In this document: piece after piece, positions 1 to 64,000 of the stretch
Position numbering within the stretch: the first letter of the stretch is position 1
How the letters are laid out: each line of letters starts with the position of its first letter
NCBI RefSeq assembly: GCF_964204645.1
Contig: NC_134033.1
Span: forward strand, 12,470,655 to 12,534,654
Length of the DNA: 64,000 bases
Reading direction: 5' to 3'
From: Tubulanus polymorphus
Lineage: Eukaryota > Animalia > Nemertea
The notes under the pieces: generated by a model
Told to the model about the DNA's origin: nothing
The model's database searches: none
Seen by the model: the letters and a program-made list of their open reading frames with translations, nothing else
Translations under genes and position numbers: made by a program

Positions 1-3000
1 TTGTATCGGGTATGAATAGGCGCGCGCGAACAGCAACAGTTGGCATATATCCGCTGCGCGCAAAGCGATGCAATTTAGAAGATGCCGCTAATGCATGCGC
101 GGAATGAAAAAATAATGACAGGCGCCATCGGTCTATTCGGCGTGATGTAATTTTTTTCAAGGGGCTCTACGTCGGTTCGTGTTTGCTTTATCAAATTACC
201 GTTATTGTCCGCTCGATTCCGGGGACGAGTACCTTATCGAGATGTACCAAGCGCAACAGATTACCGCCGGTGAATACGGCGTAAATGCTTCATTTTTCCG
301 CCCTATTGTCGACGGTATGATCGAATTTGAGACGCAAGTACCGAATACGCGCGAAGTTACGGGGTTCAAATCTGTCGGAAACTAAGTTTATATATAAAGT
401 AAAAAGCCTGAGGCCGGAAGATAATGAGATAGAATCGGCGGCGATGATCATGGTTCAAGACAGCCGAGGTCTGCCGCGGATCTGAATTTTGGTCCTTATT
501 TCATGATGGAATATTGTCAGTACGACGTGCAGGCATGTTCTCTTATAAAGCCGGGTGTAGCCTTGGAACTGCGACCCATTGAAACGGGTCGCAAGGCCAA
601 CCTACTGCCGGTTTCAACAACAAACAGGTCATGATTTTGAAGAGGACTTGAGGATTGTGATTTGACTGTGATCACGAGAATGAAATGATGTTCAAGCTGA
701 TAGTCTTTCTTTGCCTCAAGGCGTTAGTTATCAGGGCTTCGCGTTAGTCTAAGCAGCAAGGCCTTGTCCGAGCATGAACTCTACTTTCGAGTTCTTGAAA
801 TACGAAAAACTTCCCCTTCATCCCTTTTAATGATTTCTATGTAGTTACCTGGCGACTACTCCCGATTGAAACAAGGGCTTTCCTTCTGATATCGGACGAA
901 ATCGAAATACATCGTTCGAGGGACACATTATATCAATATTATAGTATAACGATTAAAGAATTGTGTACAAATTATATCATTTACATCGTATTACGATTAG
1001 AAATTGACAGTGAATGCATGGATCGAACCCGCAAGTCACGTACGTACAAAAAGCGTGCTAATCAGTAATACTAATAGAACCACTATTGGCCAGTGTGGTT
1101 GTATACAGCTTAAAGTCGTATTTGCGTAAAAATCGTTCCCATCATTTGCATCCATTACAACAACGAAGTACGTATGTATATATACATATATGGGAGTCTG
1201 GTTTTTAAGAGGGCAATGACACAGCCACTTGAAGTGCTGCATTGACTTTGGAGAGAGCTTTAAAAACACGTCAGTCGTTTTTCTTAGATTCCTTTTTCTC
1301 CGCGTATAATGTCGCGATTCGATTTATTTGGTTCGCATTTTCGAAAATATACCCGAGTCACGTCGAATAGGACAATAAACAAGCACTTTACGCGTAGACG
1401 CTGTGACAAATTCAGTTTCAAACGAAATTAAGGCTTATTCGGCAGTTGTTGCGGGGAATTTAGCGATAGCTTCCGTTTTCTCGAGTACGCGCAGCGCGCT
1501 GCCACTAGTTGCGCCGTCGACTCGACTCGAATTGAGTTAATTTCGTATTCAAGGCGCCGTGTCGTCTCCCGGGCTACCGGATTAGCTAAATTCGTCTGTC
1601 AAGATTTTTCAAACGTCCTTGAGTTCCATGAATACTAATTAGCGCTGGAGAATCGATCGCAAAAAGCGCATTAATTTCTACTTTGATTCGATTATACAAT
1701 TCGGTTTTATGTTTTGACTCGAATCGAATCGAGTGACTCCGCTTCGTGAGAAAACAAGAAGTAAAAACGCAATTAATTTCAGAGTCTTTCAAAGATATGA
1801 ACATTAAAGATATTAACAGGCAGTCGTTTTTAGAGACGATTCATTAGATTAGTCCATTTATGATGGTTTAACTCAAAGTTTCACTCACTTTAAGTTAAAT
1901 GTTACCACGGACTGTTGAATCCCGAGAATAGTACGATGAATTTCGATCGATTATGAGACACACTTCAAAATCAAGGTATCAAATGATTCGTCAATTTTTG
2001 CAAGAATGTTTCGTGTTTGATTATCGATACACCCACGATATCCGATGGAACACGCCTCAGAAACGTATCCTGGGCGGTCATAAGCAGCAGGCAGGTCGGG
2101 ATAAAGCAAGCTGACGCGCTTCGGTGGTAGCTTATCCCAGAGGCCTGGTCAGTATAGCTGATGGCCTGATTTGCGAACTAACTTTTCGACTAGTATACAC
2201 ACCTTATACGATTGATCTGCTATCACGCGGCAGCAGTGAGATATGGTAATTTGTGTTCTTGCGCTAATTCGCGTAAGAGCCGAAGTTGTGATGGATAGAA
2301 ACTGACGTAGAGAGAGCCACTCACCGCAATCTGCCGTCATCTTGTGAGAATTGGCCGCCACTTGGGGTAACCGCGACGACGTCGTGTTCGAGACGTCGAA
2401 TACAGTTGAAATTAACGTCATCGAGAATTAATTCGCCGGACGCCGAGAAGAAGCGGTTTATGCAGTAAGTAAAGAGGAGGAAGTCGAACAGTAAAACAGC
2501 AGCAACAAGCTCGAGCAGCAACACGTGTTCGATGTTCGGTTTCTGTATCGCGAACCTCTTAGCTGCTCTAAACTCAATCCTATATCCCGACTCCATGACC
2601 GCTGGCTCCATCTCATCGTTCCATACATTGAAACTACGAGTTCCAACCCTCCTCGAAAACATCTCTATAATCAGCCCACATTGATCTAGAGCTAAGCATT
2701 ACCGCTCAGCCATCGTCCATGACACTCTTATCAGACTGATCTGTCGTTCCATAAGTTTTCAGGCCTGGTAATTTTGTTGAGCAGACATGACTTAGGACCA
2801 TATGGTAGAGCTGTACACGCCTGTTTCGTATTTATCAGAGAACCTGTCTTTGCTCCGTATTGGCCTTAAAGAAACTGGCTTCATCCGTGACTGTTTAGTA
2901 GGCCTACAGTAGTTCATATTGTCTGAGAGATCAGCTCCGCGGCCCTCTTGATACAGTCTATATATCATTCTAACCCTCGTCCATATGCCCAAAGTGTTGA

Positions 3001-6000
3001 AGATTACGGAAGTGGATCGTTGTGACGTAACAGTTCAAATCCAAATCTTACTCCCGGTAGAAATAAAACGCTTTTGTCGGAATGTAGAAAGTTCATAAAA
3101 TGGCTTCCGGTCGTCGCAAACTTCCGCCGTTCGCCGGGTGTCAAAACCTATCAATCAATTCTACTTGCGACTGTCGTTTGTATTTTCGGTTCCGTCAGCC
3201 TCCGAGCTATTAAAGAACTGATTAGATTTAGATTTTGTTATTGATGACCCCCAGGAAGAAAGCGTACATCGCGAACTTAATGAACACGATCGAGTCGGGC
3301 CTTGCTTTTCGGGCATCTGGTAGCGCAAATTTCTTTTCCGAAAAGAACACTAATATTGAAACAAGTGATGATTATGAATTCAGATTAGATCATCAGAATT
3401 GATGATGAAAAATAGATTTAATCGAAACACAAATATTTGGTTAAATTGCGCTATTGGCAACTTCATGTGGGTATAAAATTCAAACTCATAAAACCGTTTT
3501 AAGCTTAAACATGTCCATTAAACACGACCCTGAACTCTATAGCAGTAGAAGTTGTTTCGCTGTTTATGCTGAACCTAAATGGTTGGAATTGACAAGCATT
3601 AATGATAAAACAATTGATTTTGGTATAAACATAGGTATATGGTAAATCTAAAAAAAACACAACCAGGGGCTCTGATAAATAGACTCTTAATTGCAGTATA
3701 TGTTGTATATATGTATATATACGTGTAAAGGTTGTATATTGAAGGAGGAGTTGCCGAAATATTAATCTAAAACCATGTTTTTCGCCAGATTTCTAAAAAT
3801 AGAGCGGATTCACCCAGGATCGCCCGGGGGCTTCGTACACCCGAGGCGCCGAACATTCGCAAAAACACGATCGCGTTTTGAATCGGAAAAAGTTTTTCCA
3901 CATTCGATGAAACGTCGCCGCAAAGTGAAATGTAAATACGTTTTATACTCGTTGTATCGACTTTCGATAATAGGGATCGGCGTTGATACAAATAGGAAAG
4001 TGTAACACACTTGTTTGTCATAAGCAGGCGATACTTTTAGTTTTTCGTGTGAATTTTTAAATATCCGTCGATCTATTTTCGTGATGACAAACAAACAATC
4101 GATCCACCGTCGGAAAATATGATGAAATACGCCGCCACCGCCGCGGCTTTTCGCCCGGTAACTTTTTAGATTCGACGAATGACGAATGACGTTTATCGTT
4201 AAAGGCGAAGGGCGGAGCTCGCCGCCATTCACGCCTTTGTGCTCGTCGTAAAAAAATCGATACAGCCGTTGCGTATTTATATCGCGATTTTTAAAACAAT
4301 ACGTTCGCGCGTTCGATAAATCGGATAAAAGACAGTTTGATTTTTAGAACTGTCTGTGTACTAGCGCAGCGTCGGTTCCATAAGAACTTTCCAGATACGC
4401 CTTGTAGTTTTTAGCCGCAAGCGTGGAAGCCCTATGAAGCTTCCACGGGTTTTCACTTTTGCTGCTTCCGTGGGAACTGAAAATTCTGAAGGCATAGCTT
4501 CAGCCGCAATATGTTATAGAGTATATTAAAGAATGAATTAAAAGTTTTCACTTCATCAGCATATCGTTGGCCTCAAAGCACGGTCATGAGCTAATGCGCG
4601 AGCTTCTCCGTGGCATCGTCCCTCGAGTGGGATTCGAACCTGACGGCATCGAGACTGTCACCGCACGAGACCCTGCCTAAAAAGCCCGAGTGCGCTGGTT
4701 TATGCCGAGGCAGGATGCGCCACGGCTCTCTTCCATAGCCGTGGTGGAGGGATGGGTAGTAATTCCTGCCGGTGTGTCCGCCATTTTGCCACCGATGACC
4801 GTAGACTCGTCCCTGATCATTAATATTGTTACCAATATGTCCGCTCCGATTACTGATTAGCAGTTACAGTGTAAATAAACACAGCTTTTTCATCGCCCAT
4901 TGGTCAATTCTGAGCAATGGCTGACTATGATTTTACCCCAGTACCATGTATAAGTTATTCGTTATGGTACAGTAGTAGCCACATAGGCAAACGTGTCCTT
5001 TTCGAGCACATTGCATGAAATATACCATAATGACATCTATTTATTCTTATGCTCTAGATTTTTATCGTCGATTATATCACCACGCATTCTCGTCTGGGGA
5101 AGATTAATTGTTACCGCCAGTCGGTCGCCATTTGTTGCCCATGACGACGTCTGGTGAGATTAGCAATAATTCGCATTGTTGATCCCTTGCCGGATGTCGT
5201 CTAATACCAACAGGTCGTTACTAGTCCTCTTGTGGCTAGATGAATATTATCTGATAAATTGGTTCCGTCTATCGTCGCAAAAGAACAAATATTATATTTG
5301 GAATTAAGTTAAGCGTTCGTCTTTTATGTTCACGCGGAGCTGTCTGAAATTATTGCTTCATAATGTAATGCATTAGCTGAATAGAACAGTTCGCTTCAAT
5401 CAGATCTTTTCAGAATAGAAGATTTTCTTCGTTTCATTAAAAGATTCAAGGAAAGAGTGATAATTTGACAATCATCATTTTTAATGCCACTTAACGAAAA
5501 CATTTTTCAGACAACAAATTTACCGCAGTTCCATTCATTCCGAAAAGAATACTGAAGAATGTATGACAAATCATATGAATCTTATCCGCGCTTATAGACT
5601 CATAGTTGAAATATGGAGCAGTTCTCTTCATTCCAAATGGAAAAGTGGGAAATGGCAGTTACAACTCGTGGGTAAAGACTTAAAGTTGATGCAGTTTTCT
5701 TTTTTCTAAATACAAAAGTGACGGATATTTAACGGTTCAAATCTTATACAATTACTGAGGTTAAAGACTTAAAGAGTTGATGGAGTCGTAGAGCAGCTTT
5801 CTTTTTAGGAAACAGAAATCATTTGAGAATTATCGTATAGCCAATTTGAAATGCTTAATACGAAATCATCGTTTCGTCAATATTGCGCGACTGATTTGCA
5901 ATTTTTCGTCGTATGCGGAAGTTTGAATATTTAATTGTTTTCGAGGTGGTAATTCCTCGAGGGTATTCCGTCATAGTCACGTGCGTGGAATATACCCATT

Positions 6001-9000
6001 CTCAATTCGACTCTGACTCAAAAATAAAGATATTATACTAACCGCGAATATGATGTTCACATCATCGCGAGTTTTTATAGGTTGCATTACTTTTCTCCTT
6101 CAGTTGCAAACGTATTAAACACGTACGAAATATAATTACACTGATCGTGGGTGAAAGTAATGTATGAACTGAAATGTACGTTCACAGAGTGAAAGCCTTC
6201 GTCGGGGTGGAATTCATCACCACAAATCCTAAATGAAGTATCGCTCCTTCCCCGTGTATCTGCTGTCGTACTCCCCGTACCAGGTGGCTAGCACGGGTGG
6301 ATAAAGGGTTTGGTTCCGTAGGATCGAATCCACCCCTTTTCGGTCAAGCGCCCAGTGGCGATTCCCCTTTCTGACCAAGTGCCCGTTCGCAAATCCGCCT
6401 GATATAGGCTTCTTATCCCCTGTACTGATCTTGGTCTATTTGTTTATATGCATGACATTGTACAAAGAGTACCCAGTCCCAGTCCATTGTATGACTTACG
6501 ATACATATACAAAAAAAAAGAAATTACAAAATGACAGTTTTTTGTTTTAACATGGTTCACGTGAGTTAGAAAAGCTCAATCATTTGCCTAATATTCCAAA
6601 TAGAAATACACTAAGTTTCAAACAAATATCGTAATTTCTGTGGGATATTGTGCATAATATGGTGAATACGGGATTCTTTGTGACGGAAACGAAGAATTAA
6701 TTCACAAGTCCTCGTCATTAAACCGATACTGTGTTAATGTCGGGTGATGCTCGTGCAATAATATGTTAATTGTCTCGTAATATCTCGCCGATTCTCGCGT
6801 GAATTCGAGCTCATTACCGCTGCTAACAACGCACAGCACACTCGTGTCGCCTGCTGCTGCTTCAATTTACAGCGGATTTAATTCTACCCGCGGTTTGAAT
6901 CCGACTCGTAATCCGAAGTTCGTGGTTGAAATTGTGAATTGCCGCCCGAAGTTTTCATCTCTCAAATGAATCACCGCGAAGAATCACAGTTCAAACGTAA
7001 CTGCAGATATCTATTCTTTCAATAGCCAATGAATCGCTTATGAGTTCGGAAGTGTATTTTTTACAGGAAATCCTCTGAACACTTCTTGTGGTAACTCGTT
7101 CATCTTGGAGATGGTCATAGAGAATACAGAATATCTTTTCATTGTAACCACATTTTTTTGTACACGGAAGATAAACAATCAAATCTATATGCATCTAAGC
7201 CGGTTTCAATTAATCTAGCCAATTGGACCGCTGGGTTTTTCAAAATATCAAGGGTATCAAAGGTAATCAGTGGTATTGAGGTGTCATTATAGCGCCACCT
7301 TGCGAGTGCCAGAAAAGGAAATATCATTCGCGTGCAGTTTGTAATGATAAATATACATCGTACACGTACCGCGCCTGTCGTGTTATTATACCTGTTGTAT
7401 CTTCCTGTATCAGATTCGATACATTTTCAAATCGGTTAAAAATCAATTTCTTCAATATCGCGCGGCTGACGCTGAAATTGGTGTGTAGTGGCGACGACCT
7501 TGTTGAATCCAATCTGCTGCAACCGGCGGAATCGATACTTGGATGATTTCCTGCGCTGGAAATGCATCCGATGGAAAATTGAGTTTGCGAAGAAACGGCA
7601 CAATATTTAAGAAAAACACATACACGGCTAAACTAGGTGAACTGAGTAAAAATGGAAATGTTATTCCTTATTTGCTCTAATCTCTAGAACGCGATATGTC
7701 CACGAGACTATTTCTTTGAAGATGCTTCTACCTCTTTAAGTCAAAATGCCTTTTAAGCTTGTGAGAGACGAGGCGAATTTCTTCGGCGAAATATGTGCCG
7801 GATAATTCGCCTGCAATAAATGCGGAAGAATAAGGTCGACACATTTAGGCGAATTTGGCGCGAAAGCTCGTTCACCGGCAAAATGTCGAAGGTGATGGAA
7901 TTGAGACGGCCTTCTTTCACAGAAGCGTTTAACACTTTTCATACACGGGCTTTATAAAGTTTTATCTTTCAAAATGAAAATTGTTGGCCATTGCATTTAA
8001 CTCATAGAACAGATCGACGATACCATGATGTATTCTTAATAATGTTTTGCACGATGAATGCGTTGGTGGTAGGTAGCGTCTGTACGCTATTCCCCGCGGT
8101 AATATAGCGCCGGAAATGACGAACAATCCTGCGCTAATTCTGAAACAGACTATTACTTGAGATACGACGACGAACCGTTGCAGAGGGACGATGAAATAAG
8201 CGTTTTAGATGCGAATGGATATAGGGTGTAAAAATAATGTTTTCGCCGCTAAGTGGAATACGCGCTTATGAGCGATTTTTATCCTCGGAATCCTGTTGCA
8301 TTTCATTTCGTTTATTAGGTTTTTCAAGTGACGGCAGGACGAGCAAACGATCCGTATCATTGCGTGCAACAGACGGGGGGCAATTTCACGAATGAGATTT
8401 TAATCAAATGTTAACGCTTTCATCACATCACGCAAACTAAAAAAGGAAGCCATATTCCATTTATACCGTTCGATGTTATACCATTCTTACCGTATATTTT
8501 GTCATCGATGCTGGAGATTTAAAGAGACATTAGATGTCCAGAGGCATCGGTCTCAGTTCCTGAAAACTGCCGCTCAGTTCAGTAGCCACACACAGGCGGA
8601 TCGGGTGCTTTCCCTAGAAAAGTTTGAAATTATTCCGGCTCCATATGCAATCTGAACATTGTGGGCGCGTCAAAATCAAACCCCGTTTTGTTCGCGGTGG
8701 GAGTTGCGGGTTTGTAAGGGACATGTGCATAACATCAAATCAAACCAAATGAATGAGAAGAACAATTTTCTGTTTGAAAATCAAAAAGCACGAAAACAAG
8801 GATTTTGAGCGACTACAGTGAATTAGTACCTTGCAGAGACGAGTCAGACTAGATTAACCGATTGGTCAAGGTCGACATCTGCCCCGGCAAATGAGCAATG
8901 TTAAAAGTAATTTGGTTTTCCGGTCGACGTCGACTGCAATAATAACCTCGAAATGACCGCATCAATGCAGAGCATGTTGCTGCTTCGAGTTCGAGCTATA

Positions 9001-9891
9001 AAGCGACAGATTGTGTAACTGAAGTCTGTAATACGAGTTGACATGTCAGTAGAGGATGGCGGATCCTCGTGATTTATATACTCTTCCACACGCCGCCATG
9101 ATGAGTCAGCATTTTTTGCGGTTCGGCAACCGGTGTCTCATTGAGAGTGGAGCCGACTCAATGGATTACGCAATATCTGAGTGTCATTAAGCAAATGACA
9201 TTAGCATTCATCGTGTGGTTATGAGCATTAAGAGGTTTGTGGGTTGATGCCCTCAAAGCCTGATTAACTCTTTCGCATCTGAGCTCTGAAGTTCGCTTGG
9301 CTCGGTACGTTCAAACATCGTGATAAAGTAAAGGAGACTATTTGCCTAAAGGTCGTTCGTTGATGGAAACCATAGCTTGCAATAATTTTGATCGGCACGA
9401 ACCACGTGGTGCACATCCCTTGGTCCAATCAATTTTTAAGGACCCATCGAATTCCACCGATGGTCACGTATTGCAAAAAAATCATTGTTAAGCACTGTTT
9501 AAAAGCAGTTTATGTTGAATCGGTAGTGGTCCGCAGTTTTCTGCCTCTAACCTTAAGTGTCCATACATGAAACCTCGGCTCTTAATCGCGCAGAAAATCT
9601 TCGGATAAACGCGCGAATTCCCGCAAGAAAGGAAGTCTTAATGTTGTGCATACCGCGTGTTAATCAAATTTCCGCGTGTCGTTTGTAGTTTTGAAGCCGC
9701 GGCGTCGACTCATGCGAGTCTTTAGAAATCTGTTGCTCCCTGGAGGTGAAGTTTTTGTTTTCTGCGGCAAGTGACTCAGCGGTTTTTACGGCGTTCGATG
9801 ATTGATAGCGAAATACGTTATATCATTTGAACTAAGCGACCTCCCCGAGGACTTCAGTTACCGTAAACCATTGCTCGGTCACCGCTCGCAC

Positions 9892-9914
9892 CAGCAGCAG
9901 CAGCAGCAGCAGCA
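9892..9914. repeat. (CAG)n microsatellite
   Basis: Direct observation. Confidence 0.8.
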
Positions 9915-12900
9915 GTGGCATCAGCCTCGGTATTACTCGTCCATCGATGACTTAATCGCTTTCTGCGAATGCGAAAATTAAGATGGTTTATCGAACAAGA
10001 TTAGCGGTATATTCGCTATCAAGGAAAATGCAATTCGACGTTTATCGTTTCTAAATAATGATAAATGTTTACGCCTTCCTTTATCTTTAACCCTTTATCC
10101 CCGAAATCTCGAGAAATCTTTTTTTCGATTTGCCACCGAATGGGTTATACATCACCGCATCTACAGGGTGTTTTTTGATACACCTTCTTTTGTATGTAAT
10201 TTCTAGATAAATAAGGGGATATCTTGAAATCTCATTTAGGATATATCAAGATTTAGGATTTCCACGTGACCATGATTTCCATGCCATGGAGTGGAGATCC
10301 TATACTTGATAAATCCTGAATGGGATTCTAAGATATCCGCCTGGAGAAATAACAGCAAAAGCAGGTTATTACATCTTCATAAACACCATGTAGAACAATT
10401 ACATTTCAGCGTTGGTGGCCGACTAGCGACAAATATAGCTCAGAATCCAGTTCCACATTTGCGACGACAATTTGTCTCTAATTGGTCAAATCATTAGAAA
10501 TAAACTAATTACATATCTCGTGTCAAACTGGGCCCGTTGAACACGACGAACCAAACTGATCGAACCCCTCTCGGGCGAGGAGCGGTCGGAAAAGCTATAG
10601 GATCTCCATGGACCTCTCGACCTGATGCCGTGTCACAGGGAGAATGATCTCGGAGATCCTTCGCCTAAATCTAGCTGCTTGCTGCATTGACAGGGAAAAT
10701 GCTACCCTGGCATTCGAGGAAGATTCACAGCGCTGTCACTATTCCACGATACGCCAACACACACGAACACACGAGTTGCTTCTCTTTCATTCGGGATTTA
10801 ATGAATCGGCATCGAGTGAGATTTCATAAATAAATTTAAACTAATCCGTTGAACGAGAAAGCGATTGATTTGAAACGACAGCTAAATTGATTTGCATCGC
10901 TCACACGCGACAGGCAGAAATCCTCGCTTGCCGTGTACAATAGATTGTTGCTCGTCTGTTAGCTGGAATCTGAAATCCACAGTCTGGAGTTGAGAAGAAC
11001 GTGGAAAATGAGCTCAGCACTCTGAAAATGGACATGGAGCCGGTCTTTGAGGGATCCAGTTGATTTTTATGATTTAGATAAGCTTTTTCTTTCTTTTCTC
11101 TGGACTCAAAGCCATCATTCACCAAGTCATCGAAAGTGATAGTGTACACAGCACTATACGAACCATGTTAAACCATCCACCGTGGATTAGGAAAAATACT
11201 TTGATCTCGGGTTTTCAAAGTCGCGTAGATAGAAAAATTACTACGATCGAATAAGAAAAAAGTACCCGCTCGTGAAAAAATTATTAGTGAAAGCTCGGAA
11301 ATTCTAGGAATTCAGGACTCGAACCCAAACTAGTCTCTGGATAAGATTACCGCCATCAAAGCGTTGTCGCCAAACAATTCAGCGAACGAAAGCGTCGCCC
11401 ATCTCTTTTGTTCTTTGAAAACGATGCGTGTTTGATGAAGCGATTTTTATTAGGCTCAGAGATTAAGCCATCGCGTTTTCTTCGCTGGTGCGGTAGAAGG
11501 CCCTATGCGTATACGCGCATATAATGTGAGGTACACGGCGACACGAGCCCCCGGAGAACGAACGCGCGCCGAGCCGATTGATCGCCGCCACGCATTAATA
11601 TATCCGCGCAACCAGTGGCAAATAGCGCTGCGACGTCGACGTCGGCGGCGCGTTTAATGTGCAGCATTGCCGCAGACGAGAAACGACGTGGTTTCATTAA
11701 AGACAACATGCCACAGGTGACTGGCGTAAATTTAACGCGAAATGACAGCGAATAATGCCATCACCCGCGAGAGATGCGGATTGACCATCATGATCGCGCC
11801 GGATTCACCGCTCCTCCGTGCTGCCGCCGCCGCCGCCGCGCAGCCCATTTTTTATTCCATGAATTTCATTATGTCTTTTGCTGTCTTCTTAATAGCTGCG
11901 TGTGACTCACCCCCGGTGTGGACTGGTTCCCCGACCGCTGGTAATGCCGTTGGTTAGTTAGTTTGGCAGTTCAATCTTCCTCTCGAAATTCAAGTTGATC
12001 GTTGATTTCTTCTTCTTCTTGCTCCGCAAATTGATGTTTTGACGTTTTTTTCCGCGGTGCTTCTCTGGACTCTTTCCCCCGATAATCATAGATTGAATCC
12101 CGGCAGTGACAGGGTTTCTTTCTGGGGCGCTTCTCTGAGTTCTCTACCAACCATTTTGATAGTTTAAATCCCGCCAGGTTATCTTTCTGCGGTTCTTCTC
12201 TGGGCTCTTCACCCAATAATGATTTGAATCTCGACCGTGACACTTTTTCTTTCTGCGGTTCTTCTCGCTGAGCTCTTATCCAAACGAGTCGATAGTTACA
12301 GGGTTTCTTGCTGCAGTTTATTGTGTTGTTCATCATTGAGAGCTAAGTACTTTTAATGGAATCAGTACGTTTTTCTATATGAAGCGTGCGCGTTGATTTC
12401 TTTGAAAACCAGGAGCAGACAAACATTCGACAAAACAATATCAAAGCGTCGCCGTCTGGACATGCTGTTGTTTTCCGAAACAAACTGATACCAGTGCAGC
12501 AGATTTCGCGCTGCAACAAGCGATGAAGCCGGATATTGAATTGTCATGTTCGTGAACTTTTCAACGCAACCAGCCGTAGTCGAGACCCAACCGACCAACT
12601 GCGTTTATTGTGTAAAAGCTCTTTTTGTTCCGTGTAGCTATCGCATCGAACAGGTTTTGTTTCTATCATCCCGCGGTGAATTTTTAGAATGCGAGATCAG
12701 AAAACAATAAACCGTGTCTCCCGCCGCGTTTATTTATTCATAACGTATAATATAATATCGTCGGACCCGTTTCACAGACCGGCTTAGTAGGTTACGAGGT
12801 ACTGCATCGCCAGTAATCCAACCAGACGCTTGTTTTCGGACTGTGGGACGACACAAGAAAAGTCGTTTCGAGAAACTGAACTTGTTACGTAATTTACAGT

Positions 12901-13361
12901 TAATTTACCTCATTCATTTACCTTTCTACAGCCCCCGGCTTGGAAATGTCCTTGTCTCGAAATATGTGTGTGTATTATTGTTATTAGTGAGAATGATAAA
13001 GTATTCATATTCGTATTCATTCAAATTGAGTAGGTGAATTGAGAGCTGGTTTAACGCTTCAAATACGGTTCGGTCTGTTGTTGTTTCCGTCTTGTTCTTG
13101 TCTCCTAAGACCTATACCTGTTTTTCGGTTGATACGTACGTGATAAGCTTACGAAAATGAGCTAATTTCGATGAATAACTGATAAGTCGTGATCGCTGAT
13201 AAGCAATGATAGTTATCTTAACGGTGGCAAGTCGGTGAGACGAATGATGGGGATAATTGGCCGTTGTAAAATCATCGATTCTCATTCATCAATGGGTAAC
13301 CCGTAATTTGGTCGTCTGCTGAAACAACAGGTGCTAAACTGGTGATTACCGATCGTACCAC

Positions 13362-13890
13362 CACCGGCTCAGACTAGCTTCATGTGTTAGAACCAACACC
13401 GGCTCAGACTAGCTTCATGTGTGAGATTGATTATAGAACCAACACGAGCTTGGAGTTGTCTGAAGTTGTAAGATTGGTTATAGAAACAAATGAGCTAAAA
13501 CTGGTATTAAGGTGTTAGATTGGTTATATAACCAAAATGAGCTTAGACTGGTTTTAAGGTGTTAGATTGGTTATACAACCAAAATGAGCTCAGACTGGTC
13601 TTAAGGTGTTAGATTGGTTATATAACCAAAATGAGCTTAGACTGGTCGTAAGGTGTTAGATTGGTTATATAACCAAAATGAGCTTAGACTGGTCTTAGGT
13701 TGTTATATTTGTGGGACTAAGACTGTCTTAGAACTGGTATTAAGGTCTAAGATTATATATGTAACCAAAAGGGCTTAGACTGTGTTAAGTTGTTTGAGTG
13801 CCTTTAGAGCCAAAATCAGCTGAGGCTGGTCGTCAATTGTTAGAGTTGTTATACAGAAGAACCAAATCGGCACATACTTGTCTTAAATCT
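13362..13890. repeat. 47-bp tandem array
   Basis: Unit GTTAGATTGGTTATATAACCAAAATGAGCTTAGACTGGTCTTAAGGT at 13514, 13561, 13608, 13655 with degenerate flanking units. Confidence 0.85.
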
Positions 13891-14015
13891 AAGCCTTGAC
13901 TTGGTAACTGATGCCTGGCTTTTAAGTACCTATGATGTTCATATATTATACTTGTATTAATCGAAATCGCCAAACAACAATTAACTCTTTGTCTCCTTAT
14001 CTCATATCGTTACAG

Positions 14016-14250
14016 GACAATATCAATTTACCGGAGCACCATCAGCAACTGTGCCTTAATACGTGTAAATTCCTGAAACAGATCACCACGTATAAACCAG
14101 GTACGTGTCCTCTGCCGTCGGAAGCGAGCGGGTTCGAAGCCGCCTGCGTGAAAAGCTGTTCGAAAGATGGCGACTGCGAAGGCAACCGGAAGTGCTGTGA
14201 TAACGGATGCGGGTATACATGTCAGAATCCTCTAGCTCTGGACCGTTTGG
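14016..14250 (+). CDS. ANOS1: ANOS1 exon: end of Cys-box and WAP domain
   Basis: tacag|GAC ... TTG G|gtaagt; WAP four-disulfide core. Confidence 0.93.
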
Positions 14251-17200
14251 GTAAGTTGAAATTTGGGTTCGTTTTTGTTTACGTTTACGTATTTTTAGTG
14301 GATAGCTGGCTGACAATTTAGATTGTTTTGTTACCTCAAACCGCCCCTAGGACACTTGGCATTCAACCAAAAATTTTAGGTTCGAGTCCCACTAAATCTA
14401 CCCGCGCATCAGTTTTTTCCTTGGTCACCGAGTCCCGAACAGAATCCGACAGTTCGCGAATCAGAATGTCCGTTACGGTCGAACTACTGAGCGATGGAGT
14501 GATGTAGCATTCCAACACTCACTCGCGGCAGCAGCTGCTGTCAACCTGCAGCAGATGTACTGAGTAAAAAATGGACACAGATAGAGTAATATACTGATAG
14601 CCTAACGATCATTGATGACACATACAACACAAAAGACGAGAAAATAAAGTTTGTAAATGTCATTAGCGACAGTAATTGACGCCTGGGTGCATGTTTAATG
14701 CCTTATGAGTTACATGGCAACCATTAGGCCAAACGAGTGGAGTTCATGGTTTATGACGAGTCACAAAACAAACGTTTTGATTTCTTTTTGAGGTTTTCAC
14801 GCGTCCTTCAATGAAATCTTCAATTGGTGAAATTTCGCTTATCGATTTGGTGCATGTGGACTTCTTATGAAGATGGAGTTGACACTTGATTAACGGGCAT
14901 CTATTATTGTATACATTTTGGATGAGATTGCAGCAAATCTTGATCTTAGTTTGGAAAAATAACGGTAAAATGAAATTGCCAAGTCTTTCGTACTTTTTGG
15001 CCTGTATAACCAACTTCAATACATTACTTGCAATAACTAACTCAACTATTGTTTAGTTTGCAAGCCAAATTTTCGGCATAATCAACTCCTGGGCCCGTTG
15101 CACAGTGTTGTGAATTCAGTCAAAAATTTATCTTATATCTCAAGAGTCTCATGAAGATAGTCTTTAGAATCAAGTTGGTCTTAGACTGGTCTCAAAGTAA
15201 GCGATGGCGGCATCTTAATTAAACAGGTCTAAGTTTGAGCCGGTTCCCGAGTACAACTTATTCACCTCTTTGTGAAACAACTCGTCTATTCGCCTTTGCC
15301 TAAACCGGTTTAGGATCGCGTAGCCGAGTGCTGTTAGATTATTAGCTGACTAACGCATTGACCGCCGGTTGCATCCACAGCGCGAGTTGGATGACGGTCC
15401 TTACGCTTCTCGCGCCCGAGTTTCCTCCCGAATATCGTCGTTATTCCGCATCGTGTTTCATATCGTCTGCCGCGTGCGATGTGTGGCTTTAACTAATTTG
15501 TCGCAGCGCGCGCCGGTGTCTGCGGGCTGTTTATTTCGAATAGCTGATTCATGTGATGTCATTGCGATTGTCCGATTGAATTTGCGGGTGCGCGCGTTTG
15601 CGTGTATCGCGGACCGAACGACGACAATCGCGTCGTCTGATAATCCATACGCTTACCTTACTGATAAACCACCGACCAGCTAAACTGACGACAAACTCTT
15701 CATGTATCTAAATGATAAAATCCGGTTTAAAGTTTGTGAAACCTGGTTTTTCCTCGTTGATAAACTGTTTATCGTAAGTATATCTTACAGAATTACGGAT
15801 GAACTGAGACTTTTTGATGTAATCGGCTTACCCCGCTGATAAACCTGACTACAATTCTGATAAATAATTGATCGATCGTCGAGCTCGGGCTACTGATAAA
15901 CCATAAAAGCTATCTCTACTGAGATTCACTTGAAATCTCAATATCCGTCATGCAATAACGTAACAATCCTACAATTGTGTAATTGAACTAAAACATCAAC
16001 GTTAAAGATATTTTGGGTGGTAACTACTGGAGGACTGTAAAAGGGTTATTGCTTTCGACTCCGCTGGGGCTCGAACCCTAAATTCTACACCACTCGCAAG
16101 GAAGTCTGTCCCCGATTTTATTGAATTCAGCGCTGGACTGGAAGTCGGCGATTGAGTCACCTCGACTCATCGACTACACCAAACTACCAAACGGTAACTT
16201 CGTTATACGGCGCGCGAGGTTTATCGAAAAAACACCCAATTTAGAAAGATATCCGTTTGAAATCTAATCCCCATTGAAAAAGCGGTGATTATTTCTAAAC
16301 AGTTTTCGCACACACAATCGACACCTGAGCGATCAATGGGTGATGAAGTTGAGTCACGCCACAACAGTCGTTATTTGATTGAAGTTTTTTTTGTCTGCTT
16401 ACTCTGGGCCGTTGTTTCACGCGGCCGCGCTGGGATTCGAACCCCTGCTAAAGGGACCGGATGTGAAGCCATTCACGCAACATCACCGTGTAAAATGTAT
16501 CGGAACAAACAGATATTACCCGTTGCATATTCGTAGTTTTGCTGCGGCGAAATATTCATATCCTAATAAACACCATTCTCGATTGGCTGTATATGCGAAT
16601 TGAGAGAGCTTTTTTACTGATGGTATCACGTTAAGATTCATTCGGAAAAAATATCTCCCTCGGACTGGATTTGAACCAGCGACCTAAGGAAGTCAGCTAT
16701 GGAGATGCCACTACAGTCCTCCGCTCTACCAACTGAGCTACCGAGGGAAGATATCAAAATTTTAACGTCTTGAAACTAAATTCGTTTTACTGTCTTGAAA
16801 TCCAGGTGTTGATAATTTCAGTGCACATTATTCCAACCTGTTCATCATAACGAAAAAGAAAATGATAACTTAGTTTCTTTCGGTAGTCTCTTTCGCAGCA
16901 TCCACGTGCAGATAAATGATTTGAATCTTGCACGACTGGGTCAAGAATCGTCTACTTGAGCTCTTCATTTATGGCGGCTTGAATCCAAAGATGTTCATTT
17001 TCTCCATTGTTTCGTTCGTGATATGAAAAAAATTAACCCATAAACCAAAAATAAACGCAATATGAAATGTACAATCTGATCGTTGATAAAGTACAATGGA
17101 GGATATTGACGTTAATCCGGCATATGATATTGACGAAAAAAGAATTTCGCCCTCGGACTGGATTTGAACCAGCGACCTAAGGAAGTCAGCTATGGAGATG

Positions 17201-20200
17201 CCACTACAGTCCCCCGCTCTACCAACTGAGCTACCGAGGGCAGATATTAAAATTGTAACGTCTTGAAGATAAATATTCTACTGATGGCAGGTGTAGACAA
17301 TGGAGTCGTTTGATTCACCTGTTGACGATCATTTACGATTTGGAAATAGAAATACCGTCGTCATAACATCAGTGGGGCTGTTTGGTCGGAGTCACGATAA
17401 CGAGCATCTCCTCATTCCTGTCTGGAGATGTAAGTGGATGGTGCGTTTAGGCGTAGAACTGTGAAGTCTAGATTATCAGTCATGAGATGGTGTTACTTTG
17501 TCGAGCATGTACAGTGGCGTATAACACCGATCGCACCTCTGCCGACCCTTATCGTGGCGCCAGACTTATGATAATGCATGTCTTGCCTTTTACATGATCC
17601 ATGGCATCAAACGTGGACTTTCCATGAATGACCTGTGTCGTGTGTACCTCTAACAAGCTCACCGTGCAATGTCAGGATATGGTTGCATATCTCCTGCCGG
17701 GTATGTACCATGGCATCTAACTCGGAACCTTTGCAGTAGCGGAATGGACCTGCGGCACGGCTGATTGTAACGGTTGATTGCTAACGTTGTACAAAATCCA
17801 AGGTGAAAACAATGATATACACGATATAAAAGATGACGAGATATAACTAATGAAAGTTAACAATAATGAAATCCGCAACTAAGGATTATGCTACGGCATA
17901 ACACATGCAATTTGGTGTCAACGTCAGGACTGTCGGGTCTCTACCACGGTACAGGTGCATGCCAGGTACAGATACAACACTCTCGGTTGTATATTTCTAC
18001 CATTGTGTCGGAAGGCTGCAACTGGCGCGGTGATAACTCTGTATCTCAACGTTTGTTATTGCGGTATAAATGAAGTCATTTCTCGTCGCCCAATTGAACA
18101 ATAAAACACGTGTGTTCTAACACTGATAACTGAATATGCGCTGAACTGGACGAAGCTCATCTATTTTATATTACGCTTAGTTTAACGAACTACTCCGCGG
18201 CAATATGACGCCATACACGACTCGGGCGATATTCATCAAGCGAACGAAATTAACTTATCACCTTATCAGACATCAGAAATCAGGGCTCATTTTGTTTACG
18301 ATGACGTGGTTCTTTACATTCATAACTCCTATTCTGTATACAGTTCATCGTGGACTCTAAAACAAGTCCATCTTTTCCTGATATAAAAATCTCACACCCA
18401 CAATGGAGAATGTCCGGGGTTTCCGTGAGTTAAATAACGATTTATTTCAATCTTTCAACTTCATCACTATGATAGTCATCTCGTGGAGTATTGAATAATC
18501 ATTAAATCAAGAGAACCATGCGAACTCTTTTTTCCTTAGTGCCAAGAATAAGAATCGTCGTTACGACATGGACATATTGTTCCATAGTTATGTTTAGATT
18601 TATATACGTCATTTTAGTCATGTATTTTGTGTATATTCATTGGTTTTGTTTCTTCGATGATATTTCCAGGTCTTCCACCGGTTCCGAATTTCCCGAAAAT
18701 TCGCGAACGCAAAAAAGAGCAGAACATGGTGGAGTTGTTCTGGGAAACGCACACGAACAGCACCGAACCGACTATCTACGTAGTCGAGGCCCGCTGGCAC
18801 GCAGGTCGTGATTTCAGTAACGGGTTGTTAATCGATTGGGCTCCGTTTTCCCTGGTAAGTGACCTCTAATGGCGACCAATAACCTCAAAATATATCCATA
18901 TTGCCATATTGCACACTTTCAATGCGATGTTAAACCCGAAAACGTATTAAATTTTTCCCAAATTTGATTTTAACTCCAGTTCCATGGTTTAAATCGTGGC
19001 TATACAATTCTATACTAATCTATGACTTTCGTGATAAGTTTGCTATACAGTTAACCTCGCCTGAACGGCCATGTTCGAGTAAGGCGAGGTTTGCTGTATC
19101 TATTTGATCGTAAAATATCCGCACTTTCGTCGTGCGGAAGCTAAATATTCAGCGAGTGCGGTGCTGCCATCTGCGAAAATAACTCGGAACTAAAATCCAG
19201 CGCAATTCATTGATGCAGGGAAGTGTGATGTTCTCATCACACTTCCCTGATTGATGTAATAATTTTCTCGTCAATAAAAATTCGAATGAGAAGGGGATCT
19301 TGAAATCATCGCCATTTAGAAAATGTACTTTATGGGGGTAAATTATTAAAATAGTTTTTATCCGTAGGTTAATTTTGTTAATTTACTGACGGATATATGG
19401 AATGCTTGATAATTACAATCACGCTGTATTCGTATCACACGGGATCGACAGTTTCAGTACGAACTGAGGGAAATAGGAAATATACGAACGCTTCATTTCA
19501 ATGAATTAGAAATATATCACGTTAGACGCATGGGACGAAAATACTAACCTGTCGATTGTTTCAAAGATTCACACCTCGAATAGTTGCTAGAATATTGCTG
19601 TAAAATCTCATTATCTGCCTTATTCCATTCGTCTGTCCGATATCCGACATGAGGGAAACTCGCGGATTACAGCGTGGCTGTTGTTTCATAGATTTTCATT
19701 ACATTTTTACTGATACTAATTACGTGGCTTGATTATCGGTTTTGTTTTAAATGACTAGATAATACCGACGAATTGAAAAAAAACCAATTATCTTTTTACG
19801 AAATAAATGACATTTTTGTAAAAGGAAAATGAAGAGTATTTGGTGCGTACCGCAAATCTAAAATTAAATGAATGTACGAATAAGTCGGCTACGACTTGAC
19901 TGTAATTACAAATCATCGCCGGATTTATACGTAAACCGATGAGAAACGGATTCACATCACAAGGCAAAGAACGATATTTTTTTTACTCGACTCATCGAAA
20001 TGATTATTTGTCTTTCTTTCAGACGACGAAACCTTCGATAATTTCACAAATCGAACCGGGAAAATGGTTTATATTTCGGGTAGCCGCCATCAGTATGAAC
20101 GGGAGTCTGGGTTTCTCTCCGGAATCACCGCCATTCAGATTGTCATTAGGTAAGCGACGCATTTCAGAAGACTCGCTCAAGAATACCAAACGGACGAAAT

Positions 20201-23200
20201 GATATATAGATTGGTTTTACGCCTAATTGATGTATAGTTAGGTTTTGAACCAACGAATATATTGCTCAACTGTGTGTCAGAAACATGTTTCTCGAAAACA
20301 CAATATTCTAAAAATAAATGTTGAAGTTCTCAATGTCGCTCAAATGCGATGGAAATAACCCTCAATTCGTTATTTTGCTAACGCAATATGTAGTAGCATT
20401 GTAAAAATTTACAAGTAAAATCAGGACTGTATTTTACGGTTTAATATGTGCTGTTGTTTTCAGAGCCACGAGTGCCGGGTCAGCCGATGAATTTAACGGA
20501 AGGTGAGACTACGATTCACGACGGGTTGATTGATAAACAGATTCGCTGGTCACCGCCCGCTTACAGCGATATTCCTGTCACTAGATTCAAAATATTCTGG
20601 AGTAAACGACTGCGCGGTGTCAGCCCGATGTTGGTATATATGGAGGAACATAAACAGATCATACCGGCTGTAAGTAAATCTGTGTTGACCGAATGGATTT
20701 GGTTTTTTCAATTATCAAAATTATATGGTCAAGAATTTTACAAGGTTTTATATATTTTTTTTACAAGATAGCGCAATTATAAAATACCAGGGCACCCAAA
20801 ACCAAGAAATCCCCCACCCCCACTCCACTGGTGGTCTGAACTCGACTCCAGACAAGTTCCACAGTTGTGTAGATCTAATTTGACTCTGAATCCAGTTGGG
20901 TTCATTATTCGACTCTAGGCCAAGTTCCACAGTTGTAGGATTCAATTTTACCCTGAACCCAGTTCCACGTCCAGTTAGGTAGACGTCTGACTACGGGCCA
21001 ATTTCCACAATTGATAAACTAGCGTTTGGTGAAAATATATACAACATGTCGTATGAATCTTTCGTGTATAATGTTTAAAGCGTCATGTTTCTAATCATTC
21101 AGGATCAGTTCACGTATACGTTGAAGGACATGGAGCCGGACACGACGTATTTCGTGCAGGTTCAAGCGGTTTGTCATTACGGCGAGGAACGTCTGAAAAG
21201 CGAACGAGCGTCGATTTACATCGTTACAGAACCGTTAATTACAAACAACGACAAACAACAAGGTACAAATACATACCTCATAACACAGTTGGAACAACGA
21301 GAATTTAGAAACCTCATCAGATTTAGAGATGGAACCGAGATTATCCGAATTATCCGATTATAATCCATTCAATAAGATTTTAATTACACAATTACAAAAT
21401 TCTTATGGTAGACTTCAATACTAGAGTCAAATGATTGATAAAAATCCACAACAAAATCACAACAATAATGATATTCTTCATTGAGAATAGTATATTCCGA
21501 TACGATCAATTTCACATCGATTATTTCACATTATTTCGGCTGAAGTGACTCAGTGAAATCGATCGTGTTGTAATATATATTTTCAAGGATGAATTTCGTT
21601 ATTGTTGTGATTTTGTGGTGTGGCTTTATCAAACATCTAATGGCCCCAGGACGCTTTATTGAGTATCCAATTGAATAAAACTTTCAAATTACGCCTAATA
21701 CATTTTTTACTCGTTATATATACAGAGTCTCCGGTACATGTCGACGCCGCAGTTATGGGTCTACCCACACCTCCGCCTTTACGCAACGTGACTGTCGACA
21801 AACCTTTCTACGAAAATGGACTACTCAAAGCAACCATACACTGGGTTATACCGAGCGGTACGTACATGTTGCGATACGAAATTCGACAAATAACACGAAA
21901 CACTGAGTATGTCAGTTGGTAGCGTGGCCGAGCGGTCTAAGGCGCCGGTTTAAGGCACCGGTCCAGCAATGGGCGTGGGTTCGAATCCCACCGCTGCCAC
22001 ATTACTTTTTCCTTAGTTTCCTGACTAAAAACTGTTTTGGTCCTTGAAAATCAAATTCTATGTGAAACATTTTTACTAGATTTCCCATACTATTGACATA
22101 GAATATCAAATTCCGTTAAACTGTCAGCCGATATTCCGATGTTTTCTCCTTTTCCAGATTTAGTTAGTTATTAGTCGGTAATTAGTGTGGACATCGGTAG
22201 TCATGGTAACGATCACTTGTTGCCGCGTCGAGTACCCGGATATAAGTGCGCGTTGTCTCAGCCCATTAGTTATAGTAGATAGACAATAAATAGTACACGT
22301 CGTGCACTTTTACCCAGAAGTGTCATCGTATCGACGACATTATGATTATTTCGACGGATCAGTTGACAGAATTTCTATACCCGGCTCGAATCTTAAATTT
22401 CTCGGAAAAATAATACTACTGCGGTCAGAATTTGTGATTCATCGTTGTTAGTGTCCCATGTGCAAAAGTATGGCTCCATTGTAAGTTCCTCCTATGAGAC
22501 CAATGATTTGTGAAGCGAGTGCCGATTGGTTCATAATCTCGGGATCTCAGCCGACTGACCAATCAGAAGAAAGATAGCTGAAACTGTTTCTTCTTCATTT
22601 CATGATTTTCTAAATATTTCTATCGCGGTCATCATTTGATTAAAGTTGTATTTTTTTTCATTTTTAGGTCATAAAGAAAAAATCCATAAATTCTTGATAC
22701 ACTGGACGCCTGATGTCTGCATCGCAATGGCAACACTGGACGGTCCTCTATCAAAAACGATATCAGCCACAACGCATGTAAGTTAAATACTGGATCTCCA
22801 CAGAACTCCTCTGGCAGTCGAGGAATCCTTCTTCGGCATTCGAGGATCCGCCAGGGGGAGTTGTTGTGGATGTAATAATTTTCATCTCAAACTATCGAAC
22901 GAATGTTCTATAATCATTTATCTTTTTTCTCTTTCTCCAAAATGTATCTACAGACGAATGAGGTTAGATATTCAAATATATGTACATTATTTGCATGTTG
23001 TGTGACACGCCCCTTCTGTACCTCACCCACCGTTCCTCGCTAGGGGTTCGAATCCCAACCGACCATCACAATAATACTCTAGATTGTGCTCACCGATTTT
23101 TTTTGTGTCAAGTTTTTCTTCAGCAGTAAAACCCGCAACACGAACGTTAATTCTTACATTTTTGAGAAAGGATGATAATTCAAATATCCCAATTTCAGTT

Positions 23201-25300
23201 CTGCTTAGTAGAAACATTCAGATAGCAACTAACAAATTAACATATTCTTTAATTATGATCACGTGTTGCGGTTTTATTTTCATTTTCCTTCACCGTTTTA
23301 TTTATTCATTTATCCTGTAAAAGTAACTTAAATGGAAATGATTTTGTTGAGCTTATAGATTCGTATTGTCGTTGTCAGCTTTATTTCCCATCATTCGATC
23401 CTTCATTTTGCATGTGTCCGCCATGTTGATTCATAGACCCGCTAGGTGGCAGTTGTAGCCGTGTTAATAGTTGTATTTTTGCATGCGATCCTACAACAGC
23501 GTCTACAAGGGCGGATCTAGGATTCTTAGGATGGGGTGGACCTGAAAATTTGAATGGGTACCTAATTCAAAAGAGGTAGATTTGGCAATGCGAGGGCTTC
23601 AAGCGCGAAATCTTCGTGGCCCTCCCAATTTAGGACAGGGCCCATTTGGATTTATTTTTCGTCTTTTAAAATCATCGCAGCAAAAAGTTATTTTCCCAGA
23701 CTTTTTGGAGGCCATATTCGAATTTTGAAGGGGTGGAGCCGACTGTCCGGTCCAGCCCCCTAAATCTATCCCTTGTCTATGCAATATTCTTTAAGAGCAA
23801 TACGTTGACTATTTGCGTAATACTGAATTCGGTTGAATGAAATTTTCCCTAGTTTCAGTAAAATGAAAAATGATTAATTTTCCGTTTTGTCATTGCAGGA
23901 CACTCAGTTCATGATCTATGACCTACGTTTTGACTGTCGTTACGTGGTCAAAGTTCAGCCAGTCTCGCAAGAGGGCGCTGTCGGGCCTACGTCGCACGCG
24001 ATTTTCAATACTCCGTCGTGTTCAGACGTAAAAATAAAAGGCATCAATTTGCCGGATTGTCCAACAAACGGTAAGACAACGATATCAATTACGTTATGTT
24101 GATAAACATCGTCAGGTCGCTTTAGTGGGAAAAAAAGAATTACTAAACAAACGGGGAACGGCTAATTCACAGTTACTCTTATTCAGTTACGTAATGTTTT
24201 AAGTCAAATAGGATCTACAATTTTTAGTTGAATTTCAAATGTATGTCTATTTTTTTCATATATTCATTCCTTCTCGATGATAGACTTTCCGACTTTAATT
24301 TTCGTTTATCTTTTCTCTTTTTGTTTACTAGCGCCGAACGTGCCGCAAATGCCAGGCGAGCTGCAACACAGTATTATCATAAAAAAGAAAAACATCAGTG
24401 CCGAAATCACGTGGAATAAACCGCAGTCGGATCTGCCTATAACGGCATACAGGATTATCTGGGGTCAGAGACTGACCGACCCGCTCGGGGATCCGCTGTT
24501 CAACTCGGATTTCCCCGTGATGGACAAAAATACAGCGCTTACTAAAGTCATAGCAAAAGTAAGTATCGACAGCACGTGGATCGGTGCAGTGCAGTTGGTC
24601 GAAGGTTCTTCTCTGGCCTCTTTACCCCCATTTCTAATCTCACTTGCCGATGTATTTATATTCATAGAGTAAGCGCAATTTTGTGATCGAGAATCTTAAA
24701 GAAGGGATAGTGTACTTGATCCAGTTACAGGCACTGTCGGCGGCCGGATCCGGGCAAGTTGGCGAAGTGAGGTTCACAACACCACGTCTTTCAGCGCATA
24801 GAACTGCGGGTATGTATAAAAGCCGGCATTTATTACTATATCTTAATACGCCATTTTGAATTTAATTATTCTTTTCCCCTTCGTACCGTTCCGAATGGGG
24901 GTCTAGATTTTCTAAATACGGATGCAGTAGGTCAGGAGACATCGTCCAGAGGGAAGGTGCGTGGTCTCCTACTTCGGAGACACCGTCCAAACTAAAAACG
25001 TTGTCTCCTCCCCCATGCTACCCTCTACCAGGAGACGCTGTCAAGAGTGAGCAAGAAGCCATTTTGAATCTAATCATTTATTTCTTTACAACTTATTTCG
25101 CAGGTTCTAGCGATGTTTTGAAGTCTGGAGACGGTTACGTGTACAACCAACACAATAGCATTCAATATAGTTTAGACGGTCCAAAGGCGGGCGCCAGCGA
25201 ACATTTCAACCGTCGCGTAACAATAGTTACCGTTATCGTTACCACGGTTACCGGCCTGTTCATAACGCATTGTTCGGCGTCGTTGTCATGGAGACGTTAG
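14016..25300 (+). CDS. ANOS1: Anosmin-1 (Kallmann syndrome protein KAL1) ortholog, 5'-partial, 11 coding exons, 630 aa in window
   Basis: Exons 14016-14250, 18670-18854, 20023-20149, 20464-20669, 21103-21262, 21726-21857, 22668-22777, 23899-24070, 24332-24558, 24668-24809, 25104-25300, all AG/GT bounded and phase-consistent (1893 nt). Protein has CLNTCKFLK..KPGTCPLPSEASGFEAACVKSC..CCDNGCGYTC (Cys-box end plus WAP), EPTIYVVEARW, WFIFRVAAISMNG, RLKS, PFYENG and DLRFDCRYVVKVQP, co-linear with human anosmin-1 as recalled. Confidence 0.95.
16656..16747 (-). tRNA. tRNA-Tyr(GTA) with 19-nt intron (16692-16710)
   Basis: CCCTCGG TAGCTCAGTTGGTAGAGC GGAGGA CTGTAG [intron] T TCCTT AGGTC GCTGG TTCAAAT CCAGT CCGAGGG A; T6 terminator downstream. 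Confidence 0.93.
17149..17240 (-). tRNA. tRNA-Tyr(GTA) duplicate with intron (17185-17203); variant discriminator, possibly non-functional
   Basis: Identical to 16656-16747 except A28G in the anticodon stem and A73C; similar 5' flank; T6 terminator. Confidence 0.85.
18670..18854 (+). CDS. ANOS1: ANOS1 exon: FnIII-1 N-half
   Basis: ttccag|GT ... CTG|gtaagt; VELFWETHTNSTEPTIYVVEARW. Confidence 0.92.
19048..19096. mobile_element. Tiny pogo/Tigger-like MITE
   Basis: TA|CAGTTAACCTCGCCT ... AGGCGAGGTTTGCTG|TA. Confidence 0.55.
20023..20149 (+). CDS. ANOS1: ANOS1 exon: FnIII-1 C-half
   Basis: tttcag|ACG ... TTA G|gtaagc; IEPGKWFIFRVAAISMNGSLGFS. Confidence 0.92.
20464..20669 (+). CDS. ANOS1: ANOS1 exon: FnIII-2 N-half
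   Basis: tttcag|AG ... GCT|gtaagt; PGQPMNL..IRWSPPAYSDIPVTRFKIFWS. Confidence 0.92.
21103..21262 (+). CDS. ANOS1: ANOS1 exon: FnIII-2 C-half
   Basis: attcag|GAT ... CAA G|gtacaa; LKDMEPDTTYFVQVQAVCHYGEERLKS. Confidence 0.92.
21436..21631. repeat. Imperfect inverted repeat (MITE-like) in ANOS1 intron
   Basis: CAAAATCACAACAATAA ... TTATTGTTGTGATTTTG, arms about 80 bp. Confidence 0.6.
21726..21857 (+). CDS. ANOS1: ANOS1 exon: FnIII-3 start
   Basis: tacag|AG ... AGC G|gtacgt; VDKPFYENGLLKATIHW. Confidence 0.9.
21918..21999 (+). tRNA. tRNA-Leu(AAG)
   Basis: GGTAGCG TGGCCGAGCGGTCTAAGGC G CCGGT TTAAGGC ACCGG, long variable arm, GTGGGTTCGAATCCCAC CGCTGCC A; T5 terminator a few nt downstream. Confidence 0.95.
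22668..22777 (+). CDS. ANOS1: ANOS1 exon: FnIII-3 middle (not in ORF track)
   Basis: ttttag|GT ... CAT|gtaagt; HKEKIHKFLIHWTPDVC...SATTH. Confidence 0.9.
23506..23775. mobile_element. MITE with CA(A/G)GGGCGGATCTAGG termini
   Basis: CAAGGGCGGATCTAGG ... CCTAAATCTATCCCTTG; related element at 37556-37795. Confidence 0.6.
23899..24070 (+). CDS. ANOS1: ANOS1 exon: FnIII-3 end
   Basis: ttgcag|GAC ... AAC G|gtaaga; DLRFDCRYVVKVQP..FNTPSC. Confidence 0.92.
24332..24558 (+). CDS. ANOS1: ANOS1 exon: FnIII-4 N-half
   Basis: tactag|CG ... AAA|gtaagt; NISAEITWNKPQSDLPITAYRIIWG. Confidence 0.9.
24668..24809 (+). CDS. ANOS1: ANOS1 exon: FnIII-4 C-half (not in ORF track)
   Basis: tcatag|AGT ... GCG G|gtatgt; FVIENLKEGIVYLIQLQALSAAGSG..FTTP. 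Confidence 0.9.
25104..25300 (+). CDS. ANOS1: ANOS1 last exon: linker and hydrophobic C-terminal tail
   Basis: tcgcag|GT TCT ... TAG; phase 1 matches previous exon; ends VTIVTVIVTTVTGLFITHCSASLSWRR*. Confidence 0.8.
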
Positions 25301-26882
25301 TAAATATATCACACACGGATGATTATTAGCGCCGTTGATAATGATATCTGCTTCCAGAAATGGAGCGTGCCAATCGAAGTTCCAGACGATGAATTCTGGG
25401 AAATTATTTTTTCACTGAACTTATGATTTGAAATGCTACATATAAGATAACAATATGAGAAAGAAATGAATCGATTTGCGGTCTGATATCAGAAAAAAAA
25501 GTGACGCGCAGTTCAATGTGTGTCTCTGATCTATGTTTAATGAGTGAAAATACAAACTGCCGCTTGTCTCGACAGCTGTGAGAAAAGAAGCGATCGTCTA
25601 AAAACCAACAATCGCGATCTTTACCCCAACCGAGTGGATAGGTACGAAACGAGGAACTGTTTAATGAGGCTACACATCCAATCTCGTCAAAAGAAAATGT
25701 GCCGCGCGCAATCTCAACTATGTCAGCGATGTTACAATTTCATGACGTCTTCAAAAACGTTCTACTGCGGCCCACGGTGCGAAGCGAATCATACTCGTAC
25801 GTTCATTGGATACCAGATGATCAGGAGATTGACTAAATAGGGCCGTTAAGGAACATCCCTGATTTGACACGATTACAATGCTTGAACATAATGTCCATAG
25901 ATCCCTTCCGAAATAGATGGCTGCCTCCGTAACATCCCCTGACGAATTGAAATATCTCGGCGTCTGGTATAGGTTAACGGAGCCATTTTTCTGGAGAAGA
26001 GTTTATAGAATTAACTATGGGAATGGCTTCACCATTTCTGGCAATAAAAAACGGTATATTTTTATGAACGAAAAGGTATTAAATCTGAAAGCGCCGCGCG
26101 TTCGCGGTAGTCGATTGTTTTAGCGTCTGAAACTTCGTTTACGTTTTTTGAATAAAATATGATTTGATATGCAATTTTTTACCATCCGTATCGTTACGAA
26201 GGGCATAGCTACCACCAGTCGATTTTGTAAATGTCAAACTTGAAAAGATTATCGACGTTATCGATGTAGTTCTTCATTATGAACTGATGTCGCATTATTA
26301 AATAAGCTAAAAATGGTATTTGTACAATGATATCATCTTGTGTGTAAATAGATATAAAGCGAGTTCACGTTTTATTAAACGGAATCTGATAATAACCTCT
26401 GTTGAATGTAAGATAAACATATTGTGTATATTGATATGAAAAATCGATGTAAATACGTATATAAATGAATTGATTAAATTGAATTTAGTTGATATATACG
26501 AAAAGGTACTTTAGACGCCTCTGACTAATGGTAAGCGTGCTTAAGGGATGAAATCCCTTTCAGTGCTAGTTCCACAGTTGTGTGAGTTTATTTTGACTTT
26601 GGACCTAACGTTCCAACAAAGTTGTACATACGTAGTTCCACAGTTGTGGGTCTAACAATTTCCCCAGGGCCAGTTCTACAGTTTTACGTTTATTTGACTC
26701 CCCGGAGAAAGCTCTACGCCTATACAGAATTTCACTCATTTCTATATAATACGGGGGCGGATTCAAGCTATGTTCCCACTGCAATCTGAAATAAAGTCAT
26801 TAGAACTACCCCATTCTGTCACCTGTTTCGAACAAAGAAAAAACATTTTCGCGCATCTATCAAAGTAACCTAAAAGTCAAAA

Positions 26883-27045
26883 TTGATTCCATTTGCTCTA
26901 AATGCGCACCTTCCAGAAATTCCAGAATGCCCAAGGTGCCAGGAAACGGGCCTATTGGAAAATGTTCGGCACTCTACAGCCAACTTATTGGCGATTGACC
27001 TGCGTATGCCTGAACTACATAGTTTCTGGAATACAGTCAAAAGGC
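26883..27045 (+). pseudogene. Possible degenerate non-LTR retrotransposon ORF2 zinc-knuckle fragment
   Basis: PECPRCQETGLLENVRH..LHSFWNTV resembles the CxxC..ExxxH..FW motif of L1/Tx1 ORF2. Confidence 0.3.
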
Positions 27046-28676
27046 CCCCGGGACCCGGATTCACGAACGGGGTGAAACTTTTGATTCGAATTAGGTGATA
27101 ATTCGAATTAAGAACGCTTAAAACGCTTAATTCGAATTAGGACCCGCCCAGACCCTCTGATCTAGCGTTGCTGAGACACGCTGTCGTTCTTGCGTTGTGG
27201 CGTACTTAACAGCAACATCGACTCGGCGTCACCCTTGTCCTTTACATTTTACGTCACCGCGCATGTAAGTTGGTAAAATAATGATGAAATGTGCATTTAT
27301 TTTGTTATAACGGAATATTGAATATATAATTGAAACATATAGGGCCTGAATGATATAATGTTACATAGCCTATACGCGCATACATCTGTAAAACAATATA
27401 CTTTTTGTATTGAAGATATTTATTGTAATACTGATTACGTATGATTTCTAAGACCTGAATCTAGACGTAAGCACAGCTGTAAACCGAGTACTGAGATTCA
27501 AGATATCTATTTCAAACCATGCGGAAATTAGATTAGTGATTAAAACTCTTCGACTTTTTCTCTTTTTTTTCTTATGATGAATTAATACGCGCAGATCTGT
27601 TTTGTATTGAAAGTTTATATAACCATAAAGTTGTAGCTAACGATCTTTTTATATGGCTTAGAATACGACTTTCTTAATAGTTTTATTTCAAATTTTGTGA
27701 TAGATTGATTATCACTGTCGGCCATTTTATTTAAAGTTTCTTTACCAGAAGCTGGCGACACCGACACGCGTCATCGATTTGGGCCTGAACATGTTGTACA
27801 GGGCCTATCTACGTTATGTGCTGTGGCATATGAATATATTCTGTTCGCGTTGGTTGGGAGGGGGAGGGCGATTGGGGGGTCGCAGAAAATCCATATCTCG
27901 GCGAACTGACGAAATTATAGTGTAATTTATACATATACGAAATATATTGAATAAAAAATTATAACGATAATGATAATTATAATAAGAATACGAATAAATA
28001 TGATTTAAACATGTAATAGTTGGCTTCCTTTCACATATTTCGGTTTTTGTGTAGTTTCAGACCTGATAATCAATTCATCCTGCAGTAAACAAATAAGATT
28101 AAGATTGGAGATCGAGTTTTTACACATGTTGTTTCTACCGCACAGAATGCGAAGACTTTTAATTCCCCTGGGCCACGAAGAGGGGGTTTTCCACGAGACG
28201 GAAACCACACACGCGGTGAAAACTCAAATTAAAAAACAAAAGCTAAATTCTCCTTTAGAAAAACTACCTCTTATCGCCGTTTCATCGTAAAATTCTCCGT
28301 GTACAGAAGAGTCCACGGGGCCGTTATCAGGTAACAATGACGGTGACATCGCCGTGCGTGCCACAAACTGGTTTGTACCAGAACGACCCGAACCAGCCCG
28401 ATTTGGCCATTCTATACATTGCGCATGAGTGGCCGTGGAAGGATTATTCGAGCATCGCATTGAACACGATCTACCAGAGCTATATGAGCACCTAAAATTA
28501 TGATTAGAATGTTAAGAGTTGCCACGACCACAATTTTGACCTGGGTACTTTATGCAAATTGCTGCTGTTGATGCCGAGTCCGGGTGAACAGATGATGTTT
28601 CCGGTTCGAACCCGGTTATCTACTCTGAATCTAAGTTATCTTAATGGTAGTACAATAACCACACTCAAACGCGGTG

Positions 28677-28904
28677 AGATAAAAACCCACTATGTACAAA
28701 TTAAAAGAATTTTAAAATCGAGAATTTATTTATTTATTTTTATTAATTTAATAAATCCCTTGTTTTTAGTCTATATATTTACACCTGTCGATGATCTCTA
28801 GGGTGAGATCGAAACGTCGTGTATCTTATATTTTAGATTTTTGAATAAATAATAAATTTTCGATTTTAAAATTCTTTTAATTTGTAAGTAGTGGGTTTTT
28901 ATCT
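28677..28904. mobile_element. Fold-back Penelope-like repeat with central hammerhead-like motif (28780-28823, +)
   Basis: Inverted AT-rich arms; TACAC CTGTCGA T GATCTC TAGGGT GAGATC GAAA CG TC GTGTA. Confidence 0.65.
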
Positions 28905-29009
28905 TATTAGTTGAACGGCGCTGATAGAGGTTAGTCGTTTGTGTCCCAGGTTCGAATCCAATCCTATCAAAGATCCCGATTGTGCGCGGTATGTCTCTGT
29001 TTCTAACGT

Positions 29010-29575
29010 CACTAAGAAAATCTGTATGGATTTCTAACTATGGAGCTATTGTGATTTTAGTTCACTGAAAATGCAATAGATGGCGGTCAATCATCGAAAT
29101 GGCCTTTGGACACAAAATAGAATTACAAAAACCACCCGAAATGAAAGTATATAGTGCCTTACGTACATGCATGTATTCAAAACATATTCAAATAACTCGT
29201 AAATTATCTAATTAGGCAACGTAATTATTTTTCTAACGTTTTTGAACTTAATAAATAGAAACGACTGGATCATTCGGTCGATTATGAACCCGTCACTGGT
29301 GGCATCAGAGAATGAATCATACAGTCGTTTCTTTGTAAGTCCAATAACGTTGGACGAATAATTACGTTGCCTAATTAGATAATTTACGAGTAATCTGAAT
29401 ATGTTTTGTAGTCATCGATGTGTACAAAACACTGGTTATATTCATTTCGGAATATTATCGCGCATCTTTCTGGTGTCGAAAGAGGTTTTCGATCTTGTAC
29501 CGCCATCTATTGGATTTTCAGTGAACTAAAATCACAATAGATCTTTTGTATAGAATCCATAGGTTTTTTCGCAGT
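29010..29575. mobile_element. Long-TIR fold-back MITE
   Basis: Imperfect inverted arms over 200 bp, e.g. CTATTGTGATTTTAGTTCACTGAAAAT / ATTTTCAGTGAACTAAAATCACAATAG and CTCGTAAATTATCTAATTAGGCAACGTAATTATT with its reverse complement. Confidence 0.75.
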
Positions 29576-29807
29576 CAAGATATGTAGGGACGAATAAATA
29601 AAACTGCGGGACACTCGTTTTTATCGTTCAGGCAACCAATAATCCATGAATCTGCACGTAGACCAACCGAATAACCAAATACACCGCGTGAACCCGAAGC
29701 GAAATCCTTATCTATTCTATCTTCACCTGAAGCGAATGCAGCAAAACAATGAAGACAAATCTTTGTCAACAAAATCAATAAACAATCTTTCCTCGCTTTA
29801 ATTTCAT

Positions 29808-29813
29808 TTTATT
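29808..29813 (-). terminator. Candidate poly(A) signal for GTF2F2
   Basis: AATAAA on - strand about 650 nt after the stop codon. Confidence 0.35.
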
Positions 29814-30460
29814 TTTCATTTCTCCCCGAGTACAAAGCAGTAAAAAAGTTCTACATTGTACAGACCCACAGTAAACGAATGTGGTTAAAAGTTTCACATC
29901 TTACAAATCACAAACTTGTCACACATAAGATAATCTTAACACCAACCATATTGCATTACTAACCAGACCTGAGCCGTGGTAATCAGTAACCGTAGAAACT
30001 GTCGTTCAATTTTACGACCGGACATTTCACGCAAAAAGTCAGATTTGATATAAAATGCTTAACACCGACAACGATAAGGAGCTGTTCATGAAGTTTAAAC
30101 GCAAAATCTCCACATCCCATCGATTCGTACATACTTATACAAGGCCCCTTTGTAGGTCAATCCTACTTAACTCAGATCAGTTCAATCGTTCATGGTCCAC
30201 CCGAAAGTATATATGTAAAATATGATGTTTATTTCGGATTTATCATCGACCACATGACTTCAGTACCAAATGATCCCAACTAAGTGTGGCTGTAAGTAAA
30301 AAGTTTAACGAGCTTACGCATTTTTCTCAGACATTTTTCCCACATCACTTAACGATCAATTGTAAGTCAATCGATACATAGTAAACGACTTCCATACGAC
30401 ATGCCACATCTTTATAACTATATAAAGTCTTAAAGCCTGAGCAGACACGCATTCGCTCGA

Positions 30461-30577
30461 TCACGTATTGCTATCGTCTTTATAATGCCGGAATTCCGCT
30501 TTCAATTCCCACATGTTTTTATGCGGCTGTTTCGTGTTGTACGTGCAGAATTCCTTCAGAATTTCTTTCAAATACGT
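30461..30577 (-). CDS. GTF2F2: GTF2F2 exon 7 (last)
   Basis: TYLKEILKEFCTYNTKQPHKNMWELKAEFRHYKDDSNT*. Confidence 0.93.
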   Translation of the reverse strand, partial: TYLKEILKEFCTYNTKQPHKNMWELKAEFRHYKDDSNT

Positions 30578-33500
30578 CTGAAATGAAAATTCGCGAGCGT
30601 TCAGAACGCGTGACATTTTTACTACAAACAACACCTAACAATACCGGTAACAGGATAAGAATTGTTTATTGCCTGTAGATAATTAACCTTACTGTGAACT
30701 GGCTCCAGAATATAAGATACTATATTAGTTTATTTCCAATGTCCTAACCTTATCACTTCCACCCAGTACTGGCTACAGGATAACAGGATTTTATATAGTG
30801 TATATCAGTTTTTTTCCCACGACTCTAACTTAGAACTGGCCCCAGGATAGTCAAACACTGCTTCAAAAATACCACACTTTCTACTACAGCGGCTTCCGGC
30901 CTCTCTATACTTACAACTGGTTGCTTGGTTATCGTGACCAAGTCTTTGATGTTGTAATATTGATGTTTCTCGAACGCCGAAAACAACATTTCCATAACGA
31001 CATCTTTATCCGACCTCGCTCGCTTGCCTTCTTCTTTCTTCTTCAAATCGTGTTCAATCTGTCGAACAAAAATAAACATAAGGTGACATCATTAAAACAC
31101 CTGATCAACCCTTGCGATTCTATATAGGAGCAGCCGGTAAGTCGTACTGTGCATTATCTGCAAACTAGTGACACCTGGTGGATTCTCACTTGCGACAAGA
31201 AGAATTCCCTATTGCTACGCTAATTGATGTCCTATGTCCACTAGCACGCCTGGTGGATCCTCACTTGCCCTGTGAGGAATCCAAGTGTAACAGGAAGAAA
31301 TTTCTGTCCTTCCCGAGATTCGAACTCTCGATGTCTGGCGTCCAAAGCAGACGCTCTACTGCTGAGCCAAAGGGAATATTCCCGCTAGCCGAGCTAGTAG
31401 GAACGCTGTTATACAGTCTGTCACACTCACCCCCTTCTTGGAAGTACAAGTCCTCATGTCGTGATTCCCTAAGGTGATTGACATTACCACTCATGACGAC
31501 TGTGGGACGACATGAACTTGGACCCAGAGTTATCGCAGAGATGGACGAGCCCCCAAATGTAACAGGAAGAAATTTCTGTCCTTCCCGAGATTCGAACTCT
31601 CGATGTCTGGCGTCCAAGGCAGACGCTCTACCGCTGAGCCAAAGGGAATATTCCCGCTAGCTGAGCTAGTAGGAACGCTGTTATACACTTTGTCACACAA
31701 GCCTGCTGCCACTTTTCAGACTAGTGACAAAGGGGGGACTAGCGAATTCCATTAAGTAGAACTTTAATAGAAGACTTGCTACAAACCACTTTCAGGGACT
31801 ATATCCCTGGCAAATATGGAGTCTTAACTTGTATAATTCAATTAACTAAGAGTAAGTCATCGTTCGGATAAACCATCAACCTAATGATCGTCCTAACTGC
31901 GACGAGTTTGACCGCACAGAAACATTTAGAACCAGTTCGAGTCAACTTCACAAAATCAAAGCGTTGAATTTTATGAAAGAATTTTGAAAATTCACGAAAA
32001 ATAGAAGAAAAAAGAAACGGGAAAAACGACAACGAAAATGAACCGAACGATTTTCAGCGAAATCAACGAATCCGATTGGAAATGATACGATGTACCTGGA
32101 TTTTGAAAAGTCGACCTGAATAAACAGCAGCGTGCTACAAGTAAGTGATAATAAGCGGCCACCCTGAATGAGTAGTAGGTAGATAGAGAAGCGATTCAGC
32201 TACGATAACGAAACTTACGTTGAATCTATGATTATTAACCGGTTTATACGCGTTGTGAATCTTATCGAGTTGTATGACTTCGCGTTGCGGTTTATTCGTT
32301 TCTTCAATCTGTTTCCTGCAAAATAATCAAACAACAATAAAAATCAATGTTTACGACGAAGACGTAAAGTCGAACTTGATGTAGCTATCGATAAAAAGCA
32401 GCCTGTGATTGGCCTCTTCATACATTCATCAGTTGCTGGGTGAAATTTTGATGGTAATTTTTTTGAAAGTGTACTGATATATAAATATGTTATGTCTGGT
32501 GGTTCTTAGTTCATTTCCAACTAAAAACATCCGACACAAAGTTCTAAACACATGCGATACCTTTCTTCGCGATCGAAAGTTGGAATGAAGTAAAATAGCG
32601 ATAAAGTATATTGCCTTGCTTTACATCATTTGAATAGCTATTGGATTTTAACAACCTCATGACAGGACAATGTTTGAAGTGTTGCCCGCACGCTGTAAGC
32701 AGCCAGCAGGACTCGAAACCCGCTTGTCATTCAGTACTGATAGTGAATGCCACAGAATCACGGCTTATACCACTGAGCTACTGAGGCTGCTGTGTGAGAT
32801 GGTGCAGGATCCAGGCAGCACCAGCATGAGAAAAATTAAATATCTCGATTCATCGGACGTTAGAACGTGAAAAGATAACAAACCTTTTTAGATTCATGTA
32901 GTTTTTATCGGCCATCGGGCGACATTCCGCACGTTGGATGACTTTACCTTCGACGCTGACTTTTTCTGAAAAAAAATTTAGAATTGATTCTTCAGTTAAA
33001 CGATTGAACGCGAACAATTTTTAATTCTTGGGTTGAACTTTACTGGACAAACAGGGCTCGAACTGAGGGCATCTCGGCTTAAGGTGTGGAATGGGGTCAA
33101 ATTTAATCACATGGAACTGGATCCGGAGTCAAACTAAACCCACAGAACTGTAGAACTGAAAAACTGGTTTCAAACAATAAGTTTCAATTTGGTGATGTCG
33201 TAGTGGGGATCTGACAAGGCAGCCATGTTTCAACTGAATTCAAGAATTAATCTCACCATGATTAGTTTCGGTAAGAATCGACAGGTTCTGATTGGCTATA
33301 CCGGTCAGGACGAACTTATGATCTTTCGGTACGGGAGTCTCTCCGGGTCTCTTCTGCAGCTGAAACAGCGTATCGTCCAGCGTAAACACAACCTCCGGTT
33401 TACCGCCAGCTATCCTTAGAAATATAACCAAATAAATCATCGTTAATAATAATCGCAATACATGTAATAATTTCATCATGATTTATCATTTCTATTAGCA

Positions 33501-34189
33501 CTTTCGTGCTGCGTTTTCATCAGTATGCGATGTATCTCCCATCCATCCTATATAACCAGAGGGCGCGGAGTATACTAATAATTGTTACGTAGTTGTTAAA
33601 ATCGCTATCGAAAGATGGCAGCACCTATCAAACATTTGAAAATCTCAGTAACAAAACGCTGCACTGCGGGGTAGACACAATAAATAGAGCATTATATCGA
33701 TAATACTTTGCACTGTGTTGAAATTACCGTAGTTAGTTACCTAATCGTTGGTGGTTAGCTTTTTATAATCAGATGGGCTTATAATACGTGGATTGTGAAA
33801 ATATCCGATCATGAAACTAAACCAGACGGGTTACTGACTAGTAGAATTATGGGTAATATTTTGAAATTTCTTCAGTAATATAGGATAATTTGAAACATCA
33901 GCAGAGAGAGAGTTAATCGTATGAATCAAAATGCCGTTATTAGGATTACTTTGGTTTGGTTATTCTTAGTTTCCCGACCTCGGGACGGCCTTCGCCTTTC
34001 TTCCACGTTTCTGACAGATACTTCGGAACCTACATCAAAATGAAATAAACGAAAGTCAATTTTAGATCGCTTTATTTCGAAAAATTACTTATTCAACTAA
34101 TTAGAAAATAGCCTAATTACTTTGACGAGCCAAACTCCGCGGCCAGCGCCAGTTGTTTCCAGGTCCTTTGGTTCGTGTACTGTTTCCAT
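30461..34189 (-). CDS. GTF2F2: General transcription factor IIF subunit 2 (TFIIF beta, RAP30), complete, 7 exons, 248 aa
   Basis: Exons 34189-34121, 34029-33950, 33414-33257, 32965-32884, 32315-32219, 31058-30915, 30577-30461 (747 nt, phases consistent). Motifs GVWLVKVPKYLS, EVGKLRI, EGKVIQRAECRP, KKKEEGKRARSDK..MLFSAFEKHQYYNIKDLV.ITKQPV.YLKEIL, KNMWELK. Confidence 0.97.
30915..31058 (-). CDS. GTF2F2: GTF2F2 exon 6 (winged helix)
   Basis: IEHDLKKKEEGKRARSDK..FEKHQYYNIKDLVTITKQPV. Confidence 0.95.
31286..31697 (-). mobile_element. Non-autonomous LTR retrotransposon (TRIM) with tRNA-like LTRs (Helenus-type)
   Basis: Two 140-bp TG..CA LTRs (31286-31425, 31558-31697; 5 mismatches); PBS TGGGGGCTCGTCC (31543-31555); PPT AAGAAGGGGGTGAG (31426-31439); CAAG TSD on both sides; A box and B box inside each LTR. 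Confidence 0.92.
32219..32315 (-). CDS. GTF2F2: GTF2F2 exon 5
   Basis: KQIEETNKPQREVIQLDKIHNAYKPVNNHRFN. Confidence 0.92.
32661..32827 (-). mobile_element. tRNA-derived repeat (SINE head or solo tRNA-type LTR) in GTF2F2 intron 4
   Basis: A box TAGCTCAGTGG and B-box-like GTTTCGAGTCC; no intact cloverleaf. Confidence 0.45.
32884..32965 (-). CDS. GTF2F2: GTF2F2 exon 4
   Basis: KVSVEGKVIQRAECRPMADKNYMNLK. Confidence 0.92.
33257..33414 (-). CDS. GTF2F2: GTF2F2 exon 3
   Basis: IAGGKPEVVFTLD..PKDHKFVL..QNLSILTE. Confidence 0.9.
33950..34029 (-). CDS. GTF2F2: GTF2F2 exon 2
   Basis: VPKYLSETWKKGEGRPEVGKLRITKP. Confidence 0.92.
34121..34189 (-). CDS. GTF2F2: GTF2F2 exon 1
   Basis: ATG METVHEPKDLETTGAGRGVWLVK|gtaatt. 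Confidence 0.92.
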
Positions 34190-35517
34190 AGCCCTCTTGG
34201 AATAATAAATCAACTGAAAATAGTTAATTAAATTCAAAGTTAAGCGTAGATCAAGAGGCAAAACAGCACAAAATCACATGATGACACATGTTAATCACAG
34301 ATTACTTTTTTGGGGGAAAGCATTTTTGCCGTTCAGTTAATATAAAAGACTAAGTAGCTTTATAGGCCTTATATGGGTTTAGTACGTACCCTTATGAATG
34401 TTTATCGATCGGACGGTAATGAATACTTAGTTCTTGTCCGATCGGATCAAAGGAACGTGAATTATAACGAGATATATTATGAGAAATAGTGAAATAGTTG
34501 TAGAAACCGGTAATGTATCAATATAGAAAAGATTGAATTGAATTGGTTATGTATTCTGTACCGCCATCTAGTGTACACAAATCAAATTCAAATTTATAAT
34601 TTATTAGCCCCTCGCCTGCCACGGATGGCTACACATGCCCGCTTGGTCCGTCGTGCAACGGCCGGATGATTTTCACATTTTGCCCTCTAGCCCGGTTCTT
34701 TATTTTAGGGTAGAAATAGACATAAATTGTCCTGAAAATGTTCGCTGTTGTCTCTGTCGTTGAGAAGTTGTGGAACGTTCCGCTCGATTTACGCGGGGCG
34801 CATCACATCCTCGAGTCAATGCCGATATATAGCTGGCGATCCTAATATGAATACATCCACTTTTCGGGCATCTATTAAAATCTTTACCGCTTTTAATTGC
34901 TACTAAAACAACAGAATTGCTATATGATGACAGCTATCGGGAGATAAAGCAAGTCAGCAGCCATAATATATCAAGTCATTTTAAATTGCGCGGAGTGTGA
35001 CAAGTCAGCCAATCAATCACTGATCGCTGTTCTATTCAAACCACATATTTCTTTAATAAGTTCATAAATTGACCATCACTGACCGATTCAAACTTCTCGA
35101 ATATGAGAAAGAGTCACCACAAGTGATAATAAGTCAATATTATTTATTCTAAGAAAACTCATGGTAGAAACGACGATGAAATAAACAAAGCAGGGCCAAG
35201 CCCAAAGGGCTTCATTTGAATCAACCTTTAAATGTTAAAAATTTCATGAAACGATTGAAAGGTTTTAAGGTTAATCATATTTATTTTCATACAACAATTA
35301 TAGAAAATGCCAGATTACGAGCTTGAGGAATTATAATGTAATTCCTCAACCACGATTTCAAAAAAGACCAACCATAATGGACGTATAAACTATAAACTAG
35401 GACAAATTATCAATGTTCATATATCCTCATTCATCAAGAAACTCTACTCTATTTTACGATGGGACCTTAATTAATCGCTATCACATGAACCACTGAATTT
35501 TATACAACGGTGAAAAA

Positions 35518-36029
35518 TGAGGAGAGAATCCCACAATGATAATAAAAAGTCCGAAAATCAAACTTCGAGATAGTAGTTTATTTCAACGTTTCGACTATAT
35601 CCTAATAGTCATCTTCAGGAATAATGAGATACTACAGAAATTATGAGATATATATACAATCCAGAGACAAAGAGACTAATTCAAGTAATCAGAGATGATA
35701 CAAACTAAAGGTTTCATTTTCGGACTTTTTATTATCATTGTGGGATTCTCTCCTCATCGCGTCAACACGGATATAGTGTTCTACCAATCGTGAAAATCAA
35801 TAGATGAGGAGAGAATCCCACAATGATAATAAAAAGTCCGAAAATGAAACTTCGAGATAGTAGTTTATTTCAACGTTTCGACTATATCCTAATAGTGAAG
35901 ATTCCTGAAGATGACTATTAGGATATAGTCGAAACTACTATCTCGAAGTTTCATTTTCGGACTTTTTATTATCATTGTGGGATTCTCTCCTCATCGCGTC
36001 AACACGGATATAGTGTTCTACCAATCGTG
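35518..36029. mobile_element. Penelope-like retroelement remnant: two tandem fold-back units with minimal hammerhead motifs
   Basis: Inverted arms; 12-bp direct repeat AACGGTGAAAAA at 35506-35517 and 36030-36041; CTGAAGA..GAAACGTT core. Confidence 0.75.
35578..35624 (-). ncRNA. Minimal type I hammerhead ribozyme motif
   Basis: TTATTC CTGAAGA T GACTAT TAGGAT ATAGTC GAAA CG TT GAAATAA. Confidence 0.65.
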
Positions 36030-36685
36030 AACGGTGAAAAAGTTGAAGAGTTATAACATGATGATGAACGTGTATGTCGTTTTATTCTTATGACAACTAT
36101 CATATGCTGCTAAATGACAGGTTCAAAGAATCTATCATATAAGTTCCTCGTGAACAAACACGTGAACTGTATAGCAAAAACAATTCGACATAAAAGCATT
36201 AATCTTATAGATAAAACTTTTTATTGCGTCTAAAAGTTTAACATTTTATGTCGACATATTTTCGCACATACAACTCTTTAAAATCCTGACTACTTAAGGT
36301 TCAGGCTAAGTACATTATTTCACACCAAGGAATATGAAATGAACCACTATTTCAAATAATGGTCGATAGAGGACTAAAAGACCAATTCATCCAGGTTTAT
36401 ATGTCATTATTATCACAAATCATTCAAAGCTATGCTCAACTAAGTATTAAAAATTATCTGAACTTAAGTCCCAATATCATGTTGATATATCTCTGTCAAG
36501 GCGCAATTCAACCGACCTATGATTCGAAACTAGGCAGTGGATGCGATCATTTAAACAGCGTCACCAACCTAAGTTAACTCATATATGGGAGCAAAGATCA
36601 AAATCATGCAGCTAGATTTTATGAAGGAACCTAACGTGAGGAAGAAGGAACCTAAATCAGATGAAAAAACAGAATGACTGATAGT

Positions 36686-36855
36686 CAGTGTTTATAAGAT
36701 GAACTAATATATTTGCTCCCCCGGAATCAGTGTTTATAAGATACACTATTGTCTCTGCTGCTCTTGGATCAGTGTTTTTAAGATGCGCTATTGTCCATGC
36801 TGCTCCTCGAGTGTTTATAAGATCTGCTACTGCTGCTCCTGAATCAGTGTTGGTA
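36686..36855. repeat. Degenerate about 40-bp tandem repeat
   Basis: TCAGTGTTTATAAGAT...TGCTGCTCC recurs about 5 times. Confidence 0.7.
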
Positions 36856-37555
36856 GAAATCCACCATCACCAGATATCCATCGTTGGGCGATAACTCGCT
36901 GCTGCTGGCTCCACAACTTCCACGCCTTGAATCATATAAAGACAAATGTCAATATTGGGTGGCTTGTCCCCAGTTTCAGGGGGTTGGAGGGGAGGGTAAT
37001 GGTGGGAGTAGAGGGATGGGGGACATGTGGGAGGGATGAGGGTTTACATCGAAGTTTGTAGACCGTTCCGCGTGTTTTTACCTGAAGAATATCCCGATTG
37101 AAGCGGTCATATTCCATTGCAGTAATTTTCATGCCGTGCATTTTCAGAGTTCCCAGGGGTACAGCCCAATATTTCCAGCAGGTACTACCTATGCACTTTG
37201 GGCTGGTCACTCTGGGTCAAACAAATATTCTAAAAACTGCACTTTTCCAGGTTTTATTACTTTTTTATTTTCGTATTTGAATATCCTACAATTGATTTCA
37301 CACTATAGCATTAAATAGTCATTTAGTTCTGTACACAGATCAAACCAACGCCTGCCCGACCACATCTTTTTACTGTTTTATTATTAAGTCACAACAAAAA
37401 TTATAGCGCGGGCGCGAAACTAACGAGGCTGAAGGAATTTACATTGATAACGATACCAAATTTATGACTAGAGAAATTACACGTTTTAAGATTATTGAAA
37501 GACAAATGCGCTAAATAATACAATGTTTGTGCGCTAGCTGAGGAACTTCGCTAGA

Positions 37556-37795
37556 CATAAGCGGATCTAGGAAATTTAGGAAGCGCCGGGGTCCAGAAGA
37601 AAAGAACAGGCATTTTTCAGATAAAGCACACACACATCATAGGCTACCATAGCAGGGTATTACCCTCGCTATTAGATATTTTTCCTTAGAAAAACATCGG
37701 AAAATATGCAATTTCTGAAAAAATTGATGAAAAGGGCAACGTCAGTAGAAAGGCAGGCCTCCGGACCCCGAGACCACCCCCTAAATCCGCCCCTG
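37556..37795. mobile_element. MITE related to 23506-23775
   Basis: CATAAGCGGATCTAGG ... CCTAAATCCGCCCCTG. Confidence 0.55.
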
Positions 37796-38879
37796 ACTAC
37801 AATGAACATTATGTTGAAAACTAAGCTTTTGAAACTACGACAGCACATGGCCGGTTGTAGGCTCCACCAAGTCTGGTTTACTAGATCTTTCTTTGCATAC
37901 CTCAATTCCCACATTTGTGAGTTAGATTTAACTCTGTACATATATATATTCAACCGTTTAAGTAATTGATCGATTTAATATACAACTGTGGAACTGGGTC
38001 TTAGATTTTTTAAATCATGAGCTAGAATTCGTCTATACTAGGCTCCTGAGATTTTTTAGCCAGCAGTGGCTAAACAAATCACTAAAACCCGTTACGAATA
38101 GAAGCAACTACGATTAGGATGCCACACAGTCATCCTGAAATAAGTGTAACTTCTCATTTTTTTTCGATGAAATGATGGAATGAATGTTGGAGTAAGAAAA
38201 AAAAAATAAAAAGTTTCAGCTTAAAAATATATATCATTATATACACTAAACTTCTTGGTTTGATTGTATTCATTCTTCATTGAATGTATATATAAATGAT
38301 GCATTAACTTCCACCGAAGTTCTCAAATGGCTCAATTTCACCCGCGGTTCCATAGTTGTAGGTTATAATTTGGCTTCAAAGTTAAAACATCATTTAGTGT
38401 TTGTGAATGAAGCTGGCTTAAGTCATCGCATAAGGTTGTCACTTAGTTAAAGCGAATTTCACTGTAATCCGATCTCTTCCAAACCATGGAACCGCTTGGT
38501 TCGTGGCATAATGATGTCACATAATGGCAAGTAAAACTACGGCAATAAAGACATAGAAAGGTAACACTAAAAGATGAAAAAACGTCGCTAAAAGCCAGCA
38601 AAATATCCTGGAATACTTAGAACTACAATGGATCGCGATATGTGTGACCTTTATATATATATACATATACCATATATAGAAAAAAAAATTGAGCACCAAA
38701 AATAAGTCAAAAATACATATATTCATATTACACATTTTAAAAGCATGATTGGTAAATATTGCATTGAAGATTTATTTGAGCATAGCTGGACCTAAGTTCC
38801 GATAAGCGTAACTCATTCATAGGAGGCTAAAAAGAATGTTTGTATGGCTATGAGTTGAGGGTGTCTGATAAGCCGTATA

Positions 38880-39328
38880 GAGTGGAACCTTGTTAACCCT
38901 TTCAGTGCGTCTACACCGCAGTGCGGTGTATAAATCAGTGATGGATTTTGCTAGTACACCGCACAGCGGTGTATTGATGTAATTAGTAATTTGTAATTAT
39001 CTCTATTGAAAAATGGCAGAAAGTGTCAAACATAGTGAAATACTAGTAACTAACGATACACCGCACTGCGGTGTAGACGCACTATAGTGGTATTCCCATT
39101 GTTCAACACACTAGGGTGGAATTTTTTAGAATTTTCAAATTTTCTCCAGCACTATAGGGTATTAATTAGTCAGCACTGAAAGGGTTAATACAAATTTCGC
39201 GGGCAAATGCAAAATGGTTGTTTTAAATGGGTTTCGTATTATCCAAAGCTTGATTGATATAAATATGTTAACTGGGACACGCTGGAAATCATTGTCTTAA
39301 ACGAAATCGTATCAATGAGGTTCAACTG
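38880..39328. mobile_element. Tc1/mariner (pogo/Tigger-like) MITE interrupted by the piggyBac MITE
   Basis: TA|GAGTGGAACCTTGTT ... AATGAGGTTCAACTG|TA. Confidence 0.6.
38897..39184. mobile_element. piggyBac-type MITE
   Basis: TTAA|CCCTTTCAGTGC ... GCACTGAAAGGG|TTAA; related partial copies at about 52600-52837 and 33620-33720. Confidence 0.85.
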
Positions 39329-42300
39329 TATGAGGCATTTTCGACTCCCTGCTTACGATGAAATATTCTGAAGATTCATAAAATTCGTCAAAATTGACAT
39401 TTTTCTTGATAGCCTCCTACATAGGAATGAGATTACAGAACAAGGCCCGATTATGCAAGTGAGACATGGTTAAAAAAGCAGCAATCCTAACACAGAGCGA
39501 CTGACTGTGGTTACAGAGTGATGACTTAAATCCAAAAAACAGGCTCGAATCTTCACTCTTCGATATCTCAGTTATAGAAAACCAAATCGTGGTCTTTGAA
39601 ACACTACTGGTAAACATTAAACATCATATAATGATTGACAGTATAAGCAGCAATCCGATATTTCAGTCAGTAGACCGCCGCTTGATTCGAGGGATCTTTC
39701 AGCCGAATCAGATTGGACATCATATTTCACATATATCTATGTAAAGATCAATACGCAATATCCGGAATAATCAATGATCATTAGTTTCGATAGATAAGAT
39801 AAGTGTATGATTCAATTGAAGACAAACCCGAAATATACACAGAAACCTATGAGTTTTGAAAATGTCTCGTAGAATTGAGTCGCAACGTCAAATACTCTCA
39901 TAGTTTTTTCTTCATTTTGTTGTGGGGTGTTCCTCAATGATTATAATCAAGCAGGGTCTACTGTATCATTTCTTTTTTAACAACACATTCAAAGAATGTA
40001 TCTACAAAATTTTACGAATACTTAGCATCGGTATCCAATGTAGGCAGGTATTGACAGTTTTTCGATACATCCGACACAACTTTTACGACGCGATGTATTT
40101 TTATTACGAGATGATGATAAATGAGAGCATTCATTTCTACGAATAAACGGATTAAAAATAAGTATATAAATACAATAGTCAGTTCACAACCTGAATGTAA
40201 TCGGTTTTCAAAATCCCCGAGAGGATAAATGCAATTCGTCAGTGAATGTGGCTGGAGAAACACACAGTATATTATGACGCAATGACCTGGTCCCATTTTC
40301 CACACAATTCGATGGTTTTTTTGCGATTAAGAACCAAAAATTCTGATTAATTCCGTACTGGCTATTGGTTTTGATTGATATAATATGGCCCCGATAGGAT
40401 CTCCTCGGTATTCAATATTTCACATAGCAATTGCGGAACTGATTTCTAAAAAATTCTAGAAAATCTCTTGTGACCACTTATTGTAGACACATATGTGTAC
40501 GCAATGTGGTGGTGATCAATCAGTAGTCTGAACCCAGCACTTCCCAGGGAATTTAATACTTTATCAGCATTCTTATGACCATCTAGACTTCAACTGTGTT
40601 CAGAATATCTTTTTTTTGAAAATGAACTAACAAATCTAACCACCATACTATCAAAAAGTGATCATCCTTATGACATGCATCAAATGAATAGGCCGAATGT
40701 TCTCAACCATAATTCTCAACCACAATATCCTCAATAATGTCCACAATGTGATTTGTGTATAATTATATCCTGTTATTTTGTATGATTACATATTTAAAAA
40801 AAATAAATGGTAAAAAAGTTGAAAAAATGTCTGGTTTCCAGGCTACTGATCAACGAAGCAGAACGATTGCGCAACTGTAACAGTATAATGTCTGGAACGC
40901 GTGGTTTTCAGGCTGCTGATCGATAAGAAAGCAGAACGATCGCGCAACTGTTATACTTAATAATTCTCAACTACCATTAAATGCACATTGAACTATCTCT
41001 ATTGTCGTCAAGCCCAATATCAATTACAATCTACTCTTCACAGCCGTACAGTTTATGCACTTGAATTCTCATTTTACGACGCACAAATATTTACATGAAT
41101 ATGCATACATTACATTTCTAAAGATAACTAAATTTCAATTGAATTTCACTCTAAGTTTTTTTTTTACAAATCTTGATTGATATCATATCAGCTTTTTGAT
41201 ATTCACACATCTAAATGGTGCCCAGCAACATTTTTCCAGGAAAAGTAAATCATCTACAATATTTTTCAATCAGTAATTGTTCATCAGTATTTGACAGCAA
41301 ATCGGCTGTTGAATCTACCAATATTCAAAATGAATGAAATATGGTATCAATTTTAATTTTACGCGTCTAGTCTTGATTTCAAATTTTTCTTCAAGACAAG
41401 AAATAGATTCATCTCAACAGAAAAAGCATGTCATCTACTTAAATCTAAAAACCCACAACAGTTGTGTTACTGATGTATCATACATTAATTTCCTCACAGT
41501 TTCAACAATATTCCTAAATACCATCTCCAGAGTAACTATAAACAATATCTGCGATGAAACTGAGGAAACGTTACATCTGTGTTCTACTCATTGATCCTAA
41601 TACAGCCCCTAAGCGCATTCAAACATATACCCTTGGTCCAAAAAACAAAAATAGATATTTGTATAATAAATGGAATAAGAGTAAAATACTTTGTTGGTGT
41701 CATTTCAGGGACATGAGGCGACTACCTGCAGGCGCGGATCGAGGGGGGATGCTTTGGGTGCTAGAGCCCTTGGAACATTTCCTTCATATAATTTATTTTG
41801 ACGCTTTTTTTTCAATACTACCCAAAGTACCTGGTACATTTTAAGATGATCATGAAGTGCCTATAACCCTCAGAATGCACAAAAACCATTTCTGAATGAC
41901 CAGCAGACCAACCCCTGCACAGAGAGTTAAAACATCGAAAATTAACCGATTTCAACTCTGAGTTAACTCAAACTCACAACCGTGGAACCAGGCCCAGAGT
42001 ACCAAAATCCAGATTAAGCTGGATCTCCTTTTGTCTTTAAAAAGTTGTCATTTCTCGAAGGGACAAATTGTTAAAATGCAGTCCCCAAAATGTGCAAACT
42101 TAAATGCATCTAGATGTATAAAACGCGAGTCACTTCTTCAATGCATTTTAAAAAACTTATCGGCCGTCATGGTAATATGTCTAAATGCATAAAATGCAAA
42201 TAAAACTCATAATGAAAACTGACAGGCTTCTAAAACGCTGATTAAAGCTTTCGAGAGGGCCGGATTAATTAGACTAGGTTTACAAGTTTAAATATTCGAC

Positions 42301-43057
42301 AATATTCGATTCAGTACATAAAACCGGTCGCAAAAAAGATCGTAGATTCCCAACTCGTAATAAACACTACAAAAAGTTGCTCATTCATAACTGCAAAATA
42401 TCTTATCAGCCCGATATCGTTGTTGTAGCTTTCACGAATCCGAAACCATCCGTTTAACACAATCGCAAGCAGCATGCAGGTACCTAGGCAGGACAGGCAC
42501 CTAATTTCACTCATAAATCACATTTTCGTTTCAGTTCAATGGCATATTTCTTCACAGATACCAGTTCTCGACTAAGAACGTAATTTGGTCAACAACTCCT
42601 ATATATTGTGCAACAGATTTGCTCATTATACTAGCAGACGGACCTAATCTGTAATCAGTAATCCACTCACAACTCATGATGAGCTAGGCTTTGAAACATC
42701 AGCGTAAATCACTTTGAAGCTGTAGTCGTTACAGGATTCACGTGTGACTAGCAATGATTGCCATCTCACTTCAACTGTTACTGTATTGAGGAACTGGCAA
42801 AATCCACACCTGACTTCATTCTGACAATGCCAATATTTCTCTAAAACTCGCGCTGTTTAGTTCAGTAATCCGAAAAACTGGCATTAAACAACAATAACCT
42901 TCTCGCTTTTAGACAGGTCTAGCCACTACGTAGTTCGAACACTACGCACTTTAACAGATACCTGTATGGCCCGGTTTTAAGCCACGTAGCAGAAGGTTTT
43001 TCTCTGATATCATTGATTCATTCAACATTCCTCGATTCTATTCACCGAGTGATTTCA

Positions 43058-43171
43058 CTAGCACGTCTCCTCGGCTCGTTTTTTCAAAATGATATTTCGT
43101 TTCCATTCTGGCATCGCCTGTAACCTCGCCTCTTCCTCTGCCTGACGCTGTCGGTTTTGGTCGTCGGGCGA
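43058..43171 (-). CDS. espin-like last exon (third W motif)
   Basis: tttcag|SPDDQNRQRQAEEEARLQAMPEWKRNIILKKRAEETC*. Confidence 0.87.
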   Translation of the reverse strand, partial: SPDDQNRQRQAEEEARLQAMPEWKRNIILKKRAEETC

Positions 43172-46100
43172 CTGAAATGAAAATACAAATGCATGAAACC
43201 TTAACATAATTCTTCATTTGAATGATAACGACGGTAATGAAATAGGTGATAAGGCTTATACAGTGCTTATTCTAGCCAGGCTGCACCAAAGGCTGTATAG
43301 TTATGCTTCCATTAGCATGTTATTACCCCAAGCCAGTAACTGTGTATCAGTCATCTCTCCCTGGGGAGATGTGACATCTAGCTCTAACTACCGGTAGTGC
43401 TCAGGAGTCATCTATCAGGCCAACTACCCATTTACTTCTGGGCGGAAAATGACAAATGAGAAAACTGGCTTGCCCGTGGATACTACTGTAACATACAGCA
43501 TCCGAATCGACGACAAGGCAAACGCTCTGAACATTCAATCTCAAACCACTCTACACTCAGTTTTATAGTCTGATAGAATAGATTCGATCCGAATAAAGAT
43601 CTACAATCCACAATCCAGCACAGACAATTCACTTACCAATTCTTGCTTTTTCTTTTGCTCTTTTTTCTCCATCAGATTACGTTTCCACGTCGGTACTGTC
43701 TGCCATTTTGCCTCCTCAGCCATTCGTTCATTTCTGTCGGCCTAGAAATGTAGAAACGAAAGACTACATTGTAAGTACCAGTTGTCGCAGCTGAAATGCA
43801 TTACACAAACGCATTACACAATTCCATCAACCAATTTCAAAACTATCTTAAGGCCAATATCTGAGAAACTCTAGCTTGTTTCCACAAGACCCTCCTATCA
43901 CATCAACTAAATCTTGTTTAATAAAAGAATAACTTATCTATGTGATGATGTCATTGAAGAAATAAATGAAGAGCCATCATTTTCAGAAATGTCTTTACGA
44001 TGAATCATCAGGCGATTTAATGATGTCATAGGGGGTTAAATGGAGCAGTTTTTTTTCTTAACGTACCATATATTTGTCGATGAGGTCTTTGTTTTTCTTT
44101 TCGATCATTTGTTTTTTCCACTGAGGGCAGCTTTCCGGTGGATACTGGTATCCAGGAATCTGTGTTATATCTGAAACGCGAATTAGCAACAAAACTTTTG
44201 AAATCCTTAATCCTTTCACAACTGACAGTTTTCCGCACTATATTGCCAGAGGAAATTTGAAAATTCCATCGCAGTGGGCTGTGTGTAATAAACAAACTGT
44301 TAGTTGGGGAGGCCCAGTAAAGGGTGGGTGGGTCATACACCACATCAGGGGAACAGGTACTAAAACTGAAAGTAGTTTTTTAATCCTTACCGATATGAAT
44401 ATCGTTATAACTGTATTCTATATTTGGTGGAGTTTCCTTGACGACCGGGGCTGTGATTGTAGACAATGGGGCTGGTGGTGCGCAAGTCGTGGTAACTGAA
44501 CTGGCCAGCGGTGGCGCTACAGATATTCTCGGCTGAGGTACCGGAGGAGGTGGTTGCTGTAGAGCTGGCGGGGGCGGAGGTAGAGGCCCGGCGTTATCAC
44601 CTAAAATGAAAGAAAATATCAAGTAAAATATCTCCTGGTCCTTGAAACCTTGCACGAAACAAACACAGCACGCATTATTACCTTCCAAAGTTTCTTTCCA
44701 GAACTCTCGAGCGACGCTACTAGTGACCTCTGGTGAACGCGGTGGAGACGGGAAATCCATATCATCGTTGATAATGTATTCGTCACCTGGGTATGTATCG
44801 GCGTAAATAGCAGGAGGCGGAGCATCGGGTAAATCATCTAGATTATCTGTAACATTAAACATGAACAAGAGGGTTATTGAACACCGAAAGGCTATACATA
44901 TATACAACCGTGTGGCTATATACCACTGACAACTGCGTGGCTACATACCACTGACAACTGCGTGGCTATATACCACTGACAACTGTGTGGCTATATACCA
45001 CTGACAACTGCGTGGCTACATACCACTGACAACTATGTGGCTATATACCACTGACAACTGTGTGGCTATATACCACTGACAACTGCGTGGCTACATACCA
45101 ATGACAACTATGTGGCTATATACCACTGACAACTGTGTGGCTATATACCACTGACAACTGCGTGGCTATATACCACTGACAACTGCGTGGCTACATACCA
45201 ATGACAACTATGTGGCTATATACCACTGACAACTGTGTGGCTACATACCACTGACAACTGCGTGGCTATATACCACTGACAACTGCGTGGCTACATACCA
45301 CTGATAACTGTCTAGCTATATACCACTGATAACTGTATAGCTATATACCATTACTGGTAAGTTGGCATTATACCACTTGAAGTAATCTATCACTGACAAC
45401 CATGTGGCTATATACCATATACAGTTATGAACCATGACCTACCTAGATAAACTAAATTTTCTCTACTACGTATTGATACACTAGATCCCATAATGTCATC
45501 ATCAGTGTTGACTGCGCTGCTTATGAAACTAATGTTCACAGTTAGCTTATACACGTACATTCGTAACATACCGGCTATGAATAATAAATGATGCTTCAGT
45601 TTTTCACACTTGCGATTTTAAAGTACTGACTGGCTGTAATAACCAACACTTAGCGAAATGAACACATATCATCGATATAGAATATCAACTACTGTCGCGT
45701 CCTGCAGGCCCAATTTCATTCAATGGATAATGAAAGCGATACAGTAGATCCGCCTGCCTCAGATCTTGCGGGACCAATAAATTCTCGTGGAGAGGTATGC
45801 AATCGAAACAGGGCTGGGTCATTATTGCCCGTGATGAATTGCAGTAAGAAAATTTGTGATACCGGTATATTGTCTGGAGCACGCGATTAACCGAGACGTG
45901 ATATACTCCGCGGTAAACAGAGTCTACAGAGTATGTATTTGTGGTGATCGACAGTGAGTTTATGACGAGATGCGTATTTCATACAAATGTCTAATTTCAT
46001 ATTCATATATATCCAATGAAGTGTATCCAGTGAACTTGATCGGGTATACACATACCGAGCTGTAACCACGCCCAGTTTTACAGTACCAGTAGTAGATTCA

Positions 46101-49100
46101 AGACTTTAGAATCAACCTTTATTCACATCCGGAACAAAATGGCTGTATCGTAGGTAACGTACCAGACACATTTTACTATCTTGTAGCTTAACGTTTCAAC
46201 TCAATTCTATGAGCCATTTTCAAAAACTGATTTATTGTACAGTTAGAACAATACAAAATATAGCAACAAGGTAACTAAGTGATCCCTATTAAGCTTAATT
46301 AGCTAATTAAGCTAAAAGATAGTTTTTTTTTTTTTTATTGTGGGTTTTATCTACTATTGATATTGGACAGCCACTTGTCTATGGAAACCAACATTTTACT
46401 AATCCCATTAAAAAATACACTGGTAGAAATTTTGAAGTAGTATGCTATCTTTATCCTTTGAACTTCCCCTGAAAACTGTATTAAATAATGTTCTCAGACC
46501 GTGAAAAATATATCCGACGCGTTTTCTGACAAATATACTTATATGCTCCCAAACAATGATAAATCAGATTGATTTTGATTCAATATCGTACCTATATCAT
46601 TTGTATCGGGAATACTGGTGTCTTCGGAACGTCGTAATCTCGCGGCTAACATTCCGGCTAGTTCCGAGTCCGACGTTTCTTCTGTCTTTTTCACCGAATC
46701 TGTAAATACATGACGAAATCATTTCACGGGGAATCTAGCCTCATTGGTCGGTGAATTTTGAGCACTCACCGATAGAAATTCTCAACGCTCAATGTTCACC
46801 CTCTTACAACAAACTTCAGGACATATTGTCCGACAAGAAAAAGTAGAAATAATAGAATTGAGAAATACTTACCAGGTGGTTTTGCGACGCGTTTCAGTTT
46901 GACGACAGGTAATTCCGGTGAACCGGTCTCCTGTTCGACTGAACTCTGCGAATTCATTCGATCGACTCGTTTCAACCGAACTACGGGCAATTCAGGACTG
47001 CTCTCCTTCTTCTTTTGCTCAATAGGCGGAGCTGGGGAGTCTCCTTGAATACATAGAATTGAAATTTCTATTGAATACGTAGAAAGCAGTCAGTGCCAAT
47101 GAACGAAAAGAAATCAGTTCTGCAGCCGCCTGATAAATTAGGACTCTATTTAGATTGAAAATGGGTAATGTTGATTTTAAAATGAATGTACATAGATCTA
47201 AGTCTATGACTCCCTAGGGGGCTGGTTCCTCAGTTGAGACTCAAGTCCAAAAATGGTCTTAAATCTTAAGACTGATCTTAAGTTGTTAGATTGGTTATAG
47301 AACTAAGATGGTCTTAAATCGGTCTTAAGTCTAAGCCATGACTATGGAACTGGGCCCCTGACTCTGGAGCCAGTTGCACAGTCATGGCTTAGACTTAAGA
47401 CCAGTCTTATTCTAGTGCTATAGCGAAACTAACAAGTTCATAAGACTATTCTTAAGATACAATACAACCACTTTTGAACGTAAATCTACCAACCAGTTTT
47501 TACTATTCCGACTTAAAGCCACAACTAACCTTGACGATCGACCTTTTTCAGACGAATATTAGCCAAACCCTGGAGAATGGCACCCTGCGGCATGCTCGGT
47601 TGAGGAGCCGAATTCGGGTGTATCTTCACATTACCACCAGGTGGCGTCGGAGCCGCGAACGCCGGCGCCGCCGGGATATCTCTCCGCGGATTACGCGGAC
47701 TGCGACCGGCCGTCGGGAACGTCGATAGTACCGATCCCGACGGCGGATTCGGGGGTAAAGGTGGCGCCACGGGTTGAACGCGATGTCTCGACTGATGCGG
47801 CGACGTCGCCGTTGTCTTATACGTGCTGATCGCTTCGATACTGCTCTGTCGCTGCGCGGTTACGCGCTCCGACGAGGCCTGACGATGCTGCATTTGTTCG
47901 TGCGGATTCATCGGTCGTTTACCGTCGTAAGATTGTGCGCTGGGGTGCTCTTTTTGTTGATGCTTTCGAGGTTCCGTAGAACTATGTCGCATCGGATTAT
48001 TCGAACTATGTCGCATCGGATCGTTCGAACTATGTCGCATCGGATCGTTCGAACTATGTCGCATCGGATCGTTTGAACTATGTCGCATTTGATTATTCGC
48101 ATTATGCCGCATCTGATCCGTCGAGCTATGTCGCGTCGGATTATTCGAGCTATGTCGCATCGGGTCTTTCGACGTGTGTCTAAGCGGGTCGTTTGAGCTA
48201 TGTCGTGTTTGTTGCTGTTGTTGCGTGGAAGATGTATACTGATTCGGTTCATGCCTGGCAGCAGCCGGTAATGTATTTGCCGCGTGTTGTTGTTGTTGTT
48301 GTTGACGCTGCGAATGTCTGGCGTCCGATTGTTTTTTCTGCTGCTGCTGTTGCAGCTGCTGCTGTAAGATATCCCCGGATAACTGGCGCTGAATATCCTG
48401 CGATAATTTCCGCTGCGTTTCCATCTGCGCTTTACGCTGCGCCTCGGTTGGCGGCTGCCACGACGACGGGGTATCGACCGACGGCGCCCTCTTTATCTGT
48501 TGTTCGTTCTCGGCGATCTGTCGGTTGTACTGGTGTTGCGCGTACGCGGCCGCTGCGCTGTCCATCGAGTGCTGTCGTTGCGGAGCGACGGGTGGCTCCG
48601 CGAAACGAATCGTCGACGCGGCGACCGGATCCGTCGCGTGGCGAATACGCGATTGTTTATCGATCGATTTGGATTTATTCGGCTGACTGTACGTAACGGT
48701 CGCCGGGGAGACCTCGTGCCGATGCTGAGGAGGCGAACATTTATACGTGATCGGCTCGTAAAGCGGTTCTTCGATCGGTTTTGGTGATCTATGCGGTTGA
48801 CTGTAAAGCTGATCGCTACCGATACTCTGCGGATTACTGTACAATCCGTCGTAAACGTCGTAAATCGGATCGACGTTCTGATCGCCGTAACTCACGTAAC
48901 TCGACTCGACGCTGCGACTCGCGCGACTCATCGACGGCCCGCCCGACGACGCTTGAGGCGCGATGACGACCTTCTTGTGCGACGCCGGTTTTCCCGAAGA
49001 CGGTTGCGGACTGCGTTCGCGCGATTGAGACGATTGAAGCTGTTTTTGATGCGACGACAACAAATCGATTCCGTCGTGTTCGGCGAATATTTGCTGGTAC

Positions 49101-51289
49101 TGCGTCTGCGGAGACGGCGGAGCCGCCCTTTTACCGCTAGACGGCGCCACCGGTTGATGCACCGCGGCGAATTCGGCCTTTTTCATCGAACGCTGCGTTT
49201 TCGGCGACTTCGTCCCAGCCGGAGGCGGAGGAGGCGTGAAAGACGGCGGGCGCCCGGTTTCAGTTTTGTTTCGACCGTCCCCGGAGCGTTGTTGATTCGC
49301 GGAATTTTTCGGCATCATCGGAGGCGATGGTAATTTCTCCTGGATACACTCGGCTAAACGCGCCACCAGTATCCCGTTCGCCGAATTCTTGCGGTTCTTC
49401 TCGTAATACGACGCCGGCGGGAAGTCCGACTGCCGCGGTGTCGTCAACGACATGCTGCGTTGAACGGTAATCGGTGCCGCCTGGTGCACGGGTCGTTCGT
49501 ACGAGGCAGACGAACTGCGATGATGCGCGACGGGCAGACGGTTGTCGTGTTGTCCGTCTGGCGATACGTCGCACTGTTTACTCGACCTCCGTGATGAACT
49601 CTGAAAATTTATGAAACTCAATTCTAGATTTTGTGACTTTTTGTGAAATCCTACATCCCTCCATCAAGAACAACAGAGTACCGGTACCCAATCTCAAAGT
49701 GTTACTCGGGGGGTGCACCACAGCTTTCATGAGACTTCAGTAAGACCCTCAAAAAGCTTCACGTCAAAAAACAAAAAGCATAAGACGTTCAGCTAGAAGA
49801 AAGTCTAGGAAAGCCACCTTTCTGTCAAATACGGGTACAATTTTGTCCAAACATTCCAGTAAAGGGTATTAATCCTGTCAAAAATGGACTAACAGAAGCC
49901 CCATTTGTAATAAGTTAGCCTTAAAATTTGTAATGACACTCGAATATTGCTACTACTGCAACTTGACTCAAAGTTCCAGCTACTTGGAGTAAATCATATT
50001 TAAAATGGCTTGATTGAACTTAGGATATTTGTTTCCAGTTGAACCCAGACATATCTGATTCAAAGGTTCAATTTATACGAATAAACTTCCAATCACTGCC
50101 GGGTCTAAAGGTGCAACATTTCAATCTAGAGATGGCAGTATTGGGGAATGAGACTGAAATAATGAAAGTGCGAACTTACTGAAGAAGTCGATGGTGATGA
50201 CTGCCCATCACTGGCGGTACTATGTCGCGGAGTGTGACCTTCGCTAAAACTAGCCGAACTAAGACGCGTATTCGGACTGCGTTTCGGTATCGCCGGCGGA
50301 CCACGTTTGCGAACCTCCTCAGATTCCATCTGCTGCTGCTGCATATTGTTGCTTAGCGACAGCGTCTGCGGCTGCCCGGATTTCGTCTGTTGAGGCGGCG
50401 GAGGCGGGAAATCGGCGACTGTATCGTAGAGGGCGCCTTCGTCTAACGGAGGCGGTAACAATTCTTCTGCAAATCAATTTAGAAAATGATGAGAAAAACA
50501 AGAGAAATGAGACGAGAAGATACACAATATCCGTGTAAGATGATAACGAGAGAAATCCCACAATAACTTCAGCCAAAACGAGAAACTTGAGTAGAAGAGT
50601 ATATATTTGCGCAACATTTCGGCTAAAGACTATTAGCCATCATCAGGCGTACAAATCAGGTACACCTGATGATGGCTAATAGTCTTTAGCCGAAACGTTG
50701 CGCAAATATAGACTCTTCTACTCAAGTTTTTCGTTTTGGCTGTAGTTATTGCGGAGAAATATTTCTGTGAGGTGCTAGTTATTCAACGTTTTCACTATGA
50801 ATGGATTACAAAGGATAGAATTCGAAAAGATGATTAATTCACCTGGTGGAGGAGGTAAACTGTTACCTCCTTCGCTTCCTTGTCGTCTGTGATAAACAGT
50901 TTCATAAATTAAACTATCGACTCCGTTCATCATCCGGTCGCCGTTATTCCGACGTATCGTTTCCATGACCACGTTATCGGCGCCGCCGGTTTCCGACGAT
51001 TGTCTCGTCGAATCGTCTTTACGTTCCGGCGAATATTCCGATATGTTCGACAAGTCGATGTATTTCGCGTTGTTGTTGGAGGCGGGCGCGACGACGATGA
51101 CCGCGGCACTGGCGGGGACGGTCGATTCGAGACCGGTCTCCGACGCGAAACTCGCGCGTTTCGAATCCTGACTCGACAACGACGCGCGATGCGACGAACC
51201 GGCGGCGAATTCGATCGCGATCTCCGACACGTCTTTGCTCGTTCGTTTCGAGTCGGATGATTGGCTCGATTCGGATAAGACGCTCAAAC

Positions 51290-51324
<35 letters not shown>

Positions 51325-54300
51325 AGCGGTGACGACTCGCGTTCGACGCTGTTACGTAGAAACTCGCCCGGTTTCGAATTCGAATCCGAATCGTTGGAAC
51401 AGCTGGTCGTCGTGGTAGCGTCGCCTAGCGCGCCCGACGACGATTCGCTGCGTTCGATCGACGAATGACTGACGTACGACAAACGTTGCTCGTCGGCGGT
51501 GGCGCCCTCTGTAGTAGTGAAATTACTGTAGTTGGTCTGGTGCGGTATTTCGTCTAACGGACTGACGTCGTACACGCTGAGTACTGCGTCGAGTTGCTCC
51601 AACGATTTCCTCACATCTTCACTTCTGCGAAGAGAGAATAAGATTTACGAATAAAAAAAAAGAAGGCTATCAGGCAGCGCTATATGATTCATCCCTCTGC
51701 TTGTTATCAATTATCTCTCCCCGGAGAGAAATAACATCCGCGCTACGGCGTTATACGGAGTCATCTAGGCCAGATATCCAATTTCCAAAAAGTAACATCT
51801 TGCTACTCCTGAGTAATAATAGTAATAACTCGCTGCTACAGACTCGGAAGTCATCTATCCCCAGAAGTGCTCCTAGCGCAGGTATCGCAATCTCGTGCCT
51901 GGACCCCTCAAGACATTTGATACTTTATCACCATTCTTTCAATCTACGCGCGCCTAGGCTTCACATGCATTCATCCCGAACAATTTCAATTGAAAACGAA
52001 CAAGAAACACCAGAAATTAGACAATTTATCACCACGAAAAGTGATCGTCTAGGCCTAACATGTTTTCAGTACTTAACCCGAGACATTTCTAATTGAAATT
52101 GAACTAACACATGAATTACCAACACCAGACATTACACATTCAACCAGCACACTTTCTTAAAGTGATCGTACAAAATTCACCCCACAATGGAGAAAGGGAT
52201 GGTTACATGCTGATATCTGCATTGGTAGAGAACGACAGCAATAATGATACTGGGGGTGGAGGGATGGGGTGGGGCTAAGTGAGCTGCACATGGAGGCAAC
52301 TTCTATTCCGAGCCCTCTAATTACTGGTACTAAATACTGGTACTGAATACTGGTACTGAATAATGGTACATACCCTTCTAATGGCGACTGAAGATTCGAT
52401 GGTGATTTCGGTTCGGGGAATAATGCGTTACCGTCATCAACGGTAACCGTAGAATAATTCTCTAGCAACGACTCGGCTTCTAGGATCAGTTTGTCTAACT
52501 CATCAATTGATTTATTGATCTCTTCTTTCCTGGAAATATCGAGAAATCGAAAACAAATGAAAATGCATGGATTTCAACAGCATTAATATCAGTAAGTGCT
52601 GGAGATAATTTGGAAATTTAAAAAAATTTAATTCCCCAGTGTGTTGAATAACGGACATACCGTGCTATAGCGTGTCTACATCGCGGTGCAGTGTATCATT
52701 AGTTACTAATATTTCAGTATGTTTGACAGGCTCTACCATCTTTCATTAGATGTAAAAAATAATTACTAATAACATCAATACACGGCGATGCGGTGTACTG
52801 GCAAAGATCACCGGAGTTATACACCACACTGAAAGGGTTAACATATTCATGGCTGACTACAAGATGGCGCTGTATGATCAACATGGTAGCGAAGTTGTTA
52901 GATCAGCTATATATAGGACGGACATGGGATAAACTAGTCTTAAATCTAAGTCTAGACTGAGAACGGCTTATGTAATCCAGGTCACTGCTAGTGTAATCTA
53001 GGTCATCAGCGCATAATCGGAATTAATCTTTTTCAAATGAAACTGCTTCGGTGGTCCGAGAAAAAGAAGCGCATAAACTAGAACGGTAATCACAGCGCCT
53101 TCGTCCAGCGAGATCGTGAATTCCGCGTTTCCCCCTGCGGGTCGAAAATTTGTCGAGATATCATTTTGCGAACGTATCTCTCGAGAATACGAGGAGAACG
53201 GAGATTATTATGAAAACATCGATAGCCGTATGAAAGTCGCGCTAGGCTCCATTGCCATGGTAACAACCTTAAACGACAGATCGATAAAGAAGCTAATTGA
53301 TGATAGATTTTTTTTTTGTATCAGTCGTTAAGATCGTGTGGGTGTGCGCAAGCAAAATATGTCAGGCTCGTAGCAGAACAGATTTGGTAACGGTATATAG
53401 ATTCAATATAGATTCAACTGTTTCAGACAAGACTACCTCTAATTGTTGTAACTTTCACCAAAAAAAGTGACTTTAAAAATGATATTTTAATAAAAAATGA
53501 ACAAAATAATCATCCTGGTGATGAGGGTATTTTGATATTTTTGGGAGTAGCTGAACTGAAGAACTGAGTAACTGAAGAAGAATAGAAACTTCTCTCAAAT
53601 AGTAGTCATAGTCAGGTCTGCTGGGATTTGGGATGTCCGTGTTGTGACGATATATAGAGAATCCCACACTGATCTAACGAGAAAGATGAAGTCTGAAAAG
53701 TTTCGTTTAAGCTAATAAGTTATTGACTTGACATTTCGACTATATCCTCATAGTCGTCTTCATGAATGAAGATGAAAACTTCATGAACGTGACTATTGGG
53801 ATATAGTCGAAATGCCAAATCAATAACTTATTAGCTTAAACGAAACTTTTCGGACTTCATCTTTCATTACATTGGTGTGGGATTCTCTATATACAGTAAG
53901 CTTGAGATCTTAGAGCCATATAACTTGGTCTATTTATTTTGATGGAGCAGAATATTACCTCTACTGCCTTGCTACTAAGACGATGTCCTTCTAGTAGGGA
54001 ATACAAATGGAGACTGTCTTGAATAAAGAGGATATTACATATAAAATGTGTCACTTTGGAATCACTAACCAAATCTGTTAATTATACCATTATACCAATT
54101 AGCTTTGTCAGATGGGACAATGATGGGAACAATTTGCTTGTGAACCAGCTAACGGAAACAATTAGATTTAAGCTTTACCAAAAATAGCTATGAGCAATAA
54201 TGTCAAAATGCAAAAAATGTTGAAAAAATTGTTTAAAAAGATGCACTTTTAGATTGTCACAGGGAAATTGTCACAGCAAAAAAATATTGCAGGAAAAAAT

Positions 54301-57300
54301 GTCCTATTATTTCATTTTTTCACAACACATTACGAACAATTTGTACATTTTACAAATAACTCATCGCTCATTACAATAATATCCAATTCTTGTACAATTT
54401 TCACTTTTAAAAAGTGCATATAGTTTATGACTTAATTTCAAACATGGAATCTAAAACAAACTGATCGTTCCAATCATTTTAGAGTCCATGGCTTCACCAA
54501 GACAAAGATTTTGACCTATGTCTGTCAGATATTTTTCTGTCTGCAGATATTATTTCGAAACTATCACCTGCGTTTTAAATCGAATTCTTATGAACGCGAA
54601 TGCGTTTTTGTCACTTCTGTACCAGCGCCGCGCAACCTTGTATTTATCTTAAATTCCATACTCGGAATAAAATGTAATCGCATTTTTGGCAGAAAGAAAA
54701 GTGCTACAACGCATTAGATATAATAGTTTAGGACAACACGGGGGTATTCGCGATGCCGTGACATATTGCGAACGGTCTTAGACGAGGGTTTAACTTGTCA
54801 GTCGTATGATGGATAGATAGACAGTATCAGTATCGTCGTCTGCGCATCACGCGTCTATTGATTTTATAGCGAGCTGAAACCCCGATTTAACCCTTTACTC
54901 ACCAGACTCTAGGCGGCGGTGGTAGCAGTAAAACCGGGCTACCTCTCATTTTCATCTAGTCATATCGACGCGACGCGTAATCAACAGTAATCACGATTCG
55001 AAAATGAAACTTTCCGACTTTCTTCGGCCGCGAGTACTGGCGACTAATTTCCGCCCGGATGAAAATCTTTAAGCCACGCATTCAATAACAGAATAACGGG
55101 CAACTTAATTCCGTATCAACTACGCGAAATCCTTGGCAACTTGTACAGTTCTAAATCCACCAATTGTTGTTAATAAGAAATATGCACAGTGACTTGCAAA
55201 CCTATGGTACCACCGACAGGGCTGGCACAGTAGGTTCTGGAAGCTCCACTTCAACTACGAGAAATTCTTTGCAACTGTTGGCAACTTTCATAGATCTACA
55301 TACGCCAAATGTTGATAAGAAATACGACTCTCACACCAATAGATTCCCAATATAATTCGACTATGGACGCGTACTGCAAGTTACGACAGCGAGCACAGAT
55401 TCTATTATGTCCTGTTATTCAACTAGCAGCAACCACCACAGTGAACTAGTAGAAACCATCAGCAATTACGGGAAACTTTTTAATCCACGCTGCTTCAGCA
55501 GCGCGTTGTCTGCATCGAATCCGACTAACGCGAATGCAATAACTGACAATATCGCGAGCTACTGTCGGTACTCCGAGACTTACGTACGACGATAGCAAAT
55601 ATGAAATGAGTTGCGACTGCAGCATCAAGACCCGACGAGCAGCACTAACACATATTAACATACACAAAAGTATCATTCTAATATTGCACGTCAAATATAG
55701 AGGAGTTTCTGCGAACGATTCTCGACTGAGATTAACTCTCTTTTTTTTGGTTCTACCCTTCGTCGTCAGTCGTCGTGTTGAAACAAAGTCAATATCATCA
55801 ACATCGCCCAACGAACAACGTATCGCGCTTAAAAAACCCTCGACGTCAGTCTTTGGTAATTGCGTTTGTATGAACTCGCTATATACAATAGCATGAATCA
55901 TAAAATTGTACATCGGGCGTTTCGACTGAGAATTCGTTATTAGATTTCGATATCTAATGAACGGAATTCCGTACTATGATTAACACCTCGGCGTAAAGAC
56001 TCGCGTAATTGTCGCGAGAGATACTGGCTTCGAGTATCTCTCAGATTCGCTTTTTCTCAAATGAAAAGATGAACTACATTTAACTGTCAGTTTTCTATTC
56101 TGAGTGATAAGAACTGCTATGAACTGTAAGTCTATACGTCCCATGAGTTTTAACTGTCGAGTGTCTCTTCAGTTTTATAAAGAGAACTGATCTATAACAC
56201 TGTTTTTCAACTATTGACCAACTCATTATTAGATCGATGATTTTTGTAGCTTTCAAATATCACTCAAGTTTTCTATTTTGAGCGAAGAGAACTGCTCTAT
56301 GAGGCTGTGGCTTCAACATTAAGTACTGAAGAGTTGTAATAGGCCTTTAACTGCCATCTACCAGTTGAAAATGTTCTATATCCATTTCAACTATAGGCCT
56401 AATTATTTCTATCTATATATATATACACTTCAGTATAAGAATGATTATTTGTAACTGTTAAATATCTCTAAGTTTTCTATTTGGAATGAAGAGAACTGCT
56501 CAATACAAGACGGTGGCTTCAACTAATAAAGTAAAACCTCTTCAAGTTTAAGACCGCGATAACCTCGGTATATAAGACCGTCAAATTTGTGCATGAAAAA
56601 CAATGATACCGCTGCTCATACTGCGATATAAATTGTAAACGGAAATTCCAATTGAATTCCTGATGGTGAATTTTTTCCATTAATTTTCTAGCTGAATAAC
56701 TATCGTTTCTGCGCGATGCACGGAGCTTAATCGAGACCTGGTCTTTGTTATGTTAATACCGATTTCCTATGTTTCCTGAGTCAACCTGCTGTCTAATGAT
56801 TAATTGATTGATGACCATTTCATTCACTATTCAGTTCTTCTATAAGATCCGAACACTTTTACTAATCCGATGCAACTGCTGCAATTCCAGCCTCGTGAAG
56901 TGGTCTTAAATCCTAAGATTGGTCTTAGGTTTCTAGATTGGTTATAAACGTAACCAAGATGGTCTTAGACTGGTTTTAAGTTAAGCTTCAACTATGAAAC
57001 CGGCCCCAGGGGCTATTTACAATGGTTGGGACCACATATTATCCTCTCCCCATTATTTTTGAACCAAACAGACAGGTTTGAACTTTTCAGCAAATGGCTT
57101 CAGTTTTACAGATAAAATGGGCTTTAATTTCAAGGTTTTTAAGGGTCGACAAACCAAGCCCATTAAGCCCAGACTAAGTCTGTTTGGTCTTCAAGACCAA
57201 ACAGGCTAAAATTCGTCACAAGCCTGCTATGATATTTTTGTCGGACCAAAAACAGACACTGAGACCCATTTTACAACGGCGAGAGTGACCCGGGCCTTAT

Positions 57301-60300
57301 CGGATATTGGCCCGGGCCTTATCTGATATTGGCCCGGGCCTCATCCAGCACAGGTCAAAAACGCTAGCGCGATATTCGGAATTTTTTTCTTGCCAGTAAT
57401 TTCGCTGTTATGACTGTAATACGACAGATATATACAACGAATCTGGTTGTTTTTTAAAAGTCAGAACAGTTATCTTTACGGCGGCCGCTCGAGAGAGAGT
57501 CAAATACCCAACGCTAATTGACGTCGAAATTGCCGATAATTAAATCTCGTCAATTATTTACGTCAATTACGCAAGCGGGCCTATACTAGGATATACTAGG
57601 ATATAATTGATTATGATCTACTGCTTTATTACGAGCACGCGTATATATATATATATATATACAGAGTTTTGACAGAAGAAAAAAACCCGGAACCAGAGAG
57701 AGACGAACCCTCGATGTCGATGATCATTTTTAACGCCCTTTTTAAATGAAAAATGTATATCCAGTACACGCAGCCTAGATGGAATTTATTTTTTTTTTGG
57801 TGAATTTTTCCGGCTTGACTACAAAGCTTACAAAACTGGTGGCGCTGGGCGAGAATTGTTCACGGTATGCTTTGGATTCGGTGGGATACCCCGAAATGAC
57901 CCGGTTAGCGTTATACGGCTAGCTAGAAAATTGGCACACCTGAATCAAGGGCAGATACAGGGGGACTTGTGAGACTTGTAGGAAGGTGCATCAAATTTTT
58001 GGAATGCCCTTATCTATTTTGTCAACAAACAAAATTGTTGCATTTCATTGATATTGCCGATTTGGACATCGAAGTGCCTTTTAAGACTGGTCTCAAGTTG
58101 TTCGATCGGCTATAGAACTAAGATAGTATTAGACTGGTCTTAAGTCTAAGTCATTACTGTGTTAGCACTCCGTGCAAAGGATCACAATCTCAATTCTAAA
58201 ACGTAATCCAGTAAAGTCAATGTCTGTACACTTCCCTGTATTGCCGACAGCTTTCTAGGCACACAGTGAACTGATTAGTAAGTCTTAGTCAGAAAGTCAG
58301 CAAAGCTGAATTATTCACCACACAGGGCGGATTCGAAATGAGAAAATAATTACATTTAGAAACACAAACTGGAACTTTGAATGATATCTGTCTGGACGAT
58401 GCATGATATGAGTTCAGTAAGGTTAAGCAATTAGATATCTTGATAATGGATTAAAATCATAGGCAGAAAAACTGATTCAGATTCACATTTTGAGGTTTCA
58501 CATTATTGGTTAAAATCAAATTTGAATCAGGGATTGAGCTGATCGAATTTCAATCAAATTACTTCATTAGTAATTTCTGATTACTTTGATTGCAGAAAGT
58601 CGAATTAAGAATTCACAACTGTGTAATTACACAACACGGTCCTTCACAAATTCAGAGGCTTGCATTAAGACTGGAAGAGAATATAAGCATAAAACCTAAC
58701 AGGGGGATCTTACGAGACCCTAAAAATTGCAAGCGCTCCTTATAAAAGTACCTTGTCAGAAAGGGAACAATTCAGTTGAAGAAAATAGAAATGGCAGCCG
58801 TATAGATTACTGGTAACTATTTTCGTCTTATGTTCACTGTTGGATTTACCCTGCCCTGAAAAAACTTTTTGAATCTTACGAGACCCTAAAATTATGAAGT
58901 GCCCCTCTGGTATAAAGATAGTTCATCGGAAAGGGTAAAATTGAGTTGAAGAAAGATCAACCGATATAGAAATGGCGGCCCTATAGACGAAGCATTTTTA
59001 TGTCTGGCGCTCACAGCTGCCATTATCTTCTCGATTTTCCCGGCCCAGAAAAAAACTTACCAAGACCCTCAGCCTTTGCCCCTAAAAACATCTCCCCTCC
59101 CCATCCTACCTTAGAATAGTAAAAATCCTCTCTGATAACCCGACGGATGCGTATAGACTCGTAAACCTGACTGAGAATGAATGAAGTGGTGCAGTTGTAC
59201 ACAACAGTTCGTTCTCCTCATCAATAGGAAAAAAACACTCGCAGAAGAGTTTTTCCTTAAAGGCCAAAAATCGCAATTATCGGTTTTACACAAAATCATG
59301 ATCAAGTCTGATCAATTTTATGTCAATTCTATCGATGAACGCTTAAGCAAACCGCCAGCTGAATTGAGGAGTTCTTGTGGAATAATACTAGGGTTTATAC
59401 TAGAAATCAAGGCTCATAGTGCAGACTTTTTAAGCGTGGGTCCGAACCTCTGCAAATCAGTGCCATATTCAAAAGAAGCTAGGCATTTTTCTAAAATCTA
59501 TCCATTCCCGAATTGAATTTCCTGCCACTTTGAAAATTTACAGTGCATAAAATCTACAGGCATGAAATCTATGTAAGGTTCGGGAATTTTGAATTCCAAG
59601 TGATAAATCCAAGCATCATGCTTTGAAAATTGAGTTTACAACTTCCTTAGTGACTGTCCTGACATCTCAAACAACAAGACTTGTCTTATACAGGGTGGCG
59701 CCACTTTCCACCAATCTACAAATTCCCTGAGTCTTCCAGGTCAGTGGCCGCCCTGTTATATGGCTTTGGTGCTAAAAGGAAAACTGCCCAAAAAGGAAAA
59801 CATCTTCAAACTTTCGATATATACGTCTCAAATAAGGCCCTTTAAGTCTCAAATCCGAATCCTTGATCCTCATTAGGAGTAAAACTCACCAACTTGTTTC
59901 GCCTTGCGGTTAAAAACGTGGATGACTCAACTCTTAGAAACAGGTCTGTTTACCCTGGCTTACATAATAACATCCCCTGGGGATGTTAGAAAAAAATCAA
60001 CAACAACACCAAACTATCTCTCTCTAAGCAGACTGAAGCCCGGAATTCGGCCTAAATCTTAAATTACGCCCGCACGCATCAAATTAACATAAATACACAG
60101 CCGAGTAGAAAGAATTCATTTCGCGACTTTAAAAATAGGTCGCATCATTCAGGATTATCTTTCGCATTTTCTTTCAACAACGGATCGGATCAAATGCGAT
60201 CTCGATTTCAGCCGTGATTCAAACTCTGAATGACGAAAGAATGGAAAGAATGATAAACGAATATATAAACTATGCCACACTTGAAAAATTCCTGCCATGA

Positions 60301-61505
60301 ATATACCTCTCGAGTGACAGGACTCTGAGAGCGCTTCACATGTCACTTGAAGGAAACTTGAATTTTGAAGAATACCTGGCATTCTTCCTGCATGTAGATC
60401 AATGCCATTAGCAGCAAGGACAATGGACAAAAGTAGTTCATTCTCAATGCCCAATTGCACGGCCAAGGCTAGATTTAACACTAGTCTAAACCGATCTTGG
60501 TTCTGGGCATAGGCGAGACTTAAGTCCAAAAGTGGTCTTACAAGATCTGGTCTTAAGTTGTTAGATTGTTTATAGAACCAATATGGTCTAAGACTCAACT
60601 TCAATCTAAGTCATGATTGTAATCATTAATTTGCGACCAGTCTCAGACCACCATAGTTCTATAACCGATTTAGGACCACTTTTGGAACAAGCCCCACCAG
60701 GTTGGCCAGTTCCATCAATGTCTTAGACTTAAGACCATCACGTTGCTCAATAGCCAATCTAACAACTTAAGATCGGTCTTAAGATTTAAGACCACATTTG
60801 GTCTAAATCACGACTATTCCAATCGATAAAGTATGAAGACATAAGATACTTATCATTTGATTAAAAAAAAATGTCGATATCACGTTATTGAGTATAGAAA
60901 CACAGTCGAGAATGAGCAATGGATTTAGGAAGCACTTCGCGTGTGACCAGACAATAGTTGAACAGTTACACTACAGACATATACACACAACACGCCTGCC
61001 GATAATACAGATCAGTTCCCTTAGATAAATGGTTACTAGGCAACCAACAGCATCCTCGACACACGCACTCTCTCCGCGCGCTGCGTGTCTAAGCAGTCAG
61101 CTAGACTGAAAGGACAGACACATGCGAGTGTGTGATGACGAAGGCTATTAACGTTAACCAGAAGATATGAGACATTTCCCCAGTCAGGCTCCCTACAGAT
61201 CAATCATTCCTGGATATAAGGAAGTTTAAATGAGTTTTAAAGTAGAAAATTTCAGATTTCGAGGAAGCGTCTGCATCACTTACATGTCTCAATTACAGTA
61301 GACTCCTCCTAAATCAGTACTGTTTATCTCGGTAAACCATTAATTCGGTGGTTTCGTAAACATATTTTTACCCCTTACACTACCTAAACTGTATCCATTT
61401 AGGGGTAGTTAACTGCGCAACTACAAACTAGACAAAAGTTTTTAAGGAATCAAGGAGGCCCGGCCAAGCAGAAGCCGGATTCACTTACCTCTGCCTGTTT
61501 TCCAT
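43058..61505 (-). CDS. Espin-like actin-binding/bundling protein (Pro-rich, WH2, C-terminal espin-type module), about 1429 aa if the 61505 ATG is used
   Basis: Exons 52529-52374, 51624-50843, 50466-50180, 49600-47530, 47043-46873, 46699-46592, 44846-44682, 44600-44391, 44170-44067, 43741-43637, 43171-43058 are AG/GT bounded and phase-consistent. WH2 AILQGLANIRLKKV. C-terminus has PQWKKQMIEKK, PTWKRNLMEKK and EEEARLQAMPEWKRNIILKK, like the espin actin-bundling module (PEWKRQVM, EEEARLASMPAWRR, PWQRQVILKK). The 5' end is uncertain. Confidence 0.78.
43637..43741 (-). CDS. espin-like exon (second W motif)
   Basis: ttctag|ADRNERMAEEAKWQTVPTWKRNLMEKKEQKKKQEL|gtaagt. Confidence 0.87.
44067..44170 (-). 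CDS. espin-like exon (first W motif)
   Basis: tttcag|AT ... CPQWKKQMIEKKNKDLIDKYM|gtacgt. Confidence 0.85.
44391..44600 (-). CDS. espin-like exon (polyproline)
   Basis: ttttag|GT ... ATC G|gtaagg. Confidence 0.82.
44682..44846 (-). CDS. espin-like exon (DLPDAPPP..DFPSPP)
   Basis: ttacag|AT ... GAA G|gtaata. Confidence 0.78.
44905..45353. repeat. 25-bp minisatellite, about 18 copies
   Basis: Unit CAACTG(C/T)GTGGCTA(T/C)ATACCACTGA, head-to-tail. Confidence 0.95.
46592..46699 (-). CDS. espin-like exon (SELAGMLAARLRR)
   Basis: ttacag|AT ... ATA G|gtacga. Confidence 0.8.
46873..47043 (-). CDS. espin-like exon with two SPELPVV(R/K)LKRV motifs
   Basis: ttcaag|GA ... CCT G|gtaagt. Confidence 0.82.
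47217..47358. mobile_element. About 140-bp MITE family (GGG(G/C)CYRGTTCC.. termini)
   Basis: Terminal inverted repeats GGGGCTGGTTCC / GGAACTGGGCCCC; related copies at about 15091-15210, 47366-47460, 56884-57007, 58080-58160, 60505-60620, 60703-60815, 61684-61788. Confidence 0.7.
47530..49600 (-). CDS. espin-like 2071-nt exon (disordered, octapeptide repeats, WH2)
   Basis: tttcag|AGT ... CAA G|gttagt; 698-aa ORF. Confidence 0.9.
47966..48205 (-). repeat. Coding 24-bp tandem repeat, 10 copies (RHSSNDPM)
   Basis: Visible in DNA and translation. Confidence 0.9.
50180..50466 (-). CDS. espin-like exon (DFPPPPP, PPAIPKR)
   Basis: tgcag|AA ... TCA|gtaagt. Confidence 0.85.
50605..50656 (-). ncRNA. 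Minimal type I hammerhead ribozyme motif
   Basis: ATTTGTACGC CTGATGA T GGCTAA TAGTCT TTAGCC GAAA TG TT GCGCAAAT; helix I ATTTG..CGC pairs with GCG-CAAAT. Confidence 0.65.
50661..50707 (+). ncRNA. Minimal hammerhead ribozyme motif (weaker helix I)
   Basis: TACAC CTGATGA T GGCTAA TAGTCT TTAGCC GAAA CG TT GCGCAAAT. Confidence 0.55.
50843..51624 (-). CDS. espin-like exon (Ser-rich, poly-Gln)
   Basis: cgcag|A ... CCA G|gtgaat; overlaps the 279-aa ORF. Confidence 0.85.
52374..52529 (-). CDS. espin-like exon
   Basis: ttccag|G KEEINKSIDELDKLILEAESLLEN..SPLE GG|gtatgt. Confidence 0.75.
53651..53893. mobile_element. Fold-back Penelope-like repeat with degenerate hammerhead motifs
   Basis: About 105-bp inverted arms ending TGTGGGATTCTCTATATA; GACTAT..ATAGTC GAAATG helix II as at 35.6 kb. 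Confidence 0.65.
56060..56525. repeat. Degenerate tandem repeat (about 90-200 bp period)
   Basis: AGTTTTCTATT..GAAGAGAACTGCT..TGGCTTCAAC recurs. Confidence 0.55.
58708..58988. repeat. Diverged direct duplication (about 165-bp period)
   Basis: ATCTTACGAGACCCTAAAA..AGTTGAAGAAA..TAGAAATGGC twice. Confidence 0.6.
61489..61505 (-). CDS. Candidate start exon of espin-like gene (MENRQ R; exon 61489-61550)
   Basis: ttttcag acceptor, gtcATGG context, AG|gtaagt donor in phase 2 matching exon 52529; in-frame TAG upstream. Confidence 0.4.
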
Positions 61506-64000
61506 GACCAGCCACTAGAGGGCTTCGTTAAACTTCCATGGTTAAGCATCCTGAAAAGATATAAGGTTAATACGTAATTTGAAAATTTGCTTTATTCTAA
61601 ATTTGTTTAGTTTGTAACTGTTTTAAGTTTTATTACATTATTTGAATCACATCTGATCACTTCAATCATAGTCTCTTCGTTCTGGGGCTAGTTCCATAAT
61701 CGAGTCCAAACGTAGTCTAAATCTGGCTATTGAATTATGGTCTCAGAGCAGTCTTCATTCTAAGCCATGGCTATGGAACCAGCCCCCCAGCGAATGTGTC
61801 AACCAGGGATGCGCCTGTTCAGAGGAAGTTTTGATCGTTCTTAATCCGAAAACAGAAAGTTAAAAATGACCTAGCTCCCGGTGGTCTTTTAATGATTTTG
61901 AATTTTAGACAGTTGGAATCATTTCCTCTAACTGACAGCACCAGGATTATATCTGTCTAAGATAGATCTGATGTATATCGATCGCCAGTCTAAAATAAAG
62001 ATCTGCCCTTTACACCAACGTTACGAATTACATCTCCAGGGTTAATGCAGATTTTCAGAAAACCAGGCTAGTGTTTGCCAACATGGAGAAAGCTATTGCA
62101 TGTGTTTTTTTTTCTACTAACTTTCAGAAAGTCAGGCTATCGCAGGTGTGCACACTGAGAAAGCGAAGAGTACAGATTATCGGTAAGTCTGGCTATTGCA
62201 GGTGTGCACACTTTCAGGAAGTCTGGTTTTTGCGGATAAAGTACTGAACGCTTTACCCGCAATCAAAAAGTTAGGTTGAGGCTTGCTATTCCTCACTTGC
62301 TGGGAGAGACAAATGTTGCAGATACTGAGAATTGGAAGTTAGACTGTATTTGCCATATAAGGCAGTATGGTTAAGATTTCTTTATACCCAACAAGCTAAA
62401 GACTCAATCCTAAAAGCCTCGAGCCTTCCTAATAATGCACAAAATATGACTAAGATTTCCGGGGCAGGAGCCTTTACTTTTCTGTTTGAGTCTCCAGTAA
62501 GCCTACTCAGCTTATCAGAGATACAAATCAGTGGTACCAGTGGATCTATTGACCCTGCCAATCCTGTACCCAGAATATAACCGTAAACAATGGTTCAACT
62601 ACTAAACTACCATTCCCTAGGCACACTACTATCGCCAAAATTTTGAATAACAAATTCGAACAACACAATATTAAAAATGCAGATTAAAACTGCTAAAATA
62701 TTGAATCCTCGCAAGAGATGCGATTAAACTCGTGGATATTCCATCGCAAAAATACCGTGTACATACTTTACTGTCTCTGCGGTGAACATGCGCCGATTCT
62801 AGCCTTCCAAATACCGGTATATCCCGCGTAAAATCCTATTAAACTCGAGAATTTAAACGCGTTCCGAAACGTTGACGTTTAAAGCCGGTACGTTTTAAAT
62901 CGAGAACGAACGAAGCCCTCCACGTTTCTCTTCCTTCCGCGCGCGTAGAACACCGGTGTTTTTTGTGTATAAGTCGAGACTCTCGCGATCGAAGGGAAAT
63001 TTCATCGATGATTCATCGCGATATGAGTACGAGGGGAAACAAACCGGCGTTGTGTTTTATCACGGCTTATAATCACATCCTCGTATCACACGAGATCTAC
63101 AATACTACTGCACTATAACGACCATCACACGCTTCCACAGTAGAACGGTCGTAAAGGCGAAACGAACTGCTTCCACATTCAATCCACGCCGGGAATATTT
63201 TCTCTTTTCCGCAATCCCGACGGATTCCCGATATTCCGATACTAAAATCTCATTTTTTTAAACGGCTTTCGAACTTCTTAAATATTTGATAATCCGGTCT
63301 CGGAATGTTTCACTAATTGCGTCTGAATCCGATGACACCGACTCCACACGACATTGAAAAAAATTGTTCATATATGACACCGATGTCTATCCTCGAAAAG
63401 ATGTTTACTCAAAATGTTAATCGAGACGCAGATCAGCTCCACAATTTTTGGTCGCGTTAACTCAAACACTTTATAACACAGACTGTGAAGTCAAATTCAA
63501 CTCACTACTATAAAATCCACTTGAACTCAAATATAACTCACAACTGTAATTTGAATTGAACTCACAACTGTTTAGTAGAAGTTAATTCGTAACTGTCGAG
63601 TGGAATTTAACTTTAAAAACGAACTATTTTCTCTAAAATACCCGTGCACGAGATTTTCTACACATCCAGAACCATCGGTGATAAACAGCAGCAATGACTA
63701 TAAAAGGGAGTTGTTATACGCTGGATACATATAGCCTACACTCATAGATATAAACGTACGTATATAAAATCATTGCTTTGATGGGAGTTTATTTCTGGAG
63801 GGCTTTGAAATTAGATCAATTACGTATTAGACACGTTTTCCTGCGGTACGCGGCAGTGAGAGTCTGTAGACGTTTTGATAAAAAATCGAACATCAAGGCT
63901 TCGTGATTAGATAAATAAAACGAGGCAACATTGTCATCAGGATCTGAATCCACCGGCATTAGTGACAACAGGAGTCCATTGTTCACACTACTGTGGCAAT

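Follow-up and report, generated by a model that had tools for sequence, protein, structure and literature searches.

A kind of non-autonomous LTR retrotransposon (TRIM) with tRNA-derived sequence in its LTRs was described by Kojima in 2024 as Helenus, or TRIMp3. In animals, these elements are flanked by 4-bp target-site duplications (TSDs), bivalve families have a primer-binding site (PBS) for tRNA-Pro, and Gypsy elements act as partners (PMC10886601). The class is made up of LTR retrotransposons that apparently carry a tRNA-derived Pol III promoter in place of a Pol II promoter. The relatives used for comparison here are Helenus-2_NGe and -1_NGe of Notospermus, Helenus-1_LiLo of Lineus, Helenus-1_CGi, -2_MiYe and -5_PeMa of bivalves, and LTR1/LTR2_LCh of the coelacanth (PMC10886601).

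A stretch of 64,000 nucleotides of the nemertean Tubulanus polymorphus (NC_134033.1, positions 12,470,655 to 12,534,654; hereafter the window, whose numbering is used throughout) contains a 412-bp element on the minus strand, which is a full-length copy of a TRIM. The best explanation is that it is a TRIM of the Helenus/TRIMp3 kind, mobilised in the way proposed below, a reading to which a probability of roughly 0.85 can be given. Judged by its sequence, the element represents a new family of a known kind: the Helenus kind was described in 2024, and the novelty is at the family level only.

Structure of the element and its place in the host gene

The element has the layout LTR-PBS-interior-PPT-LTR, and its features are listed in Table 1. 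Like other TRIMs, it is short (<1 kb), non-coding and bounded by two direct terminal repeats; no protein-like ORF beyond mechanical ones was found in the whole 412 bp. The two exact LTRs differ by five mismatches and no gaps (3.6%). A repeat finder gives 146 nt at 96% for the pair, where the extra length consists of chance matches in the flanks. The PBS next to the 5' LTR and the polypurine tract (PPT) next to the 3' LTR are both as expected of a TRIM, and both are kept in other full copies. An earlier note on this DNA had described the 140-bp TG..CA repeats with their five mismatches, the CAAG duplication, the 13-nt PBS, the PPT and the 132-bp non-coding interior, and all of these details were confirmed. 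Its wider claim of a complete miniature LTR retrotransposon is upheld by the tRNA-Pro-type PBS, the PPT and the 4-bp TSD. The note had also placed the insertion in sense in an intron of the GTF2F2 (TFIIF-beta) gene, which the flanking exons bear out through a match to the TFIIF_beta domain.

Table 1. Features of the element and of the surrounding host gene, in window coordinates.
Feature	Position	Strand	Remarks
Next host exon	30488-30580
Host exon downstream of the element	30915..31019	-	TFIIF_beta domain positions 1-35
Target-site duplication, left copy	31282..31285		CAAG on +, CTTG in element orientation
3' LTR	31286..31425	-	140 bp, TG..CA
tRNA-like block of 3' LTR	31309..31376	-	Rfam tRNA model 1-71, 21.5 bits, gathering 29
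Polypurine tract AAGAAGGGGGTGAG	31426..31439	-	Abuts 3' LTR; conserved in other full copies
Internal region	31426..31557	-	132 bp, non-coding; PBS at 5' end, PPT at 3' end
Primer-binding site TGGGGGCTCGTCC	31543..31555	-	13 nt; 2 nt (TT) past 5' LTR
5' LTR	31558..31697	-	140 bp, TG..CA; read loose ends at both borders
tRNA-like block of 5' LTR	31581..31648	-	Rfam tRNA model 1-71, 24.3 bits, E 0.037 (2-kb search)
B-box-like GAGTTCGAATC	31589..31599	-	~43 nt downstream of A box, tRNA-gene spacing
Predicted long imperfect hairpin around palindrome GGGAATATTCCC	31620..31680	-	-30 kcal/mol, z -4.0
A-box-like TGGCTCAGCGG	31631..31641	-	10/11 match to TRGCNNAGTGG
Target-site duplication, right copy	31698..31701		CAAG
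Upstream host exon ORFs	32850-33017 and 33240-33479

The tRNA-like block and a possible promoter

The Rfam tRNA model aligns end to end on the minus strand in both LTRs, at scores below the gathering threshold. The best score across the family copies is 25.7 bits, so that every copy remains below gathering. The D arm GCTC-AGCGGTA-GAGC, the loop CTTGGAC and the B box are present as the earlier note described them. The consensus of the A box is TRGCNNAGTGG, and the two box sequences TGGCTCAGCGG and GAGTTCGAATC, about 43 nt apart, are nearly invariant across 20 LTR copies. The block is a decayed tRNA relic and not a working tRNA. A scan with Rfam of positions 30500-32500 gave tRNA matches only, and 5S rRNA-derived sequence was absent from this region.

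The chances are about even that Pol III transcribes the element from a promoter inside the tRNA-derived block, in which the A and B boxes are spaced as in a tRNA. In that case LTR positions 1-49 would form U3 and R would begin near position 50; the T-run at about position 126, with three Ts here versus four to six in most relatives, would act as a weakened terminator. A T4 terminator for Pol III is found nowhere in the 412 bp, so that transcription by Pol III would lack a defined stop at this copy; TTTT is expected about 1.9 times in 412 nt from the base composition, and its absence from one copy is not significant on its own.

The strongest competing view is that the element is an ordinary Pol II-driven TRIM, in which the block is an old SINE or tRNA relic in U3/R that has no promoter role, and that its RNA comes either from a Pol II promoter within the LTR or from read-through of a host gene, for example the TFIIF-beta gene in which this copy lies in sense. 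The likelihood of this view falls somewhat short of even. The tRNA-like block is indeed decayed, as this view would have it, but of its tRNA features the A and B boxes have been preserved best, at a spacing like that of tRNAs. The sense orientation of this copy within an expressed-type gene and the absence of a T4 terminator also agree with Pol II, whereas the 50 nt that precede the block showed neither a TATA-like sequence nor any other feature of a Pol II promoter. The A-box region is sequestered by the upstream arm of a strong hairpin in the predicted fold, which favours Pol II, yet the tRNA block is kept in the Helenus LTRs of distant phyla while the remaining LTR diverges. The Pol III function of Helenus was itself reported as unvalidated by Kojima in 2024 (PMC10886601), which leaves room for the Pol II view.

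It is very improbable that the LTRs encode a functional proline tRNA (anticodon UGG), and that the element thereby spreads working tRNA genes. In the loop CTTGGAC, TGG takes the place of an anticodon, flanked by U33 and A37, and tRNAs are predicted for a few Helenus of fungi and bivalves (PMC10886601), but ARAGORN finds no tRNA in either LTR and, as stated above, no copy reaches the Rfam gathering score. Aligned to the Rfam model, the block has an acceptor stem of five pairs, two positions being deleted, a broken T stem and a bulge in the anticodon stem. When folded alone, it forms no cloverleaf (z -1.2). Anticodon aside, its sequence is unlike the 3' half of the host tRNA-Pro. Two ARAGORN hits elsewhere in the window, reported as 'tRNA-???' at 16655-16748 and 17148-17241, were considered as a second tRNA-LTR element and rejected, as they are two ordinary intron-bearing tRNA-Tyr(GTA) genes.

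Copies in the genome and the proposed mobilisation

The genome gave 37 matches. The assembly (268 Mb) contains at least five interiors, one LTR-I-LTR-I-LTR tandem array and about 25 solo LTRs, and interiors are present solely between LTRs. Perfect 4-bp target duplications were found at 14 of the 16 evaluable independent insertions, where chance would give about 1 in 256 for each; duplications of fixed length flanking dispersed copies are what is expected of TRIMs. The family recurs genome-wide with precise ends and 4-bp duplications, and the element is therefore not a chance arrangement. Whole-genome reads gave a depth of about 175 for the LTR and about 40-55 for the interior against about 6 for the unique flank, and in these reads the other copies part from the locus exactly at 31697/31698 and 31557/31558. 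An origin other than as a retroelement, by duplication in place or from the adjoining 77-bp satellite, can be dismissed. The element does lie inside two units of this abundant satellite, but the satellite sequence ends at the target duplication, and the PBS and PPT are at their canonical places. Such an origin is refuted by the copies dispersed over at least 10 contigs, which have the same ends and 4-bp duplications in unlike flanks.

The multi-copy family with consistent ends and 4-bp TSDs that the earlier note had anticipated was thus found in the genome. Its description of the insertion as fairly young was an overstatement, as the LTRs are 3.6% apart, in every copy the two LTRs differ, and there was no sign of an empty-site allele. 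The joint 31285->31698 of an empty site was absent among the joints listed for the reads of another sample, a result of little weight given that the unique depth was only about 6. Three matches to positions 1-155 of the element were considered as 5' ends of an autonomous element and rejected, as they have neither ORFs nor a TSD; what they represent is a divergent solo-like LTR, present in three copies through duplication and continuing into TTCGGCGCC... A pattern search for other families with the palindrome-plus-A-box core recovered only the present family.

The PBS TGGGGGCTCGTCC can pair with the 3'-terminal 13 nt, ...GGACGAGCCC+CCA, of a host tRNA of the tRNA-Pro type. Eleven host genes, presumably for tRNA-Pro, end exactly in GGTTCGAyTCCCGGACGAGCCC, a sequence known as the 3' half of tRNA-Pro. 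Ty3/Gypsy elements with the same type of PBS are present in this genome and encode a PNMA-type gag, RT, RNase H and integrase, with reading frames that are fragmented in the copies examined. Five Gypsy-type loci carry ACA-TT/AT-TGGGGGCTCGTCCGGGAG, and so share the PBS region with the element, as the Gypsy partners of Helenus do. One such family has an LTR with ends similar to those of the element, starting with TGTCACAGGTTGT and ending with CCGTGACA, and a G-rich PPT. When the whole element was compared with the five loci by blastn, only 16-19 nt of LTR end and PBS (ACA-TT-PBS) were common to them. A search for an autonomous partner that shares the PPT and the LTR start, with AAGGGGGTGAGTGTGACAG at up to three mismatches, also gave no candidate: apart from the known copies, matches were no more frequent than with a reversed-pattern control. 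Of the autonomous partner primed by tRNA-Pro that had been suggested earlier, the presence of such Gypsy elements in the same genome therefore stands, but no specific intact partner emerged, the frames being fragmented and the likeness limited to the LTR end and PBS.

Mobilisation may be pictured as follows. Transcription would begin in the 5' LTR and run into the 3' LTR or past it, and a Ty3/Gypsy element that uses tRNA-Pro as its primer would provide, in trans, for the packaging and reverse transcription of this RNA. The minus strand would be primed by tRNA-Pro at the PBS, and the plus strand would start from the PPT. The integrase would recognise the TGTGACAG...CTGTTACA ends; target duplications of 4 bp are typical of Ty3/Gypsy-type integrases. 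Recombination between LTRs could then give rise to the solo LTRs and arrays.

Helenus and other known systems

The earlier note's comparison with Helenus proved exactly right, and the element fits the definition in PMC10886601. Its 4-bp TSD agrees with Table S1 of that study for animal Helenus, and its LTR contains tRNA-derived sequence with conserved A and B boxes, albeit at sub-threshold Rfam scores. The kind itself was described in 2024, and the suggestion of a possibly undescribed family holds only at the family level: test strings from the interior and LTR are absent from DataS1 of PMC10886601.

By eye, the LTR core appears to match the Helenus LTRs of nemerteans, bivalves and the coelacanth, a likeness that comes from visual comparison and exact shared 11-16-mers. 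The core TTCCTACTAGC...GCTAG.GGGAA..TTCCCTTTAGCTCAG..GGTAGAG is also present in Helenus-1_LiLo, -1/-2_NGe, -1_CGi and -2_MiYe. The palindrome GGGAATATTCCC is common to the element and LTR2_Lch, where it lies within a long similar stretch, and ...TTCCTGTTACA is common to the LTR ends of the element and the published consensus sequences.

The upstream arm of the LTR hairpin repeats the tRNA 5' half in inverted orientation and can pair with the A-box/D-arm region. A hairpin with such an arm goes unmentioned in the main text of PMC10886601. By eye, the pairing is CTAGC/GCTAG here versus CCAG/CTGG in Helenus-2_NGe and CTGAC/GTTAG in LTR2_Lch, GGGAA/TTCCC here versus GGGTT/AACCC in Helenus-1_CGi and GAGAA/TTCTC in Helenus-3_MiYe, and CG/CG here versus CA/TG in Helenus-1_LiLo. 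The shared LTR module upstream of the tRNA relic, and a hairpin of about 60 nt seemingly kept by compensatory changes, hint that the Helenus of nemerteans, pteriomorph bivalves, the coelacanth and this genome could form one lineage and not independent captures of SINEs, a tentative idea with the odds leaning against it. If it is true, the origin would be very old or horizontal transfer would have taken place between phyla. The hairpin, if its pairing has indeed been kept, would be a functional cis element, for example in packaging or dimerisation, strand transfer or the gating of a Pol III promoter. The shared core and hairpin, if formally confirmed, would bear on whether Helenus had a single origin or multiple origins.

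With this locus, a class of mobile elements defined only recently gains a well-delimited family, for which full copies, an array and solo LTRs are available together with clean 4-bp duplications. The small size of the family makes it a tractable case for testing Pol III transcription of Helenus. LTRs of this sort are also a source of false tRNA-like matches and of dispersed Pol III/TFIIIC-type sites inside genes.

Compared with published Helenus, the 412 bp of the element fall within the 314-580 bp of the lophotrochozoan families (506-510 bp in two coelacanth families), and its 140-bp LTR falls within 104-199 bp. Features in common are the TG..CA ends, the 4-bp TSD, a PBS that corresponds to a tRNA 3' end, a G-rich PPT, the tRNA-derived block with A and B boxes, and the occurrence of tandem arrays and solo LTRs. 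By eye, the LTR core is common to them as well, with CTAGC...GCTAG, the GGGAA..TTCCC palindrome, then TTTRGCTCAG..GGTAGAG and the LTR end given above. Helenus-1_TeGr also has a PBS for tRNA-Pro, and the same TTTGGGGGCTCGTCCA is found at the start of Helenus-1_TeGr-I. Apart from the shorter T-run, the differences are that the interior and LTR are family-specific, no published family having the dimensions 140/132/412, and that the B-box region is more decayed here (GAGTTCGAATCTC versus GGGTTCGATCCCC).

Cassandra, a plant TRIM, also forms tandem arrays and has LTRs with the relic of a small-RNA gene whose internal Pol III promoter has a putative counterpart here. Unlike the present element, it uses 5S rRNA instead of tRNA, and, in contrast to the promoter role proposed here, its Pol III transcription and terminators were shown experimentally. 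PbTRIM of ants and biv-TRIM of bivalves are likewise short LTR elements without coding capacity, and they too leave behind solo LTRs and tandem arrays. They differ in that no tRNA-derived LTR block is mentioned in the accounts consulted, and biv-TRIM has no canonical PBS (PMC6934838), whereas the PBS of the present element is clear. The tRNA-derived SINEs (SINE2) depend on LINEs for their mobilisation, lack LTRs, a PBS and a PPT, and have TSDs of variable length, in contrast to the fixed 4 bp found here; they too are non-autonomous, and they begin with a decayed tRNA whose A and B boxes act as an internal promoter, a role that the block in this element may share.

Structure, insertion site and dispersed copies

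The structural claims of the earlier note were all correct. The element consists of two LTRs that differ by five mismatches and no gaps over 140 bp, with a PBS, a PPT and a 132-bp interior without coding capacity. TFIIF-beta exons on one side and exon-like frames of the same protein on the other lie on the minus strand, and therefore the element is intronic and in sense orientation, in agreement with its proposed insertion in a GTF2F2 intron. The insertion site falls within a 77-bp satellite, here about two units long; elsewhere this satellite is arranged in long arrays on contigs 6, 9, 10, 8, 22 and 71 (more than 170 matches), with a read depth of 15–30 times the unique level and tandem "goes back" joints in the reads. 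Two tRNA-Tyr(GTA) genes in the window, each with an intron and almost identical to each other, lie at a distance of 493 bp and are labeled "tRNA-???" by ARAGORN; like the tRNA-Leu(AAG) gene of the window, they are ordinary genes and not LTR-borne.

The genome search and copy count proposed in the earlier note were made with the 412-bp element against the 268-Mb assembly, after which LTR and interior were re-mapped separately. There were 37 matches, which include full copies, a tandem LTR-I-LTR-I-LTR array (second interior shorter by 4 bp) and about 25 solo LTRs; interiors were found solely between LTRs. Inspection of the flanks revealed a perfect 4-bp target duplication at 14 of 16 evaluable independent insertions (in element orientation: CTTG, TATC, TAAG, TATA, TATA, TCTA, TTCA, CCAG, TAAG, TACT, CTGA, TTAA, TTCA and TTTA). 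In raw whole-genome reads of another sample, the depth was ~175 for the LTR, ~40–55 for the interior and ~6 for the unique flank, corresponding to ~25–30 LTRs and 7–9 interiors. Reads from other copies part from the window locus precisely at 31697/31698 and 31557/31558. Since the copies are dispersed, the duplications are of 4 bp and the reads break exactly at the LTR borders, the element is a bona fide LTR retroelement, and a local duplication is ruled out.

In the contig 2 copy, LTR positions 54–63 stand on either side of the foreign sequence, and this 10-bp repeat looks like a duplication from a secondary insertion. Perfect hairpins at three loci cut from the assembly match miRNA-precursor models on both strands, far under gathering scores. 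These hairpins lie near solo LTRs and are probably palindromes of MITE type.

No LTR pair compared was identical in any copy of the family, and solo LTRs are 81–98% identical to the 5' LTR of the window copy. The insertion had been called fairly young, a reading for which LTR divergence gives a time scale only with a host substitution rate. No empty-site allele at the window locus was seen among the joints listed for the reads of the other sample, where unique depth is only ~6.

Features of the element, its surroundings and related loci (window positions unless a locus is named; L, locus cut from the assembly; G000, the 268-Mb assembly; C, contig)
Feature	Position	Strand	Remark
LTRs, 140 bp each	31286-31425 and 31558-31697	-	TG start, CA end in both; pair divergence 5/140 (3.6%)
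Target duplication CAAG	31282-31285 and 31698-31701		both sides of element
PBS TGGGGGCTCGTCC	31543-31555	-	after 5' LTR + TT
PPT AAGAAGGGGGTGAG	31426-31439	-	immediately before 3' LTR
TFIIF_beta domain exons	30915-31019 and 30488-30580	-	
Upstream exon-like frames	32850-33017 and 33240-33479	-	same TFIIF-beta protein
77-bp satellite	31132-31293 and 31700-31740		core ACACCTGGTGGATTCTCACTTGC...
tRNA-Tyr(GTA) genes	16655-16748 and 17148-17241	-	
tRNA-Leu(AAG) gene	21918-22000	+	
Tandem array	L002 1501-2180 = G000:C4:21016908-21017587		single TATC duplication flanks whole array; pair divergence 2-7/140
Full copy	contig 10		pair divergence 9 differences + 6-bp deletion
Full copy	L005 1772-2256 = G000:C2:8921011-8921766		~337 bp inserted in 5' LTR
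Rearranged copy	contig 11		
Divergent LTRs	L021, L022, L023 1501-1638 (G000:C6, 18.67-18.79 Mb)		three identical copies
28-bp tandem-repeat arrays	L051 8802-9069; L048 1195-1472 and 2377-2710		
Perfect hairpins	L007 2253-2321; L019 2779-2881; L002 884-978		

The tRNA relic and proposed transcription

The tRNA-like block that had been described for each LTR, with D arm, A box, TGG loop and B box, is present in full. Both LTRs give a full-length alignment to the Rfam tRNA model on the minus strand, with 24.3 and 21.5 bits; no copy of the family reaches the gathering score of 29 bits (best 25.7). The D arm is perfect (GCTC AGCGGTA GAGC). Some 43 nt separate the A-box-like TGGCTCAGCGG from the B-box-like GAGTTCGAATC, the spacing of tRNA genes, and both motifs are almost invariant across 20 aligned LTRs. 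In the Rfam alignment, the acceptor stem keeps five pairs, with two positions deleted, the anticodon stem is bulged and the T stem broken; in the loop CTTGGAC, UGG would fall at the anticodon. The block is the relic of a tRNA, and its boxes are promoter-like. A tRNA gene was rejected on the sub-gathering scores, the damaged stems, the lack of an ARAGORN call in the element LTRs and the fold of the block alone, which is no more stable than its shuffles (z -1.2).

Helenus elements are TRIMs whose LTRs hold tRNA-derived sequence, and together with Cassandra and Ajax they form TRIMp3 (Kojima 2024, PMC10886601). According to that paper, transcription of Helenus by Pol III has yet to be validated. 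In the present element, Pol III would transcribe from the relic; U3 would then be about LTR 1–49, R would start near position 50, and the T-run near position 126 would be the counterpart of the T4–T6 runs that most published Helenus LTRs have at this position (Data S1 of PMC10886601). This run is TTT in 20/20 aligned copies, and TTTT is absent from the whole 412-bp element, so that no canonical terminator sets the 3' end. With TTT instead of T4–T6, a transcript of the 5' LTR could more readily continue into the interior. Judged from the sequence, the odds of a Pol III origin of the genomic RNA are about even, against an origin from Pol II or read-through.

Primer tRNA and possible Gypsy partner

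The PBS is complementary to ...GGACGAGCCC plus CCA. The T arm and acceptor 3' strand, GGTTCGAyTCCCGGACGAGCCC, has 11 exact sites in the host genome; this sequence is known as the 3' half of tRNA-Pro. The PBS of murine leukaemia virus is identical (tRNA-Pro type).

A genome-wide pattern of LTR end plus PBS returned the TRIM copies and, at 1–3 mismatches, other loci, and five PBS-Pro loci were cut out for ORF analysis. In four of the five, the PBS strand carries frames of at least 150 aa, split into several pieces at each locus; L048 has no such frame. A domain scan of L050 and L052 identified PNMA-type gag, RVT_1 and integrase, with RNase H in L052 too, in Ty3/Gypsy order. Gypsy elements primed by tRNA-Pro and matching tRNA genes occur in the same genome. 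The PBS of these elements reaches further, to TGGGGGCTCGTCCGGGAG, and they have just 16–19 nt in common with the TRIM (ACA-TT-PBS). Arrays of 28-bp tandem repeats lie shortly 3' of their PBS.

The low-copy L051 family (12 genome matches) has an LTR that starts with TGTCACAGGTTGT and ends with CCGTGACA, preceded by the PPT AGTGGGGGAGGA; the TRIM counterpart is TGTGACAGGGTGT...CCTGTTACA after ...GGGGGTGAG. This likeness of termini is suggestive of a partnership rather than proof of one. In the 3' LTR of L051, TTCAGTCGGTAGTGC resembles a tRNA D arm.

The earlier note had looked to autonomous elements sharing PBS-Pro, PPT and LTR ends. PBS-Pro Gypsy elements and the similar termini of L051 were found, but no intact copy was seen among the loci examined, and a genome-wide pattern search for the junction of PPT and LTR in the TRIM itself gave nothing beyond control level. 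The family shows the cis signals needed for LTR retrotransposition, has integrated repeatedly with 4-bp duplications and has left products of LTR–LTR recombination; the element would have been mobilized in trans by a tRNA-Pro-primed Gypsy element. In kind, the earlier note interpreted the element correctly; transcription by Pol III and the role of a partner are inferred.

Comparison with published Helenus families

In animals, Helenus insertions are flanked by 4-bp duplications, solo LTRs and tandem arrays are known, Helenus PBS regions are shared by Gypsy elements only, tRNA-Pro is among the primers of bivalve families, and multiple origins are favored (PMC10886601). The element was compared with Data S1 of that paper visually and through exact matches of short strings. 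The coelacanth LTR2_Lch contains GGGAATATTCCC and a stretch very like the element LTR (ATAACAG..CT.CTAC....T.AG.TAGCGGGAATATTCCCTTT.GCTCA......TA.AG.GTCTGCCT); the Helenus-1_TeGr interior begins with TTTGGGGGCTCGTCCA; and several bivalve LTRs end in ...TTCCTGTTACA, as does the element LTR. The core TTCCTAC.AGC...GCT...GGGA...TCCCTTTAGCTCAG..GGTAGAG was found in Helenus-1_LiLo, Helenus-1_NGe, Helenus-2_NGe, Helenus-1_CGi, Helenus-3_SaGl, Helenus-2_MiYe and Helenus-5_PeMa, and Helenus-2_NGe has GGTTCGAATCTC....GGACA.TTTTCTTC.CT.GTTACA in common with the 3' part of the element LTR. Other test strings from the interior and the LTR string CCCTTTGGCTCAG are absent from Data S1, and no tabulated family has the dimensions 140/132/412. 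From this comparison we conclude that the element belongs to the Helenus kind, probably to its lophotrochozoan/coelacanth lineage, as a family outside this data set.

The divergent LTRs on contig 6 (~86% identity) lack a target duplication, and their surroundings look like a segmental duplication. The sequence after them, TTCGGCGCCTGTCC, is less like PBS-Pro than like a decayed PBS of the TGGCGCCC type, that of the Helenus-1_LiLo and Helenus-1_CGi interiors; these LTRs may be a sister family.

LTR positions ~18–78 fold into a long hairpin with imperfect pairing (-30 kcal/mol, z -4.0, zero shuffles folding as well). In it, the segment 5' of the relic, CAGCGTTCCTACTAGCTCAGCTAGCGGGAA, repeats the tRNA 5' half, TTCCCTTTGGCTCAGCGGTAGAGCGTCTG, in inverted and diverged form. 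Within the Tubulanus genome, compensatory change was seen at 2/46 predicted pairs, the copies being too alike to reveal covariation. By eye, the layout is also readable in published nemertean, oyster, scallop and coelacanth Helenus LTRs, where changes in both arms appear to preserve pairing: CTAGC/GCTAG of the element is CCAG/CTGG in Helenus-2_NGe and CTGAC/GTTAG in LTR2_Lch; GGGAA/TTCCC is GGGTT/AACCC in Helenus-1_CGi and GAGAA/TTCTC in Helenus-3_MiYe; ..CG../..CG.. is ..CA../..TG.. in Helenus-1_LiLo. The words hairpin, palindrome and inverted are missing from the main text of PMC10886601. This apparent hairpin conservation and the putative cross-phylum LTR core, both from by-eye comparison, are the sole points beyond the literature consulted. 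Of the "possibly undescribed family" in the earlier note, the family stands as new, but its kind was described in 2024; the novelty is that of a new family, perhaps in a new host, within a known class.
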